A stretch of 64,000 bases of DNA from Polyangiales bacterium (GTDB taxonomy: Bacteria; Myxococcota_A; Polyangia; Polyangiales; JADJQN01): positions 416,001 to 480,000 of the forward strand of contig CAXNJO010000002.1 of assembly GCA_964202905.1 (NCBI GenBank), read 5' to 3'. The notes beneath the pieces are model-generated. The model did no database searches. It was not told the origin of the DNA and saw only the letters and a list, made by a program, of their open reading frames with translations. The position numbers and the translations under genes are program-made. The stretch's first letter is position 1. Each line of letters starts with the position of its first letter. Positions 1-64,000 of the stretch are shown piece after piece.

Positions 1-465
1 GAGCACGACGATGACGCGCAAGCCCCGCTCGGCCGCGGCCGCGAGGACCCGATCGAGGTGCACGAAGGACGACTCGACCCACGCGTCGTCGCCGACGCGG
101 AAGGCGTAGTCGCGTGCCCAGTCCGGGGCCCCCGCGGCGGCCTCCCCGAGCGCCCAGACGCGCACGACGCCGAGACCGTCCGCGCGCACGGCGTCGAGCA
201 CATCGGTGAGCGCGGCGCGGTGCGCCGGGCCGTGCATCACCGCGACGTTCGCGCCGACGAAGCGGAGGGGTCGCCCCGCGACGACGAAGCGCGTCCCCTC
301 GACGCGGACGAAGCGGTCCGCGTCCGCCGTGGCCGGGGGCGTCTCCCACGCATGCGCCGGGGACGAGAGCAGCGCGAGCGCGAGCACGGCGATCGCGCAC
401 GGCGCGGTGACGCGCGGCGCCCCGCGCTGCGACGCGAACGCCCGATGCTGCGGTGCGCGCGACAC
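1..465 (-). CDS. Secreted GH5 glycoside hydrolase (endo-beta-mannanase-like), N-terminal part; runs off the window edge
   Basis: Not in ORF track. Hand translation from GTG 465: signal-peptide-like CAIAVLALALLSSPAHA, then FVRVEGTRFVVAGRPLRFVGANVAVMHG...VVRVWALGE...LDRVLAAAAERGLRVIVVL, the typical GH5 mannanase N-terminus. Confidence 0.8.
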   Translation of the reverse strand, partial: MSRAPQHRAFASQRGAPRVTAPCAIAVLALALLSSPAHAWETPPATADADRFVRVEGTRFVVAGRPLRFVGANVAVMHGPAHRAALTDVLDAVRADGLGVVRVWALGEAAAGAPDWARDYAFRVGDDAWVESSFVHLDRVLAAAAERGLRVIVVL

Positions 466-619
466 GTGCTCGGGGCGGATCGTGACAGGCGGGCGCGGCG
501 CGGGCACCCCCCAGGGCGCGCGGCGCGGCCCCCGCACGAGCGACCCGCTGAACGCCCGTACCCGAAAACTTGGACGGGGCGCGGAGGCCGGATAGGAGGG
601 ACGGCTGGAGGCCTGGCGA

Positions 620-3172
620 ATGAGCAGCAGCAGCGGAGGCGAGGTGCGCAGTCTCTTCGTGCAGGCGCGGGAGGCCGCGCGGGCGCGGAAGCAATCGCTC
701 GGCACGGGCCACCTGTTGCTCGCGCTCCTGCAATCGGCGGGCGAGGCCGGCGACGTGCTCTCGCAGCAGGGCGTGAGCGAGGGCGCGCTGCTCAGCGCGC
801 TGAAGGTCGTCGGCGAAGAGGCGGGCACCGCCCTCGACATCGCGTTCGAGCGCGCCACGAAGCTCGCGGGGACGCTCGGCTCGGACGCGCCGCATCCGCT
901 GCACCTCCTGCTCACGCTCGCGATCGATCCCCGCAGCGCCGCGCACCGCTGCCTCGAGCAGTCCGGCGTCGGCGCCGCGCGCGTGCATGCGGAGGTGTGC
1001 GCCCGCATCGGCATCGTCCCGGGCCGCGAGGACACGTCGAGCGGGCTCGCGACCGAGCGCGGCGCCGTGCGCCCCATGACGCTGCGTCCGCCCCCCTCGC
1101 CGACCCCGCTGCCGACGAGCGGCGTACCGCACGCGGGCGCGACGCCCCCGGGCTCGGCGAGCGATCCGCTCGGCGCACGGCGCGCGACGCGGAGCGGCCC
1201 GCCGATCACGCCCGCGCGCACGACGGCGCGCGTCGGCACGACGCACCGCCCGCCTTCCGCGCGCCCCGGACCGTCCTCGTGGACCGCGCGCCCCGCGACG
1301 CCGACCGCGCAGCCCGCCCCGCAGGGCGCGCCTGCGCAGACGCCGGGCACGTCGCGCTTCGCCCTCGACGAGCGCACCTTCCCCACGCTCGTCGCGCTGT
1401 CGCGCAACCTGACGCAGCTCGCCGAGGCGGGCGCGATCGACCCGGTGATCGGGCGCGACGCGGAGATCGAGAAGCTCCTCGACATCCTCGCGCGGCGGCG
1501 CTCGAACAACCCGATCCTCGTCGGGCCCCCGGGTGTCGGCAAGACGGCCGTGGTCGAGGGCCTCGCGCTGCGGCTCGTCGCGGGCGCGAGCGGCCTGCCG
1601 GAAGACCGCATCCTCCTCGAGATCTCCGCGGGTTCGCTCGTGTCCGGGACCGGCGTGCGCGGCGCCCTCGCCGAGCGGCTCGCGCGGCTCCGCGCCGAGG
1701 TCGCGCGCGCGGAGGGGCGCGTGCTGCTCTTCCTCGACGAGATCCACGCGATCGTCGGCGGCGACGCGGGCGGCCCCGACGACCTCGCGAGCGAGCTGAA
1801 GGCCGCGCTCGCGCGGGGCGAGCTGCCGTGCATCGGCGCGACCACGGACGCCGAGTACCGCAAGCACTTCGAGCGCGATCCCGCGCTCGCGCGGCGCTTC
1901 TCGCGGCTCGAGGTCGGCGAGCCCGCGCCCGAGGACTGCGTGCGCATCCTCCGCGGCCTCGCGCCGCGCTACGAGCAGCATCACGGCGTGGCGTTCACCC
2001 CCGAGGCGATCGAGCAGGCGGTGACGCTCTCGATCCGTTTCCTCCCCGAGCGGCAGCTCCCCGACAAGGCGCTCGGGCTGCTCGATCTCGCGGCCGCGCG
2101 CGCGCGGCGTCGCGGCGTGCGCGTCGTCGATCTCGAGGCCGTCGCGCAGGTGATCAGCGAGCAGGCGCGCGTGCCGCTCGAGCGGCTGATGCTGCGCGAT
2201 CGCGAGCGGCTCCTCGGGCTCGAGTCGCTCGTCGCCGAGCGCGTCGTCGGGCAGCGCGCGGCCATCGCGCGCATCGCGGACGCGCTGCGCAAGGGCGCGG
2301 CGGGCTTCCGCGGGCGGCGTCCGCTCGGCACCTTCCTGCTGCTCGGCCCGACGGGCGTCGGCAAGACGGAGACGGCGCGCGCGATCAGCGAGGTGCTCTT
2401 CGCGGCGAGCGACTTCACGCGCCTCGACATGAGCGAGTACGCCGAGCCCCACGCGATCGCGCGGCTCCTCGGCGCGCCTCCCGGCTACCTCGGGCACGAC
2501 GAGGGCGGTCAGCTCACCGAGGCCGTACGGCGCCGGCCGTATCAGCTCGTGCTCCTCGACGAGATCGAGAAGGCGCACCCCGAGGTGCTGCTCGCGCTGC
2601 TGCCGCTGCTCGACGAGGGCCGCATGACCGACGGTCGCGGGCGCACCGTCGACTTCACGAACACCGTCGTCGTGATGACCTCGAACCTCGGCGTCGCGGC
2701 GTCGCGCGAGCGTCCCTCGCGCGCGATCGGCTTCGGCGGCGTCGATGGGCGGCCGCAAGCGCCGCCCGATCAGGGCGAGCAGGCCCTCGCCGCGGCACGC
2801 CGCGCGCTGCCCCCCGAGCTCTGGAACCGCATCGACGAGCCGCTCTGGTTCGGGCCGCTCGGCGCCGCCGAGGTCGAGGCGATCGCGGCGCGGATGCTCG
2901 CGCAGGTCGCGGCGGTGCTCGCCGCGGAGCACCGCGTGACGCTCGTCGTCGAGCCCGCTGCGCTCGGCGCGCTCGCGGCCGCAGGCGGCTTCGACCCGGA
3001 GCTCGGCGCGCGCCCGATGCGCCGCACGGTGGGCCGGCTCGTGGAGTCGCCGCTCGCGGAGCTCGTGCTCTCCGGGCGCGCGCTGCCGGGCGACGTGCTG
3101 GTGCTCTCCGGCGAAGGCGCCGAGGTCCGCATCCGGCCCCGCGGCGCGGCCCGCGCGGACGCTGCCGAGTAG
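620..3172 (+). CDS. ATP-dependent Clp protease ATP-binding subunit (ClpA/ClpC type)
   Basis: Clp N-domain, DPVIGRDAEIE, two Walker A motifs (GPPGVGKT, GPTGVGKT), LFLDEIH, RLDMSEY, GAPPGYLG and an IGF ClpP-docking loop (RAIGFG). No long ClpB middle domain. Long Pro/Thr-rich linker. Confidence 0.93.
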   Translation: MSSSSGGEVRSLFVQAREAARARKQSLGTGHLLLALLQSAGEAGDVLSQQGVSEGALLSALKVVGEEAGTALDIAFERATKLAGTLGSDAPHPLHLLLTLAIDPRSAAHRCLEQSGVGAARVHAEVCARIGIVPGREDTSSGLATERGAVRPMTLRPPPSPTPLPTSGVPHAGATPPGSASDPLGARRATRSGPPITPARTTARVGTTHRPPSARPGPSSWTARPATPTAQPAPQGAPAQTPGTSRFALDERTFPTLVALSRNLTQLAEAGAIDPVIGRDAEIEKLLDILARRRSNNPILVGPPGVGKTAVVEGLALRLVAGASGLPEDRILLEISAGSLVSGTGVRGALAERLARLRAEVARAEGRVLLFLDEIHAIVGGDAGGPDDLASELKAALARGELPCIGATTDAEYRKHFERDPALARRFSRLEVGEPAPEDCVRILRGLAPRYEQHHGVAFTPEAIEQAVTLSIRFLPERQLPDKALGLLDLAAARARRRGVRVVDLEAVAQVISEQARVPLERLMLRDRERLLGLESLVAERVVGQRAAIARIADALRKGAAGFRGRRPLGTFLLLGPTGVGKTETARAISEVLFAASDFTRLDMSEYAEPHAIARLLGAPPGYLGHDEGGQLTEAVRRRPYQLVLLDEIEKAHPEVLLALLPLLDEGRMTDGRGRTVDFTNTVVVMTSNLGVAASRERPSRAIGFGGVDGRPQAPPDQGEQALAAARRALPPELWNRIDEPLWFGPLGAAEVEAIAARMLAQVAAVLAAEHRVTLVVEPAALGALAAAGGFDPELGARPMRRTVGRLVESPLAELVLSGRALPGDVLVLSGEGAEVRIRPRGAARADAAE

Positions 3173-3198
3173 CGCGCGCGCGTGCCATGCTCGGCGCC

Positions 3199-3657
3199 GT
3201 GACGACCGCCGACGCCCCGCCCTCCCCCGCGCCGAACGGCGAGCAGACCCTCTTCGAAGGCCACCCCGCCGCGTGCGCGAGCATCGGCCAATGGGTACTC
3301 GTCGTGCTGACGCTCGGCCTCGCGTACCTGTACTTCCTCTTCCGCGCGCGCGGGACCCGCTACAAGGTCACGACGCAGCGCGTGGTGGTCGAGACGGGTC
3401 TGCTCTCGAAGCGCATGGACCAGATCGACATCTACCGCATCAACGACTTCGTCGTGGAGCGGCCCTTCGGCCAGCGCCTCGCGGGCACGGGCAACCTGAT
3501 CCTGACGGCGATGGATCGCTCGACGCCGGACGTCCGTCTCGAGGGCCTCGCGACCGACGTCGTCGCGCTCTACGAGCGGCTGCGCACGGCGACCGAGGAG
3601 GCCAAGCGCGCGCGCGGCGTGCGGGTGCTCGACAACGAGGTCCAGCCGCTCCGCTGA
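3199..3657 (+). CDS. Membrane-anchored bacterial PH (bPH_2) domain protein
   Basis: 3' end of ORF 58..3657: TM segment then RYKVTTQRVVVETGLLSKRMDQIDIYRINDFVVERPFGQRLAGTGNL. Start is GTG 3199 or ATG 3187. Confidence 0.82.
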   Translation: MTTADAPPSPAPNGEQTLFEGHPAACASIGQWVLVVLTLGLAYLYFLFRARGTRYKVTTQRVVVETGLLSKRMDQIDIYRINDFVVERPFGQRLAGTGNLILTAMDRSTPDVRLEGLATDVVALYERLRTATEEAKRARGVRVLDNEVQPLR

Positions 3658-3727
3658 CGGCGACGCGCTCGCTCCCCGGCCGCTTGGCCGTGCGCTATGG
3701 TCCGGCCCCCGCACGGAGGCTCTCGAC

Positions 3728-4504
3728 ATGCACGGCACCCCGCAGATCCAACTCGAAGGCAAGGTCGCGATCGTCACCGGTGCGAGCCGCGGGATCGGCG
3801 AGGCCATCGCGCGCTCGTTCGCCCGGCACGGCGCGAAGGTCGTGCTCGCGTCGCGCAAGCTCGACGGGCTCGAGCGCGTCGCGCGCGAGATCGAGGCCGA
3901 GGGCGGCGAGGCGCTCGCGGTCGCGGCGCACACGGGCCACGAGGGGCAGGTCGCCGAGCTCGTCGCGCGCTCGGTCGCGCACTTCGGCAAGGTCGACGTG
4001 CTCGTGAACAACGCCGCGACGAACCCGTATTTCGGCCCGATGATGAACGTCGACGCGGCCGCGTGGGACAAGACCTTCGAGGTCAACGTGAAGGGCTACT
4101 TCGCCGCGACGCGCGAGGTCGTGCGCCACCTCTACGCCCGCAACGCGCCCGGCGCGATCGTGAACGTCGCGAGCGTCGCGGGCCTGATGGGCTCGCCGCT
4201 GCAGGGCGTCTACGGCATGACGAAGGCCGCCGTCATCTCGATGACGCGCACGCTCGCGATGGAGCTCGGCACCGCGGGCATCCGCGTCAACGCGATCGCG
4301 CCTGGCCTCGTCGAGACCAAGTTCGCGAGCGCGCTCACGCAGAACGACGCGGTGCTCGCGCAGGTGATGGAGCGCACCGCGCTCAAGCGTCTCGGCCAGC
4401 CCGAGGACATCAGCGGCGCCGCGCTCTACCTCGCGAGCGACGCGTCCTCGTTCATGACCGGCCACGTCCTCACGATCGACGCGGGCTGGACGATCGGCAT
4501 CTGA
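3728..4504 (+). CDS. SDR family NAD(P)-dependent oxidoreductase (DHRS4-like)
   Basis: TGASRGIG, NNAATNPYFG, catalytic YGMTK, IRVNAIAPG. Confidence 0.93.
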   Translation: MHGTPQIQLEGKVAIVTGASRGIGEAIARSFARHGAKVVLASRKLDGLERVAREIEAEGGEALAVAAHTGHEGQVAELVARSVAHFGKVDVLVNNAATNPYFGPMMNVDAAAWDKTFEVNVKGYFAATREVVRHLYARNAPGAIVNVASVAGLMGSPLQGVYGMTKAAVISMTRTLAMELGTAGIRVNAIAPGLVETKFASALTQNDAVLAQVMERTALKRLGQPEDISGAALYLASDASSFMTGHVLTIDAGWTIGI

Positions 4505-4527
4505 GCCCCGCCCCCGAGCGCGCGATC

Positions 4528-6132
4528 ATGCCCGACGCCCCGCGCGACCCCGCGTCCGCACCCGCCGCGAGCCCCGCGCCGCTGCCGCGACGCTTCGGCC
4601 CGTACCTGCTCTTCGACCGCATCGGTCGCGGCGGCATGGCGGAGATCTTCCTCGCGCGCGCGGCGACGGGGCTCGGCGCGGCGCGCCTCGTCGTCGTCAA
4701 ACAGATCCTGCCGGAGCTCACGGGCGACGAGCGCTTCGCGCGGATGCTCATCGCCGAGGCGAAGCTCGCGGCGCGGCTGCGGCACGCGAACGTCGTGCAG
4801 GTCTACGACCTCGGCCGCGAAGATGAACGGCTGTTCATCGCGATGGAGTACGTCGAGGGCAGCGACCTCAACGCGCTGCTCCGGCAGCTCTCGCGCAGCA
4901 AGACCCCGCTGCCGCTCGAGTTCGCGCTCTTCGTGGTGCGCGAGGTGCTTGCCGCGCTCTCTTATGCGCACCGCGCGCGCGACGACGCGGGCGCGCCCTT
5001 GTCGCTCGTGCACCGCGACGTCTCGCCGTCGAACGTGCTCGTATCCTTCGAGGGAGAGGTGAAGCTCTGCGACTTCGGCATCGCGCGGGCGCTCGCGCTC
5101 TCGCCCGAGCCCACGTTGCCCGCCCCCGATCCCGGCGCCGCGGAGGCCCCGCGCGAGACGTCGCGCGTCGTCGGCAAGAGCGCGTACATGGCCCCCGAAC
5201 AGGCCCGCGGCGCGGCCATCGACGCACGCGCGGACGTCTTCGCGGCGGGCATCCTGCTCTGGGAATTGTGCGCCGGGCGCCGCCTCTACCGGGGCACCGA
5301 AGCGGGGATGCTCGCGCTCGCGCGCGCCGCGGACGTGCCCCCGCTGCCCGATCGCGGCCTGCCCGAACACGCGCGGTTGCAGGCGCTCCTCGCGCGTGCG
5401 CTCGACCCGTCCCCCGACGCGCGCTTCGCGAGCGCCGCCGACTTCCAGCGCGCGCTCGACGCCTACGCGAGCGACACGCGGCTCATCGCCTCGCCGCTGC
5501 GTTTCGGCGCGTTTCTCGCCGACCACTTCGGCGCGGCGCTCATCGCGGCACGGCGCGCCCGCGAGCGGGGCGCCCTCGCGCTCGAGTTGGGCCCGCCCGC
5601 GGTGCTCGAGCCGATCGCAGCGGCGATCCCTCCCGATCCCTCGTCGGCCGCGCGCGGCGCAGCGCAGACCGACGCGCCGCCCCGCGCCGAGGCGACCGCG
5701 CCTGGTGCAGCGCAGACCGATCCGCGCGCGGCGACGGACGACACGGAGAAGGCCAGCGCGAAGAAGACCCCAGCGAAGAAGAAGCGAGGCACGGAGAAGG
5801 CCGGCGCGACGAAGCCCAAAGCCCCGGAGAAGGCCGGCACGACGACGCAGAACGGCGCGGACAAGGCCGGCGGGACGAAGGCCGGCGCGACGAAGCCGAA
5901 AGGCGCAGAGAAGGCCGACCCGCGCAGCGCAGCGCGGCGCACGCCGAAGACGACGGCGCCGGCGGCGGGGGCCGTGGTGCGCGGGGCGCGCCCGGCACTG
6001 AGCGCGGAGAGCGACGCGCGCGTGGCGCCCGCTGCGCGCATGTCGCGCGCATGGCTCGCGGTCGCCGGGGTCATCCTCGCGGGCGTCGTGCTCGGGGCGG
6101 CGTGGCTCGCGGGGTGGCTCGACGGGCGCTGA
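4528..6132 (+). CDS. Hanks-type Ser/Thr protein kinase with Lys/Ala-rich linker and C-terminal TM anchor
   Basis: IGRGGMAEIF, VVKQI, HRDVSPSN, DFGIA, YMAPEQ, DVFAAG; EKAGATKPK repeats at about 5790-5915; hydrophobic C-terminus. ATG 4528 is in the frame of ORF 3697..6132. Confidence 0.92.
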   Translation: MPDAPRDPASAPAASPAPLPRRFGPYLLFDRIGRGGMAEIFLARAATGLGAARLVVVKQILPELTGDERFARMLIAEAKLAARLRHANVVQVYDLGREDERLFIAMEYVEGSDLNALLRQLSRSKTPLPLEFALFVVREVLAALSYAHRARDDAGAPLSLVHRDVSPSNVLVSFEGEVKLCDFGIARALALSPEPTLPAPDPGAAEAPRETSRVVGKSAYMAPEQARGAAIDARADVFAAGILLWELCAGRRLYRGTEAGMLALARAADVPPLPDRGLPEHARLQALLARALDPSPDARFASAADFQRALDAYASDTRLIASPLRFGAFLADHFGAALIAARRARERGALALELGPPAVLEPIAAAIPPDPSSAARGAAQTDAPPRAEATAPGAAQTDPRAATDDTEKASAKKTPAKKKRGTEKAGATKPKAPEKAGTTTQNGADKAGGTKAGATKPKGAEKADPRSAARRTPKTTAPAAGAVVRGARPALSAESDARVAPAARMSRAWLAVAGVILAGVVLGAAWLAGWLDGR

Positions 6133-6982
6133 CCGCCGCGCGCGGCGCGGGCGTCGGTCGCTGCGCGAGCGCGCGGGCGAGATCCGCAGCGGGGGCATCC
6201 CCCAGCCCCGCACGCACGGCGAGCGCGAGCACCGCCGGCGCGACGGCGTCGTAGAGGCGCAAGGTGTCGGGCGCGACGTGGGCGAGCGCACCGCGGTGCG
6301 CGGACACGGCGGCCACGTCCCCGCGCACGAAGGGACCCGCGAAAAGCGGTCGGCGAGCCAGGCGCGTCGTGGTTGCGCCACGCTGCCGCGCAGCTCCGCA
6401 GCGCCGACGCGCGGCGACGGGCAGGACGCGCGAGCGCTGCCGGAGCCCGCCGCGCGCGTCGCGGTCTGACGCGTCCGCGACCGCGCCCGCGAGCAGCGCG
6501 GCCGCCGCGTGGTAGGCGGGGCCGTGCGCGGGGGTGACGAGCGCGCGCGCACCGAGCGCTGCGGCGAGGCGCTTCGCCGCGACGACGGCCCGCCGATCGC
6601 CGGCGATGACGCACGTCGACCCGGCGAGCGCACCGGCGCGCTGTCGCGACGCGAACGCGACGAGCGGGTGCAGCACGCCGACCGCGACGCCGCCGTCGAC
6701 GTGCGCGCGGAGGATCTCCGACCCGAGGCGCCCCGCGCAATGCAGCAGCACCGCGCCGCGCGGCAGCTGCGGCGCGAGACGCGCGGCGACCGCGGCGATC
6801 GCCGGATCCGGCACGGCGAGGAGGACGACGCGCGCGTCACCGAGCGCGGGCGCCCGCCGCGCACGGCCCGCGACGAGCCGCACGGGGACGCCCGCCTGCG
6901 CGAGCGACGCCGCGAGCGCGCGACCGAGACGGCCCCGACCGACGACGCACGTCGGTCCCACCGTCACGCGATCACGCGCCAT
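6071..6982 (-). CDS. Rossmann-like + DUF2520 oxidoreductase (ketopantoate-reductase-like); middle part garbled
   Basis: GRGRLG, LLAVPD, LHCAG, HPLVAF, YHAAA, GPFVRGD. The segment at about 6340-6480 loses family character, suggesting local indels. Confidence 0.8.
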   Translation of the reverse strand: MARDRVTVGPTCVVGRGRLGRALAASLAQAGVPVRLVAGRARRAPALGDARVVLLAVPDPAIAAVAARLAPQLPRGAVLLHCAGRLGSEILRAHVDGGVAVGVLHPLVAFASRQRAGALAGSTCVIAGDRRAVVAAKRLAAALGARALVTPAHGPAYHAAAALLAGAVADASDRDARGGLRQRSRVLPVAARRRCGAARQRGATTTRLARRPLFAGPFVRGDVAAVSAHRGALAHVAPDTLRLYDAVAPAVLALAVRAGLGDAPAADLARALAQRPTPAPRAAVSARRATPRATPPRARRPRG

Positions 6983-7571
6983 CCCGCTCGTCGCGGTAGA
7001 GCCCGTGCGCGCGCACGTAGGCCACGACCGAGTGCGGCACGAGGCCCGACACGTCCTCGCCGGCGCGGAGCCGACGCCGCACCTCCGTGCTGCTGATCGG
7101 CGGCAACGCGTACTGCCCGCCGAGCCCGCCCCCCGCGTGCCCGCCGCGGCCGACGACGAGCGGCGGCGCGAGCGCGGCGATGCGGTCGAACGCGTGCCAC
7201 TTGCCGGTCTCGGCGAGCAGGTCGGAGCCGATGACGAGGCGCAGCGGCGTGGCCGGCATCCGGCTGCGCAGCGCCTCGAGCGTCCGCACCGTCCAGCTCT
7301 CGCCGCCGAGCTCCGCCTCGATGCGCGACACCTCGGCCCGCCGCAACTCGGAGAAGGCCAGCTCGCACATGCGCACCCGGTGCTCGTAGGGGGCCATCGC
7401 CTTCTGAAAGGGGTGCCTGTACGTCGGGACGACGAGGAGTCGCGCGAGCGGGACCGAGCCGAGCGTCCAGGCCGCGGCGAGGAGGTGCGCGATGTGCGGC
7501 GGGTTGAAGCTGCCCCCGTACACCGCGAGGGCCGCGCCGCCCTCGTCGCCGTCGTCCGGCGCGCCGATCAA
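6972..7571 (-). CDS. nadD: Nicotinate-nucleotide adenylyltransferase
   Basis: YGGSFNPPHIAH (HxGH variant), HPFQK, SWTVRTL, LVIGSD, ISSTEVR. Confidence 0.93.
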   Translation of the reverse strand: MIGAPDDGDEGGAALAVYGGSFNPPHIAHLLAAAWTLGSVPLARLLVVPTYRHPFQKAMAPYEHRVRMCELAFSELRRAEVSRIEAELGGESWTVRTLEALRSRMPATPLRLVIGSDLLAETGKWHAFDRIAALAPPLVVGRGGHAGGGLGGQYALPPISSTEVRRRLRAGEDVSGLVPHSVVAYVRAHGLYRDERDGA

Positions 7572-8173
7572 GGCGCCACCACGACCTTGCCCGTGCGGCG
7601 CTCGAGCACCTCGCGGAAGAGCGGCGCACCCGAGGGGTCGTAGAGCGAGACCGCGATGCGCCCATCGTCCTCGAGGTCGACGACGCCGATCCGCCCCGCG
7701 CGCATCGGCCCTGGCGTGAAGAAGTAGCGATGGCCGAAGCGCTTGAGATCCGACGCGGGGGACTTCCCGTAGACGACGAGGTTCGCGTTCGCGATGTCGT
7801 CCTCGTCGAGGTGCGCCTTGTCGTGCACGAGCAGCACGATGCGGTCTCCGAGCATCTCGACTGCACGCGCGGGCGGGGGCGGCAGGCGACGCACGGCGCC
7901 GAGTCGCTGCACCGCCGCGTCCGCCGTCAGCAGCCGCTCGAGGACCGGCGCCGAGCCGCGCGGCGCGAGCTCCGCGACACGATCGAGGAAGGCCGACTCG
8001 CTCGCAGCGCCGCCGAAGAGCTCTTCGGCCCAGGCCGCGAGCACGCGCTCGACCGCGTCGTCGGCGCCGAGATAGATGGCCTGATCGACGGCCGCATCCC
8101 CGACGAGGAACTCCACCGACTCGCGCAGCGCGCCGAGCTCACCCTCCGCGGGTCCGAGGAGTCCGAGACGCAC
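7568..8173 (-). CDS. Degenerate metallophosphoesterase-fold protein (YfcE/Vps29-like)
   Basis: Motif order MRLGLLGPAEG / VDQAIYLG / IVLLVHD / LVVYGKSP / FFTPG parallels the YfcE pattern IISDxHG / IIHLGD / LVHG / YGHTH / INPG, with most metal ligands replaced. Overlaps the nadD start by 4 nt. Confidence 0.6.
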   Translation of the reverse strand: MRLGLLGPAEGELGALRESVEFLVGDAAVDQAIYLGADDAVERVLAAWAEELFGGAASESAFLDRVAELAPRGSAPVLERLLTADAAVQRLGAVRRLPPPPARAVEMLGDRIVLLVHDKAHLDEDDIANANLVVYGKSPASDLKRFGHRYFFTPGPMRAGRIGVVDLEDDGRIAVSLYDPSGAPLFREVLERRTGKVVVAP

Positions 8174-8186
8174 GCGCCGCCCCGTC

Positions 8187-11100
8187 TCAGCGCCGGTCGA
8201 CGCCGGTGCGTTGCCGGGCCTCGGAGTGGGCGTCGGACATCGCGAAGGCGACGAGCGCGCGGGCCGCCGCGACCTTGCGCACCGCGTCCGCCCTGCGGGG
8301 ATCGCCCGTCGACGCCTCCGCGCCGGCGACGCGGAGGAGCGCGGAGACGGCGGTCGGCACCGAGCCCGTCGCGAGCAACGCAGCGCGGTCCCCGAGTTCC
8401 GAGGCGGCCGCGCCGAGACGCAGCACGTCGAACTGAGGGGCGCCGAGCATCTCGTGGAGGCTCGGCAGGAGTTCGTCGCGCACCTTGCGCGGGAGCGCCT
8501 TGCCGAAGCGCTTGGCGGCGTCGTCGAGCGACGCGGGGCTGAACCCGGGCGGCGCGTGGTTCGGGTCGTAGTGCCGCATCATGCCCGCGACGGCGATCGC
8601 GAGGTCCGCGGGCTGCGCGCGCACCGCGGCGACGAGGTTGGCACGCGCGATCTTGAGCGCCCGCGCCAGGAGAAAGAGCCGCTCGGCGGCGTCGAAACCG
8701 GGGGCGAAGAGCTCGCGTCCGACGAGGAGCGCGACGGGCTGACAGGAGATCGCCTGACAGACACGCGGCGCGGCCGGCGTCGCCCACACCTCGACGTCGC
8801 CCGCGCCGAACATCCGCGCGAGCTCCTCGAGCTGCGCGCGGAAGGGCAGGTCGCGCGCGGACACGCGCTCGGCGCGGAAGGCCTTGAGGTCGAGCGCCGG
8901 GATCGTCTTGTCGATCGCGTCGCCCGCGAGACGGAAGACCTGGCGCGCCGCGAGCGGAAGAAGGGTCGACGACGCGAGCAACTCCTCGAGCTCGGGCTCG
9001 GCGGCCGCGCCCCCTGCCCCCGGCACGCCGCCCGTCGCGTCGAGTCGCACGGGCGCATCGACGAGCGCCACGCCGACCGCCTGCGCCGTCGAGGCCGCGA
9101 CGCGCGCCGCGTCGGTGCGTCCCCGCGACGCGAGCAGCGCGACGAGCGTCTGCCAGGCCGCCGCGTCGGTGAGGTCCGCGTCGAGCGCCTGCCGCACGTC
9201 GTTGACGCCGCGGTTCAGGTGCATGGCCAGGGCCGCCTGGGCGTTCTGGCGCTCGTAGAACGCCGCGATCGTCCGCAAGATCTCGAGATCCGTCGGCTCG
9301 GCGCGGCGCACCGCCTCGAGCGCCGTCTCGGCCTCGCGGGGCTGCCCGAGCGCCTCGTGGGTGCGCGCGAGATCGAGGCGGTGCTGGCGCAGCTGGTCCG
9401 GGTCTGGATCGATCGCGGCGAGCTGCTTCAGGGCCTCGAGCGCGGACGCCCACTGCTGTTCGCGCTCGTAGAGCCGCGCGAGCCGAGCCAGCGCGGTGAG
9501 GTCCGTCGGCGCGAGCTTGAGCACGCGGCGGTACGCGGCCTCCGCGCGCTTGGGATCGGGGATGTGGTCGTCGTAGATCACGCCGAGTCGCGCGAAGACG
9601 TCGCGCAGCTCGTCGAGCTCCTTCGTGAGCTTGGCGATGCGGATGCACGCCTCCGCCGCGCCGCGCCAGTCGCCGCCCGCCGCGCAGAGATCGGCGAGGC
9701 GTCGCAAGGCCTCGAGGCGCTCCGGGTCGAGCGCCAGCGCTGCGCGCAGCGAGGCGCTGGCCCCCGCGGCGTCGCCGAGCTTCTCGCAGATCGCCGCCGT
9801 CCGCTCGTGCAGCGCGACCATGGCCGCTGGCTCACCACCCGCGGCCACGCGCTCCGCCGTGAGCCCCGCGAGCCGGCGCAGGTCGCCGCGCTGCTCGAGG
9901 AGCGCAGCGAGACGCTCGAACACGTCGGCGTGCGCGACGTCCACCTTCGCCGCCTCCTCGAGCGCAGCGAGCGCGCGCGAGGCGTCGTCGGCCTCATCCT
10001 GCCAGAGCACGCCGGCGCGGTGCCAGAGGCGCGCGATCCGACGCGGGACGCGGGCGGCGCGGGCGGCCGACTCGAGCGCCTCCGCAGCGCCACGGGGGTC
10101 CGCCGAGTCGAGGCGAAGCCGCGCGAGCTCTTCGGCCGCGACGGGGTGCTCGGGCGCCAGCTGCACGGCCTCCCCGAGGGCCTGCGCGGCCTCGCCCGGC
10201 GCACCGGTGCGCTCGAGCAGCTCAGCGACCCGCAGCGTCGCGCTCGCGCGCTCGGCCGGCGTCGCGAGGAGCGCCGCGACGGCCCGCGCGGCGAGGAGCT
10301 GCGCGCTCGACGCACCGCGCGCCTGCGCCGCCGCTTCGACGCGACGCGCGAGCCAGAGGTCGAGGCGCGCGCGCGAGGCGACCCCGAGGAGGAGTTCGTC
10401 GGCGGCGTCACCGGACGCATCCGGCGCGCTGAGCTGGAGTTGCGCCGCGAAGCGCGCCAAACCTGCGAGATCGTTGGGATCGCCGAGGTGGGCGACGAGC
10501 TTCTGCGCGACCCCGACGAGGTCCTCGTCGCGGCCCTGCGCCAGGAAATGGCGCTCGAGCGCGCGGAGGCTGGGGATGTGACCGGGTGCGAGTTCGAGCA
10601 GCGCTTGCAGCGAGAGCATCGCGCTGGCCGCGTCGCCACGCTCGCGGAGATCGAGATCGGCGAGGGCCTCGAGCGCCTGCACGCGCGCCGCGTCGTCGGC
10701 CGCGTCGCGTACCGCCTCGAAGCGGCGGTCGGCGACGAGCGCGAGGGCGCCCGCCGCGATCTCGAGGCGATCGCGCACGGCGAGCGCGAAGGCGTCCGGC
10801 CCCTCGGCCAGCACCGCCCGCACGAGCGTGAGCGCGCGGGCCGGCTCACCGGCGTCCTCCCACGCGGCGGCAGCGCGCAACCGGGCGGCGCGGAGCCACT
10901 CGCCCTCCGCCCCCTCGCAGGCGGCCTCGACGAGCGCCGCGCGTTCCGCCGGCGGCAGCTCGGCGGAGAAGCGCGAGAGCAGGTCGTCGATGACGGCGTC
11001 GCCCGGGACCTCGCCGCGCGCCTGCGCGTACAGCGCGATGGCCGGGGTCACGTCGCCCATGGGCTGGAGCAACGCCGCACGCACGTAGCGCCCCGCGCGC

Positions 11101-14100
11101 TCGCGCGGATCGACGGCGCGCGCCGCGAGCCCCTCGTGCGCCTCGCGCAGCAGGTCGTGGTCGGCGCGGGCGCGCGCGACGGACTCGAGCGCCCAGAGCG
11201 CGGGCCCGTAGCCGGGCACGACGTCGAGCGCCTGCCGCAGCGGGGTCGCCGCGTCGTCGCCCGCCGCCACGCGCGCCCGACCGGCCATCGTCGCGGCGAA
11301 CGCCGCGCGGGTCCCGGCCGCGCCCGCAGCCTCCTCGAGCCAAGCATCAGCCGCGCCCTCGACGGCGACACGCGCGAGCGCGCGCAGCACGATCGGCGCG
11401 CCCGGCGTGAGCCCGCGCGCCGCAGCGAGGCAGGCCGCGGCCTCGGTCGCGTCACCGCGCGAGAGCGCGTGTTCGGAGAGCGCGAGGAACGCACCCACGC
11501 GCGCCTCCGGGTGGACCCGCTCGGCGCGTCGGCGCAGCGCCGCGCCCAGCTCGTCGGCGTCACCCGCTGCCGCCGCGACATCGAGCGAGAGCACGTCGAC
11601 GAGCAGCGGGTCCACGCCCTCGCGCGCAGCCGCCGCGACCCACTCGCGCTCGGACGGCCCCGCCTCGCGGACGGCCTTCGCAGCCGCGGTGAGCGCGGCG
11701 CCCGGCGCATCCCCGTCGGCCGCCTCGACCGTGAGCGGGAGCCGCGACGCGTCGCCCGCCTGCCGCGCGAGCACGTCACGCACGAGGCGCACCACGCCGA
11801 GCGAGGGATCGGCGAGCGCGGCGTCGCGCAGCGCGTGGTCCGCGCCCTCGAATTCGCCCGCGGCCGCGCGCTCGTCGGCGAGCTCCAACAGCGCGAGCGC
11901 GCGCGCGGTTCCGCCGACCGCCGCCGCGGAGGCGACGAGCGCGGCGGTCCGGGCCTCGCGATCCGCGCGCGCGCCGGCGGCCGCTGCGCGCGCGCGCGCC
12001 GCGTCGAGCCCGTCCGCGCCCGCGAGCATGCGCAGGCGCGGCGCGAGCGCCCCGCGCCCCGATCGAGAAAGCGCGCCGCGGCGCACCGCAGGGCCGCGGC
12101 GATCCGCGTGTCGCCCGCGCGCTCCACGGCGCGCCCGAGGGCCGCGGCCGCCGTGTCGGAGTCGTCCTGTCGCCGCGCCGCCCGCGCGAGCCCCTGCCGC
12201 ACCGACGCGGGCACCTGCGATCGAGCCGGCCGCGCGACCGTGCATCCAGCTGCGCGCGCCGCGTCGCCAGCGCGCTCTGCCGCCCGCGCCGCGTCGACCA
12301 GCAGCGCCGCGCGCCCCGGGAGATCGGTCCAGAGGCCCGCCGCGCGCTCGCGCGCCGCTTCGGCCGCCTCGACGTCCCCGGCCGCCGCGCACTCCTCCGC
12401 GAGCAGGAGCGCCGCCACGACCGCCGCGGGGCGGGCATCGGCCGCCCCCTGCGCGGCCGCGCGCGCCGCCACGCGATCCCCGAGCGCCCCACCGCGGACC
12501 TCGGCGATCGCGGCGAGCACGAGCCCCCGCTCGCCAGCCTCGAGCGGCAGCGCGGCCTCGGCCTCGAGGAGCGTCGCGACCTCCGCCCACGCACCGCGCA
12601 CGACGGCGTCGCGCCGGAGCGTGCGCAGCACGTACACGTCGGTCGGGTCGGCCTCACGTGCTTGCGCCCAGAGCGCGCGGGCCTCGTCACCGCGACCGAG
12701 CTGGCCGAGATGCTCGGCCGCCGCGCTCAAGAGCGCGCGCGCGCGCCGCCTCGAACGCGCTCGGCGAGATCGACCAGCAGCATCGCGCGGGCACGCAGCG
12801 CATCGGGCGCGCGACCGACGAGGGGAAAGCGCTCGGCGCGCGGCTTGCGCGTACGCACGGTGCGGAGGGCCGTCGCCGCGCCGCGGTCCGGACGCGCCGC
12901 GGTCGCAGGCGCCGTGATGACCGGCGCGTCCGGCGCGGCGTCGGGCGCCGCCGACGCCTCCGGAAGAACCTCGGACGACGCGACCAACGGACGACGCGAC
13001 CAACGCGTCCGACGATGCGTCGACGTCCGACGACGCGACCAACGCGTCCGACGATGCGTCGACGTCCGACGACGCGACCAACGCGTCCGACGATGCGTCG
13101 ACGTCCGACGACGCGACTTCCACCGACGACGCGTCCGCCGCGCCGATGTCGAGCCCGGGGCTCGAGTCGTCCACGAACGACACGGCGGCGTCGGAGGCGT
13201 CGACCCCATGGGCGGGGAACATCGGCGCCTCGTCACCATCGCCCGGGATGCCATCCGAATGCGACGCGGACGCGGCCTCGCCGCCGAGGGTGTCGAGCGG
13301 GGGAGGCAGGACGGAGGGCGAGACGGCCGAACCCGCCGACGAGTCGGCTCCCGAAGCGCGCGCGGCAGCGCGGGCCGCGAGCGCGGCGAGCGACCCCGAC
13401 AGCGGCCGTTTCCCCGGCGCGGCCGGCGCCGACGGTTCCGCGGCGTCCGCCAGAGCCGGCGGGGCCGACACGCGCTGCGAGGGGAGCGGCGGAGGCACCG
13501 ACGACCACGCGGGGGGCAGGGACGGCGGCGTCAGGATCCGCTCACCGTCGGAAGGAATGGGGGCTGCCGACGCGAACGCCGGCGGGGGGGCCGACGCGAG
13601 CGGCGCAGGCGGGCCGGAGGGGCGCGGCGGGGCGGACTCGACGGGTGGGCCCGGCGGGGTCGCGAGCGAGGGGGCGCGCGGCGACGCCAGGGGCCGGGGC
13701 GGGGCCGAGAGCGCGCGCGGCACCGGAAGCGGACGCGGGGCTCCGGGTCCGGCCGGAGCCGATGCGCCCGAACCGGGGGCGCGTGGCGCCGAGGGGCGGT
13801 CGGGACCGGCGGATGGCGCTGCGCGCGCGACGCTGGGTACGCGCGGCGGCAGCGGCGCGATGGGGGCCGGGCGCACGGCCGGAACCACGGACGGCGCAGG
13901 CTCGCGGCCGATGTCGAGCACGCTGAGCATCGCGTCGATGTCGTCGTCGTCGGTCTCGGGCGCCGGGGCCAAGCCCGACGCGGCGGTGCCGGCGCGGGAC
14001 GCATCGCCCGCGGGCGCCCCCGTGGGTGCCGGCGGCGGAGGTGGGCGCGTGGGGGTGTCGTGAAGCGCCTCGTCTCGGGCGAGCAGGAGCGAGTCGATCA

Positions 14101-14536
14101 GCTCGCGCGGGATGTTCGCAACGCGCGTCGCGCCCGAGGCGTCGTCGTCGAAATCGAGGAACGAACCGCCGACCTCTTCTTCGGAACGGGGAACGCGCGT
14201 CGGCAGTTCGTCCTCCATCCCATCGAAGAGCGAGTCGCTCGCGGGGGCGCTGCCGGGGGGCGCGCTGAGCGCGGGCATCGGCTGGGTCCCCGGCACGGCC
14301 GGCACCGACGACACACGTGCCGGCACCACGGACAAGACCTGGGGCGGGTTCGACGAGCTCGGCGGCCGATAGAGGGGGCGTGAAGGCGCCGGCTCGGGCT
14401 TGCCCTCGCCCGGCGCGACGGACGCCGCTGGGGGCACGTCGAGCGGCTTGCCGCCGTCGTCCCAATCGCCGAGGGCGTCGCCCCAGTCGAGGTCGAAGTC
14501 GCCCGGACCACCACCGCTCTTCGGGTCGTTGCTCAC
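8187..14536 (-). CDS. Giant TPR/alpha-solenoid protein (about 2100 aa), split by frameshifts
   Basis: Coherent protein when joined: frame of 11048..14536 down to about 12990, frame of 12727..13254 to about 12740, back to the first frame to about 12050, then frame of 8187..12590. Acidic/Pro-rich N-terminus, many TPR-like helices (ALALDPERLEALRRLADL), M48-like C-terminus. Confidence 0.8.
12974..13117. repeat. 39-bp coding tandem repeat (SSDVDASSDALVA), 3 full copies plus 2 partial
   Basis: gacgacgcgaccaacgcgtccgacgatgcgtcgacgtcc at 12990, 13029 and 13068; 16-bp partial copy at 12974; 11-bp partial copy at 13107. Confidence 0.95.
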
Positions 14537-17500
14537 GTCAGCCCCAGCTCGCGCCGCATCGCCAGCGCGTCCAACGAGGTCCAGAAGTCCACGAGATCAC
14601 GGGCATGCTCGCTGCCCTGCGCTGCGGCACGCGAGACGCCAGCCGGCAACGCAGCGTCGAGCGCAGGCGCCGGGTCTGCGGCGAGAATCAGGCCTGCCCG
14701 CGCGAGACCCCGCGCGAGGTTCCGCGCCCCGGCGAGGAGCGCTTCCGGCCGCGCGTCGAGACCACGCGTCGCGTCCGGAATCGCCTTGCGAACGCGGCGG
14801 GAGACGGCCTTGCCGAGGAGGGCGGCGGCCTCGTCCACGCCGCGGACGCCGGCACCCGCCGCGAGCGGCGCGCCGGCGGCGGCCGCGAGTCCGAGCGCGA
14901 ACCGCGGCCACTCGTCGACGTCGCGCGCGAGCAGCGGCGCGACACCCAGCCGGAGCGCGAACGCGAGCCGCCCGACGCGCTGCCGCGCGGACGGCGAGAG
15001 CGGAACGCCGACGCCGGCGCCGAGGATCCAGATCGGCGCCTCGCCCTCGCGCGGAATCGCCGCGATGAGACCGGGATCGCGGCCGCCGACGTAGAGGTCA
15101 CCGACCGAGACGCCAAAGGCCTTCACCAGGGCCAGAAGCTCGTCGCGAACCGGGCTCGGATCCTTCGGACCGACCCGCTCGCCGCGCCCGACGCCGTAGC
15201 GCGCAGGCTCGAGCCGATCGGCCTCGACCAGCGTCTCGCCGACGAGCGCGAGGAGCGGCGTGAGACCGCCCGCTGCGGTCGCCAATCCGTCGGTGCCGCG
15301 GAGGCGCCCGAACGACGCGTCGGCGAGCGCGGACGTCGGGCGGCGCGTCGCCGGCCCGGGCAGCGAGAGCAGCAGGTTGCGCTCGTCGGCCGTCGCCTCG
15401 CCGAGCGCCGCGAGGAGCGCGAGCACCGTGCGCTCGAGCACGACGTCGCGACGCCAGACGGCGGCGCGGCGCAGCTTGCGGAGCACGACGGGGTCCGTGG
15501 GGTCGGCGCGCAGTTCGCCGCGCACGGCGGCCTCGAAACGCTCCGAGAGCCCCTGCCGCGCGCCGTCGTCCAGCAGGGCCGCGAGCATGTCCCCCGCGGC
15601 GACGTCGGTTGGCACGGCCTCGAGCGCTCGGCCGAGCGTGAGCGCGGCGCCAGCCGGGTTCGCGAGTTGGTCGCGGCAGATCAGCGCGGCGCGGCGGACG
15701 AAGGCTGCACGCGCGGCGCCGCTCGCGAGGTCCGCGGCGCGGTCGAGCGCGTCGGCGGCGTCCTCGAAACGCCCCGCGCGCTCGGCGATGTCGGCCATCT
15801 TGCCGTAGAGCGCCGCATCGGCGAGCCCCGCGGCGGCCGCGGCCCGCAGCTCCGCGAGCGCCCCCTCCGCGTCGCCGAGTTTCGCCTCGAGGAAGTCCGC
15901 GGCACCGAGGCGCGCGATCCGCCGCTGCGCGGTCGGCACATCCGCCTGCGCCAGCGCGCGCAGGGCCTCGACGGCGTCGGCGTAGCGCTCCAGGGAGACC
16001 GTCGTCTCGACCATCAGCGCGAGGCCGCCGACGTGCTCGCCCTCGAGCATGAGCAGGTTCTCGAGCGCCGCGACCGCGCCGTCGAGATCGCCTCGGGAGC
16101 GCCGGATGCGCGCGAGTTCGTAGAAGAGGCGCACGAGCTCCGCGTCGTCGTCGACGGTGTCGATGCGCGACTCGACGAGCGCCTCGAGGGACGCCGCGTC
16201 GCCGCGCTCCGCGAGCAGATCGTGAAGGCGACCGTAGGCGATCGGCCGGGCCATGCCGCCCGCCGCGAGCGCGCGCCGCAGCCGCGCGACCGCGTCTTCG
16301 TCGCGGTCGGGCAGGCGATCCATGAGGACGGCCGCCGCCTCCTCCAGGAGCTCCGCGGCGAACTCCGGGCGCACGACCTCCGCGAGCCGATCGCAGGCGC
16401 CGACGACGTCCTCCCAGTGCTCGGCCTCGCGCGCGGCGACGCGCATCGCCTCGAGCGACGCGAGGTCGTCCGGGTCGGCGCGCAGGGCGGCGGTGAGCGT
16501 CTCCCACGCCTCGGCCGCCTGCCCGCTCACGAGCTGCGCGCGGCCGAGCGCCGCCGTGAGCGCGGGGTGCGCCGCGACGCCTGCATGCGCGACGCGGGCG
16601 GAGAGCGCGCGCACGCGGACCTCGGCGTCGTCCGTCGTGGTGGTGGTGTCGTCGAGCGCGACCGCTGCCGCGAGGGAGTCGGGCGCCACGTCGGCGAGCG
16701 CGCTCGCCGCGAGGAGGCAGTCGTCGATCGCGCGGCCTCCCTCGTGCAGGAGGCGCGCGCGGAGGGCGGCGAGCTCGAACTCGAACGCGGCGTCGGCGTC
16801 GCTCGTGGCGGAGGCGAGCCCCGAGAGCGCCTCGGCGCGCGCGCTGCCCGGGCCCGCGGCGCGGAAGGCCGCGAGGAGCGCCCAGCGATCTTCCGGGTCG
16901 TGCGCGAGGACGTCGGCCGCGTGCGCTGCGGCGCGCGACGCGGCGTCCGCCGTGCCGGACACGAGCGCGAGCCCGCCGCGCTCCCGCGCGAGCGCAGGCG
17001 CGGAGGCGGCCGCGCGGGAGAGACGCTCGAGCGCGAGTTCTTGAAGCGCGGCGTCGCCGAACGCGTCAGGCGCGGTCGCGAGCGTCGCGGCGGCGAGCGC
17101 CCCCACCTCCGGGTCCGCGAGCACCCCGCGCAAAAGCGCGGAGGCGCGGGGCGTGTCGCGGTCGAGGAAGGCGATGTCCTCGGCGAGCGCGAGCGCCGCA
17201 CGCGAAGCCGGCCCGTCCACGGCTTCCGCGGCAGCGAGCCCCTCGCGGGCGCGCCGCAGGGCAGCGGCGTCGGCCGTCTTCGCGGCGAGCCGTGCGAGCG
17301 CGTGCCACGGCGAGCTCGTCGCCCCGGCGCGCTCCGCGACCTCCGCGTACGTGCGGCAGGCGAGCGCGGCGTCCCCGGCGGCCTCGGCTGCGGCGCCCGC
17401 GAGCAAGAGCGCCATCTCGGCCGCCCGATCGCCCTGCTGCGCGGCCGCGGCCTCGCGGAGCAGCGCGACGATCTCTTCGGCCTCGCCGCGGGACCGGTGC

Positions 17501-19839
17501 AGCGCCTCGAGCAGCGCGACCGCGTAGCGACTCCCCGGCACGCGCCCGAGCGCCGCCCGCAGCGCCCGCAGCGCCCCCGTTTCGTCCCCGAGCGCCACGC
17601 GCGCACGCCCCGCCGCGGCGAGGTGTGCAGCCGCGGACTCGTCGTCCTCGGCGCCGGCCGCGAGCGCCTCGTGCGCGGCCGCGAGCAAGGCGCGGTTCCC
17701 CGTCGACGCCGCGTGGACGCGCGCCGCGTCGGGCGCCCAATGCGACTCCGCGGGCTCCGCGACGACGCCGGTCAGCAGCGCGTCGAGCTCGGCCGCGCCG
17801 CCCTCCGTCGCGCGCAGCAGGGACACGCGCTCGCGCAGCAGGGCCGAGCGCTCCGCGGCCTCGAGCGACAGCGCGAGCAGCGCCGCGCCGGACTCGAGGG
17901 CGCCCGATGCATCGCCGAGTCGCAGCGCCGCACCGTGGGCTTCGCGCAGAATGGTAATGGGCTCGGCGACGAGCGAGGACGCGAGCGTGTAAAGCGCCCG
18001 CGCGCGCGTCGCATCCCCCAGCTCGTCGGCGGCGAGTTGCGCGGCGCGGAGAGCGGCGTCGGCGCGCACCTCGGGCGGGGACGACGCGGCGAGCGCCTCG
18101 ACCTCGAGGCGGGCGAGCCGCTCGGCGTGGAGGCCGTCGTCGGCCGCGAGATCGTCGAGGATCGCGGCCGACGCAGCGCCCCGCGGGTCGACGGCGAGCG
18201 CCGCATCGAGCGCGGCGCGCGCACCGGCCCGATCGCCCTGCGCGAGCGCGAGCTCGGCGATGCGGAAATGCAGGGCCGCGGCGTGTCGCCCGACGCCGGC
18301 CGCCCCGAGCAGCGCGCGCGCCTCGGCGGCCGCGCCCTCCACGTCCCCGGCGAGCTCACACGCGAGCATGCGCTCGTGTCGAAGCAGCGGCGCATCCGGA
18401 CGCAGGGCGAGCGCCTGCGCGTAGGCCTGCGACGCCCCAGCGCCATCGCCGAGCGCGAGCGCCCGGATCCGCCCCGCCTCGCGCCAGAGGGCCGCGGCTT
18501 CTGCGTCCGCGCGCTCGGCGTCGTCGAAACGCTGCACGGAGAAGAGACCCGAGCCCTGCCCGTGATTTTCGCCGCGCGCCGCCGCGCCGGCGAGCACCGC
18601 GCGCGCCTCCAACGCCTCGACGAGCGCCGCCGCGCGCCCGTGCCGACGCGCGATCTGCGCCCACTGCCACAGCGCCCGCCAGCGACCCGCCGGCAGCGCC
18701 GAGGCCTCGCGGAGCGCGGCCAGCGCGCCGTCCACGTCGCCGGCCGCCTCCCGCGTCCAGGCGGTTTCCGCGAGCAGCGTCCCGCGCAGCACGGGATCGG
18801 CGACGTGCGCCGCGCGCGCGGCGGCGACCCCCGCGGCCGCGTCCGCGTCGCCCGCCGCGTAGAGGAGACGCTCGAACGCGAGCGACGCGGCGAGGCTCCC
18901 CGGCTCGAGCGCGAGCACCTGGCCGAACAGCGCGCGCGCGCGGGACTCCTCGCCCGGTCGCGCACCCAGGCGCACGGCCTCGTCGAGCAGGGCGGACGCC
19001 TTCTCGGCGGGGCTCGCGGCCGCCTCCGCCTCCGCCTCGTAGAGCGGCCCGAGGAGGTGCAGCGCGCGGCGGCGTTCGGCGATCCGCGTGAGCGCGAAGA
19101 GCGGGGGACGGAAGGCGGCCACCGACGCGAGCGCGCCACGGTATTCGTCGACGACCGCGGCGTCCTCGCCACCGCGACGCTCGACGAGGTGCCCGACCTC
19201 GTAGCGCAGCACCGCGCGTCGGAGCGGGTCCGGGTCTGCGTCGTGCTCGGCGCGCAACGCCGCGATGCGCACGTTCTGCGCATCCCGGGGAGCACGGACC
19301 TCCTCGGCGGACACCGCGGGCGCAGACGCAGGCAGGTCTTCGGGCGCCGCAGGCTCCGCCGGCGCAGCCGCCGAGACCGCGCGGGGAGCAGGAGGCGCCG
19401 GCGCGGCGGCGCGGAGACCCGGCGGCGGGGGCGGCATGGGTGCCAGCGTCCGCGGCGGCGCGGGGGGCGGACGACGCGGCGGCTCCGGCGCCGCGGCCGT
19501 GGGCGCGATCGCCGTGGACGACGCCCCCTCCGCGGCCACCGCGAGGTCGACGGGCTCCGCCTCGACGGCGATCGACGCCTCCGACGCGGCTTCCGACCCT
19601 GACGTCGCCAACTCGTCGGTGGGCTGCGTGCTCGACGCCGCGTCACCGGATGCCGCCACGCCCTCGAGGGGCTGCGCGCCACCGGGCTGCGGCTCATCGA
19701 AGACGAGCTCGAGGACCTCGTCGGCCGCGCCGTCGCCGGGCGCGAGGTCGTGCGCCGCGGCGCCCTCCCCGCCGGCCTCACGGAGGTCGAGGTCGGAACC
19801 GGGGAGGTCGGTGGGACGCGGAGGGGGTGTGGTGGCCAT
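14533..19839 (-). CDS. Giant TPR/alpha-solenoid protein (1768 aa)
   Basis: Intact ORF; acidic/Pro-rich N-terminus; TPR-like repeats ([34 protein letters not shown]); C-terminus [14 protein letters not shown]...[10 protein letters not shown]. Stop overlaps the next start (GTGA). Confidence 0.88.
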
Positions 19840-20017
19840 GGGGGGTGGGCCGACGCGGAGCCGCGCGGCGAGCCGGCGCGCCTGCCGTCGGCGCCTTGGA
19901 GGGAGGGTTCGGACCGCGGCTCGCGACTATACGCCCCGTCCCCTGCGGCTAGAACCGAAAACGCGTCCCCCCCGCGGGCGCGGCGGCGGCAGGCGACCGC
20001 GTGCTACATGCGGCGCC

Positions 20018-21577
20018 ATGTCACAGCCCAGCCGTACCGTGGCGCTCGCCGCGCCGTGGACGCTCGACGACCTGTGGGACCTCGCGCACGGCACCGCCCG
20101 CCTCACCTTCCCCGACGGGGCGCGCGCCGCCGTCGCGGCCTCCCGCGCGTTCGTCGACCGCCTCGCCGCCTCGGGCGCGGACGCCCCCAACGTCTACGGC
20201 GTCAACACCGGCTTCGGTGCGCTCGCCGAGACGCGCATCGCCCCCGACGACGTGCGGTCATTGCAGCGCAACCTCATCCGCAGCCACGCGTGCGGCGTCG
20301 GACCCGACCTGCCGCGCCCCGCCGTCCGCGCGATGATCGCGCTCCGCGCGCAGGTCCTCGCGCTCGGGTACAGCGGCGTCCGCCCCGACATCGTCGAACT
20401 GCTCGTCGGGCTGCTCGATCACGACGTCTGCCCGCGCATCCCGGCGCAGGGTTCCGTCGGCGCGTCGGGCGATCTCGCGCCGCTCGCGCACCTCGCGCTC
20501 GTGCTGATCGGCGAAGGCGAAGCCGACGTCGGGGGCACGCGACTCTCCGGTGCGGATGCGCTGGCGAAGGCCGGACTCCGCCCCGTCGTGCTCGAGGCGA
20601 AGGAGGGCCTCGCGCTCATCAACGGCACGCAGCTCATGATCGCCGTCGGCGGCCTCGCGACGGTGCAGGCCGAGCGGCTCTGCACGATCGCGGACATCAC
20701 GGGCGCGATGTCGCTCGAGGCGCTGCAGGGCACGGGGCGCCCCTTCGATCCGCGCATCGAGCGCGTGCGGCCCCACCCCGGCCAGGCCGAGACCGCGGGC
20801 AATCTGCGCAAGCTGCTCGCGGGCAGCGAGATCGCCGAGTCGCACCGCGACTGCAAGAAGGTGCAGGACCCGTACTCGCTCCGCTGCATGCCGCAGGTGC
20901 ACGGCGCGACGCGTGACGCGCTGCGCTTCGTGCGGGCGACGCTCGAGCGCGAGCTCGTCGCCGCGACGGACAACCCGCTCATCTTCGTCGACGAGCACGG
21001 CGACGCCGAGGTGCTGAGCGGCGGCAACTTCCACGGCCAGCCGCTCGCGCTCGCGCTCGACCTCGCGGCCATCGCGACGAGCGAGCTCGCGAGCATCAGC
21101 GAACGCCGCCTCGAACAGCTCGTGAACCCCGCGATGAGCTCGGGGCTGCCGCCCTTCCTCGCGCCGCGCACCGGCCTCGACAGCGGCTTCATGATGGCGC
21201 AGGTCACCGCGAGCGCGCTCGTCAGCGAGAACAAGATCCTCTCGCACCCGGCGAGCGTCGACTCCATCCCCTCCTCCGCCGGCAAGGAGGATCACGTCTC
21301 GATGGGCAGCATCGGCGCGCGCAAGCTGCACGAGGTCGTGCGCCACGTGCGCGACGTGCTCGCGATCGAGGCGATGGTGAGCGCGCAGGGCCTCGACCTG
21401 CGCCTGCCGCTCGCGCCCGGCGTCGGCGTCCGCGCGGCCCACGCGGCGGTGCGCGCCCACGTGCCGACGCTCACCGAGGACCGCCCGCTCTACCTCGACA
21501 TGGCGGCGTGCGCGCGCCTCCTCGACGACGGCACGCTCGCGGCCGCGGCCGACGCGGCATGCGGCGGTCTCGCCTGA
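20018..21577 (+). CDS. hutH: Histidine ammonia-lyase
   Basis: [16 protein letters not shown] (SH specificity pair of HAL), MIO-forming [42 protein letters not shown]. Confidence 0.95.
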
Positions 21578-21587
21578 GCGCGCGACC

Positions 21588-21956
21588 ATGAGCGACGCGT
21601 TCGACGCGGCCGACGCGCTCGACTGCCTCGCGTGCGGCGCGTGCTGCCGCACCGGCCACGACGGCCGCATCCTCGTGCCCGCCGAGGACCTCGTCCGCTG
21701 GCGCGCGCTCGGCCGCGCGGACCTCGCGGCGCAGGTGCAGCCGGGACACTTCGGCGAGGTCGGCTTCGCGACGCGCGCGGACGGCGCGTGCGTGCACCTC
21801 GGCGTGCCGGGCGCGCAGAACGCCTGCGCGATCTACGCGATCCGGGGCACGACCTGCCGCGAGTTCGAGCGCGGCTCGTGGCAGTGCCACGAATTCCGCC
21901 GCGATCGCGCGCTGGTCCGGCCCGCGGGGCCCGCGGAAGGCGCTCCCGAGACATGA
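21588..21956 (+). CDS. YkgJ family (CxxCxxCC) cysteine-cluster protein
   Basis: CLACGACC...CVHL...CAIYAIRGTTCREF...C. Confidence 0.88.
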   Translation: MSDAFDAADALDCLACGACCRTGHDGRILVPAEDLVRWRALGRADLAAQVQPGHFGEVGFATRADGACVHLGVPGAQNACAIYAIRGTTCREFERGSWQCHEFRRDRALVRPAGPAEGAPET

Positions 21957-21984
21957 AGCTCGAGCCCTTGGAGGCGACGTTTTC

Positions 21985-22830
21985 ATGACTCGTTCGACCT
22001 TGCCTGCTCCGGAAGGCGGCGACCCCGCCGGGCCGCTGCCGGCCGGGACCGAGGACGAGGACGCCGACGCGGGCTTTCTCCTCGTGGTGCCGCCACGCGT
22101 GGAGCTCGCGCTGCTGCCCGGGTTGTTCGCGCTCTGCTGGGCGTTCGCGTCGACGACGTTCGGCGAGATCCTCTCCTTCCTCCCGCGGCTGCAGTTCCAC
22201 GAGCTCGGCCATGCCCTCGCGGCGTGGTGGACGGGCCGTCGTGCGCTGCCGCTCCCAATCGGGTTCACGGCGTGGAGCGAGGAGCGCTCGACGCTGCTCG
22301 TGGGGATGCAGGTGCTCTTCCTCGCGCTGCTCGCGCTCCACGGCGTGCGCGAGCGGAAGCCGCTGCCCGTCGCGATCGCCACCGCGCTCGGTGTGGCGCT
22401 CGGCATCGGCCTCACGACGCCGCTCGCCGTCTCGGAGGGGTGGGTCATCGCGGCCGGACAGGTCGGCGAGACGCTGCTGCCCGGCGTCTTCGTCGCGGCG
22501 TTCCACCTGCGACTGCCGCGCCGGATCCGCTGGGACTTCTGGCGCTGGCTCGTCGTGCTCGTCGCGCTCTTCGCGCTCGCCTCGGCGGTCCGCACGGGCT
22601 GGCAGATCGCGGCCGGTGAGCGCCCGCTGCCGTGGGGCGCGCTGCTCGGCAACGAGAGCGACGGCGACCTGAATCGGCTCGTCGCCGAGCATGGCTGGAC
22701 GGAACCGGGTCTGCGCCGGATGTTCGGCGTGCTGCCGGGCCTCGCGCTCGCCATCGCGTTCGGCGCGCACTTCGCCGTCGGCGGGCTGCGCGTCTGGCGC
22801 GAGCGCGCGCCGCAGCCCGACGACACTTGA
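21985..22830 (+). CDS. Integral membrane protein, M50-like zinc metallopeptidase
   Basis: HELGH between hydrophobic helices, later ESDGD; several TM segments; GGAGG upstream of the ATG. Confidence 0.65.
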   Translation: MTRSTLPAPEGGDPAGPLPAGTEDEDADAGFLLVVPPRVELALLPGLFALCWAFASTTFGEILSFLPRLQFHELGHALAAWWTGRRALPLPIGFTAWSEERSTLLVGMQVLFLALLALHGVRERKPLPVAIATALGVALGIGLTTPLAVSEGWVIAAGQVGETLLPGVFVAAFHLRLPRRIRWDFWRWLVVLVALFALASAVRTGWQIAAGERPLPWGALLGNESDGDLNRLVAEHGWTEPGLRRMFGVLPGLALAIAFGAHFAVGGLRVWRERAPQPDDT

Positions 22831-22871
22831 CGATTGAAGCGGCTTCGTGCTGGAATCCTGACCCTTTAGTC

Positions 22872-23915
22872 ATGCCCAAGACACGCCGCCCCTCCCCACC
22901 CGCAGCGCCCTCCAAGGCGGAGATCGCCGCCGCCGACATCGACGATCTGCCGGACTTTCGGGGCGTGACGATCGACCGCATGTACTCCTTCTTGCAGGTC
23001 CACGCGGCGGAGGGCTTCGCGAAGGCCGCCCGCCGAGACCCCATCCGGCAGAGCCAGCTCAGCCGACAGGTCCGCGAGCTCGAGCAGGCGCTCGACGCCG
23101 AGCTCTTCGGCCGCCGCGGCCGCGGCATCGAGACGACGCCCGCGGGCATCCTGCTCGCGGCGACCATCCGCGACTTCGTCAACGGGCTCGCGCGCGTGCG
23201 CACCGCGCAGCGTCTGCCCATCCACCTCGCGGCGGGCGGCAGCGTGCTGCGCTGGCTGTTGCTGCCTGCGCTGCCCATGCCGGTGCATCCGGGCGACGAC
23301 CCGTTTCCCCCGGTCAGGGCGGAGCCCGGCGACTCCGGCTCCATCCGCGAAGGGCTCGAGGACGGCAGCCTCGACCTCGGCGTCCTCCGCGCGGCGGAGG
23401 TGACGGCTCCGCTCGCCGGCACGCCCCTCGGCGACGTCGAGTACGCGTGGTTCTGCGCGCGGAGCCGCGTCCCGATCGCCCCCGAAGCCACCCCCGCCGC
23501 GCTCGGCGCCGCCGCGCCGCTCGTCGACATCTATGGCGAGCCGGAACTCAAGGCGATGTTCCGCGAGCTCGGAGCGCCCGTGATGCGCGTCGAGTCGTTC
23601 CGCGAGGCGGCCGAGCTCATCCGTGCGGGGCAGTGCGCCGGGCTGCTGCCGCTCTTCGCGGCGCAGGAGCTGACCGAGGCGGAGTTCCACATCATCCGTC
23701 CGAAGGCCTTCGCGAGGTACGCCTCGCGGCTCATGCTCGCGCATCGACGGCACCCGGCGGCGCCGGACCCCGAGCTCCTGCGTCTGCAGAACTACCTGCG
23801 CGACGCCCTCCGGGACGCCCTCGTCCGGGCCCGGGACGCAGGACGGTCCCCGACCGACGCGAGCGAGGGCGAACCCCGCCCGAAGTCACGCGGGAGCGCG
23901 CGCAAGGGGCGCTGA
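22872..23915 (+). CDS. LysR-type transcriptional regulator
   Basis: wHTH FAKAARRDPIRQSQLSRQVRELEQALDAELFGRRGRGIETTPAG; substrate domain with DGSLDLGV. Confidence 0.85.
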   Translation: MPKTRRPSPPAAPSKAEIAAADIDDLPDFRGVTIDRMYSFLQVHAAEGFAKAARRDPIRQSQLSRQVRELEQALDAELFGRRGRGIETTPAGILLAATIRDFVNGLARVRTAQRLPIHLAAGGSVLRWLLLPALPMPVHPGDDPFPPVRAEPGDSGSIREGLEDGSLDLGVLRAAEVTAPLAGTPLGDVEYAWFCARSRVPIAPEATPAALGAAAPLVDIYGEPELKAMFRELGAPVMRVESFREAAELIRAGQCAGLLPLFAAQELTEAEFHIIRPKAFARYASRLMLAHRRHPAAPDPELLRLQNYLRDALRDALVRARDAGRSPTDASEGEPRPKSRGSARKGR

Positions 23916-23990
23916 AGCGGGCGGCGCGATGTGCAGGCGCCTCGCGGACCGGCGTTGCGGCGCCGCTCGGAGGCGAGGCACCCTCGCGCC

Positions 23991-24482
23991 ATGCAACCCA
24001 CGCTCGACGATCTGCGCGCGCTGCTCGAGGACGCCACCGCCGACCTGCCCGACGTGACCGTCCGCAAGGCGTTCGGCAGTTTCGGCTTCTACGCACGCGG
24101 GGTCGTGTTCGCACTCGCCTGGCGCGGTGCGCTGCGCGTCGGCGTGAAGCTGCCGGACGACGCGTCGCGCGCGGCCCTGCTCGTGGAGCCGGACACCGCA
24201 CCGTGGGCCCCGCGCGGCAAGGCGCTCGCGGGCTGGGTACTCGGCCCCGCGCGCTGGCATGACGAGCCCGACGCCCTGCGCGCGTGGGTGCGCCGTGCGT
24301 GGGAGCAGGCGACGAGCGCGCCCGTCGAGGACGCGCTCCCGTCGATGCGCGAGCGGCTGCGCGAGGTGGCGTCGGCGCGCGCGACGTCGACGAAGAAGGC
24401 CACGAAGACCGCCAGGGACACGGGATCGACGAAGCCCCCGACGCCGCCGAAGTCATCCGCGAAACGCGCTCCCCGCCGCTGA
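23991..24482 (+). CDS. TfoX/Sxy N-terminal domain protein with basic tail
   Basis: VRKAFGSFGFYARGVVFAL...VKL...LRAWVRRA; Lys/Thr-rich C-terminus. Confidence 0.8.
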   Translation: MQPTLDDLRALLEDATADLPDVTVRKAFGSFGFYARGVVFALAWRGALRVGVKLPDDASRAALLVEPDTAPWAPRGKALAGWVLGPARWHDEPDALRAWVRRAWEQATSAPVEDALPSMRERLREVASARATSTKKATKTARDTGSTKPPTPPKSSAKRAPRR

Positions 24483-24510
24483 GCCTGCGCCCTGCGCCAA
24501 CGCGGCGGGC

Positions 24511-25866
24511 TCAGCGCGTGATGCGCGCCGCGGCGCGGCCCTGTGCGGCGGCCAGCGCCTCGGCACGGCGGAGCAGAAGTTGCGCGCGGCGCTCCCCCGC
24601 GAGACGCAGTGACTCGGCCTTCCGTGCGAGCGCGGCGTCGCGCTGCGCCGCACGACGCGCCGCGTCCGCACGGCGACGCTCGTCCGCTTCGACGCGGCGG
24701 AGCTGGTCGCGAAGGCGCGCAGCGCGACGACGCTCGGCCTCCGCCCAACGCGCCTCCTCGCCATCACCCGTCGCGTCCCGTCGCGTCGCGCTCGCGCGCA
24801 GCCCTTCGTCGCGACGCAGCGCGCCTTCGGAGGCGCGCAGCGCGGCGAGGGTGCGCCGCTCGTCGGCGGAGAGCCGCGCAGCGCGCGCCCGCTCGCGCTC
24901 GGCCTGTCGACGCAGCTCCCGCGCGAGGGCGTCCGCACGCGCTCGTTCGCGCGCCGTCTGCTGCTGCGCTTCCAGCTCGAACGCGCGCTCCGCGAGCCGC
25001 GCCTCGGCCTGCGCGCGGCGCTGCGCGGCCGCACGGAGCGCGTCGGCCGCACGCGCGGCCTCGACGGCCTCCGGGCTCGGCGTGCCCTCGTACCAGGGGC
25101 GCAGCGGCGGCCGATCGAGACAGGCCGGACGGTCACCGACCGCGCAGTAGATGCGGACGTGGAAGTGGTCGTCGTGCGCCTCGCTGCCCCGGATGGGCTC
25201 GGTCACGAGCGCCACGCGGCGCCGCACCTCCTCGGGCGCGCCGCTCTGCGCGCCGTACGCGAGCAGCCGCGCGCGCAGATGCGAGGCGACGAGGATGTGC
25301 TGCACCTCGGCCGCGAGGTCGTCGACCAGCGCGACGAAGAGCGCCCAGTTGCGCGCGTCGTCGAAGCGCAGCGTCTCGTCACCCCGTCGCGCCTCGCCCC
25401 GCGCGTCGAACGTCGTCAGCACGGCCTGCGACACGGGCTCGCCCGCGGTGTCGAGCGCGAAGTAGCCCACGTCGGCGTCGCGCCCCGACTGATGCGAGCC
25501 GTGCGGCGGGAGCAGCCCGCCGTGCTCGGCCGAGAGCTCGCCGACCGCGAGCACCGAGCCCGGCGCATCGCGGCCCATCGCGTCCGCCGCGCGCTCGAGC
25601 AGCCCCACGAGCTCGCGCGTCCCGAAACGGTTCGTCCGCAGCGCCACGAGCCCGTCGCGCGACTCGAGCGCGAAGGCGTGCTCCAGCCGTCCGGCCTCGG
25701 TGTGCCCGATCGACTGGCTGTCCGCCTCGAGCTCCGCGCCCGGCACCGGAGGATCCTGTGCACCGGCGCTCGAACCATCTCCCAGGATGGCGAACGCACA
25801 CACCCACGCGAGCATGCCGGCGCAGCCTCGGGTGCGTCGCGTCGTTCCGGCGTGCGCGGCGAGCAT
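24511..25866 (-). CDS. Penicillin-insensitive murein endopeptidase (MepA-like, M74) with C-terminal coiled coil
   Basis: SQSIG...GRL, FGTRELV, VGELS..GG, HGSHQSGRDAD, HDDHFHVRIYC; about 180-aa Arg/Glu/Ala helical tail. Start at 25866 or 25815. Confidence 0.88.
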   Translation of the reverse strand: MLAAHAGTTRRTRGCAGMLAWVCAFAILGDGSSAGAQDPPVPGAELEADSQSIGHTEAGRLEHAFALESRDGLVALRTNRFGTRELVGLLERAADAMGRDAPGSVLAVGELSAEHGGLLPPHGSHQSGRDADVGYFALDTAGEPVSQAVLTTFDARGEARRGDETLRFDDARNWALFVALVDDLAAEVQHILVASHLRARLLAYGAQSGAPEEVRRRVALVTEPIRGSEAHDDHFHVRIYCAVGDRPACLDRPPLRPWYEGTPSPEAVEAARAADALRAAAQRRAQAEARLAERAFELEAQQQTARERARADALARELRRQAERERARAARLSADERRTLAALRASEGALRRDEGLRASATRRDATGDGEEARWAEAERRRAARLRDQLRRVEADERRRADAARRAAQRDAALARKAESLRLAGERRAQLLLRRAEALAAAQGRAAARITR

Positions 25867-25908
25867 CACGGGTCCGCAGCGTAGCGCGCCGCTGTGTATG
25901 CTCCCGCG

Positions 25909-26946
25909 ATGCGTCACACATCGCGAAACGACGAAGCGCGCGGGCCGCGACGCAGGCCGCGCCGGGTCGTGCGTGCGTGCGCCGCATGGCCCGGAGCGCG
26001 CGCCCTCGCCGCCTCGCTCTCGGTCACCGCAGCCCTCGCGTGCGACGACACGCCGCGCGCCGCCGTCGCGCCCGACGCCGCGCTCCCGGACGCCGCGCGA
26101 CCCGACGCGGGCGCGCGTCTCGATCCCTCGCAGTTCGACTGCACGGCCGCGACACCGCCATCCCGCGTGAGCCCGGTCGCGCTCGACTGCCCCGTCGATT
26201 CCGGCTGCACCGCCCGCATGATGAGCGCGCACCGCGGGGCCGGCTCGCCGGGCGTCCTCGCGCCGGAGAACAGCCTCGCGGCCACGCGCGCCGCCATCGC
26301 GCTCGGCGCGGATCTCGTCGAGATGGACGTGCGCTTCACGGCCGACGACGTCGCGGTGCTCCTGCACGACGCGGACGTCGATCGCACGACGGACGGCACG
26401 GGGCCCGTCGCCGCGCTCACGCTCGGCGCGCTGCAGGCGCTCCGCCTCGACGCCGCGGACTTTCGGGGCGATTTCAAATGCGAGCGCGTGCCGACGCTCG
26501 CCGAGGAGCTCGCGCTCACCGCCGGGCGCATCGTCGCCATCCTCGACATGACCAAGACCGATCGGCTCGAGGAGGTCGTCGACGTCGTCGTCGCGGCGGG
26601 CGCGCTCGATCGCGTCGTGTTCGACCACGACGACCTCGCGGCCCTCGACCGCATCGTCGCGCATGCCCCCGACGCACACGTGCTGCTGCGCGCCACCACG
26701 ACGGAGTCGCTGACGGCGGGCCTCGACCACCTCGCTTCCCACCCGCCCGTGTACGTGCACGTCGAGTCCGCCGATCCCGCGCGGCTCGCCCCTTCCGCGC
26801 GCGGCCTGCGCCTCTTCGCGCTCGGCTTCGCGCAGGATCTCGGCGCGCGTCGCAGCGGGGCCGCTTACGAGGCGCTCTATGCGTCGGGCGCGACGCTGAT
26901 CCAGACGAACCGCCCCGATCTGCTCGGCGCCTTCCTCGGCCGCTGA
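25909..26946 (+). CDS. Glycerophosphodiester phosphodiesterase, putative lipoprotein
   Basis: AHRGA, PENSL, VEMDVRFTADD..VLLHD..VDRTTDG, IQTNRP; lipobox ALAC. ATG 25909 follows TATGCT. Confidence 0.9.
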   Translation: MRHTSRNDEARGPRRRPRRVVRACAAWPGARALAASLSVTAALACDDTPRAAVAPDAALPDAARPDAGARLDPSQFDCTAATPPSRVSPVALDCPVDSGCTARMMSAHRGAGSPGVLAPENSLAATRAAIALGADLVEMDVRFTADDVAVLLHDADVDRTTDGTGPVAALTLGALQALRLDAADFRGDFKCERVPTLAEELALTAGRIVAILDMTKTDRLEEVVDVVVAAGALDRVVFDHDDLAALDRIVAHAPDAHVLLRATTTESLTAGLDHLASHPPVYVHVESADPARLAPSARGLRLFALGFAQDLGARRSGAAYEALYASGATLIQTNRPDLLGAFLGR

Positions 26947-27009
26947 GCGCACCGCGGCATCGGCGGCGCGCACCTTGACGCGCGGCCCGTCCACGATGTA
27001 ACGCCCCGC

Positions 27010-28911
27010 ATGTCCGTCGACCCCCGCGCGCTCGCGGCGACCCTGCGCCACGGGGGAGCCGGCCTCGACGAGTCCGACGCGACCCTCTGGAGCGAGACGA
27101 TCCACGCGCCACCGGCCGCGGTCGACGGCGCCGCGCTCCCGCGGATCGTGATCGATCGGGCCGATGCGAACGCCGTCACGCGCGAGTCGACCCACGGGGC
27201 CGATCTCGCCCTGCGCGCGGTGCTCGGTCGCGGTGGAATGGGCGAGGTGTGGCTCGCCGAGCAGCGCTCCCTCGCCCGCAGCGTCGCGGTGAAGCTGCCG
27301 CTCGGCGCCGGAGATCGGCACGCCCACGCGCTCCTCGCGGAGGCGCGCGTCACGGGCAACCTCGATCACCCGAACATCGTGCCCGTCCACGCGCTCGGTC
27401 TCGCAGACGACGGGCGCCCCGTCCTCGTGATGAAGCGCGTCGTCGGGGCCACGCTGCAGGCGCTCGCCGCCGACGCTGCGCACCCCGCCTGGCCGGAGCT
27501 GCTCGCACGCCACGGCGATCGCGAGACGGCCCTCGTCGAGACGCTCGCGCGGGCCGCGGACGCGCTCGCCTTCGCCCACGCGCGCGGCATCGTGCACCGC
27601 GATCTCAAGCCGGAGAACGTCATGGTCGGCGCGTTCGGCGAGGTCTACGTGATGGACTGGGGCTGCGCGGTCGCGATGGACGCGCGCCGCGCCGCGCCGC
27701 ACGCGCTCGCGGGCACGCCCGCCTTCATGGCGCCCGAGATGATCGACGCGACGCGCGGGCCGCTCGACGCGCGCACCGACGTCTACCTCCTCGGCGCCAC
27801 GCTCCACGGTGCGCTCACGGGGAAGCCGCGCCACGAGGGCGTGACGTTGGCAGACGTCTTCGCGGAGGCGCTCGCGTCGCGCCCCGTGCACTACGGCGAC
27901 GACGTCTCCGCGGGCCTCGCGGCCGTGTGCAACCGCGCCACGCACGCCGTTCCAACGGCGCGCTTCGCGTCAGCCACGGAGTTCCGCGCGGCGCTCGGTC
28001 ACGCGCTGCGCCTCCGCGCGATGACGGCCCTGCTCGACCGCATCGCCGCGCGCGCCGGGCTCGCGGACGACGTGGTGCCCGTCGCCGATGCGGCACGCCT
28101 CGAGACGCTCGAGGAGGCGCGACACGCGCTCGCGCCGCTCGTCGCCGAGTGGCCCGATCAGCCGCAGCCGCGGGCGCTGCTCGACCGCGTTCTGCGCGCG
28201 CTGGTGCGCGTCGCCCTCGCGCAGCGATTGCTTCCGATCGCCGAGGAGGCGCTCGCGGCCTCGTCGTCGCCCGACCCGCGTCTCGTCGCGGAGCTCGCGC
28301 GACTCCGCGACGCGCACGAACGCGCACGGCAGCTCGCGGCGCTCGGTGAAGAGACGCTGAAGGGGCGCGACGTGCGCCCCGGCTTCCGCGGCATCCTGGG
28401 GCTCGTCGCGTTCATGGCGCTCAACGCCGTGCTCCTCGTCGTCAGCATCTCGGGCGGCGAGGAGCCGACGATGCGCGAGGTGCTGCTCTCGGACCTCGTC
28501 GCGCTCGCCGTGATGGGCGCGGCCACGTTCGCGTTCCGTCGCTCGCTGCTCGCCAACGCGCGCAGCCGCAAGGTCACGTCCGCGATCTGGCTCACCGTGC
28601 TGGGCATGACCGTCTGCGACGGCCTGTGTGCCTTCGTCGGGCTTTCCGCGCGACAGGCGGCGCCCTTCTCGCTGCTCTCCGGGGCGACGGCCTTCGCGGC
28701 GCTCACGGTCCTGCTCGCCATGCCCGCGCGCGCGCGCCTCGCGACGGGCTCGTGCGGCGCGCTGCTCTGTGCGGAGGCGTTCTGGAGCGCGGCGCACCCG
28801 GGGCTGGCGACGCACCTGATCTCGCTGTCCGTCGCGCAGACCGCGCTGACCGCCGGCTACCTCGTCTACGACATGGCCCGCGAGGGTCGCGACGCCGCGC
28901 CCCGGACGTGA
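27010..28911 (+). CDS. Ser/Thr protein kinase with multi-TM C-terminal domain
   Basis: LGRGGMGEV, VAVK, HRDLKPEN, DWG, GTPAFMAPE; roughly six hydrophobic helices at the C-terminus. Confidence 0.92.
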   Translation: MSVDPRALAATLRHGGAGLDESDATLWSETIHAPPAAVDGAALPRIVIDRADANAVTRESTHGADLALRAVLGRGGMGEVWLAEQRSLARSVAVKLPLGAGDRHAHALLAEARVTGNLDHPNIVPVHALGLADDGRPVLVMKRVVGATLQALAADAAHPAWPELLARHGDRETALVETLARAADALAFAHARGIVHRDLKPENVMVGAFGEVYVMDWGCAVAMDARRAAPHALAGTPAFMAPEMIDATRGPLDARTDVYLLGATLHGALTGKPRHEGVTLADVFAEALASRPVHYGDDVSAGLAAVCNRATHAVPTARFASATEFRAALGHALRLRAMTALLDRIAARAGLADDVVPVADAARLETLEEARHALAPLVAEWPDQPQPRALLDRVLRALVRVALAQRLLPIAEEALAASSSPDPRLVAELARLRDAHERARQLAALGEETLKGRDVRPGFRGILGLVAFMALNAVLLVVSISGGEEPTMREVLLSDLVALAVMGAATFAFRRSLLANARSRKVTSAIWLTVLGMTVCDGLCAFVGLSARQAAPFSLLSGATAFAALTVLLAMPARARLATGSCGALLCAEAFWSAAHPGLATHLISLSVAQTALTAGYLVYDMAREGRDAAPRT

Positions 28912-28978
28912 CACGGGTCCGGGCGCGCCGCGACGCGGCACCGCACGACCCCGTGAAGCGCGCCGGAGCGCGCGAAGT

Positions 28979-29971
28979 TCAGGGCAGCGCGATCCGCGTC
29001 ACGCCGCCCGGGAACGTGAAGTAGATGCTGGAGCCCGACCCGGTGATGACGAGCGGGCAGCCGAGCGCCGGATCGAAGGCGACCGGCTCGGCCGTGCCGC
29101 CCGCGATCGGCAGGCGGACGATCCCGCAGGTACCATCCTCGAGGATGGGGGTGCGCACGTAGACGTGTTCCCCGTGGAGCACGAGCGACGAACTGTAGCC
29201 GATCTCCTCCGTCGTCGCGGCGCCGAGCATGACGGGTGCCCCGCCCGCGAGCGGCGCCTTCATGACCTTCGGCGGGAAGTCGCCCTCGGTGAACCAGAAG
29301 ACTCCGTCATCGCTGACGGCGAGGCCGAGGCCGGGCACGTTCTGCTCGACCGCGACCGTGCGGACATCCGTGCCGTCGACGTTCGCGGAGCGCACGCGAT
29401 TGTCGCCGGAGGCGTTCCAGTAGACGCGGCCGCCGCGCAGCACGAGGGCCGCCGGATAGGCGTCCCCCTCGGCGATGCTCTCCGGCGTGCCGCCCGCGCG
29501 GGGCACGCGACGCACCGCGCCGGGCGACGCGCTCACCGTGTAGTAGACGTGCGTCGCGTCGACGACGAGCCCCGGGCCCACCGTCCTGTCGACGGTCACG
29601 AGCGCCACGGGCGCCGCGCTGCCATCCCCGGGCAGGCGCAGGACCTGCGCCGCCGTCGCGACGAAGACGTCGTCACCATCGACCGCGATGGCACCGGGAA
29701 GTTCGAGCCCCGCACCGCGATCACCGCCGGCGCGCCGCCGCCGAGCGTGGATGCGCACGACGCGGCCGTTCGGCGCTTCGGCCGAGATCGCGAACACGGC
29801 GTCATCGCCCACGGTGATCGCCCACGGCGCGATGTCGAGCCGCGTCCCATCGAGGATCAACTCCGCGTCGACGCCGCCCGGCGCGACGGGATCCCCGGCG
29901 CTGCATCCCGCAACCCCGATCATCCCCGCCAGCCCGAAGAACCCCGCCCACGTCTTCGCCCCGTGTCGCAT
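28979..29971 (-). CDS. Lipoprotein with beta-propeller-like repeats
   Basis: MRHGAKTWAGFFGLAGMIGVAG-C lipobox; repeats of AIAVDGDDVF / LVVDATHVYY / LAVSDDGVFW; GGAGG RBS. A short compensated frameshift at about 29710-29755 (alternate frame LGGGAPAVIA). Confidence 0.78.
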   Translation of the reverse strand: MRHGAKTWAGFFGLAGMIGVAGCSAGDPVAPGGVDAELILDGTRLDIAPWAITVGDDAVFAISAEAPNGRVVRIHARRRRAGGDRGAGLELPGAIAVDGDDVFVATAAQVLRLPGDGSAAPVALVTVDRTVGPGLVVDATHVYYTVSASPGAVRRVPRAGGTPESIAEGDAYPAALVLRGGRVYWNASGDNRVRSANVDGTDVRTVAVEQNVPGLGLAVSDDGVFWFTEGDFPPKVMKAPLAGGAPVMLGAATTEEIGYSSSLVLHGEHVYVRTPILEDGTCGIVRLPIAGGTAEPVAFDPALGCPLVITGSGSSIYFTFPGGVTRIALP

Positions 29972-30045
29972 CGCTCGCCTCCCGTCCCGCATCGAACCAA
30001 GCGCTCGCGCGCCTCGAGGGCGCAGCACGGTGGTCGCCTTGACGC

Positions 30046-30061
30046 AGCAACGACGTTGCCA
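30046..30061 (-). promoter_or_regulatory. Putative sigma-54 promoter (-24/-12) for the beta-propeller lipoprotein
   Basis: Minus strand reads TGGCAACGTCGTTGCT: GG-N10-GC with TGGCA and TTGCT, 75 nt upstream of ATG 29971. Confidence 0.65.
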
Positions 30062-30247
30062 CGACTCGCGGGCGTTCAACAAGGCACACCCGCCCGCATG
30101 TCCCGGCATGTCCAGCGTGCGAGCGTCCCGCGCGCACCCGCACGCCGTGCAGCGCCACCCGCAGACCGTGCCGGACCGCGCCGTCGAGGAAGCCCCCGAC
30201 GCCGTCGGTCTCGACGCTGTTCTCGCTCTGCTGCACGCTCGGCCGCG

Positions 30248-30980
30248 ATGCGTCCCGAGTCTGCGCCCCTGCGCGTGCACACCTTCAGCCCCGGCTGGGG
30301 CCTGCCGACGGTCGGACCCTTCGGCCTGAAGCTGCTCGCGTGTCTGTCCATCCTCGGCGTGCCCTACGAGCTCGTGCACGAGGACGACGCGCGCAAGGGG
30401 CCGAAGCGCAAGAGCCCCTGGGTGATCGACGACGACATGCGGCTCGGCGACACGGAGCTGATCCTCCGCCACCTCGAGGCGACGCGCGGTGTGCGCCTCG
30501 ACCGCGACCTCGATCCCGCGCTCACGGCGAAGGGCCACGCGATCCGGCGGCTGCTCGAAGAGCACTTCCACCAGGTCTTCGAGCACGAGCTCGTCGTGCG
30601 CGACGACGGATTCGCCGGGCGACGCGCGATCTTCGCGCAGCGGATGCCCCCCCTGCAGCTCGCGATCGGCGGCCCGCTCATTCGCCGGTCGATGCGACGC
30701 CATCTCTTCGAGCGCGGCCTCGGTCGGCACTCCCCCGCGGAGATCGAGTCGCTCGGGCGCGCGGACGTCGACGCGCTCGTCGCGCTCCTCGGTGATCGGA
30801 CCGTACTTCCTCGGCGACGCGCCTACGAAGACCGACGCGAGCGCCTTCGGGCTCCTCGCCGTCACGCTCCGCAGCGGCCTGCCCGGGCCGGTGGCGTCGT
30901 ACGCCCGCGCGCAGCCCTCGCTCGCCGCGTTCGTCGATCGCGCGCAGGCGCGCTTCTTCCCGTCTTCCGCGACGACTTGA
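30248..30980 (+). CDS. Glutathione S-transferase-like protein (metaxin/FAX type), one frameshift
   Basis: WGLPTVGPFGLKL, GPKRKSPW, LGDTELI; an extra base at about 30800 switches frame to PYFLGDAPTKTDASAFG. Confidence 0.85.
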
Positions 30981-31010
30981 CGCATCGCGTCAAGAAGCCC
31001 CCGCTCGGCG

Positions 31011-32753
31011 TCAATCGAGCGGACGCGTGAGCGCGGCGCGCACGCCGGCGGCGCGCGCCTCGACGAGCGCACGCGCCTCCGCGAACGCTGCGCTGCCGCG
31101 GAGGGGCGCGAGCGACGCGCAGCGATCGAGCCAGAGCCGATCGAAGAGGCGGTCGCGCGCCGCGTCGAGCAGCGCTTCTTCGGCCCAGGCGCGCGCGCCC
31201 GTCGCGGCCGCGAGTTCGATGCCGAGTTGCAGGAGCGCGTGGCGGAAGCGCGAGCCGCGACGGGCCCGCTGGACCGCGGCGAGGAGCGGGTCGAGCGGCA
31301 GCGGATCGCCGGCGAGCGCACGCTCGAAGGCCTCGACGACGGACACGAGCGGGCCCTCGAGGCCCTCGCGCTGCACCGGAAGCACGCGCGCGCCGCGCCA
31401 GAGGTTGAAGCGCGAGCACGCCGCGGCGCGACTCGCGGCGTCCGCCGCATCCTCGAGCGGCAACTCGAACCACGCGTCGACGAGCGGCCAGCGGCCCATG
31501 AGCGCGTGGAGCCGCACCGACTCGGTGCGGGCCTGCGCGAGAGACGCATCGAGCGTGAAGGCCGTGCCGAGCCTGGCGAGCGCGTCGTCGGTCCCGCCGA
31601 TCTCGCCCTGGATCACGCCGAGTATGAAGTGCGCCTGCGGGAGCGCGGGCGCGCGCTGGAGGGCGGCGCGCAACTCACCGACCGCCTCGGACCAGTCGCA
31701 GTCCACGAAGGCGAGCGACGCGAGGGCAAGCCTCGGCTCGGCCGCGTCGGGCGCCAGCGACTGCGCGCGCCGCGCGAGGGCCCGCGCGGCGTGCGGCCCC
31801 ACGTCCGCGGCGTCGATCTCGAAGTTGCGCGCGCGCGCCCGGGCCATGGCGGCCCCCGCGAGAATGAGCGGGTCGTCGGGCGCGAGGGCGAGCGCCTCGT
31901 CGAACTGCGCGACCACGGGCGCGAGCGGTACCGAGCCTGACCACGCGAGGCGGAGCGCATGCCGCGCCGCGACGTAGCGCTCGAGGGCGAGCGGGTTCGA
32001 GAGGGCGCGGCGTCCTTCGCTCCGCATCGTGGTCGAGAGCGCCTCGCCGAGCGCGCAGGCAAGCCGATCGTTCATCGCGAAGACGCCGCCGGGCAGCCCC
32101 TCCTCGCGCTCGGCCCAGATCTGAAAGCCCTCGCTCACATCGAGCGCCCGCGCCGCGAGACGCACGTGTTCGTCGCGACGACGCAGCGACGACTCGACGA
32201 CGACCGTCACGTCGAGCGCGCGGCCCAGCGCCTGCGGATCGTCGGCCACCGACGCGAGCGCGGCGAGACGCTGCGCGGACACGGCCCGCACGCGGAGCCC
32301 GCCCGCGCGCGTGAGTCGATCCACGAGGTCCTGCGTGAGCTCCTCGGCGAGCTCCGCATCGCCCGCGGCGACCCGCATCGGCAGCACCGCGACGGTCAGC
32401 GTCGCCACCGGCAGCGGCGCGACCTCGAGCGCACGCGCGCGCGGGTCTCGCTGGATCGTGACCGCGGGAGTCCACGCCCCCGGCTCGAGCGCGGCCAGCG
32501 CGGCAAGCGCAGCGAGCTGCTTCGCGAGCTCGAGCGCGGTCGTCGCGTCGTGCGGCCCGACGCGCGCGAGACGCGTGGCGAGCGACTCGCCCTCGAGCTC
32601 CTGGTCGCGAACCTTGAACACGCTCCCCATGCCGCCCGCGCCGAGCACGCCGAGCATGGCGTAGCGCCCACCGAGCAGGGTGCTCGAGGCGTCGAGGGTC
32701 GGGGAGAACCAGGTCTCGTCCGCGGTGACGGGCGGCGACGTTGCCAGAGCCAC
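31011..32753 (-). CDS. Kinase remnant + TolB-N-like + TPR protein (kinase core deleted)
   Basis: RYAMLGVLGAGGMGSVFKVRD and GESLATRL are present but VAxK, HRD, DFG and APE are absent; then VAVLP...LRVRA...GFQIWAER and TPR repeats. Confidence 0.8.
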   Translation of the reverse strand: MALATSPPVTADETWFSPTLDASSTLLGGRYAMLGVLGAGGMGSVFKVRDQELEGESLATRLARVGPHDATTALELAKQLAALAALAALEPGAWTPAVTIQRDPRARALEVAPLPVATLTVAVLPMRVAAGDAELAEELTQDLVDRLTRAGGLRVRAVSAQRLAALASVADDPQALGRALDVTVVVESSLRRRDEHVRLAARALDVSEGFQIWAEREEGLPGGVFAMNDRLACALGEALSTTMRSEGRRALSNPLALERYVAARHALRLAWSGSVPLAPVVAQFDEALALAPDDPLILAGAAMARARARNFEIDAADVGPHAARALARRAQSLAPDAAEPRLALASLAFVDCDWSEAVGELRAALQRAPALPQAHFILGVIQGEIGGTDDALARLGTAFTLDASLAQARTESVRLHALMGRWPLVDAWFELPLEDAADAASRAAACSRFNLWRGARVLPVQREGLEGPLVSVVEAFERALAGDPLPLDPLLAAVQRARRGSRFRHALLQLGIELAAATGARAWAEEALLDAARDRLFDRLWLDRCASLAPLRGSAAFAEARALVEARAAGVRAALTRPLD

Positions 32754-32757
32754 GCGC

Positions 32758-33852
32758 TCAGCGCCGCCGCACGAGCAGCGTCCGCGTGATCTCGAAGACC
32801 TTCTCCGGCACGCGGGCGTCCTTCTCCTTCGCGAGCTCGGGCGTGAAGAGGTCGCGCCCCGCGGCGAGCAGCGTATCGGGGCGCGCGTTCTTCGTGCCGA
32901 CGAGGCGGAAGGTCAGCTCGCCCCAGCGCACGTCGAGCGGCTTCGCGTCGAGCACGCGCGAGGCGGCGTAGAGCGTGTCGCCCGCGAGCACGCCGCTCGG
33001 GTGCGCGCCCTCGTCGAAGCCAAGCTCCCACGCGGCGTTCCCCGCGACGTCGCGGCTCGCGAGCGCGGCCACCCACGCGAAGACGAGCCCGCCGTAGACC
33101 ACGCGCGTGCCCTGGAAGCTCTGCCGCTCGACCTTCGCGTAGTGCTCGTCGAAGTGGAGCGGGTGCGAGTTCCGCACGAGCGCGGTGAGCTGCATGTGCT
33201 CGCTCTCGCCGACCGTCTTGCCGAGCTGGTGCAGCACGACGTCGCCGGCGGCAAAATCCTCGAAAAAACCGCCAAAACCGGCCGGTCGCGCGGGCGGCGC
33301 GGGCAGCACGCGCAGCGCCTCGGGCAGCGCGGGCACGTCGGCGGGCGGCTCCGTGAGCGCGGTGATCGCCGCGTCGGCCGGGCGCCCCTCGAGGCGCCCC
33401 GCGCGCACGAGCGCCTTGCGCTCGAAGACGCAGACCGCGCGTCCGTCCTCGGCGAAGAGCGACGTGCGCACGTGCACGACGCCGCGATCGCCGCTCGACG
33501 CGGGCTTCACGCCGAGCACGCGCGACTGCCCGGTGACCGTGTCGCCCGGGTAGCACGGCGCGGGGAAGCGCACGTCGAGGTACGCGAGGTGCGCGATCGC
33601 CTGCTCGGAGACGTCGTGCACCGAGAACGAGAGGCCGAGATTCAGCAACAGAAGCGGGTGCACCGGCCGATCGCGGAAGCCGAGCGCCTGCGCGTACACG
33701 CGCGACGCGAACGTGGGCGAGGCGTCCTGAAAGGACGCCTGAAAGAGCGCGAGCATGCCGCCGTCGATCGTGACGTCCCAGGGATGCGCGTACGTCGCGC
33801 CGACCTCGAAATCGGAGAGCATCCGCCCGTAGCGCGGGGTGTGCGTCGTCAT
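32758..33852 (-). CDS. Double hot-dog MaoC-family dehydratase (mesaconyl-CoA hydratase-like)
   Basis: Two MaoC domains (SDFEVG...SVHDVSEQAIAHLAY...YPGDTV; FFEDF...NSHPLHFD...LAGDTLYA). Confidence 0.85.
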   Translation of the reverse strand: MTTHTPRYGRMLSDFEVGATYAHPWDVTIDGGMLALFQASFQDASPTFASRVYAQALGFRDRPVHPLLLLNLGLSFSVHDVSEQAIAHLAYLDVRFPAPCYPGDTVTGQSRVLGVKPASSGDRGVVHVRTSLFAEDGRAVCVFERKALVRAGRLEGRPADAAITALTEPPADVPALPEALRVLPAPPARPAGFGGFFEDFAAGDVVLHQLGKTVGESEHMQLTALVRNSHPLHFDEHYAKVERQSFQGTRVVYGGLVFAWVAALASRDVAGNAAWELGFDEGAHPSGVLAGDTLYAASRVLDAKPLDVRWGELTFRLVGTKNARPDTLLAAGRDLFTPELAKEKDARVPEKVFEITRTLLVRRR

Positions 33853-33873
33853 GGTCGTCTCCTCGGTCGCGGG

Positions 33874-34915
33874 TCAGCGAAGCAGGAAGAACGCGGCACC
33901 GAGCGCGAGCACGCCGAGCAGCGCGAGCCCGGCCACGGCGCCGACGATCAGCGCGACGGGCAGCCCGCTCCGCGCAGCCTGCGGCGTCGCGGGTGCCGAC
34001 GCGCTCCCCGCATGCACGGCCGCCGCGGACGCAGCACCGCGCAGCCACGCCGCTGGCTGCGGGATGGCGTGGAGCGCCGCGAGCATCTCGCCGGCGTTCG
34101 CGAAGCGGCGGTCGGGCATCTTCTCCATCGCGCGCGCGACGACGGCCTGCAATTCGGGCCGCACCTCGAGCCCTTCCTTCGTCGCCGCGAGGTCCGGCAC
34201 CGGCGCGGTCAGGTGCATGCGGAGCATCTCCATCTGCGCCTCGGCCACGAAGGGCCACGTCCCCGTCAGCACCTCGAAGAGCACGATGCCGGTCGAGTAC
34301 ACGTCCGACCGCATGTCGACCTTCTGGCCGGTCGCCCTGCTCGGGCGGCATGTACGCCGGCGAGCCGAACACCGCGCCCATCATCGTGAGCTTCTTCGCG
34401 GGCCCCCAGCGCTCGTCGTCGACGAACTTCGCGAGGCCGAAGTCGAGGATCTTCGCGACGTACGAGCCATCCGCGAACCGCGCGACGAAGACGTTTTCCG
34501 TCTTCATGTCGCGATGCAGCACGCCCTGCGCGTGCGCGTAGGCGAGCCCGGCGACGACCTGCTTGCCGAGCTCGAACGCGAGCCCGGGCGGCGGGTCCTG
34601 CTGCTCGAGGAAGGCGTCGAGCGGCATCCCGTCGAGCAGCTCCATCACCAGGAAAGGCCCCTCCGGCGTCATGCCGAAGTCGACGACGCCGACGATGTTC
34701 GGGTGTTGCAGCCCGCTCAGCGCGCGCCCCTCGCGCTGAAAGCGCTCGCGCGACTCCGGGTCCGTGCCGTACTCGGCGTGCAGCATCTTCAGCGCGACGT
34801 GCGGCCCGCCGCCCGCGCGCTCGGCGCGATAGACCGCCCCCGCGCCGCCCGCGCCGAGCTTCGCGAGCACGCGATAGCGACCATCGATGACCTGCCCGAC
34901 GAGATCCGCTGCCAT
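33874..34915 (-). CDS. Ser/Thr protein kinase with C-terminal TM, one frameshift
   Basis: LGAGGAGAVY, VALK, HRDMKTEN, DFGLAK, GSPAYMPPEQ; extra base at about 34336, then ATGQKVDMRSDVYSTG. Confidence 0.9.
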
Positions 34916-35015
34916 GGTGGGGCGGGACTATACAGCGCCCCCGGTGCGCTGCGCGGCCCCCCCGCGCGCCGCTTTTTCCGATGACGACCGCGCGCGGGCC
35001 CTTTTATCCTCGGCC

Positions 35016-36128
35016 ATGCCCTCGCGCCCTCCCTTCACCGCCACGCCCCGCTCGACGCTCACCCGCCCCGCGGCGTACCCCGTGCTGACCGCGCTGCTCC
35101 TCCTCGCCGCGTGCGGCGACGATCGACGGCCGGGCGGCGTACTCCCCGACGACGGCGGGGTGCCCCCGGGCGACGCCGCGCCCCGCGTCGATGGCGGCCC
35201 GCGCACGGACGGCGGACCGGGGCCGAGCCCGACGGGGCCCGTCGACCCGATGTGCACGGACGGCCGCTACACGGAAACTCTCCCGGACCCGAACGCCCCG
35301 ATCGACGACGTCGCCTTCGCGGGGGATGTGCCCGCCTTCGTCGATACCGTCCTCGGGCGCCGCTACCCGTTCGGGCTCGAGCTCGTCGAGGGCGGCCGCA
35401 CCAACACCTCGTTCGGCAGCGACTGCTCCGTGCTGTTCGCCGGCTCGCCCGCGAGCGCGGCGGACGTCTACCGCGCGATGTCGACGATCACCCACGAGTG
35501 CGGACATTTCTGGGACGGTGAGCGCTCGCGCGGCGCGACGAACGTCTACGAGCTCGCGACCGCGCGCACGCTCACGGCGATGCGCGGCGACACCACCTCG
35601 CGTGGGGGTGACACCTTCGCGCGCAGCCTGATCCGCCTCGACAGCTATCAGACGATGCGCCCGCCCTGCGGCGGGAGTTTCCGACGCGGCTGCGACTCGT
35701 ACGCGGACATCTACCTCGACGGGAACCCCGCCGACGCGACCTTCGAGAGCGGCGATCAGGGCTTCAACCTGCTCTTCGAGGAGACCGTGCAGTACGTGAA
35801 CTCGCTCGCGACGGAGTACGCCTTCGCCGATCGCATCCGCAGCGGCTCCTCGACCAGCGCCCGCGACGGCATCCTGACCTTCCTCTGGTACGTCGAGCGC
35901 TACCTCCGCCTCGCCCGCACCGAGTACCCCGCGGCCTATGCACGCATCGCGGACGACGCCGCGTGGCGGGACGCGATCCTCACGGTCTGGGGCCGCGCGT
36001 GGCTCTATCTCGGCCTCACGGCGGAGAACCCGGCCCTCGGCCTCGAGGACGACGTGCTCGAGGGATACGTGCTCGACCCGGTGCTGCTCGACGAGATCGA
36101 CCGCCTCCGCGCGCTCTCGGGCTGCTGA
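35016..36128 (+). CDS. Lipoprotein of unknown function with HExxH motif
   Basis: LLLLAAC lipobox, DGG-rich tether, ITHECGH. Confidence 0.72.
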   Translation: MPSRPPFTATPRSTLTRPAAYPVLTALLLLAACGDDRRPGGVLPDDGGVPPGDAAPRVDGGPRTDGGPGPSPTGPVDPMCTDGRYTETLPDPNAPIDDVAFAGDVPAFVDTVLGRRYPFGLELVEGGRTNTSFGSDCSVLFAGSPASAADVYRAMSTITHECGHFWDGERSRGATNVYELATARTLTAMRGDTTSRGGDTFARSLIRLDSYQTMRPPCGGSFRRGCDSYADIYLDGNPADATFESGDQGFNLLFEETVQYVNSLATEYAFADRIRSGSSTSARDGILTFLWYVERYLRLARTEYPAAYARIADDAAWRDAILTVWGRAWLYLGLTAENPALGLEDDVLEGYVLDPVLLDEIDRLRALSGC

Positions 36129-36400
36129 CGCGAACGGCACACGCGGCGCCGCGCACTCCCCGCATGCGCGGCGGGAGTCCCGCGCGCTTGCCCGCTGCGT
36201 GCCAGCCTCTTGCCGCCCTCCGTGCGCCGTGAAAGGCTCCAGCGCCTCCGAGGCGAGCAACCGAGAAGAAGCCCCTCGCAGTGAGCGCGGCCTGCGAGGT
36301 GGGCCCAAGATCGACACCGCCGCCCGGGAGCGGAGCACTCCGTTCACCCGGGGCTCACCGCGCTTCCACTCGCGCCGAGCGGTCAACCGAAGAGCGAACG

Positions 36401-37660
36401 ATGGCACCCAAGGCCGACAGCCCGAAGCATGGGGACGACGCGCCGACGCCCTCGCCCCAAAACGCGCCCGCGTCGGCGAACTCCCCCGCGCCGCCGCGCT
36501 TCCGGCGCCGCGCCGTCGTGGTCGGCGCGCTCATCCTCGCGTCGGTCGGCGTGGCCGCCGTGCTCGCGCCTCGTCTCGCGGCGCGGCAGGAGCCGAACGA
36601 GACGCCGCTCCGGGACTGGGGTCGCCTCACGCGCGTCCAACTCTTCCTCGAGCAGCCGCCGGGCAACATCGCGCCCACCGACTGCCTCACCCGCGACCCC
36701 GAGTGGGCGCTGCCCGACGTTCGCACGCCCAGCCAGGCATGGGGCCTCTTTCGGAGCGCCGGACTCGACGACGACGACGCCCAGGCGCTGCTCGATCGCA
36801 CCCGCTGCGAGGCCGGGAGCTGCCGAACCATCCCCCCAGCCGCGGTGGTCGAGGGCCTCGGCTCCGACGCGCGGGGCCACCTCTACGAGCAACTCGCACG
36901 CTCTCCCGAAAACCCGTTCCATGCGTTCCCCTTCACCCGCCCTGCGGGGGAGGCGCGCTGGAGCGGACTCGCGTCGATCGTCGGCACACCGCTCCTCACA
37001 CGCCTCGAGTGGCGCCGCGGCAACCAGGTCCAGATCTCGGACTTCGAGGTGCTCTGCCGGGCAGCGGACACCGACGGTGAGCGAATCCTCATCTCGGAGA
37101 CCTTGTCCCGGATGAGCGCGATGATGGCATGGCTCACCCTGCACGAAGACGATCCGCTCGATCCGCTCATGCGTTACTGGAGCCGCGGTGCGCGAACGCG
37201 CGACCTCCGTCCGATCCTCGAGGCGATGGCCCGCGTGCCGGGCGGCGGTCGTCTCGACATCATGCACCTGCTCCCCCCGTTCGCGCGTCGGCGGCTCAAC
37301 ACCTTCCCCCAGCCGGGCGACCCGCCCCGCAACTGCTTCTGGTCGGCGCTGCATTTCTTCGACGTCACGGCCCCGCCCGACGCGGTGATCGGCGAGGTGG
37401 AGTTGCGCCCGATCATCGAGCGGGACTACGAGCCCGTGGGCTGGGACTCACGTGGGTTCGGCGACGTCATCCTCTTCCTCGACCGGCGCGGTGGCGCGAT
37501 CCATGCGGCGAACCACATCGCCGGCGACCTCGTCTTCACGAAGAACGGCTACCACGAGCGGCGCCCCTGGGCGCTGCTGCCCCTGAGCGAGGTCCGCGAC
37601 ATCTACCCCGAGACGACCGACCTGCGCGCCTTCCACCTGCGCGCGCTTCCCTCCCGATGA
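36401..37660 (+). CDS. Membrane-anchored hypothetical protein with C-terminal Cys/His papain/NlpC-like domain
   Basis: N-terminal TM; NCFWSALHFF...FGDVILF...IHAANHI..DLVFTKNG...PW. Confidence 0.65.
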   Translation: MAPKADSPKHGDDAPTPSPQNAPASANSPAPPRFRRRAVVVGALILASVGVAAVLAPRLAARQEPNETPLRDWGRLTRVQLFLEQPPGNIAPTDCLTRDPEWALPDVRTPSQAWGLFRSAGLDDDDAQALLDRTRCEAGSCRTIPPAAVVEGLGSDARGHLYEQLARSPENPFHAFPFTRPAGEARWSGLASIVGTPLLTRLEWRRGNQVQISDFEVLCRAADTDGERILISETLSRMSAMMAWLTLHEDDPLDPLMRYWSRGARTRDLRPILEAMARVPGGGRLDIMHLLPPFARRRLNTFPQPGDPPRNCFWSALHFFDVTAPPDAVIGEVELRPIIERDYEPVGWDSRGFGDVILFLDRRGGAIHAANHIAGDLVFTKNGYHERRPWALLPLSEVRDIYPETTDLRAFHLRALPSR

Positions 37661-37758
37661 CACATCCGCGTCGCTCCGCGTGGTGCCGGGCGCGAGGCGC
37701 GGCCCGTGACCACCGCGTGCGCGCGGTGTCGGTGCGCACGCCTCTCGCGTGAGCCGCG

Positions 37759-38289
37759 CTACTCCGCCGGCGGGCGGACGGGCGCCGGCGGGTCGGCCGC
37801 AAGCCGGGTGCCCGCAGGCTCGGGTCCGGCCGCTTGTGGCCCGGAGGTCCCGGCAGGCGCAGGCAGCGCGCAGGGCACCGTGCGGAAGACGACGGGCTCG
37901 ACGAAGTTCGAGAACTGTTGCCGCCCCTCCGCACCGACCGACACGAGGAGCACACGCCCGAGGTGGTAGTACTCCGCGGAGATCGGCGACCCCTCGATCG
38001 TGACCGCCGCGCCGCTCCGCGGGGTGACCTCGAGACAGACCCCGGCCCCGATGCTCCACGTCGTGTGGTACGCGGACTCGCCGCTCACGGTGTCGATCTT
38101 CACGCGGAGCGGGCTCGACTCGACGCTGCCGAGCTGCAATTCGCTCCCTTGCTCGAGCCCGACCAGGAGCGGATGGCCCACGCTCGTACCGAGCGCGACG
38201 GGTACCTGCCGCTCGCAGCCCGCGCCTCCGACGAGCAGGGTCGCTCCTCCGAACGCCAACATCCGCCCCAGCCGCGTCCTCGTCCCCAT
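37759..38289 (-). CDS. Hypothetical lipoprotein
   Basis: MGTRTRLGRMLAFGGATLLVGGAG-C; beta-rich body, Pro-rich tail. Confidence 0.55.
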   Translation of the reverse strand: MGTRTRLGRMLAFGGATLLVGGAGCERQVPVALGTSVGHPLLVGLEQGSELQLGSVESSPLRVKIDTVSGESAYHTTWSIGAGVCLEVTPRSGAAVTIEGSPISAEYYHLGRVLLVSVGAEGRQQFSNFVEPVVFRTVPCALPAPAGTSGPQAAGPEPAGTRLAADPPAPVRPPAE

Positions 38290-38552
38290 CGGCGACCTCC
38301 GCGCACGGTTGTACGATTGCGGGGCGCGCGTGGCGAGCACCGAGTTGCGCGCTGGGGCCACGGGCGACGGAGACGATCCGCCCCTCGAGGGGATCGACCG
38401 ACCCGCCTCGTCCCGCCCGGAGCGCGACCGGGCACGCCCCAGGGCGATGCGCGCGGCGGTTTCGTCGAGGAAGATGGTGTGCGGCCTCCGCCATCTCCCT
38501 CAGGTCGTCCCCGTCGGGGGTTTCCCGGACGGCCTCCGGCGCGCCCCGGCGC

Positions 38553-38581
38553 TTGACAACGCCGCCGACCCCGGCCAATTT
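38553..38581 (+). promoter_or_regulatory. Putative sigma-70 promoter of rpsT
   Basis: Perfect TTGACA at 38553, 17-nt spacer, CAATTT at 38576. Confidence 0.6.
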
Positions 38582-38693
38582 CCGCCTCCCCGGACGCCCC
38601 GCGGCGCCCGACGCAGACCGCATCGCAGCGACGCTGCGACGAGGCCGCGCAGAGACCGCTCAGAGACCGCAGAGAGACAGCAGAGAGACACCC

Positions 38694-38966
38694 GTGGCGA
38701 ACCACCCCTCCGCAGAGAAGCGCAATCGGCAGAACATCAAGCGCCGCGAGCGCAACACGCACGTCCGCTCGAGCGTGCGGACCCTGGTCAAGCGCGTGCG
38801 CGCCGCCGTCGAGTCGGGCAACGTCGCCGAGGCGAAGACGGCCCTGTCCGACGCGATCCGCCACATCGACCAGGCCGTGACGAAGGGCGTCTACCACCAG
38901 TCCACCGGGTCGCGCTACGTGTCGCGCCTCTCGGCGCAGGTCGCCGCGCTCTCCGCCGCCGCCTGA
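38694..38966 (+). CDS. rpsT: 30S ribosomal protein S20
   Basis: GTG start; ANHPSAEKRNRQNIKRRERN..VRSSVRT..K...IDQAVTKGVYH..TGSRYVSRL. Confidence 0.96.
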   Translation: MANHPSAEKRNRQNIKRRERNTHVRSSVRTLVKRVRAAVESGNVAEAKTALSDAIRHIDQAVTKGVYHQSTGSRYVSRLSAQVAALSAAA

Positions 38967-38989
38967 GGCACTCCGCCCGCGACGCGCTT

Positions 38990-39027
38990 CGCCCCGCCGG
39001 GTCCGCCCGCGCGGGGCGTCGTGCGTT
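38990..39027 (+). terminator. Possible intrinsic terminator after rpsT
   Basis: Stem cgccccgc (38990-38997) / gcggggcg (39011-39018); only a weak U-tract follows. Confidence 0.4.
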
Positions 39028-39198
39028 CCGCTGCCGATGCATTCGTTGCATCGCCAACCGTTGCAGCTCCAACCATCGGCGCGGCCGCGAGCGCGCCGCC
39101 CTCGGTCGCGGTCGCCTCGGTGTCGCGCAGGGCCCGCATCGCCGGGCGCACCGCGTCGATTCCTTGCCCGCACAAGCACGCCGCGGATACTCGCGCCC

Positions 39199-40800
39199 GT
39201 GACCGACGGCGAGACGCAGGGTGCGCGCGAGCGCGGCGCGATGGCCGGCCGTGCGGGCCTCGTCGCCACGGGCACGCTCGCCTCCCGCGTGCTCGGCGCC
39301 GTGCGCGACTCCGTGATCGCGCACCACTTCGCGCTCGGCGCGACCGACGCGTTCTACGTCGCCTTCACGATCCCCAACGCGCTGCGTGGCCTGCTCGGCG
39401 AGGGGGCGGTCGGCGGCGCGTTCATCCCCGTCTACGCCGAGGTCAGACAGCGCGAAGGCGAGCCTCGCGCGCGCGCATTTTACGCGGGGCTGACGGGCGT
39501 GATGCTCGCGATCCTCGCGCTCGTGTCGATCGGCGGCGTTCTCTTCGCAGGGCCGATCGTCAAGCTCTACGCGGCGGGCTACGACGCGCGGAAGTACGCG
39601 CTCACCGTGACGCTCACCCAGCTGGTGTTCCCGTACATCTTCTTCATGGGCGTCGCGGCGCTCGGCATGGGCGTGCTGAACGCGCTGCGGCGCTTCTTCG
39701 TGCCCGCCTTCGCCCCGGCGATGCTGAGCGTCGCGATGATCGCGGCGCCCGTGGCGTTCGTGCCGCTCGCGATCGCCCTCGGGCTCGATCCGATCACTGG
39801 GCTCGCGCTCGCCGCGCTCGTCGGCGGCGCGCTGCAGGTGGGCGCGCAGATCCCCGCGCTGCGCGGCGTCGGCTACCTGCAGCGGCCGCGCTGGGGCTGG
39901 GGCGATCCGTACGTGCGCAAGGCTGTCGGGCTGCTCGGCCCGATGCTCGTCGGGCTCGGCGTCTACCAGCTCAACCTCATCCTCTCCCGGCAGTTCGCCT
40001 CCTTCCTGCCGGAGGGCTCGCAGAGCTACCTCTACTACGGCTCGCGGATCGTCGACATCCCGCAGGGCGTGTTCGCGCTCGCGATCGCGTCGGCGGCGAT
40101 CCCCTCGCTCTCGACGCTCCGCAACGCGGGCCAGCACCTCGAGGTCAAGCGCACCTTCACGTACGCGCTGCGCCTCTCGCTCTTCGTCGCGGTGCCCGCG
40201 AGCGTGCTGCTCGTCGTGCTCGCCGAGCCGACGTGCGCCGTGCTCTTTCAGCGCGGCAACTTCGATCACGCCGCGACGCTCGAGACGGCGCGCTCCCTCG
40301 CGTGGCAGGCGACGGGGATCTGGGCCGTCGCCGCGGTGCGGATCGTCGTGCCGACGTTCTATGCCTACAACGACACGCGCACGCCGGTGATCTGCAGCGT
40401 CGTGAACCTCCTCGCGTTCGTGGGCGTCGCGCTCGCCGCGATGCCGACCCTCGCCCACGTCGGGATCGCGCTCGCGCTCTCGGTCGCGAACACCGCGCAG
40501 CTGCTCGCGCTGCTCGCGCTGCTGCGGCGGCGCGCGGGGCTGCTCGGGATGCGCTCGGTCGTCGTCAGCGTGCTCAAGACGTCACTCGGCTGCGCCGCGA
40601 TGGCCGCGGCGGCCGGGGGCGTCGCGCGGCTCGGGCGCTGGGAAGCGGGCGGCAACGACCCACGCAACCTGCTCGTGTTCGCGGGGTCGCTGCTGGTGGC
40701 CGCGGTCGTGTACCTCGGCTTCGCGCACCTCGCGCGCGCGCCGGAACTCGCGGACGTCGTCGGGGCGCTGCGCCGCCGCCTCGCCCGTCGCCGCGCCTGA
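39199..40800 (+). CDS. murJ: Lipid II flippase MurJ (MviN)
   Basis: SRVLGAVRD, DAFYVAFTIPNALRGLLGEGA, FIPVY, LFQRGNF, FYAYNDTRTP. Start GTG 39199 or ATG 39241. Confidence 0.96.
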   Translation: MTDGETQGARERGAMAGRAGLVATGTLASRVLGAVRDSVIAHHFALGATDAFYVAFTIPNALRGLLGEGAVGGAFIPVYAEVRQREGEPRARAFYAGLTGVMLAILALVSIGGVLFAGPIVKLYAAGYDARKYALTVTLTQLVFPYIFFMGVAALGMGVLNALRRFFVPAFAPAMLSVAMIAAPVAFVPLAIALGLDPITGLALAALVGGALQVGAQIPALRGVGYLQRPRWGWGDPYVRKAVGLLGPMLVGLGVYQLNLILSRQFASFLPEGSQSYLYYGSRIVDIPQGVFALAIASAAIPSLSTLRNAGQHLEVKRTFTYALRLSLFVAVPASVLLVVLAEPTCAVLFQRGNFDHAATLETARSLAWQATGIWAVAAVRIVVPTFYAYNDTRTPVICSVVNLLAFVGVALAAMPTLAHVGIALALSVANTAQLLALLALLRRRAGLLGMRSVVVSVLKTSLGCAAMAAAAGGVARLGRWEAGGNDPRNLLVFAGSLLVAAVVYLGFAHLARAPELADVVGALRRRLARRRA

Positions 40801-40867
40801 GCGCGCCCGGCGCCGCCTCGGGGTGACCGCCCGGTACGCGCTGGGGGGGCGTGCTACACGCTCGGCC

Positions 40868-41758
40868 ATGTCTGCGCCCGCGCCGCTCCCTTCTCCGCTC
40901 GACGTGCTCGACGCCGTCTTCGTCGCGACGGCCGTGAAGGTGAGCGGCCTGCCCGCGCCGGCGCTGCCCGAGCTCGCCTTCGCGGGCCGCTCGAACGTCG
41001 GGAAGTCGAGCCTGATCAACACGTTGGTGCAGCGGCGCAAGCTCGTGCGGACGAGCGCGACGCCGGGCGCGACGCGCGGGCTCAACCTCTTCCGGGCGAC
41101 GCTGCGCGGGGGCGAGCAGCTCGATCTCGTCGACCTGCCCGGCTACGGCTACGCGAAGGTCAGCAAGGTCGAGCGCGGGTCGTGGGGCCCGCTCATCGAG
41201 GGCTTCCTCCAGCGGCGCGCGGGGCTCCGCGCGGTCGTCGTCATCGTCGATGCACGCCGCGGCCTCGAGCCCGACGACGCGCAGCTGCTCGAGTTTTTGC
41301 AGCACCTCTCGCTGCGCGCGTTCGTCGTCGCGACGAAGGTCGACAAGCTCCCGGCCAACAAGCAGAAGCCGGCGGTCGCGGCGATCGCGCGCGAGGCCGG
41401 CGTGCGTGCCTTCGGCTTCTCGAGCGAGGACGGCACCGGGCGTGACGCCCTCTGGCGCGCGCTCACCCGCGCGGCGGGCATCGGCGAGTCCGAAGCGGTG
41501 ACCACCGACGTCGCCGGGGCCGAGGGGACGAGCGAGTCGGCCGCGCCTGCGGGGAGCCGCGCGCCGGCTCAGCGCACGGCAGGCGAGCCGGCCGCGAGCA
41601 CGCCGGTCACGCCGTCGCCGGGCCGCGCCGCGAAGACCTCATCCGGACCGCGCTCCGCGAGCCGCGACGGGGCCTCGGGCGCTGCGGCGAAGTCCCGCGC
41701 GCCGGGCGCCTCCCGCCCGGCCACGAAGACCTCGCGCCGGGGCCCGACGGGCAGGTAA
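40868..41758 (+). CDS. engB: Ribosome biogenesis GTPase YihA/YsxC
   Basis: AFAGRSNVGKSSLIN, TPGAT, DLPGYGYA, TKVDK; low-complexity C-terminal extension. Confidence 0.94.
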   Translation: MSAPAPLPSPLDVLDAVFVATAVKVSGLPAPALPELAFAGRSNVGKSSLINTLVQRRKLVRTSATPGATRGLNLFRATLRGGEQLDLVDLPGYGYAKVSKVERGSWGPLIEGFLQRRAGLRAVVVIVDARRGLEPDDAQLLEFLQHLSLRAFVVATKVDKLPANKQKPAVAAIAREAGVRAFGFSSEDGTGRDALWRALTRAAGIGESEAVTTDVAGAEGTSESAAPAGSRAPAQRTAGEPAASTPVTPSPGRAAKTSSGPRSASRDGASGAAAKSRAPGASRPATKTSRRGPTGR

Positions 41759-42435
41759 CGCGCCCGCCCCTCGCCCTCGACGAAGGCTTTCACGATCGAT
41801 GGAGCGCGGAGGCTCCAGTCGTGCAGCCGCGGCCGCAGCAGGCCGCCGAAGAGCCCGTCGCCGAAGTCGGCCATGAGGCCGTACGAGAGCAGGCTGCGCG
41901 CGTCGCCCTGGGGACGCACCGTGAAGAAGCCCCACGCCGCGCGCACCGAGTGCGGGCGGCTCGGGTCGAGCGCGAACGTGAGGTCGCGGCGCGCCGCGTC
42001 GACGCGCGCGCTGAGGGCGTAGTGCGCGCGGATCGGGCCGACCTCGTGCTCGAGCGCGACCGTCCGGCGATCGCCGCGCGACGAGAGCGTCCGCGCCGCG
42101 GTGCAGGCGGGCAGCATCTTCGGGTAGCGCGCGGTGTCGAGCAGCGCGCGCCAGAGTGCGTCGGCCGGGAGCGCGATCACCTGCCAGCTCGTGCCGCCGA
42201 CGAGCACCTGCCCGCCGCGGCGCTCCGAGCGGCGCCGGACCACGAGGCCGCCGCTCTCGAGCGTGCGGCGCTCGGCGGACGTGAACGCGCGCGGCGCCGC
42301 GGACGAGGACGCAGGCCGCGATTGGGCCCCGGCGCGCCCGGGCGACGACGCGGGCCCCGCCGCGAACATGCCGAGCGTGCCGAGCGCGCCCACGACCGCG
42401 AGCAGCGCCGCCCGCGTGGTGCGGGCGCGGGCCAT
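41569..42435 (-). CDS. Secreted SRPBCC/START-fold (polyketide cyclase-like) protein
   Basis: Signal-like N-terminus; IALPADALWRALLDTARYPKMLP START-type motif. Confidence 0.72.
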   Translation of the reverse strand: MARARTTRAALLAVVGALGTLGMFAAGPASSPGRAGAQSRPASSSAAPRAFTSAERRTLESGGLVVRRRSERRGGQVLVGGTSWQVIALPADALWRALLDTARYPKMLPACTAARTLSSRGDRRTVALEHEVGPIRAHYALSARVDAARRDLTFALDPSRPHSVRAAWGFFTVRPQGDARSLLSYGLMADFGDGLFGGLLRPRLHDWSLRAPSIVKAFVEGEGRARYLPVGPRREVFVAGREAPGARDFAAAPEAPSRLAERGPDEVFAARPGDGVTGVLAAGSPAVR

Positions 42436-42520
42436 CGGGGCGCGCTGCGGGCGGGCGGGCGGTCGCGTCATCGGGAGCAAGGCTATCAGAACGCGCACGC
42501 GGCGGTCTTGCCCGGCGCGG

Positions 42521-43339
42521 TCAGGGATGGAGCGCGAGCGGTGCGCCCGTCGCCGCGCCGCCCGGCGGTGTCCCAGGGTACCAGGGCCAGAAAGGCGCGC
42601 GATCCCGGCAATGCGGGCGATCGGACGGATCGCAGTAGATGCGGACGTGAAAGTGGTTGCGGTGCGGGTGACCGCGTCCGGGCTGCACGAGCAGCGCGGC
42701 CGCGCGATCGAGGACGGCGCGGCTCGCCCCGCGGCGCCGCCCCTCCTCGAGCAGGCGGGCACGGAGGGCGGTCCCGACGAACACGTACTGCACGCGCGCG
42801 TCGGGGTCGCTGACGAGGCGCGCGACGAACTCCCAGTTGCGCGCGTCGTCGAAGCGCAGGCCCTCGTTGGGCGTCTTGCCGAGGCCATCCGCGCCGAACT
42901 CGGCGAACGCGAACGGCTCGAACGGGCGCCCCGCTCCGTCGAGCATGTAGAACGCGACGTCGACGTCGCGCCCGCTCTCGTGCGAGCCGTGTCCGTCGAT
43001 GTCGCCGCCCTCGCGCTTCGAGAGTTCGCCGACACTCAGCTTCGCGCCGGGCACGCGCCGCGCGACCACGCGGGCGGCCCGCTCGAGCAACTGCACGAGC
43101 TCGTGCGTGCCCCAGAAATGCCCCGCGGGTGCGTATTCGCCGGCGTGCCGCACCCACTCCGACTCGGGCAGTTCGACCCCGTCGCGCAGGCGCCCCTGCC
43201 ACGGGTAGCCGACCGAGCGGCTCCGCGGCGCACGCACACGCCGGCGCGTCCCGGCGCGCGGAGGCGTCGCGCGCGCGGCCTCGGCCACGAGGAGCGCGGC
43301 GCAGCAGAGCGCGATCGCGAGGACGAGCGGACGACGCAT
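42521..43339 (-). CDS. Second MepA-like murein endopeptidase
   Basis: Signal peptide; SRSVGYPWQGRL, WGTHELV, HGSHESGRDVD, HRNHFHVRIYC. Confidence 0.9.
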   Translation of the reverse strand: MRRPLVLAIALCCAALLVAEAARATPPRAGTRRRVRAPRSRSVGYPWQGRLRDGVELPESEWVRHAGEYAPAGHFWGTHELVQLLERAARVVARRVPGAKLSVGELSKREGGDIDGHGSHESGRDVDVAFYMLDGAGRPFEPFAFAEFGADGLGKTPNEGLRFDDARNWEFVARLVSDPDARVQYVFVGTALRARLLEEGRRRGASRAVLDRAAALLVQPGRGHPHRNHFHVRIYCDPSDRPHCRDRAPFWPWYPGTPPGGAATGAPLALHP

Positions 43340-43463
43340 AGCGCGTCCCGATGGATAGGCTGCGCGCAGGGAACCGCCAAGTTTGCGGGCAACGAGGTGT
43401 CGCTGCGGGGTGTCGCGAGCGCGGGAGCGCGCGTCGTGCGGAACGAACTGAGCCGACCGCGCG

Positions 43464-45054
43464 TCAGGGCAGCCCGACGACCGCGACCGGCACGAGGGAA
43501 TCCACGGTGTCGTCGTTGCCGAGACGCCCATCCGCGCCCGTGCCCCAGCAGAGAGCGGTCCCGTCCCCGCGCGCGGCGCAGGTGTGCTCAGCGCCCGCGG
43601 AGACGTGCACCGACGCGGCCGCGCAGCGACGACCGAAACGGGCGTCGGGCGGTCGGAGGACGTGCCGTCGCCGAGGCACCCGGCCGCTGTTGCTTGCCCC
43701 AGCACTGCACAGTGCCACCGTCGTCGAACCGCGCGCAAGCGTGGCGGCATCACCTGCTGTGAGTTGCGAGCGCGCCATCCGTGAGACCCGGCGACGATCG
43801 GCGCGCCGCGCTGCTGATCTGTCGGTCGACCCGTCGCCGAGCTGCCCGCCCGCGTTGCCACCCCAGCAAGCGACCTGGACACGCGCGCCGCCGACGCGCG
43901 CGCAGTTGAAGTCGCCGCCCGACGCGACGTCGCGCGCGGCGGCGAGCGTGGTCACGACCGTCGGCGCCCCCCGATCCGTCATCGATCCGTCGCCGAGCTG
44001 CCGAGCACCGTTCTCGCCCCAGCAAAGGCCGCTGCCATCTTCGAGGATGGCACAGCTATGTTTGCCACCGCCGGAGACGTCGACGACCCGGAGCGGCAGC
44101 GTGACCTCCGTCGCGACCGCGAGGTCGCCCCCCGCGACGCCGAGCTGCCCCCTGTCGTTGCGCCCCCAGCAGGACAGGAGCCCGCCCACGCGCAGCGCGC
44201 AGGTGTGCTCGCCGCCCGTGGCCACGCGCACGGCGTCGGTCACGGCGGTCTCGACCGGGGCGAGCCGATCCATCTTGAAGCCGTCGCCGAGCCGTCCGTT
44301 GCCGCCGTCGCCCCAGCAGACGACGCGCCCGGTCGCGCGCACCGCGCAGGCGTGGACCGTGCCCGCGTCGAGGTCGACGGCATCCTCGAGGCCCATCACC
44401 TGCACGGCCGTGTTCGACGCCGCGGCGGAGCCGCGCCCGAGCTGCCCGACCGCGTTCGCGCCCCAGCAGTAGACGCGCCCACCCGCGAGCCGTGCGCACG
44501 AGAAGTCCGACCCGGCGGCGACCTGCACGACGTCGTTCGCGGGCCACGCACGCCGACGCCGCGCACATCTCGCCCGACGCACAGGCGCGACCGCAGGCCC
44601 CGCAGTTCGCGGGATCGTCGGCGAACGAAAAGCCCTCGTCGACGAGACCGTCGCAGTCGTCGTCGCGCCCGTTGCACGCCTCCGACACAGGGCCGCAGCC
44701 CGCGTCGACGTCGCCGGCATCCGACGCGCCGCCGTCCGCCACGCCACCTTCCTCGGCGCCGCCATCCGACGGGCCGCCATCGACATCCCCCGCGTCGACA
44801 TCGCCGCCATCGCGCGGTCCGGGGCCTCCATCGGCGCCCGCCTCCGTCGGATCGCCCCCGCCATCGACGCTCGCGAGCCCCGTGCGGGTCGCCGAGCACG
44901 CAGCGAGCGCCGCGCAAAGCGCAACCGTGACGACGGTCCAACGCCGCGTTGCACACGAACGAGCCGGTGCACACGAACGAGCCGGTGCACACGAACGAGC
45001 CGGTGCACACGAACGAGAGGGCGGCGCGGCGTCGGGAAAAAATGCTGGATGCAT
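43464..45054 (-). CDS. Lipoprotein with Cys-rich modules and RCC1 repeats, several frameshifts; start uncertain
   Basis: ALAAC lipobox, DGG tether, EACNGRDDDCDG, DPANCGACG; RCC1 repeats (CWGANAVGQLG, CWGRNDRGQLG). Frame changes at about 44540 and 43600-43800. Confidence 0.82.
44950..45017. repeat. 18-bp perfect tandem repeat, 3.8 copies
   Basis: tgcacacgaacgagccgg at 44950, 44968, 44986; 14-nt partial copy at 45004. Confidence 0.95.
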
Positions 45055-45236
45055 GGGAAGACCTCGGACGTACGCATGACCCAGGCGCGAACTCGCCGAG
45101 CGTAGACGGAAATCCTTTCGCCGTGAACGGATGTCCGACGACGAGCCTGCACGCGAGAGCGTTGACGGCGTAAGGCCGCGGATGTTGCGATGGGCCGCGC
45201 GCCCGTGACGTCGTGTGGAGCGCCTAGGAGTCCGCC

Positions 45237-46472
45237 ATGCCCCGTCCCGCTCCCGTGCTGGATCGCCCCCTTCGACGCGCCGCGACGCTCCTGCTGGCCG
45301 CGTCCCTCACGACCCTCGGCGCGGCCTGCGGAGGCTCGGATGCGCCGACCGGCGCCGATGGCGGCCCCCGTGATCTCGGGGGCGTGCGCGACGCGGGCCC
45401 CGAGTTGGACGCAGGCGCAGACAGCGACGCGGGCTCGGGCATCGATGCCGGCGCAGACAGCGACGCAGGCGCAGACGGCGACGCAGGCGCAGACGGCGAC
45501 GCAGGCGCAGACGGCGACGCAGGCGCAGACGGCGACGCAGGCGCAGACAGCGACGCGGGCCCACCGCCCGACATCGACGCAGGCCCATCGCCCGACGGCG
45601 ACGCAGGTCCACCCGACGCCATCCCCGCGTGCCCCACCTTCGCCGACGCGGTCGAGCGCGCGCGCACGCCCTACGATCCGTTCTTCCCGAGCCGCAGCGT
45701 GCGTGAGGCGAGCGGCCTCGCCGAGAGCCGCCGCAACCCCGGCGTGCTCTGGCTGCACAACGACTCGGGCGGCGGTCCGCGCCTGTTCGCCGCGCGGATC
45801 GCGCCCGCCGGGACCGTGTTCTACGACCTCGCGGACGCCGGTGCGCGCGACTGGGAGGACATCGCCGTCGGCCCCGGCCCCGAAGCGGGCGTGTCCTATG
45901 TCTACGTCGGCGACATCGGCGACAACGGCGAGTCCCGCGCGAACATCGACGTCTACCGCGTCGCGGAGCCCGCCGTCGGCGCGGCCTCGGCGACGCCCCT
46001 CACGCTCACGGGCGTCGAGCGCTTCACGCTCGTCTACCCTGACCGCGCGCACAACGCCGAGACGCTCCTCGTCGACCCGCGCACTGGCGACGTGTTCGTC
46101 GTGGTCAAGAGCGGCTCGGGCGACTCGCCCGTCTACCGCGCCGCGGCCCCGCTCGCCGCGGGCACGACGACGCTCGAGCTCGTCGCGACGCTGCGTTTCG
46201 GGGCCGACCCGCTGCCTGGCAACGCGCTGACGACGGGCGGGGACATCTCCCCCGCGGGCGACGAGATCGCGATCCGCACCTACGACGCCGCCTATCTGTG
46301 GCGGCGCGCGCGCGGGGCGACCGTCGCCGAGGCGCTCGCCACCCCGCCGTGCCGCATCCCGCTGCGCCGCGAGACGCAGGGCGAGGCGCTCGGCTTCGCG
46401 GCGGATGGCAGCGGCTACTACTCGGTGAGCGAGGGGAACCTCGAGGTCGTCTCGTTCTACGCGCGGCGCTGA
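45237..46472 (+). CDS. Lipoprotein with DAGADG repeats and beta-propeller-like domain
   Basis: AGGAG RBS; LGAAC lipobox; [43 protein letters not shown]. Confidence 0.85.
45409..45557 (+). repeat. 18-bp coding tandem repeat (DAGAD[G/S])
   Basis: gacgcaggcgcagac(g/a)gc repeated about six times with one interruption. Confidence 0.9.
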
Positions 46473-46612
46473 CGCCCCCCCGCGACCGCCGCCGCGCCAC
46501 CGCAGCCCGGCCCGCTGCGACGCCGTGTCCCGTTGACGCAGCCCACGGACGCGTCCAGCTTCGCCGCGTGTCGCCGGCCGTCCCAGCCCCTGCGCGCAGC
46601 GCGCCGAGCGCC

Positions 46613-48487
46613 ATGGAGCTCGTCGGGGACCCCGCGCGCCACCTCGCGTTGCTGAAGGCGATCGCGCGGCGCACCGGGAACTCGGTCATCGTCACCGACC
46701 CCGCGGGCCACATCGAGTGGGTCAACGAAGGCTTCACCCGATTGACGGAGTTCCTGCCCGAGGAAGTGCTTGGCCGCCGCCCGGCGGAGCTGTTGCAGGG
46801 CCCCGATACCGAGCGTGCGACGCGCGCGCAGATGGCCGCCGCGATCGCGCTCGGGCTGCCGTTCGAAGTGGTCGTCCTCAACTACACGAAGTCGGGCCGG
46901 CAGTATTGGGTCCGCATCGAGGCCGAGCCCACGCGCGACGAGGAGGGCACGCTCACGGGTTTCATCGCGCTCGAGACGGACGTCACCGCGCAGCGCATCT
47001 CCGAGGCGCGCGAGGGCGTGACGAAGCGCATCGGCGACCTGCTCCTCATCTGCGACTCCATCGAGCGCGCCGCGCAGCACGTCGTCCGGGAGCTCTCGCG
47101 CACCCTCGACCTGCGTACGGCGCAGGTCTGGACGGTGACCCCCGGGCAGCCTCACCTGCACTACGTCGCCGGGGCCTGCGCCGACAACAGCGGGCAGGAG
47201 TGGCTCGACACGAGCGCGAACCGCACCTTCGCGCGCGGCACCGATTGGGTCGTCGGCGTCGGCGCGCCGGGCGTCGCGTGGGGCACCGCCGCGCCCTGCA
47301 TCAAGACGGACTTCTGGCAGTACGACAGCCGCGGGCAGCTCTCACGCCGTGCAGCCGCCGCGAAGCTCGCCGGGATCCGCACCGTCTGCGCGGTGCCGGT
47401 CCTCGGTCCCGAGGGCGTCATCGCTATCGTCGAGATCGGCGGCTCGCACAACTACCCGGGGAACGATCAGCTGCCCTCGCTCGTCGAGCGCGTCGCCCGT
47501 CAGCTCGGCGCGTCCATCGTGCAGCTGGAGAGCCGCCGCGCGTTCGAGGCGCTCTTCCGCCAGAGCCCCGACGCGCTGCTCGTCGTCGACGCGGAGGGCC
47601 TCGTGCAGCGCGCGAACGCCCGCGCCGTCGCGCTCTTCGGCGACGCGGTCGGGCAGCGGCTCGACGCGCTCCTCGCGGGCGGCGAGGCGCAGCTCTCGGC
47701 GGAGCGCCCCGCCTTCGGTGATCCCACACCGCTCCAGCAGCTCGCCGGCACGCGACCCGACGCGACGCGGTTCTCCGCGGAGGTCGCGATCTCGTCGACG
47801 ACCGCGACGGGCGCGCCGTCGAACATCGTCTCGGTGCGCGACCTGACGGAGCGGCACCTCGCGGAGGAGGCGCTGCGCCGCTCCCTCGAGGAGAAGGTCA
47901 CCCTCGTGCAGGAGGTGCACCACCGCGTGAAGAACAACCTGCAGATCATCTCGAGCCTCGTCTCGCTGCAGGCCGAGGACCTCGAGAGCGAGTCCGCGCG
48001 CGCCGCCCTGCGCGACACGTCGAACCGCATCCAGTCGATGGCCCTCGTGCACCAGCAGCTCTACGCCAACGACAACTTCGCGCGCATCGTCTTCGGGGAC
48101 TACGCGCGCGCGCTCTGCACCGCGCTGCACGTCTCGCTCGCGCCCGACGCCTCGCTGACCGTCGACGCCGACTTCGTCGAGACGACGGTGGAGCGCGCGG
48201 TCCCGGCGGGCCTCATCCTGAACGAGCTGCTCACGAACGCCTTCAAGCACGGCCACGCGCCAGGGCGCCGCGCGGCGATCCAGGTGCGCGTCGAGCGCCT
48301 CGAGGCGGGCTTCGCGTTCGTCGTCGCGGACGGGGGCCCGGCGTTCGGCGATCAGCCCGCGCGCAAGGGCTCGATCGGCCAGACGCTCATCCACGCGCTC
48401 GTTCGGCAGCTCCGCGCCAAGCGGACGTACACGCGCACCGCGACGGGCAACGAGGTCCGCGTCGAGCTGCCGAACGCGCTCGCCTGA
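46613..48487 (+). CDS. Cytoplasmic PAS-GAF-PAS-HisKA_2 sensor histidine kinase
   Basis: PAS (IEWVNEGF...NYTKSG), GAF (CAVPVLG), [26 protein letters not shown]. Possible earlier GTG at 46568. Confidence 0.9.
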
Positions 48488-48542
48488 CGGCGCGGCGAGG
48501 CCGCCACGCGACGGACGGGCCCGCGCTGCTATCGTCCGCGCG

Positions 48543-49715
48543 ATGCGCGCGACGCCCTGCCTGCTCGCCCTCGTGCTCGTCGCGTGCGGCGGCGCGCCCC
48601 CTCCCGCCCCGTCGGATGCGCCGGCACGTGCCCCCTCGGAGGCCCCACGCGCGGTGCGCGCCGCGCGTGTCCCGGATGGCGCGGACGCAGCGCGCGCCAC
48701 GACACCGGGCACCGACGCGTCGGCCGCGCGCGTGCTCGCCGGAGATGCGACGTTCGGCGACCTCGTTCGCGCGGCGCAGGCGCTCGAGGCGGGCGGCGCT
48801 GCGGCCTCGTCCGCAGGCTGTGTGCTCCGCGCGCCGCGGGGACCCGGCGCGTCGTACCGGCTCGACGCGGACATCTCCGTCGCGCTGCGCCCCTTGCCCG
48901 CCGCGTGGGAGGACCTCGACGCGCACCTCCGGGGGCGGCGCGGGCCGGCGCGGCTGCTCTCGCGCTGGGGCCAGACACGCGCCGAGCCGTATGCGCTCGC
49001 GCTCGCCGCGTTCACGGGGACCGCGCCCGTCGACCCTACCCTGCCCGCGGCCGCGATCGTCCTCACCGACGCCGGGGCGTGGGTGCTCGGCACCACGCGC
49101 GAGGCGCCCGCTGCCACGACACCGGTGCCGCTCGCCGCGCTCGCCGAGGCGCTCCGCGCGCTCACGCCGAACGGCGCCCCCGCGCAGCTCGCGGTGACCG
49201 CCGAGGCCACGCTCCCGCTCGCGACGCTGCGCGACGCGCTCGCCGTGCTCGCCCCACTCGGCGCGCCGATCGCGCTCGCCGTCCCGCTCGCCCCGGACGT
49301 GCGCCTCCCGGCCGAGCCCGTCGTCGCCCCCGAGGTGATGGACCGCGGCTTCTGCGGCAGCGGGCTGCCCGAGCCCGCGCCGGACGCGACCGAGGGCGAC
49401 CTGCCGGCGAGCGCCCTCCGCGCCGCGCTCGACCCGCTCCGCGAGGCCGCCGCGCGCTGCCTCGGCCAGACCGCGGGGCGCGCCGCGAGCGGCGGCCGTC
49501 TCGACCTCGCGCTGCGGGTCGGAGCGGACGGTCGCGTCGCGGAGGCCTGCGCCGTCCGCGACCCGATCCTCGACCCCGCGCTGCGCCTCTGCGTGCTCGC
49601 GGCCGCGCGCGCGCTGCGCTTCCCGCTGCCTGACCCGGCGGGCTTCGTGGATCTGGCGCTGCCGCTGCGCCTCGCGCCCGACGCCGCCCTCGCGCAGCGC
49701 CCGCTCTGCGAGTGA
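48543..49715 (+). CDS. Lipoprotein with C-terminal TonB-C/AgmX-like domain
   Basis: LVLVAC lipobox; C-terminus ARCL...GRLDLALRVGADGRV...CVLAAARALRFP. Confidence 0.68.
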   Translation: MRATPCLLALVLVACGGAPPPAPSDAPARAPSEAPRAVRAARVPDGADAARATTPGTDASAARVLAGDATFGDLVRAAQALEAGGAAASSAGCVLRAPRGPGASYRLDADISVALRPLPAAWEDLDAHLRGRRGPARLLSRWGQTRAEPYALALAAFTGTAPVDPTLPAAAIVLTDAGAWVLGTTREAPAATTPVPLAALAEALRALTPNGAPAQLAVTAEATLPLATLRDALAVLAPLGAPIALAVPLAPDVRLPAEPVVAPEVMDRGFCGSGLPEPAPDATEGDLPASALRAALDPLREAAARCLGQTAGRAASGGRLDLALRVGADGRVAEACAVRDPILDPALRLCVLAAARALRFPLPDPAGFVDLALPLRLAPDAALAQRPLCE

Positions 49716-49736
49716 GTCGCGCGGCGCGCGCCGCGC

Positions 49737-50378
49737 TCAGCCGTCGATCTTTGCGCGGATTTTACGGTTCAAAGCGTTGAACGCGTTCTTGTAGTCGAAC
49801 CAGCCGCGCGCGATCTTCTGGATCGGCTCGCCCGACGTCTCCGCGTCGTACTCGGTGCCCGACGCGTCGAGGAAGGCGATGTACTCGCTCACGCCGCTGC
49901 GGAGCGCATCCGAGGCGGCCGACACGGCGCGCACGTCCTCCTGCAGGTCCACCGGGGGCAGCAGCACCGCGTACTTGTCGTGCATCTCGCCGAGCCGCGG
50001 CATGCAGCGGTCTCGCACGAGCGCACCGAAGCGCGGACCACCGCGGCCCGCGCGCTGGTCGAGCGCGTTCTTCAGGTCCGTGTTGTTCCGCAGGCGCTCG
50101 TACGCGTTGCCCGACTGCAGCGCGCACTCCCAGAACTTCAACCATTGGTCGTTGTGCAGCGCGTTCACGGACTTGCCGAACTCGCGGTACACCGCCGCCT
50201 CGTCCCCCCGCGTCAAGTACCAGCCGAGCCCGCCGACGACGGCGAGCACGGCGACGACCATGACGGCCAGCATCGGGCCCTTGCCGGAGCGCATCGCGCG
50301 CTCCTCGTCCTCGAGCGAGGGCCCTCCGAGCGGGCTGCCGAGCGGGCTACCGAGGGGGCTGTTCGCAGGTTCCGCCAT
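49737..50378 (-). CDS. Hypothetical single-pass membrane protein
   Basis: SPLG x3 at the N-terminus, one TM, helical domain with two Cys; host-like codon usage. Confidence 0.75.
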   Translation of the reverse strand: MAEPANSPLGSPLGSPLGGPSLEDEERAMRSGKGPMLAVMVVAVLAVVGGLGWYLTRGDEAAVYREFGKSVNALHNDQWLKFWECALQSGNAYERLRNNTDLKNALDQRAGRGGPRFGALVRDRCMPRLGEMHDKYAVLLPPVDLQEDVRAVSAASDALRSGVSEYIAFLDASGTEYDAETSGEPIQKIARGWFDYKNAFNALNRKIRAKIDG

Positions 50379-50414
50379 GATTCCGGGCCTCCGGCGGGCC
50401 GCATCGGGCCCGCG

Positions 50415-52136
50415 TCACTCGTTGAGGTTCAGGCGGAACCCGCCGCCGCCTCCGGCCCCGGGCCCGCCGAGGCGGAGTGTCGACGGGTCGCCGCCGCGAA
50501 GCAAGGGCTCGCTGTCCCCGCCCTCCCCGCCGAGCAGCGCCGGGCCGTCGTCGCCCTCCCCGCCGCCGAGCAGCCGCGATCCGCCGCCGAGCTGCAGCGC
50601 GCCCGGGTCCCCGGCGGGCGCGCCGTCGTCCTCGTCGAGCGCCTCCGCCTCGTCGTCCGCGAGCGGATCGGCCTCGAGCGCGGTCGGGCCGAGCACGCGC
50701 CCGATGAGGGTGCGGACCCCGTCGCGCTGGGCCTCCGGCGCCGCCTCGAGCGCACGCTGCGCCTCGCGACGCATGTCGCCGTAGCGGTTCGCCTGCTTGT
50801 AGATCCGCGCGAGCATGAGGCGCCCCTGCACGTCCTCCGGGCGGCGCGCGACGCCCTGCTCGGCGTAGGCGATCGCCTCGTCGACCTCGCCCTCGGCGAG
50901 GTGGTAGTTCGCGAACAACATCGGGAGCGTGTGCAGATCCGGGTCGAGGCGCTTCGCGAGCTCGAGCTCGCGGAGGGCCTCTTCCGTCTCGCCGCTCTGG
51001 AGGTGGATGGCCGCGAGCGTGCCGTGCGCACCCGCGAAGTCCGGCGAGGCCTGCAGCGCCGCGCCGACCTCGCGCAACGCGCGCTCGACGTCGCCCTTCA
51101 CGAGGAAGATCCCCGCGAGGTTGTTGCGGCGCGGCGCGTCCGGCCGCACCTCGACGGCGGCCTCGAACTCGCGCACGCCCTCCTCGACGCCGCCCGAGGC
51201 GATGAGGATCGCGCCGCGCGCGCCGTGCACCGCGGCCGAGCGCGGCGCGAGCCTGAGCGCGTTCGTCGAATCCGCGAACGCGCGCTGCGCGTCCCCCTCG
51301 CGCACGAGGCGGTGCACGGCCCGCGCGTTGACCACGGCGCCGAGCGCCTCGACGTCGGTGAGCACGCGGTACTCACCCTCGACGGGCGCGGTGCTGCGGC
51401 CAAGCCAGGGGTCGAGCAGCGTCGGCGTCCCCGCGCCGGGCGCGCTGGGATAGACCGCGACGACGAAGTAGCCGAGATGCCCCGACGGGTCGGGCGGGGC
51501 CTGATCCCCCGGGAAGGAGAAGGCCTCCGCGAGCATCGCGTCGACGCCCTCCGACCGCAGCGCCGCGACGGCGACCGCGGCGACCTCGATCGGGTACATC
51601 TTCGAGCGCGCGTCGTCGCGCGTCATCAACTCGTAGGCGCGTGCCGCGACGCGCGGCGGCGTGTCGCGCGGCTCGGTGAGCGACCACGGCGCGAAGGCCT
51701 TCTTCGCGGCCCGCGCGCGGATCGCCGCGACGACGCCACGCGCCTTGTCCACGGGCCCGTCCTTGCCGCGGACCGCGGCCTCCGCGAACGACTCGAGCGC
51801 GTCGTCGGCCTCGAGCAACGCGAGGTGATCGCGGACGTCGGCGCGGGTCTTGCGCGCGTACCCCGCGAGCTCCGAGGCCGAGAGCGGGCGCAGCGGCGCG
51901 TCTCCCTCGACGGCGTCCGGCGTCCGACGCGCCCACCACGCCCAGCCTCCCGCGGCGAGCCCGAGCACGGCGACGATGGCCACCGGGAGCACCCAGCGCG
52001 GCGTCTCCTTCGCGGGCGCCTTCTTCGGGGTGCCGAGCCGCTCGATGCCGTGCACGCGCATGCACTTCGGGCAGCGCGGCTTCGCGTCGTCGGAGTCGAA
52101 GCGGTGATCGCAATGGACGCAGAGGTAGCGGGGCAT
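50415..52136 (-). CDS. Zinc ribbon - TM - transglutaminase-like - TPR protein
   Basis: CVHC...CPKC, TM helix, AALRSEGVDA...LLDP segment, then about six TPRs and an acidic Gly-rich tail. Confidence 0.78.
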   Translation of the reverse strand: MPRYLCVHCDHRFDSDDAKPRCPKCMRVHGIERLGTPKKAPAKETPRWVLPVAIVAVLGLAAGGWAWWARRTPDAVEGDAPLRPLSASELAGYARKTRADVRDHLALLEADDALESFAEAAVRGKDGPVDKARGVVAAIRARAAKKAFAPWSLTEPRDTPPRVAARAYELMTRDDARSKMYPIEVAAVAVAALRSEGVDAMLAEAFSFPGDQAPPDPSGHLGYFVVAVYPSAPGAGTPTLLDPWLGRSTAPVEGEYRVLTDVEALGAVVNARAVHRLVREGDAQRAFADSTNALRLAPRSAAVHGARGAILIASGGVEEGVREFEAAVEVRPDAPRRNNLAGIFLVKGDVERALREVGAALQASPDFAGAHGTLAAIHLQSGETEEALRELELAKRLDPDLHTLPMLFANYHLAEGEVDEAIAYAEQGVARRPEDVQGRLMLARIYKQANRYGDMRREAQRALEAAPEAQRDGVRTLIGRVLGPTALEADPLADDEAEALDEDDGAPAGDPGALQLGGGSRLLGGGEGDDGPALLGGEGGDSEPLLRGGDPSTLRLGGPGAGGGGGFRLNLNE

Positions 52137-52192
52137 GGGCGCGCACGACGTACCGGACGCACCCCGGCGGCGCAAGCGCCCCCCGTTTGCGC

Positions 52193-52834
52193 TCAGCCCG
52201 CGACGCTCGCCGCGATCACGAGCTGTCCGCCGAAGTAGAGCGGCAGTCCCCACGCGCGGTTGACGAACGCGTGCGCCACGAAGCGATCCCGCGCGACGGC
52301 GAGATCCGACGCGTAGAACATCAGCGCGCCGACGAGCCCGACGACCCCGCCGCCACGTCCGCTCGCGCCGACCGCGCACGCGACCATCGCCGAGATGACG
52401 AGGACGTAGGCCGCGACCGGCCCTCGCATGGACTTCTCGACGTGCGGCGCGAGCCAGCGCAGCGCGAGCCCGCTCGACAGCAGCACGAGCGGCAGCGCGA
52501 CGAGCAGCCGCGTCATGTCCGGGTCGCGCACGACGAAGGCGACCACGAAGGCGACGTGCCCGAGCAGGAACGCCACGAGCCCGCCGAGGAACGTCTTCGC
52601 CGACTTCGGGATGAGCAGCAGGTCGCCAACGAGCGAGAGCACGAGCCCCGCGAGCACGACCTGCCCGTACGTCGAGTCGAGCGCGCCCGCGCCGAGCGCG
52701 GCGATCACGAAGCCGAGCGCCGCGAGCGGCTTGGTCGCCCACTTGCCCGCCTGCGAGCCGCGCCATTCGGCCGCCATCAGGCCGGCCGTGCACGCGGTCG
52801 TCAGGGCGCAGCCGGTCGCGAAGAGTGAAGACAT
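52193..52834 (-). CDS. YhhN/TMEM86 lysoplasmalogenase family membrane protein
   Basis: TKPL, LSLVGDLLL, GLVAFLLGHVAF, FYASDLAVA.DRF, LYFGGQ. Confidence 0.88.
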   Translation of the reverse strand: MSSLFATGCALTTACTAGLMAAEWRGSQAGKWATKPLAALGFVIAALGAGALDSTYGQVVLAGLVLSLVGDLLLIPKSAKTFLGGLVAFLLGHVAFVVAFVVRDPDMTRLLVALPLVLLSSGLALRWLAPHVEKSMRGPVAAYVLVISAMVACAVGASGRGGGVVGLVGALMFYASDLAVARDRFVAHAFVNRAWGLPLYFGGQLVIAASVAG

Positions 52835-52896
52835 GCGGGCGCGAGCATACCTGCGCCGTGATAGCGTGCGGGGCCGCATTTCCCCGAGGAGTTCCC

Positions 52897-55188
52897 GTGT
52901 CGACAACCTCCCCGCTCCGCCTCGCGCTCGCCTTCGCATCCGTCCTCGCCCTCGCGGCCTGCGCCGGCAACGCGACGCCGCCCCCGGGGCGCCCGGATGG
53001 CGGTGGCATCGGAGACGGCGGCGCGCGCGACGGCGGCGGCGCCTGCGCGACGAACGCCGACTGCACGGACGACGGCATCTTCTGCAACGGCGGCGTGCTG
53101 TGCCGCGAGGGCGCCTGCACGACGACGCCCCCGCCGACGTGCAGCGACTCCATCGCGTGCACGCGCGACCTGTGCCTGACCGCCACCGACGCCTGCCAGA
53201 ACACCCCCGATGACGCGCTCTGCCCGATGGGCACGGTCTGCGAGCCCGGCGCGGGCTGCGCGACCCCCGCCGCGTGCGAGTTCGACGCCGACTGCACGGG
53301 CGACGGCGTCTTCTGCAACGGCGACGAGGTCTGCGTCGGGGCGATGTGCGTCTCGCCCGGCATGCGCAGCTGCGACGACACCGACTCCTGCACCGTCGAC
53401 GAGTGCGCCGAGTCGATGGGCCGCTGCGCGAACACGCTCGGCGATCACCGCAACGACCCGCTGCGCTGCGGCCCGACGGGCGCGAACGACTGCGTCGTCT
53501 GCCCCGCGCCGACGGCCGATCAGGTCAACACCTCCGCGTCGTGCAGCGTCGGCCTGTGCAGCCTCGCGTGCGCGACGGGCTTCGCCGACGCGGACCGCAA
53601 TGTCGCGAACGGCTGCGAGTGCGCGATTGGCGTCGGCACCGACGTGCCCGACGGAACGTACGCGGACAACGACTGCGACGGGATCGACGGCGACCGCGAG
53701 GCGGGGCTGCTCGTCTCGAACACGCTCGGCGCCGACACCGCGGACTGCGGCCTCGACTTCGCGACGCCCTGCCAGACCATCGCCTTCGCGACGACGCGCA
53801 CCTTCGCCGCGCGCCGCTTCGATCTCTTCGTGATGGCGGGCACCTACGACGAGGTCGTCGTGCTCTCGAGCGGCATGCGGGTCTTCGGCGGCTACGACAC
53901 CACGTGGCGCCGCGGCGCGCGCAGCGACAGCGCGCACCGCACCGTGATCCGCGGCGCGCTCGACGCGCCGTCCGGCCAGTACCTCACGGTCAAGGCGCGC
54001 AACCTCGTCGTCGAGTCCGTGCTCGAGAACCTCGTCCTCGTCGGCCCCGCCGCGAGCGGCACGGTGATGGGCGCCGGCAACGGTGCGTACGTCATCTACG
54101 CGGAGTCGGCCTCGGCGCTGCGCCTCGAGCGCGTGACGCTCCAGGCCGGCCCCGGCGCGCCCGGCGCCGACGGGACGAACGGCGACGACGCGGCGAGCCT
54201 CGCCGTGGCAGCGGGCGGCAGCCGGGGCGGGAACGGCGACGAGTACGACAGCGTCTGCGACACCTCGTCGCGGGGCGCCGGCGGCGGCGCCGGCACCAAC
54301 AGCTGCCCCGACGGCGCCGCGGTCCATGGCGGCGCAGGCGGCGCGGGCGGCACGATGGACACCTCGTGCGGCTTCAGCGGGAGCTGCGTCCTCAGCGGAA
54401 ACTGCGCGGCGCGGAGCGGTGACAGCGGCGCGGCCGCGGCGTTCCGCGCGGGCGCGTTCGGCGCGCCGGGCGGCGGCGCCGGGACGTGCAGCGGCAGCGC
54501 GGGTGCCGGTGGCCCGGGCCGCATCGCGAACGGAGCCGGCGGCGCGGGCGCAGGAGCGCGCGCGGCCTGCTCGTCTCGTCCTTCTGGTACGGCGCCTCGG
54601 GCGGGAGCGGGGCGTCGGCGAGAACGGCGGCGGAGGCGGTGGCGGAGGCGGCGGTGGCGGCTGCGACAACGGCATCGACTCGTACGGCGTCGGCGGCGGC
54701 GGCGGCGGCGCGGGCGGCTGTCGGGCGCGGGGCGCGGGCACGGGCGGCGGCGCGGGCGGCGGCAGCTTCGGCGTGGTCGTCGTCAGCAACTCGACCATCA
54801 CCGCGACCGACTGCGACGTGCTCCGCGCGAACGGCGGCGCGGGCGGACGCGGCGGCAGCAGCGGGCGCGGTCGGCCGGGCGGCTCCGCGGGCGCCCCGGC
54901 ACGCCCGAAGACTCGAGCGAGGGCGGTGCCGGCGGGACAGGCGGCCACGGCGGGCACGGCGGCGGCGGCGGCGGCGGCGCGGGCGGCGTCTCCTACGGCT
55001 TCTTCTCGCTGCGCTCGACCGTCACGCAGAGCTGCGCGTTCCTCTCGGGTGCGGGCGGCGCGGGCGGCGCCGGCGGGGCCCATGCGCCCTCGGCGCCCAC
55101 CCCCGAGCGCGATGGCAACGACGGCACGGCCGGCGTGACCGGCGCAATCGGCGACGTGCTCGTCTGCGCCGCGGCGACGGGCTGCTGA
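52897..55188 (+). CDS. Cys-rich / Gly-rich surface lipoprotein, compensated frameshifts
   Basis: GAGGAG RBS, LALAAC lipobox, CxDGxFCNG repeats, [10 protein letters not shown], poly-Gly blocks. The true reading passes through alternate frames at about 54560-54905. Confidence 0.82.
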
Positions 55189-55216
55189 ACGCGGCCTCCG
55201 CGCAGCCGCGTCGCCA

Positions 55217-55279
55217 CTGAATGACCATTCAGCGCGACGCGCGCGACCGAATCACCATTCAGCGCGATGCGCGACGACC
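55217..55279. repeat. Imperfect 30-bp direct repeat containing a dyad
   Basis: gaatgaccattcagcgcgacgcgcgcgacc (55219) and gaatcaccattcagcgcgatgcgcgacgacc (55249); CTGAATG-AC-CATTCAG palindrome at 55217-55232. Confidence 0.8.
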
Positions 55280-55324
55280 GCGCTCAACGGCCGCGCGCAA
55301 CGACCGCGCGCGACGCGTACGCCG

Positions 55325-55984
55325 TCAGCCCTTCGCGAAGAGGCCGATCGGGCAGGTCACGCCCGTGCCGCCGATGCCGCAGTAGCCGTCCGGGTTCTTC
55401 GCGAGGTACTGCTGGTGGTAGTCCTCGGCGAAATAGAGCTCGGGGCGCGGGAGGATCTCGGTGGTGATGCGGCCGAAGCCCGAGGCGCGCAGCCGCTCCT
55501 GGTACGCGTCGCGTGACGCCTCGGCCCGCGCGCGCTCCTCGGCCGTCGCGAGGTAGAGGCCCGAGCGGTACTGCGTGCCGACGTCGTTGCCCTGCCGCAT
55601 GCCCTGCGCCGGATCGTGGTTCTCCCAGAAGACCTGCAGGAGCGCGTCGAAGGCGATCCGGCTCGGGTCGTACACGATCAGCGCGACCTCGTTGTGGCCC
55701 GTGCGGCCCGTGCAGACCTCGCGATACGTGGGGTTGGGCGTGAGCCCCGCGGCGTAGCCGACCGCCGTCGTGTAGACGCCGTCGAGCTTCCAGAAGATGC
55801 GCTCGACGCCCCAGAAACAGCCCATGCCGACGAGCAGCTCGGCGCTGCCTTCGGGGAAGGGGCCGACGAGCGGCGTCCCGAGCACGAAGTGCGACGCGGG
55901 GACGGGCATGCGCTCACTGCGGCCGGGCAGCGCCTGCGCGGCGGTTGGGATGCGGGCCTTCTCGGAGGAGGTGAAAAACGACAT
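55325..55984 (-). CDS. msrA: Peptide methionine sulfoxide reductase A
   Basis: [44 protein letters not shown]. Confidence 0.96.
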
Positions 55985-56061
55985 TCGCGGGAATCTCGGT
56001 CCGGCGGAGGCGCATGGGAAGGGGCATCTGCCGCGCCCGGCGACGCGAACCCGCGCCGGGG

Positions 56062-57549
56062 TCAGCCTGCGCGTCGGCGCCGCACGAGGATCGCTGCGCC
56101 GCCGACTGCCCAGAGGGCGAGGAGCGGCGCGGTCCCCCGGCCCCCGCCTGCGCGGCAGCCGCAACGCCCGACGAGCGGCGCGTCCACGCTGCCGTCGGCA
56201 CGATCGCGGCCCCCACCGTCGCGCACCGCGCCAGCGTCGGCGCCGCCATCGGGCACGCCCGCGTCAGGCGGCGGGTCTTCCCCGCAGCGCGCGAGGGTCG
56301 AAGACGTCTCGACGCAGCCCCCGGTACAGGCGCGCTCCGCATACGCGCCGAGCGTGCAGACGCCGAGCGTCGCGCCGTCGCGACAGAACGCGCCATCCTC
56401 TGCGCCGAGCTCGGCGTTGCACAGGAGATGGACGCAGTGCGCCTGCGCGGGCGGTCCCGCCTCGCTGCACGTCGCGCCGTACACGCCGCAGTCGCCCTCG
56501 CTGAGGCGGCCGAGCTCGCAGGTCCCGATGCGCGTCGCGTCGAGACAGAAGCCCCCCTGCTCGCCGCCCTCGAGGTTCGCGGGGCAGTACGGGTGCACGC
56601 AATGCGCGAGGCCGCCCGCCGTCGAACAGGGCGCGCCGAAGAAACCGCAGTCCCCCGCGAGCACGGGTGCGCCCTCGCTGCACGACGTCGCGACGGTGCC
56701 CTCGCACGCCTGGAAATTGCGGTCTCCGCGGCAGAGCGGATCGATGTAGTCGGGGCAGTGCGGGGCCGCGCCGCTGCCGCTCGCGTAGAACGCGAGGTGG
56801 TTGCCCACGGTGCGCTCGGAGCCGTCGGACGGCCGGTTCTTCACGGCGCCGTTCACCACCATCGTGGAACTGCCGCCCCCATCGAGCGCGACCGCGTCGT
56901 GGGCGCCCTCGAGCGCCATCACGAAGGCGAGCTCGTCACAGGTCATGCCGGCCGCGCCCGCGCGTCGACCGTCGACGACCATCACGATCAGCGTGCGGTG
57001 ATCCTCGGTGAGCCCGAGCACGGTGCGCGGGTTGCGGTTCGTGCAGAGCGGATCGCCCGGGCTCCCGACGACGGCGCCGCGGTGCAGGAGCGTCGGATGA
57101 CCGCTCACGATCTCGCGCGCCCACGGCGGCGGCGTGCCCTCGAGGCCGTGGAGCGGGAAGTCCACGTGCGCGGAGCCAAACGCGATCGGCGCGACGTAGG
57201 TGTGGTTCGGCCCGCCCCAGGTCGCGCCGTCGTGCGCGGAGGGGCCATCGGTGTTGAACGCGCCGTCGAGGCTGAAGAAATCGCCGTTGATCGCGGCCTG
57301 CGCGCCGACGTCCGACGCGAAGCGGCTCACCCGGCGCCCGCGCTCGCCCTCCGCCGTGCCACGCACGCTCACGCCCGCCGCGCAGAGGTCGAGCCGCAGC
57401 ACCCACAGATCCTGCCCGCCCTCGACGTGGTGCTTCAGCGTGCCGCCCGCGAACGGCGTCGTGATCTCGTCGTACGCGCGCGCCTCCGCGGCGAAGGACA
57501 GCCCGGCGACGAGACCGGCGACGACGATGGACGGCAGCGTGTGACGCAC
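56062..57549 (-). CDS. Phosphodiester glycosidase (NAGPA/DUF2233) with Cys-rich region and MYXO-CTERM
   Basis: Signal peptide; [31 protein letters not shown]-terminus GRCGCRAG...hydrophobic...RRRR. Confidence 0.9.
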
Positions 57550-57664
57550 GCGCAACAGAATCGCGCTCCGGCCCCGATGTCAACGCGCGGCGTCCCGGCT
57601 GCGCCGGCCCGCGGCGACGGATCGGCGCCGACAGGCCCGAACGAGAAGCGCTAACGTCGCGCGC

Positions 57665-58915
57665 ATGGCGAACGGGAAGATCGCATTCGCGATGGTGGGG
57701 CTGCCGGCGCGCGGCAAGACGTACATGGCGCGCAAGATCGCGCGCTACCTCTCGTGGCTCGGCCACGACACGCGCGTCTTCAACGTCGGCAGCTACCGTC
57801 GCAACCGCATCGGGGCGCGGCAGACGCACGAGTTCTTCGACCCCGAGAATCCATCGGGCGCCGAGGCGCGTCGGCAGCTCGCGCTCGCGGCGCTCGACGA
57901 CATGCTCGGCTGGCTGCGCTCGGGCGGCGACGTCGCCATCTACGACGCCACGAACAGCTCGCGCGCGCGACGCGACCTGCTGCGCGCGGCCTGCGCGGAG
58001 CGCGGCGTCGAGCTCGTCTTCGTCGAGTCGGTCTGCGACGACGCCACGATCGTCGACGCCAACGTGCGCCTCACCAAGGCGCGCTCGCCCGATTACGCCG
58101 ACGTCGACGCCGACACCGCCGTGCGCGACTTCCTCGCGCGCATCCACCACTACGAGCACAGCTACCAGACGGTGAGCGACGACGAGGGCGCGTACGTCCG
58201 CGTGATCGACGTCGGGCGCAAGGTCGAGGCCCACCGCATCCGCGGCTCGATCGCGGCGCGGGTCGTGTACTTCCTGCTCAACCTGCACATCCAGCCCCGC
58301 AGCTTCTGGCTCACGCGACACGGCGAGAGCGAGGCGAACGTCCTCGGCGCGATCGGCGGCGACACGGGCCTCAGCCTTCGCGGCCAGGGCTACGCCGACG
58401 CGCTCGCGGAGTTCGTGCACGCGCGTGTCGCGCCGGGCGGCTCCCCCCTCGTCGTCTGGACGAGCACCCTGCAGCGCACCATCGCGACCGCCGCGCCGCT
58501 CGGCCTGCCGACGACGCGCTGGAAGGCGCTCGACGAGATCGACGCGGGCCGCTGCGATGGGATGACCTACGCCGAGATCGCCGGGCAGATGCCCGAGGAG
58601 TGGGCCGCACGGCAGACGGACAAGTTCCGCTACCGCTACCCGCGCGGCGAGTCCTACGAGGACGTCATCACCCGCCTCGAGCCGATCCTCCTCGGCCTCG
58701 AGCGCGAGCGAACGCCCGTGCTCGTCGTCGCGCATCAGGCCGTCATCCGCGCGCTCTACGCCTACCTGCTCGATCGGCCCGCCGCCGAGTGCCCGCGCAT
58801 CGACGTGCCGCTGCACACCGTGCTCGAGCTGACGCCGACGGCCTACGGCTGCGACGAGAAGCGCTGGCCGCTCGCGCCCTCCCCGCTCGATCAGGAGGGC
58901 TTTCGCGCGGTGTGA
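57665..58915 (+). CDS. Bifunctional 6-phosphofructo-2-kinase / fructose-2,6-bisphosphatase (PFKFB-like)
   Basis: MVGLPARGKT, FNVGSYRR, YDATN, SPDY; RHGES, WTSTLQRT, LDEIDAG, YPRGESY, AHQAV, PLHTV. Confidence 0.95.
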   Translation: MANGKIAFAMVGLPARGKTYMARKIARYLSWLGHDTRVFNVGSYRRNRIGARQTHEFFDPENPSGAEARRQLALAALDDMLGWLRSGGDVAIYDATNSSRARRDLLRAACAERGVELVFVESVCDDATIVDANVRLTKARSPDYADVDADTAVRDFLARIHHYEHSYQTVSDDEGAYVRVIDVGRKVEAHRIRGSIAARVVYFLLNLHIQPRSFWLTRHGESEANVLGAIGGDTGLSLRGQGYADALAEFVHARVAPGGSPLVVWTSTLQRTIATAAPLGLPTTRWKALDEIDAGRCDGMTYAEIAGQMPEEWAARQTDKFRYRYPRGESYEDVITRLEPILLGLERERTPVLVVAHQAVIRALYAYLLDRPAAECPRIDVPLHTVLELTPTAYGCDEKRWPLAPSPLDQEGFRAV

Positions 58916-58965
58916 GCGAGACGCGCTGCGCGTTTCCAGGGACGCGCGGCCTCCCGTGCCGCGAT

Positions 58966-61900
58966 TCAGTAGGTGACGAACTCCACCCCGTCGTTGGCCA
59001 GCGTGAAGTTCGTCGCGTTGCGACCGGGGCGGAAGTACGCCGCCGACCCGGCCGAGTCTTCGACACCCTGCGTGATGGTGCGCGACGAAGTCGGCAACGA
59101 CGTGGTGTGGATCTGGATGCGGTCGGTGGTCTCGAAGAGGATGATCTGCGTCGTCACCGGCGTGGACGTCGCGTAGTACGGCACGGAGATGTACGACACG
59201 ACGAACGTGCGGTTGGGCGCCGCGCCGCGCGTCTGATAGCGGATGGTCCCGCTGCTCGTGAGGCTCAGATCCGTCCACGCGGCCGCGATGAGGTCGTCCG
59301 TAAAGTCGAAGGACGGAATCGTGGACCCCGAGCAGCAACCCGAACCGATGCCCGTGTCGAAGCTCAGGAAGCCGTTCGAGGAGATCGACACCTGCGTGTA
59401 GGTGTTGTTGAAGAAGCGGAAGCTGAACCCGATCGGGATCGCTCCGGTGGTGCCGTCGTCGGTGGCCGCGAGGACTGACGTCCCCGTCGTCGCGACGGGC
59501 GCGAAGGGGATCGCGTAAGCGCCCGGCGTCGTGACCGAGCAGCCCTCGTCGGTGCTGCCGTTGCAGTTGTCGTCGGCGCCGTTCGCGCAGACCTCGGCCG
59601 TGGAGCTCGTCGCGTCGTTGCAGACGAGCGCCCCGCCCGAGCACACGCGGGTGCCCTCGACGCAGAGGTCCGTGTCCGCGCCATCGCACGGCGCACCGCC
59701 GCCCGGATTGCCATCGTCGGTGATGCCATTGCAGTCGTCATCGAGGCCGTTGCACGTCTCGACGCTCGTGCCGGTCACGTCGTTGCAGACGAGCGTGCCG
59801 CTCGCGCAGGTGCGCGTGCCCTCGTTGCAGACGTCGCCGTCCGACCCGTCGCAGGGCGTGCCGCCGCCGGGGTTGCCGTCGTCGATGACGCCGTTGCAGT
59901 CGTCGTCGGCGCCGTTGCACGCCTCGAGCGACGTCCCCGTCGTGTCGCTGCACACGAGGGCGCCGCCCGTGCAGGTGCCGACGCCCTCGTTGCAGAGGTC
60001 ACCGTCACCCCCGTCGCACGCCGCGCCACCGCCCGGATTGCCATCGTCGACGATGCCATCGCAGTCGTCGTCGGTGCCGTTGCAGCTCTCTGCGACCGGG
60101 CCGACCCAGCCCGCGCATGTGCCCCACGTCGAACCGACGCCGCCCGAGCCCGAGACGCACGTCTGCGCGCCGGTCACGCACGCGCCGACCCCGCTGGTAC
60201 CCGACGAGCCGCCGTAGCAGCTGCGCGTCGCGCCGAGTGAGCAGTCGCAGCCCTCGTCCGTGGCGCCGTTGCAGTTGTCGTCGACTCCATTGCAGCTCTC
60301 GGTGTTGGAGCCCGTCGCGTCGTCGCAGACGAGCATGCCCGCCATGCAGCGGTTCACGCCCTCCTGGCAGCTGTCCGCGTCCGCGCCGTCGCACGCGCCG
60401 CCGTCCGCGCCGTCGTCGGCCGTGCCGTCGCAGTCGTCGTCGAGCCCGTTGCACACCTCCGTGCCCGGCAGCCCGCTCGACGCGCTGCACGTCGTCCCCG
60501 CGCCATCCGCGCGGCAGACGTACGCGCCCGTGCGCGCGCACCCGCCGACGCCGACCGTGCAGGGGCGGCCGAGCTCGGTGAAGGGCTCGTCCACGACTCC
60601 GTCGCAGTCGTCGTCGATCGCGTTGCACAGCTCGGTGCCGGGCGCCGCCGCGCCCACGCTGCACGTCGTGCCGCTGCCGTCCGAGCGGCAGACGACCGAC
60701 CCGGTGCGCGCGCACGCGCCGACGCCCACCGAACACGCGCCGCCGAGCGAGAAGCCGTTGTCGACGGCGCCGTCGCCGTCGTCGTCGCAGGTGTTGCAGA
60801 ACTCGGTCGCGACGCAGCGGCCCCAGCCGCACGCGTCACCGCAGGTCTGGCTGCCGATCGTGCCGCAGCCGGGCACGACGCACGGCCGCGTCTCGCCCGC
60901 GCGGCACTCGACCGTGCTGCCCGGGCCGGGCTCGTCGATGCGACCGTCGCCATTGTCGTCGCAGCCGTTGCACGTCTCGGTCGGAGCGAGGCACGCGCCG
61001 AGACGGCACGCGCCGTTGCACGTCTGCGAGCCTCCCGTGCCGCACGTCGTCGTGCAGGTGCGCGCGCCCGAGCCGAGCGCGCATTGCATGCCGGGGCCGT
61101 CGTCGACGCCCACGGGGAACGCCGCGCCCCCGCCGGAGCAGTCGTTGTCGACACCGTCGCAGAGCTCCGCCGCGCCGGGGCGGATCGCGCGGTTGAGGTC
61201 GTCACAGTCGGCCCCCGACGCGCAACCGATCGCGGTGAAGCCGTCCCCGTCCGCGTCCGAGCCGCCCGCGACGCACATGCCCGGCTCCACGCAGGAGTCC
61301 GTCGTGCACGCGAGGCCGTCGCTGCAGTCGAGTCGCGCCCCCGCGACGCAGCCCATGCCAGGCGTCGTGCCCGTCACGTCGCAGCGCTCGGCGCCGTTGC
61401 ACACGAGGCCGTCCGAGCACGCCGCGTCGTTCGCGTCCTGGACGCAGGCGTCGGTCATCGCGTCACAGCGGCCGACGGAGCAGCCGATCGAGTCGCGGCA
61501 CTCGGGGGCCGTGCCCGACACACAGCCCGCCATCGCGTCGCAGCGCTCGGCGCCGTTGCAGAAGACCGCGTCGTCGCACGCCGCGGCCTCGGGGACCGCG
61601 ACGCAGCCGCCGGTCATCTCGTCGCAGACGTCGCGCGTGCAAGCCACGGCGTCGTCGCAGGCGAGCGCGGCGCCCGACACGCAGCCCTCGCCGTCGGCGC
61701 CTGCGCCGCCGGGCACGCAGGTCTCGGCCCCGTTGCAGACGAGCCCGTCGTCGCACGCGGTGTCCGCGGGTGCGCTCGCGCACGCGTCGCGGGTCGCGTC
61801 GCACGCGTCCACGGTGCAGGCAAAACCGTCGTCGCAATTGGGCACGTCCCCGCGCCGACAGCCGAACGCCGGGTCGCAGCGCTCGGCGCCGTTGCAGAAG

Positions 61901-62332
61901 ACACCATCGTCACAGGTGGCATCCGATTCGCAGGGCCGCGGCGCCGTGCAGCCGTCGATGCGGTCGCACATCAGCCCCACCGGGCACCGCGTGTCGTCCG
62001 CCGCCGCAGAGCACGCGCCCGTGCCGGGATCGCAGGCGTCCGCCGTGCATCCGATCGCGTCGTCGCAGACGACGGGCGTGCCGGGAACGCACACGCCGGC
62101 GATGCACGTCTCGCGCCCGTTGCAGGCGTCGAGGTCGTCGCAGGCGGCTGTCGTCCGCGCAGGTCGGCCCGGCGTCCCGGTCGCCGGGGTTCGCGTCGAC
62201 CTCGGCGTCGAGCGCCGCGTCCGCGGCCGGCCCTGCGTCGAACGCGCGCCGTGGCGGCACACCGCTCGCGCAGGCCGCGAGAGCGCCCGTCGCGAGGGCG
62301 AGCGCCGCCATCGAACACAGCACGTGGAACAT
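58966..62332 (-). CDS. Large Cys-rich surface lipoprotein (MopE-like metal-binding repeats) with C-terminal nidogen/NIDO-like domain; one frameshift
   Basis: MFHVLCSMAALALATGALAAC; frame switch at about 62147; many ExCNGxDDDCDG repeats; distal IPIGFSFRFF..TYTQVSISSNGFLSF...IAAAWTDL. Confidence 0.85.
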
Positions 62333-62497
62333 GGACCTCGGGCGGGCGGGCAAGGCGCGGCAGAAAGTCATCGAGAGACCGTACGCGAATGACGCGGTCG
62401 AGATCCATGGGACTTTCCGAGCATTGCGCGGGCGGGGTACGCTCGTGCAGCCGCATCGGGTCTGCCGCCCGACCGCGCGCACCGAGAGACACGCCCC

Positions 62498-64000
62498 ATG
62501 ACTCCCACCGTGCGTCCCGCCTCGATCTGGCTCGCCGTGCTGATCACGACCGCAGCCGCCTGCGGAGGCGCAGGGGATTCCGGGGGCGGCGGCATGACGC
62601 GCGCCGACGGCGGCCCGCCGCGCACCGACGCGGGGCCGACGGGCATGGACGGCAGCACGATCGGGGAGGACGGAGGCGGCTCCGGGGCGGACGGCGGTGA
62701 CGTGGACGCGGGCCCGACCGACGAACTCTGCAACGGCGTGGACGACGACGCGGACGGCCGCGTCGACGAAGGCTGCGGCTGCGAGTCCGGCACCACGCAG
62801 GCCTGCTGGCCGGGCGACCCGTCGCTCGCGGGCGTCGGCCTCTGTCTGCTCGGACGCCAGACCTGCGTGGACACCGGCGCCGAGTTCGGCACCTGGGGCG
62901 CGTGCATCGGGGCCGAGCCGCCGGGCACGGAGGCGTGCGACGCGCGCGACAACGACTGCGACGGCGTCGTCGACGACGGCTGCGACTGCACGGCGGCCGA
63001 GACGCGCCCCTGCTACGAGGGTCCCGCGGGCACCCTCGGCATCGGAGCGTGCCGCGGCGGCACGGAGCGCTGCGCGTCGGGCGCGGGCGGCATCGGCACC
63101 GCATGGGGAACGTGCGCGGGCGCCGTGCTCCCCGCTACGGAGCTGTGTGACGGCATCGACAACGACTGCAACGGCGCCGTCGACGAGGGCTGCGGCTGCA
63201 CCGACGGCACCGCGCGCGATTGCTACACCGGCCCAGCGGGGACGGAGGGCGTGGGCCTCTGCCGCGCGGGTCGGCAGTACTGCTCGGTCGACGCGACGGG
63301 CCTCGCCGTGTGGGGCGCGTGCGACGGCGTCGCGCTGCCCGGGGCGGACACGTGCAACGGCATCGACGACGACTGCGACGGCACGGCCGACGAGGACTGC
63401 CTCTGCCCGCCCGGCTCCGTGCGCAGCTGCTACGAGGGCCCCGCCGGGACGCGCGGCATCGGCCTCTGCCGCGCGGGCACGCAGGCGTGCACGCTCGTGA
63501 CGGGCGGCGCGGGCTCGGATTGGGCCGCGTGCACCGGCGAGCGCCTCCCGAGCGAGGAGCTCTGCAACGGCACCGACGACGACTGCGACGGCCTCCTCGA
63601 CGAGGGCTGCTCGTGCCGGCTCGGCGAGACGCGCAGCTGCTACTCGGGCCCGGCCGGCTCGGTCGGCTACGGCATGTGCCGCGCGGGCACGCAGACCTGC
63701 GCCGCGGGCAGCGACGGGTCGCCGGGCTGGGGCCCGTGTGGCGGCGAGCGCACGCCCGACCCCGAGGTCTGCTTCGATGGTCTCGATGGCGACTGCGACG
63801 GCGTGGTCGACGACGGCTGCGTGTGCCGCGAGGGCACCCCGCGCGGCTGCTACGCCGGCCCCGCCGAGACGCGCGGCGTCGGCCTGTGCACCGACGGCGT
63901 GCAGACGTGCGCGCTCGCGAGCGGCGGCGCGGGCGCGGACTGGGGCACCTGCACCGGCGGCCGGCTGCCGGCGGGCGAGCTCTGCGACGGCCTCGACAAC
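62498..64000 (+). CDS. Cys-rich repeat surface lipoprotein, N-terminal part; runs off the window edge
   Basis: Not in ORF track. MTPTVRPASIWLAVLITTAAAC, DGG tether, about six ~70-aa units ExCxGxDxDCxGxxDEGCxC...CYxGPxGTxGxGxCxxGxQxC...WGxCxG. Confidence 0.88.
   Translation, partial: MTPTVRPASIWLAVLITTAAACGGAGDSGGGGMTRADGGPPRTDAGPTGMDGSTIGEDGGGSGADGGDVDAGPTDELCNGVDDDADGRVDEGCGCESGTTQACWPGDPSLAGVGLCLLGRQTCVDTGAEFGTWGACIGAEPPGTEACDARDNDCDGVVDDGCDCTAAETRPCYEGPAGTLGIGACRGGTERCASGAGGIGTAWGTCAGAVLPATELCDGIDNDCNGAVDEGCGCTDGTARDCYTGPAGTEGVGLCRAGRQYCSVDATGLAVWGACDGVALPGADTCNGIDDDCDGTADEDCLCPPGSVRSCYEGPAGTRGIGLCRAGTQACTLVTGGAGSDWAACTGERLPSEELCNGTDDDCDGLLDEGCSCRLGETRSCYSGPAGSVGYGMCRAGTQTCAAGSDGSPGWGPCGGERTPDPEVCFDGLDGDCDGVVDDGCVCREGTPRGCYAGPAETRGVGLCTDGVQTCALASGGAGADWGTCTGGRLPAGELCDGLDN

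Follow-up and report, generated by a model that had tools for sequence, protein, structure and literature searches.

The locus studied here raises the question of whether a bacterium can carry a complete, native gene for 6-phosphofructo-2-kinase/fructose-2,6-bisphosphatase (PFK-2/FBPase-2) and, if so, where such a gene came from and what it does. An excerpt of a 2026 preprint describes fructose-2,6-bisphosphate (Fru-2,6-P2) as a eukaryote-specific regulator of glycolysis, with Michels and Rigden 2006 cited as the source for this mechanism (PMC12873801). In contrast to this eukaryote-only view, a full PFKFB-type enzyme with strong conservation is retained in one in five sampled genomes of the phylum. 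The window, a stretch of 64,000 nucleotides from a Polyangiales metagenome-assembled genome, contains the following features at the locus:

57556..57664, no strand: divergent intergenic region of 109 bp between the NAGPA gene (minus strand) and the PFK-2/FBPase-2 gene (plus strand)
57665..58915, plus strand: PFK-2/FBPase-2 gene, 416 amino acids and stop codon, monocistronic, both neighbours on the opposite strand
57671..58297, plus strand: putative 6-phosphofructo-2-kinase domain, residues 3-211 (Pfam PF01591 and conserved columns)
58304..58867, plus strand: putative fructose-2,6-bisphosphatase domain of the histidine-phosphatase type, residues 214-401 (PF00300, 1c7z and conserved columns)
Kinase motifs: Walker A GLPARGKT 12-19, FNVGSYRR 39-46 (YRR 44-46), DATN 94-97, SPDY 141-144
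Phosphatase motifs: RHG 218-220, LDEID 289-293 (E291), AHQAV 356-360 (H357), R271
C-terminal motif: PLHTVLELTPTAYGC, residues 382-396

Sequence comparison supports the identification of the product as a PFK-2/FBPase-2 that is complete and tail-less and has both catalytic sets intact. The first-pass annotation had read an intact 416-aa ORF encoding a kinase followed by a phosphatase, and this reading holds. The ORF spans 57665..58915 on the plus strand, and its ATG is the earliest start codon in the open frame. A Pfam search places 6PF2K (PF01591; E 2.1e-72, 243.5 bits, cut-off 27, profile positions 11-223 of 223) ahead of His_Phos_1 (PF00300; branch 1; E 2.3e-39, 135.5 bits, cut-off 21.7). In a PDB sequence search the rat liver bisphosphatase domain 1c7z matches residues 212-397 (E 1.1e-65). 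The translation contains all motifs that had been named, and the catalytic sets of kinase and phosphatase are both intact.

The conserved positions were compared across 71 non-myxobacterial homologues. Of the 76 columns with at least 90% conservation in this set, the protein is identical in 75, which include Walker A, the Arg and Tyr residues surrounding the sugar-phosphate sites, RHG, E291 and H357. The identical kinase columns are G12-K18, R45, R46, R69, D94, T96, N97, R102, R103, E121, D143, Y144, R159 and Y163; those of the phosphatase are R218, H219, G220, N225, R271, E291, Y302, R316, K320, Y331, H357 and R362. These positions are the presumed catalytic and substrate-site residues of the two domains. 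All but four of these conserved columns are invariant in the 20 Myxococcota rows. The sole deviating conserved column is position 344, which is G in this protein and E in the others. R271 is Arg in 70 of the 71 non-myxobacterial rows, whereas the equivalent residue of PFKFB3 is Ser, which is presumably the reason for the weak phosphatase of PFKFB3.

Likeness to the animal enzymes extends over nearly the whole chain. Human PFKFB3, PFKFB1 and PFKFB2 and the rat testis enzyme match residues 3-397 with E-values of 2e-126 to 1e-120 in the PDB sequence search, the match of 2e-126 being PFKFB3 (2axn_A). Structures of animal PFKFB1-4 have been solved (PFKFB3 2axn/4d4j, human liver 1k6m, human/bovine heart 5htk/5hr5, rat testis 1bif), and the bacterial protein shares with them the domain order, the conserved catalytic and substrate-site columns, and 45-48% identity over ~405-415 aligned positions. 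It differs from them in the bacterial codon usage of its gene, which has no introns. The alignment pairs residues 3-397 with positions 33-428 of the 520-residue PFKFB3 chain, and the protein ends 19 residues past the end of this alignment; it is thus a catalytic core only, without long N- or C-terminal tails, as had been claimed. The extensions of PFKFB3, N-terminal of ~30 and C-terminal of ~90 residues, are absent. In animal isoenzymes such extensions carry phosphorylation sites. Regulatory tails with protein-kinase sites are a feature of these isoenzymes and not a criterion of the wider family, and the protein has none.

The claim of collinearity with animal PFKFB was borne out by the PFKFB3 alignment and by a whole-chain overlay of the predicted structure. 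The AF2 model (pLDDT 92.0, pTM 0.88) was compared with whole PFKFB chains in Foldseek, with TMq of 0.90-0.94. The rmsd was 1.7-2.6 A over 403-418 columns for all but one of the 26 top-ranked PFKFB chains; the outlier, 4ma4, gave 5.8 A over 427 columns. From this overlay the two-domain arrangement is predicted to be the animal one, with the proviso that eukaryotic PFKFBs were part of the AF2 alignment, so the agreement in fold partly mirrors likeness to solved structures.

Judged by its residues and its modelled fold, the gene probably encodes a working bifunctional 6-phosphofructo-2-kinase/fructose-2,6-bisphosphatase, capable of both synthesis and hydrolysis of Fru-2,6-P2. The data show domain content, residue conservation, fold, nativeness and distribution; substrate, product and targets are what we infer. 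The N-terminal P-loop kinase would use ATP to phosphorylate fructose-6-phosphate at C2, and the C-terminal histidine phosphatase would hydrolyse the kinase product via a phospho-histidine intermediate (His219). The cell could thereby set its Fru-2,6-P2 pool. Because regulatory tails are lacking, the balance of kinase and phosphatase would be set by metabolite levels or expression and not by phosphorylation.

The same fold might also serve other chemistry, with a different sugar phosphate as substrate or with only one of the domains contributing relevant catalysis in vivo. Fungi and protists have monofunctional forms, and the monofunctional eukaryotic forms have lost catalytic residues. The literature searched, which had most subscription journals outside its reach, yielded no paper on a bacterial PFK-2/FBPase-2 and no assay of a bacterial member. 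The NCBIfam search of the protein returned no match above a curated cut-off, only histidine-phosphatase models below it, and some sources give homologues generic kinase/phosphatase names. Against these points stand the strongly conserved columns, retained in both domains with a single exception, and the whole-chain identity of 45-48% to enzymes whose specificity is proven and whose domains are arranged alike. The loss of catalytic residues that marks the monofunctional forms is not seen here either. Such a departure in chemistry is unlikely in our judgement, and the bifunctional reading is preferred.

A eukaryote-like gene in a metagenome-assembled genome could be a eukaryotic contaminant or an assembly chimera. 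The genome is in 19 contigs, the closest DNA comes from lake-water metagenomes, and depth in the lake-water runs is low (~4-9). However, the gene has the composition of its surroundings, in agreement with the host-like, GC-rich codons first described: its GC is 71.7% (window 75.4%) and its GC3 95.7%, like that of the flanking bacterial genes (90.8-95.8%). Independent metagenome contigs from two runs bridge both of its ends, which speaks against a chimeric join. At the upstream end these are Logan contigs X1 56900-57877 (1 mismatch) and X2 57420-58033, and at the downstream end X1 58625-59068 (0 mismatches) and X2 58802-59008. Among those listed, no single Logan contig crosses the whole 2.8-kb stretch; the pieces are short. 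Another study contributed a relative with 94% identity, which covers 57356-58923 and keeps the same upstream neighbour. Cultured myxobacteria with complete genomes (contigs of 10.8-12.0 Mb) have homologues too, and the gene is found in many other genomes of the phylum. Contamination or chimerism is therefore highly improbable, and the matching GC3, the bridging contigs and the cultured-genome homologues effectively refute it. The gene is native to its host genome.

The neighbours are ordinary bacterial genes, as the first-pass annotation had it: NAGPA, MsrA and a protein with MopE-motif repeats. All of them lie on the opposite strand, and they give no metabolic hint. In tblastn searches of four window neighbours against 15 related loci, the only matches were msrA as an adjoining gene at one locus (L018) and weak MopE repeats at another (L011). 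No conserved operon was seen among these 15 loci, 12 of which have only ~1.5 kb of flank. A scan of the locus found no sigma-70-like promoter and no terminator. The TAACGT box proposed upstream of the start is present in the window, but in none of the 15 related loci does it lie upstream of the homologous start. Among the 20 listed sequencing runs no RNA run is on record.

Carriers were counted in a sample of 401 genomes of this bacterial phylum, the only phylum covered by the census, and a match above the cut-off was present in 81 of them. The distribution is patchy, with several large families of the phylum lacking a match above the cut-off in the same sample. A search of genome contigs with the bare protein found three loci, in a Polyangiaceae MAG, a Sandaracinaceae MAG and one uncultured bacterium. 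All 15 fetched loci encode full-length two-domain homologues with 53-60% identity. The number of carriers and the full length of every fetched homologue point to purifying selection over a wide range.

Annotated homologues in Myxococcota are known from Sorangium cellulosum, Sorangium spp., Sandaracinus amylolyticus, Minicystis and Polyangiaceae MAGs. Like the protein studied here they have two domains, with lengths of 405-452 aa and identities of 55-94%, and there is no difference of substance between them and it. The gene was already named in these relatives by NCBI, the database names being given by homology only. Outside Myxococcota, Thermodesulfobacteriota possess 6PF2K + His_Phos_1 proteins with the same domain pair (~404-413 aa; Atlas clusters of 339 and 182 members). 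The Thermodesulfobacteriota-type forms P0139 and P0182 are more divergent, with 47-51% identity to the protein and longer branches. The description of bacterial homologues as scattered was therefore right in that homologues exist, but too weak a term for 81 carrier genomes, cultured Sorangium and Sandaracinus, and large Thermodesulfobacteriota clusters. The gene is a real and ordinary member of an under-studied bacterial family, and taken alone it is one further addition to a family already named in databases. Names in the sources vary: one, "6-phosphofructokinase", is imprecise, and others are generic ("broad specificity phosphatase PhoE/predicted kinase", [quoted passage not shown]).

Profile searches found the family in named animals, fungi, plants, Amoebozoa and oomycetes. 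Amoebozoa (Acytostelium, Dictyostelium, Cavenderia, Balamuthia) and oomycetes (Phytophthora, Pythium, Albugo) are among the nearest labelled eukaryotic relatives, and the Acytostelium protein P0122, 56% identical, is the best single-stretch match among cluster representatives. Amoebozoan and oomycete proteins have N-terminal extensions of ~100-350 residues that are absent from the bacterial one, and the oomycete forms carry the carbohydrate-binding module PF16561.

Three trees were calculated, all unrooted and without an outgroup: FastTree with 137 rows, a quick IQ-TREE with 91 and a careful IQ-TREE with 53. Many of the cluster representatives in them carry no taxon label. For the 53-row set 38 of the 91 rows were dropped, including P0230, P0234 and P0241 (the longest-branched short forms), P0199 and redundant clade members. 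The backbone is an unresolved polytomy in all three. In the careful tree, whose ultrafast bootstrap was not fully settled (correlation 0.976), the supported eukaryotic clades are Opisthokonta (100/96), Amoebozoa-type (100/98) and plants (99/99), and no bacterial row falls inside any of them. Since the bacterial rows lie outside those supported clades, there is no support for a recent transfer with an animal, fungus or plant as donor. The Amoebozoa and oomycete enzymes share an unresolved region of the tree with the bacterial rows, with no supported sister relation between them in the 53-row tree. The protein groups with annotated Myxococcota homologues (support 92/95), and the gene is old in Myxococcota.

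There are two main ways to read this deeper history. The fused gene may be eukaryotic, having passed to bacteria once or a few times in an ancient transfer and then been inherited or spread within Myxococcota and Thermodesulfobacteriota. We would put the chances of this at about even. It agrees with the breadth of the family across eukaryotes, with its patchiness in the bacterial phylum, and with the trees, which place the myxobacterial rows amid protist lineages (Amoebozoa-type, oomycete-type) instead of outside the eukaryotes as a whole. It also agrees with the eukaryote-specific mechanism for which the preprint excerpt cites Michels and Rigden 2006 (PMC12873801). It agrees less well with the absence of bacterial rows from the Opisthokonta, Amoebozoa-type and plant clades. 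Divergence within Myxococcota (53-60% identity) is also as large as that between the protein and eukaryotic ones (45-57%), and the trees are unrooted.

Alternatively, the fused gene is bacterial and was acquired by eukaryotes, or both are heirs of a shared donor, which we regard as rather improbable. Myxococcota form one clade in two of the three trees (support 96 in FastTree, 89 in the quick IQ-TREE), although in the careful tree their rows are split into four groups in the polytomy. An AU test did not reject their monophyly (p-AU 0.472), and placing the bacteria in one clade gives a fit no worse than that of the free tree. A tree joining Myxococcota with P0139 and P0182 is better than the free quick tree by 22.1 log-likelihood units (p-AU 0.862), with the caveat that this group of 400-407-aa forms was named after seeing the tree and that its bacterial identity is deduced from length and Atlas neighbours only. 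The nearest Atlas clusters of P0139 are those of Myxococcota and Thermodesulfobacteriota, and the quick IQ-TREE has short stems and no long branches. The sequences are compatible with the Thermodesulfobacteriota and myxobacterial forms being one bacterial clade. The lack of an outgroup and the patchy bacterial distribution count against a bacterial origin. In a more specific version, the kinase-phosphatase fusion originated within the former Deltaproteobacteria (Myxococcota and Thermodesulfobacteriota), controls the FBPase/PPi-PFK step there, and passed to the eukaryotic ancestor; this we consider more doubtful still. If true, Fru-2,6-P2 signalling would not be a eukaryotic invention, and a regulator of central metabolism would be added to the few contributions to eukaryogenesis credited to myxobacteria-like bacteria.

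If these bacteria make Fru-2,6-P2, current assumptions would underrate the age or the mobility of the regulatory circuit. The circuit could then also be studied in a simpler setting, without isoenzymes or phosphorylation tails and, in this genome, with one FBPase and one PFK. Since the carriers include cultured Sorangium and Sandaracinus, the biochemistry is accessible in culturable strains.

The most plausible receiver of the signal would be the class I fructose-1,6-bisphosphatase of the genome, which has a single such gene (NF006778, 457 bits, cut-off 368). Characterised class I FBPases are inhibited by Fru-2,6-P2 at the active site. In the phylum sample class I FBPase was detected in 73 of the 81 carrier genomes versus 139 of the 320 non-carriers, an association that is confounded by shared ancestry, the counts being without kinship correction. 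The eight carriers without a detected class I FBPase have completeness values of 81-96%. For PFK (PF00365) co-occurrence is uninformative, since it is present in 390 of the 401 genomes.

A possible second receiver, by analogy with the plant cytosol, may be the single PPi-type phosphofructokinase of the genome. In plant PFP a degenerate second subunit mediates activation by Fru-2,6-P2; as this genome has a single PFK gene, it has no second, degenerate subunit. To our knowledge bacterial PPi-PFKs are generally non-allosteric. The best matches of the only PFK are PPi-PFKs (PDB 9dqm, E 1.3e-34; NF041103, 240 bits), with which it shares the GGDDT and PKTIDND motifs, and from its sequence it looks PPi-dependent.

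The presence of a complete PFK-2/FBPase-2 gene in the window was confirmed. Its open reading frame begins at the first start codon of the frame and, as the first-pass annotation had described, encodes a kinase followed by a phosphatase, both recognized by Pfam in that order. Every motif which the annotation had listed was found in the translation, in the same sequence. The gene, the domains of its protein and its neighbours are as follows:

57665-58915, + strand: PFK-2/FBPase-2 gene, an intact open reading frame of 416 codons
residues 3-211 of its protein: 6-phosphofructo-2-kinase domain (6PF2K; Pfam E 2.1e-72, 243.5 bits, cut-off 27)
residues 214-401, directly after the kinase domain: branch-1 histidine-phosphatase domain (Pfam E 2.3e-39, 135.5 bits, cut-off 21.7)
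56062-57555, - strand: secreted NAGPA-domain protein
55325-56164, - strand: MsrA
58966-62262, - strand: 1098-aa cysteine-rich protein with MopE motifs

In the NCBIfam library no model matched the protein over its curated cut-off, and only histidine-phosphatase models appeared below it. Among all PDB chain sequences the top match was human PFKFB3 (E 2.3e-126, residues 3-397 against chain positions 33-428), followed by human liver PFKFB1 (E 3.4e-125). Human and bovine PFKFB2 and the rat testis enzyme were also among the best matches, and the isolated rat liver bisphosphatase domain matched with E 1.1e-65. Compared with the 520-residue PFKFB3 chain, the bacterial protein is missing about 30 N-terminal and about 90 C-terminal residues, which agrees with the earlier claim that regulatory tails are absent. 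The protein is a bare catalytic core.

The catalytic residues are almost fully retained. The alignment compared the protein with 71 homologues from outside the myxobacteria, some from named animals, fungi, a plant, Amoebozoa and oomycetes and the rest cluster representatives that bear no label, and with 19 further Myxococcota sequences. The protein carries the common residue in 75 of the 76 columns with at least 90% agreement among those 71 rows, the sole mismatch being G344, where the others have Glu. The matching columns include the Walker A loop, DATN, SPDY and conserved Arg/Tyr residues in the kinase half, and the RHG histidine, E291, H357 and the basic residues of the pocket in the phosphatase half; the roles of the individual residues are presumed. 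Residue 271 is Arg, as in 70/71 non-myxobacterial rows, whereas human PFKFB3 has Ser there, the cause of its weak phosphatase activity. Judging from Arg271, the bacterial enzyme looks balanced between its two activities.

An AlphaFold2 model made from a 31-sequence alignment had a mean pLDDT of 92.0 and a pTM of 0.88. Foldseek superposed it on whole chains of PFKFB3, PFKFB2, PFKFB1 and the rat testis enzyme, with TMq 0.90-0.94, rmsd 1.7-2.6 A over 403-418 columns and identity 45-48% for 25 of the 26 top-ranked chains (the exception is 4ma4, 5.8 A over 427 columns). Given this overlay, the two predicted domains are arranged as in animal PFKFB, although the agreement partly mirrors likeness to solved structures because the alignment held eukaryotic members. 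On its sequence and predicted fold, the enzyme would plausibly, and probably, synthesize and hydrolyse Fru-2,6-P2.

The gene is native to the genome in which it was assembled. Its GC content is 71.7% (window: 75.4%) and its GC3 of 95.7% lies within the range of three neighbour genes (90.8-95.8%), bearing out the description of its codons as host-like and GC-rich. It stands singly between one divergent and one convergent neighbour, and is present in one copy in the 5.68 Mb genome (19 contigs, 94.5% complete). The stretch was also found in lake-water and freshwater metagenomes. Logan contigs from run X1 span 56900-57877 (1 mismatch) and 58625-59068 (0 mismatches), and those from run X2 span 57420-58033 and 58802-59008, so both gene ends are bridged. 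X1 and X2 come from one study, possibly the source of the assembly, and are not independent of it; X5, a run from another study, is independent. Its 1593-nt contig, ~94% identical, covers the upstream gene's end, an intergenic stretch that has diverged at unchanged length, and the PFK-2/FBPase-2 gene as far as its end. No sign of the chimeric join considered in the first-pass annotation was seen. At window position 58443, inside the phosphatase domain, a contig of run X3 (depth 5) is one base short while X1, X2 and X5 are not; the cause may be an error in assembly or, in that sample, a frameshifted variant.

Homologues are common in the phylum but patchily distributed. A word-indexed protein search scored 8000 candidates, of which 4528 reached E<=0.001. 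The top 120 of these all have 405-432 aa, 62-94% identity and both Pfam domains, and six are named '6-phosphofructo-2-kinase/fructose-2,6-bisphosphatase [Polyangiaceae bacterium]' by NCBI. Of 401 genomes sampled evenly across the phylum, the window's own included, 81 had a 6PF2K match above the Pfam cut-off, and a further 29 gave weak P-loop matches only. In one family 28/29 genomes are carriers, and in some other families with more than 20 sampled genomes no match exceeded the cut-off. Full-length two-domain homologues (53-60% identity) are present in all 15 fetched loci, 12 from the phylum search and three from named records. Among the named carriers, whose contigs reach 12 Mb, are Sorangium cellulosum and two more Sorangium strains, Minicystis and Sandaracinus amylolyticus. 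Beyond the phylum, the ESM Atlas has one cluster of 339 and one of 182 two-domain proteins (~404-413 aa), which occur most often in Thermodesulfobacteriota.

The gene is thus one more member of a family already named in bacteria by databases and known there from sequence, and its novelty is modest. Bacterial copies were reportedly noticed by Michels and Rigden in 2006. A passage of a 2026 preprint still calls the Fru-2,6-P2 mechanism eukaryote-specific (PMC12873801). A full-text literature search, largely of journals other than subscription ones, found no study of bacterial PFK-2/FBPase-2. The main value lies in an open question on function that is testable in culturable myxobacteria.

Three unrooted trees were built: FastTree (137 rows, 433 columns), a quick IQ-TREE under LG+C20 (91 rows, 417 columns) and a careful IQ-TREE (53 rows, 423 columns). 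FastTree gathers all 29 Myxococcota rows into a single clade (support 96), next to rows of Amoebozoa and oomycete type (85) and separate from animals, fungi and plants. In the quick tree the 20 Myxococcota rows again make up a single clade (SH-aLRT 89), whose short stem joins a polytomy that also contains plants and the oomycete-type and Amoebozoa-type groups. The careful tree supports Opisthokonta (100/96), an Amoebozoa-type group (100/98), plants (99/99) and a group of nine Myxococcota rows containing the window's protein, Sorangium and Sandaracinus (92/95); its backbone is polytomous, and the remaining five rows from Myxococcota make up three small groups. Forcing all 14 together cost 1.52 log-likelihood units (p-AU 0.472). 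Joining Myxococcota with the homologues P0139 and P0182 (400-407 aa) improved on the free quick tree by 22.1 units (p-AU 0.862); this grouping was picked after a tree was seen, with the bacterial identity of the two taken from length and Atlas neighbours only.

In these unrooted trees the bacterial sequences lie within no supported eukaryotic clade, and identity within the phylum (53-60%) versus that to eukaryotes (45-57%) indicates equally deep divergence. There is no support for recent acquisition from animals, fungi or plants. The direction of transfer cannot be read from the trees because they have no root. An old eukaryote-to-bacterium transfer stands at about even chances, while a bacterial origin of the gene is unlikely. 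P0461, a 539-aa homologue labeled 'MAG: ... [archaeon]' by NCBI, groups with P0131 (support 100) inside the Amoebozoa-type eukaryotic group; a eukaryotic contig was probably placed in an archaeal bin.

Fru-2,6-P2 binds the active site of class I FBPases as an inhibitor, and activates plant PPi-PFK and trypanosomatid pyruvate kinase. A candidate target in the window's genome is its single class I fructose-1,6-bisphosphatase (457 bits with the NCBIfam equivalog NF006778, cut-off 368); among solved structures it is closest to E. coli FBPase (2e-101), with mammalian FBPases (~1e-91 to 1e-87) following. The genome's one phosphofructokinase (446 aa) is nearest to the PPi-dependent 9dqm (E 1.3e-34) among solved structures; the top NCBIfam model is PPi-PFK NF041103, at 240 bits under a cut-off of 550. 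The alignment with 9dqm shares the GGDDT and PKTIDND motifs, which we take to mark PPi dependence, and the genome's only PFK looks PPi-dependent. In view of the known effects on FBPase and plant PPi-PFK, this enzyme set together with PFK-2/FBPase-2 resembles that of the plant cytosol. Unlike in plants, the single PFK gene has no second degenerate subunit, which disfavours PFK as a target. In the 401-genome sample class I FBPase occurs in 73/81 carriers versus 139/320 non-carriers, a lead rather than a test because relatives are not independent; the eight carriers without a match are 81-96% complete. PFK, found in 390/401 genomes, discriminates nothing between the two. At the PFK locus (L014, G000:C11; frames 52-1455 and 1465-2805) the gene begins 10 bp after an upstream frame whose translation, by eye, looks like a C-terminal biotin carboxylase part with a biotinyl domain. 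Sorangium cellulosum reportedly possesses a second cofactor-independent phosphoglycerate mutase that resembles kinetoplastid and plant enzymes most closely (PMC2964296); it is a further glycolytic gene of eukaryote-like character from this group of bacteria.

The TAACGT box to which the first-pass annotation had drawn attention is present in 0/15 related loci and is not conserved. A scan found no promoter-like or terminator-like site at the gene, and no conserved gene neighbourhood was found across the 15 loci. In one uncultured relative (L018, 61% identity) a divergent msrA (111-755, - strand) adjoins the PFK-2/FBPase-2 gene; in the window msrA is one gene further away, and it was not seen beside the gene in any of the 14 remaining loci, whose flanks are mostly short. 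The ORF at 52825-55188 (+ strand, 787 aa) opens with a stretch resembling a signal peptide and is rich in cysteine over its N-terminal half; Pfam gave nothing for it at E<=0.001, and long antisense ORFs, as are usual in 75% GC DNA, overlap it. The 1098-aa protein, convergent on the PFK-2/FBPase-2 gene across a 50-bp gap, has repeated CxxC-type modules; its only Pfam match is the MopE putative metal-binding motif (E 1.6e-22, two stretches), and it is probably secreted.
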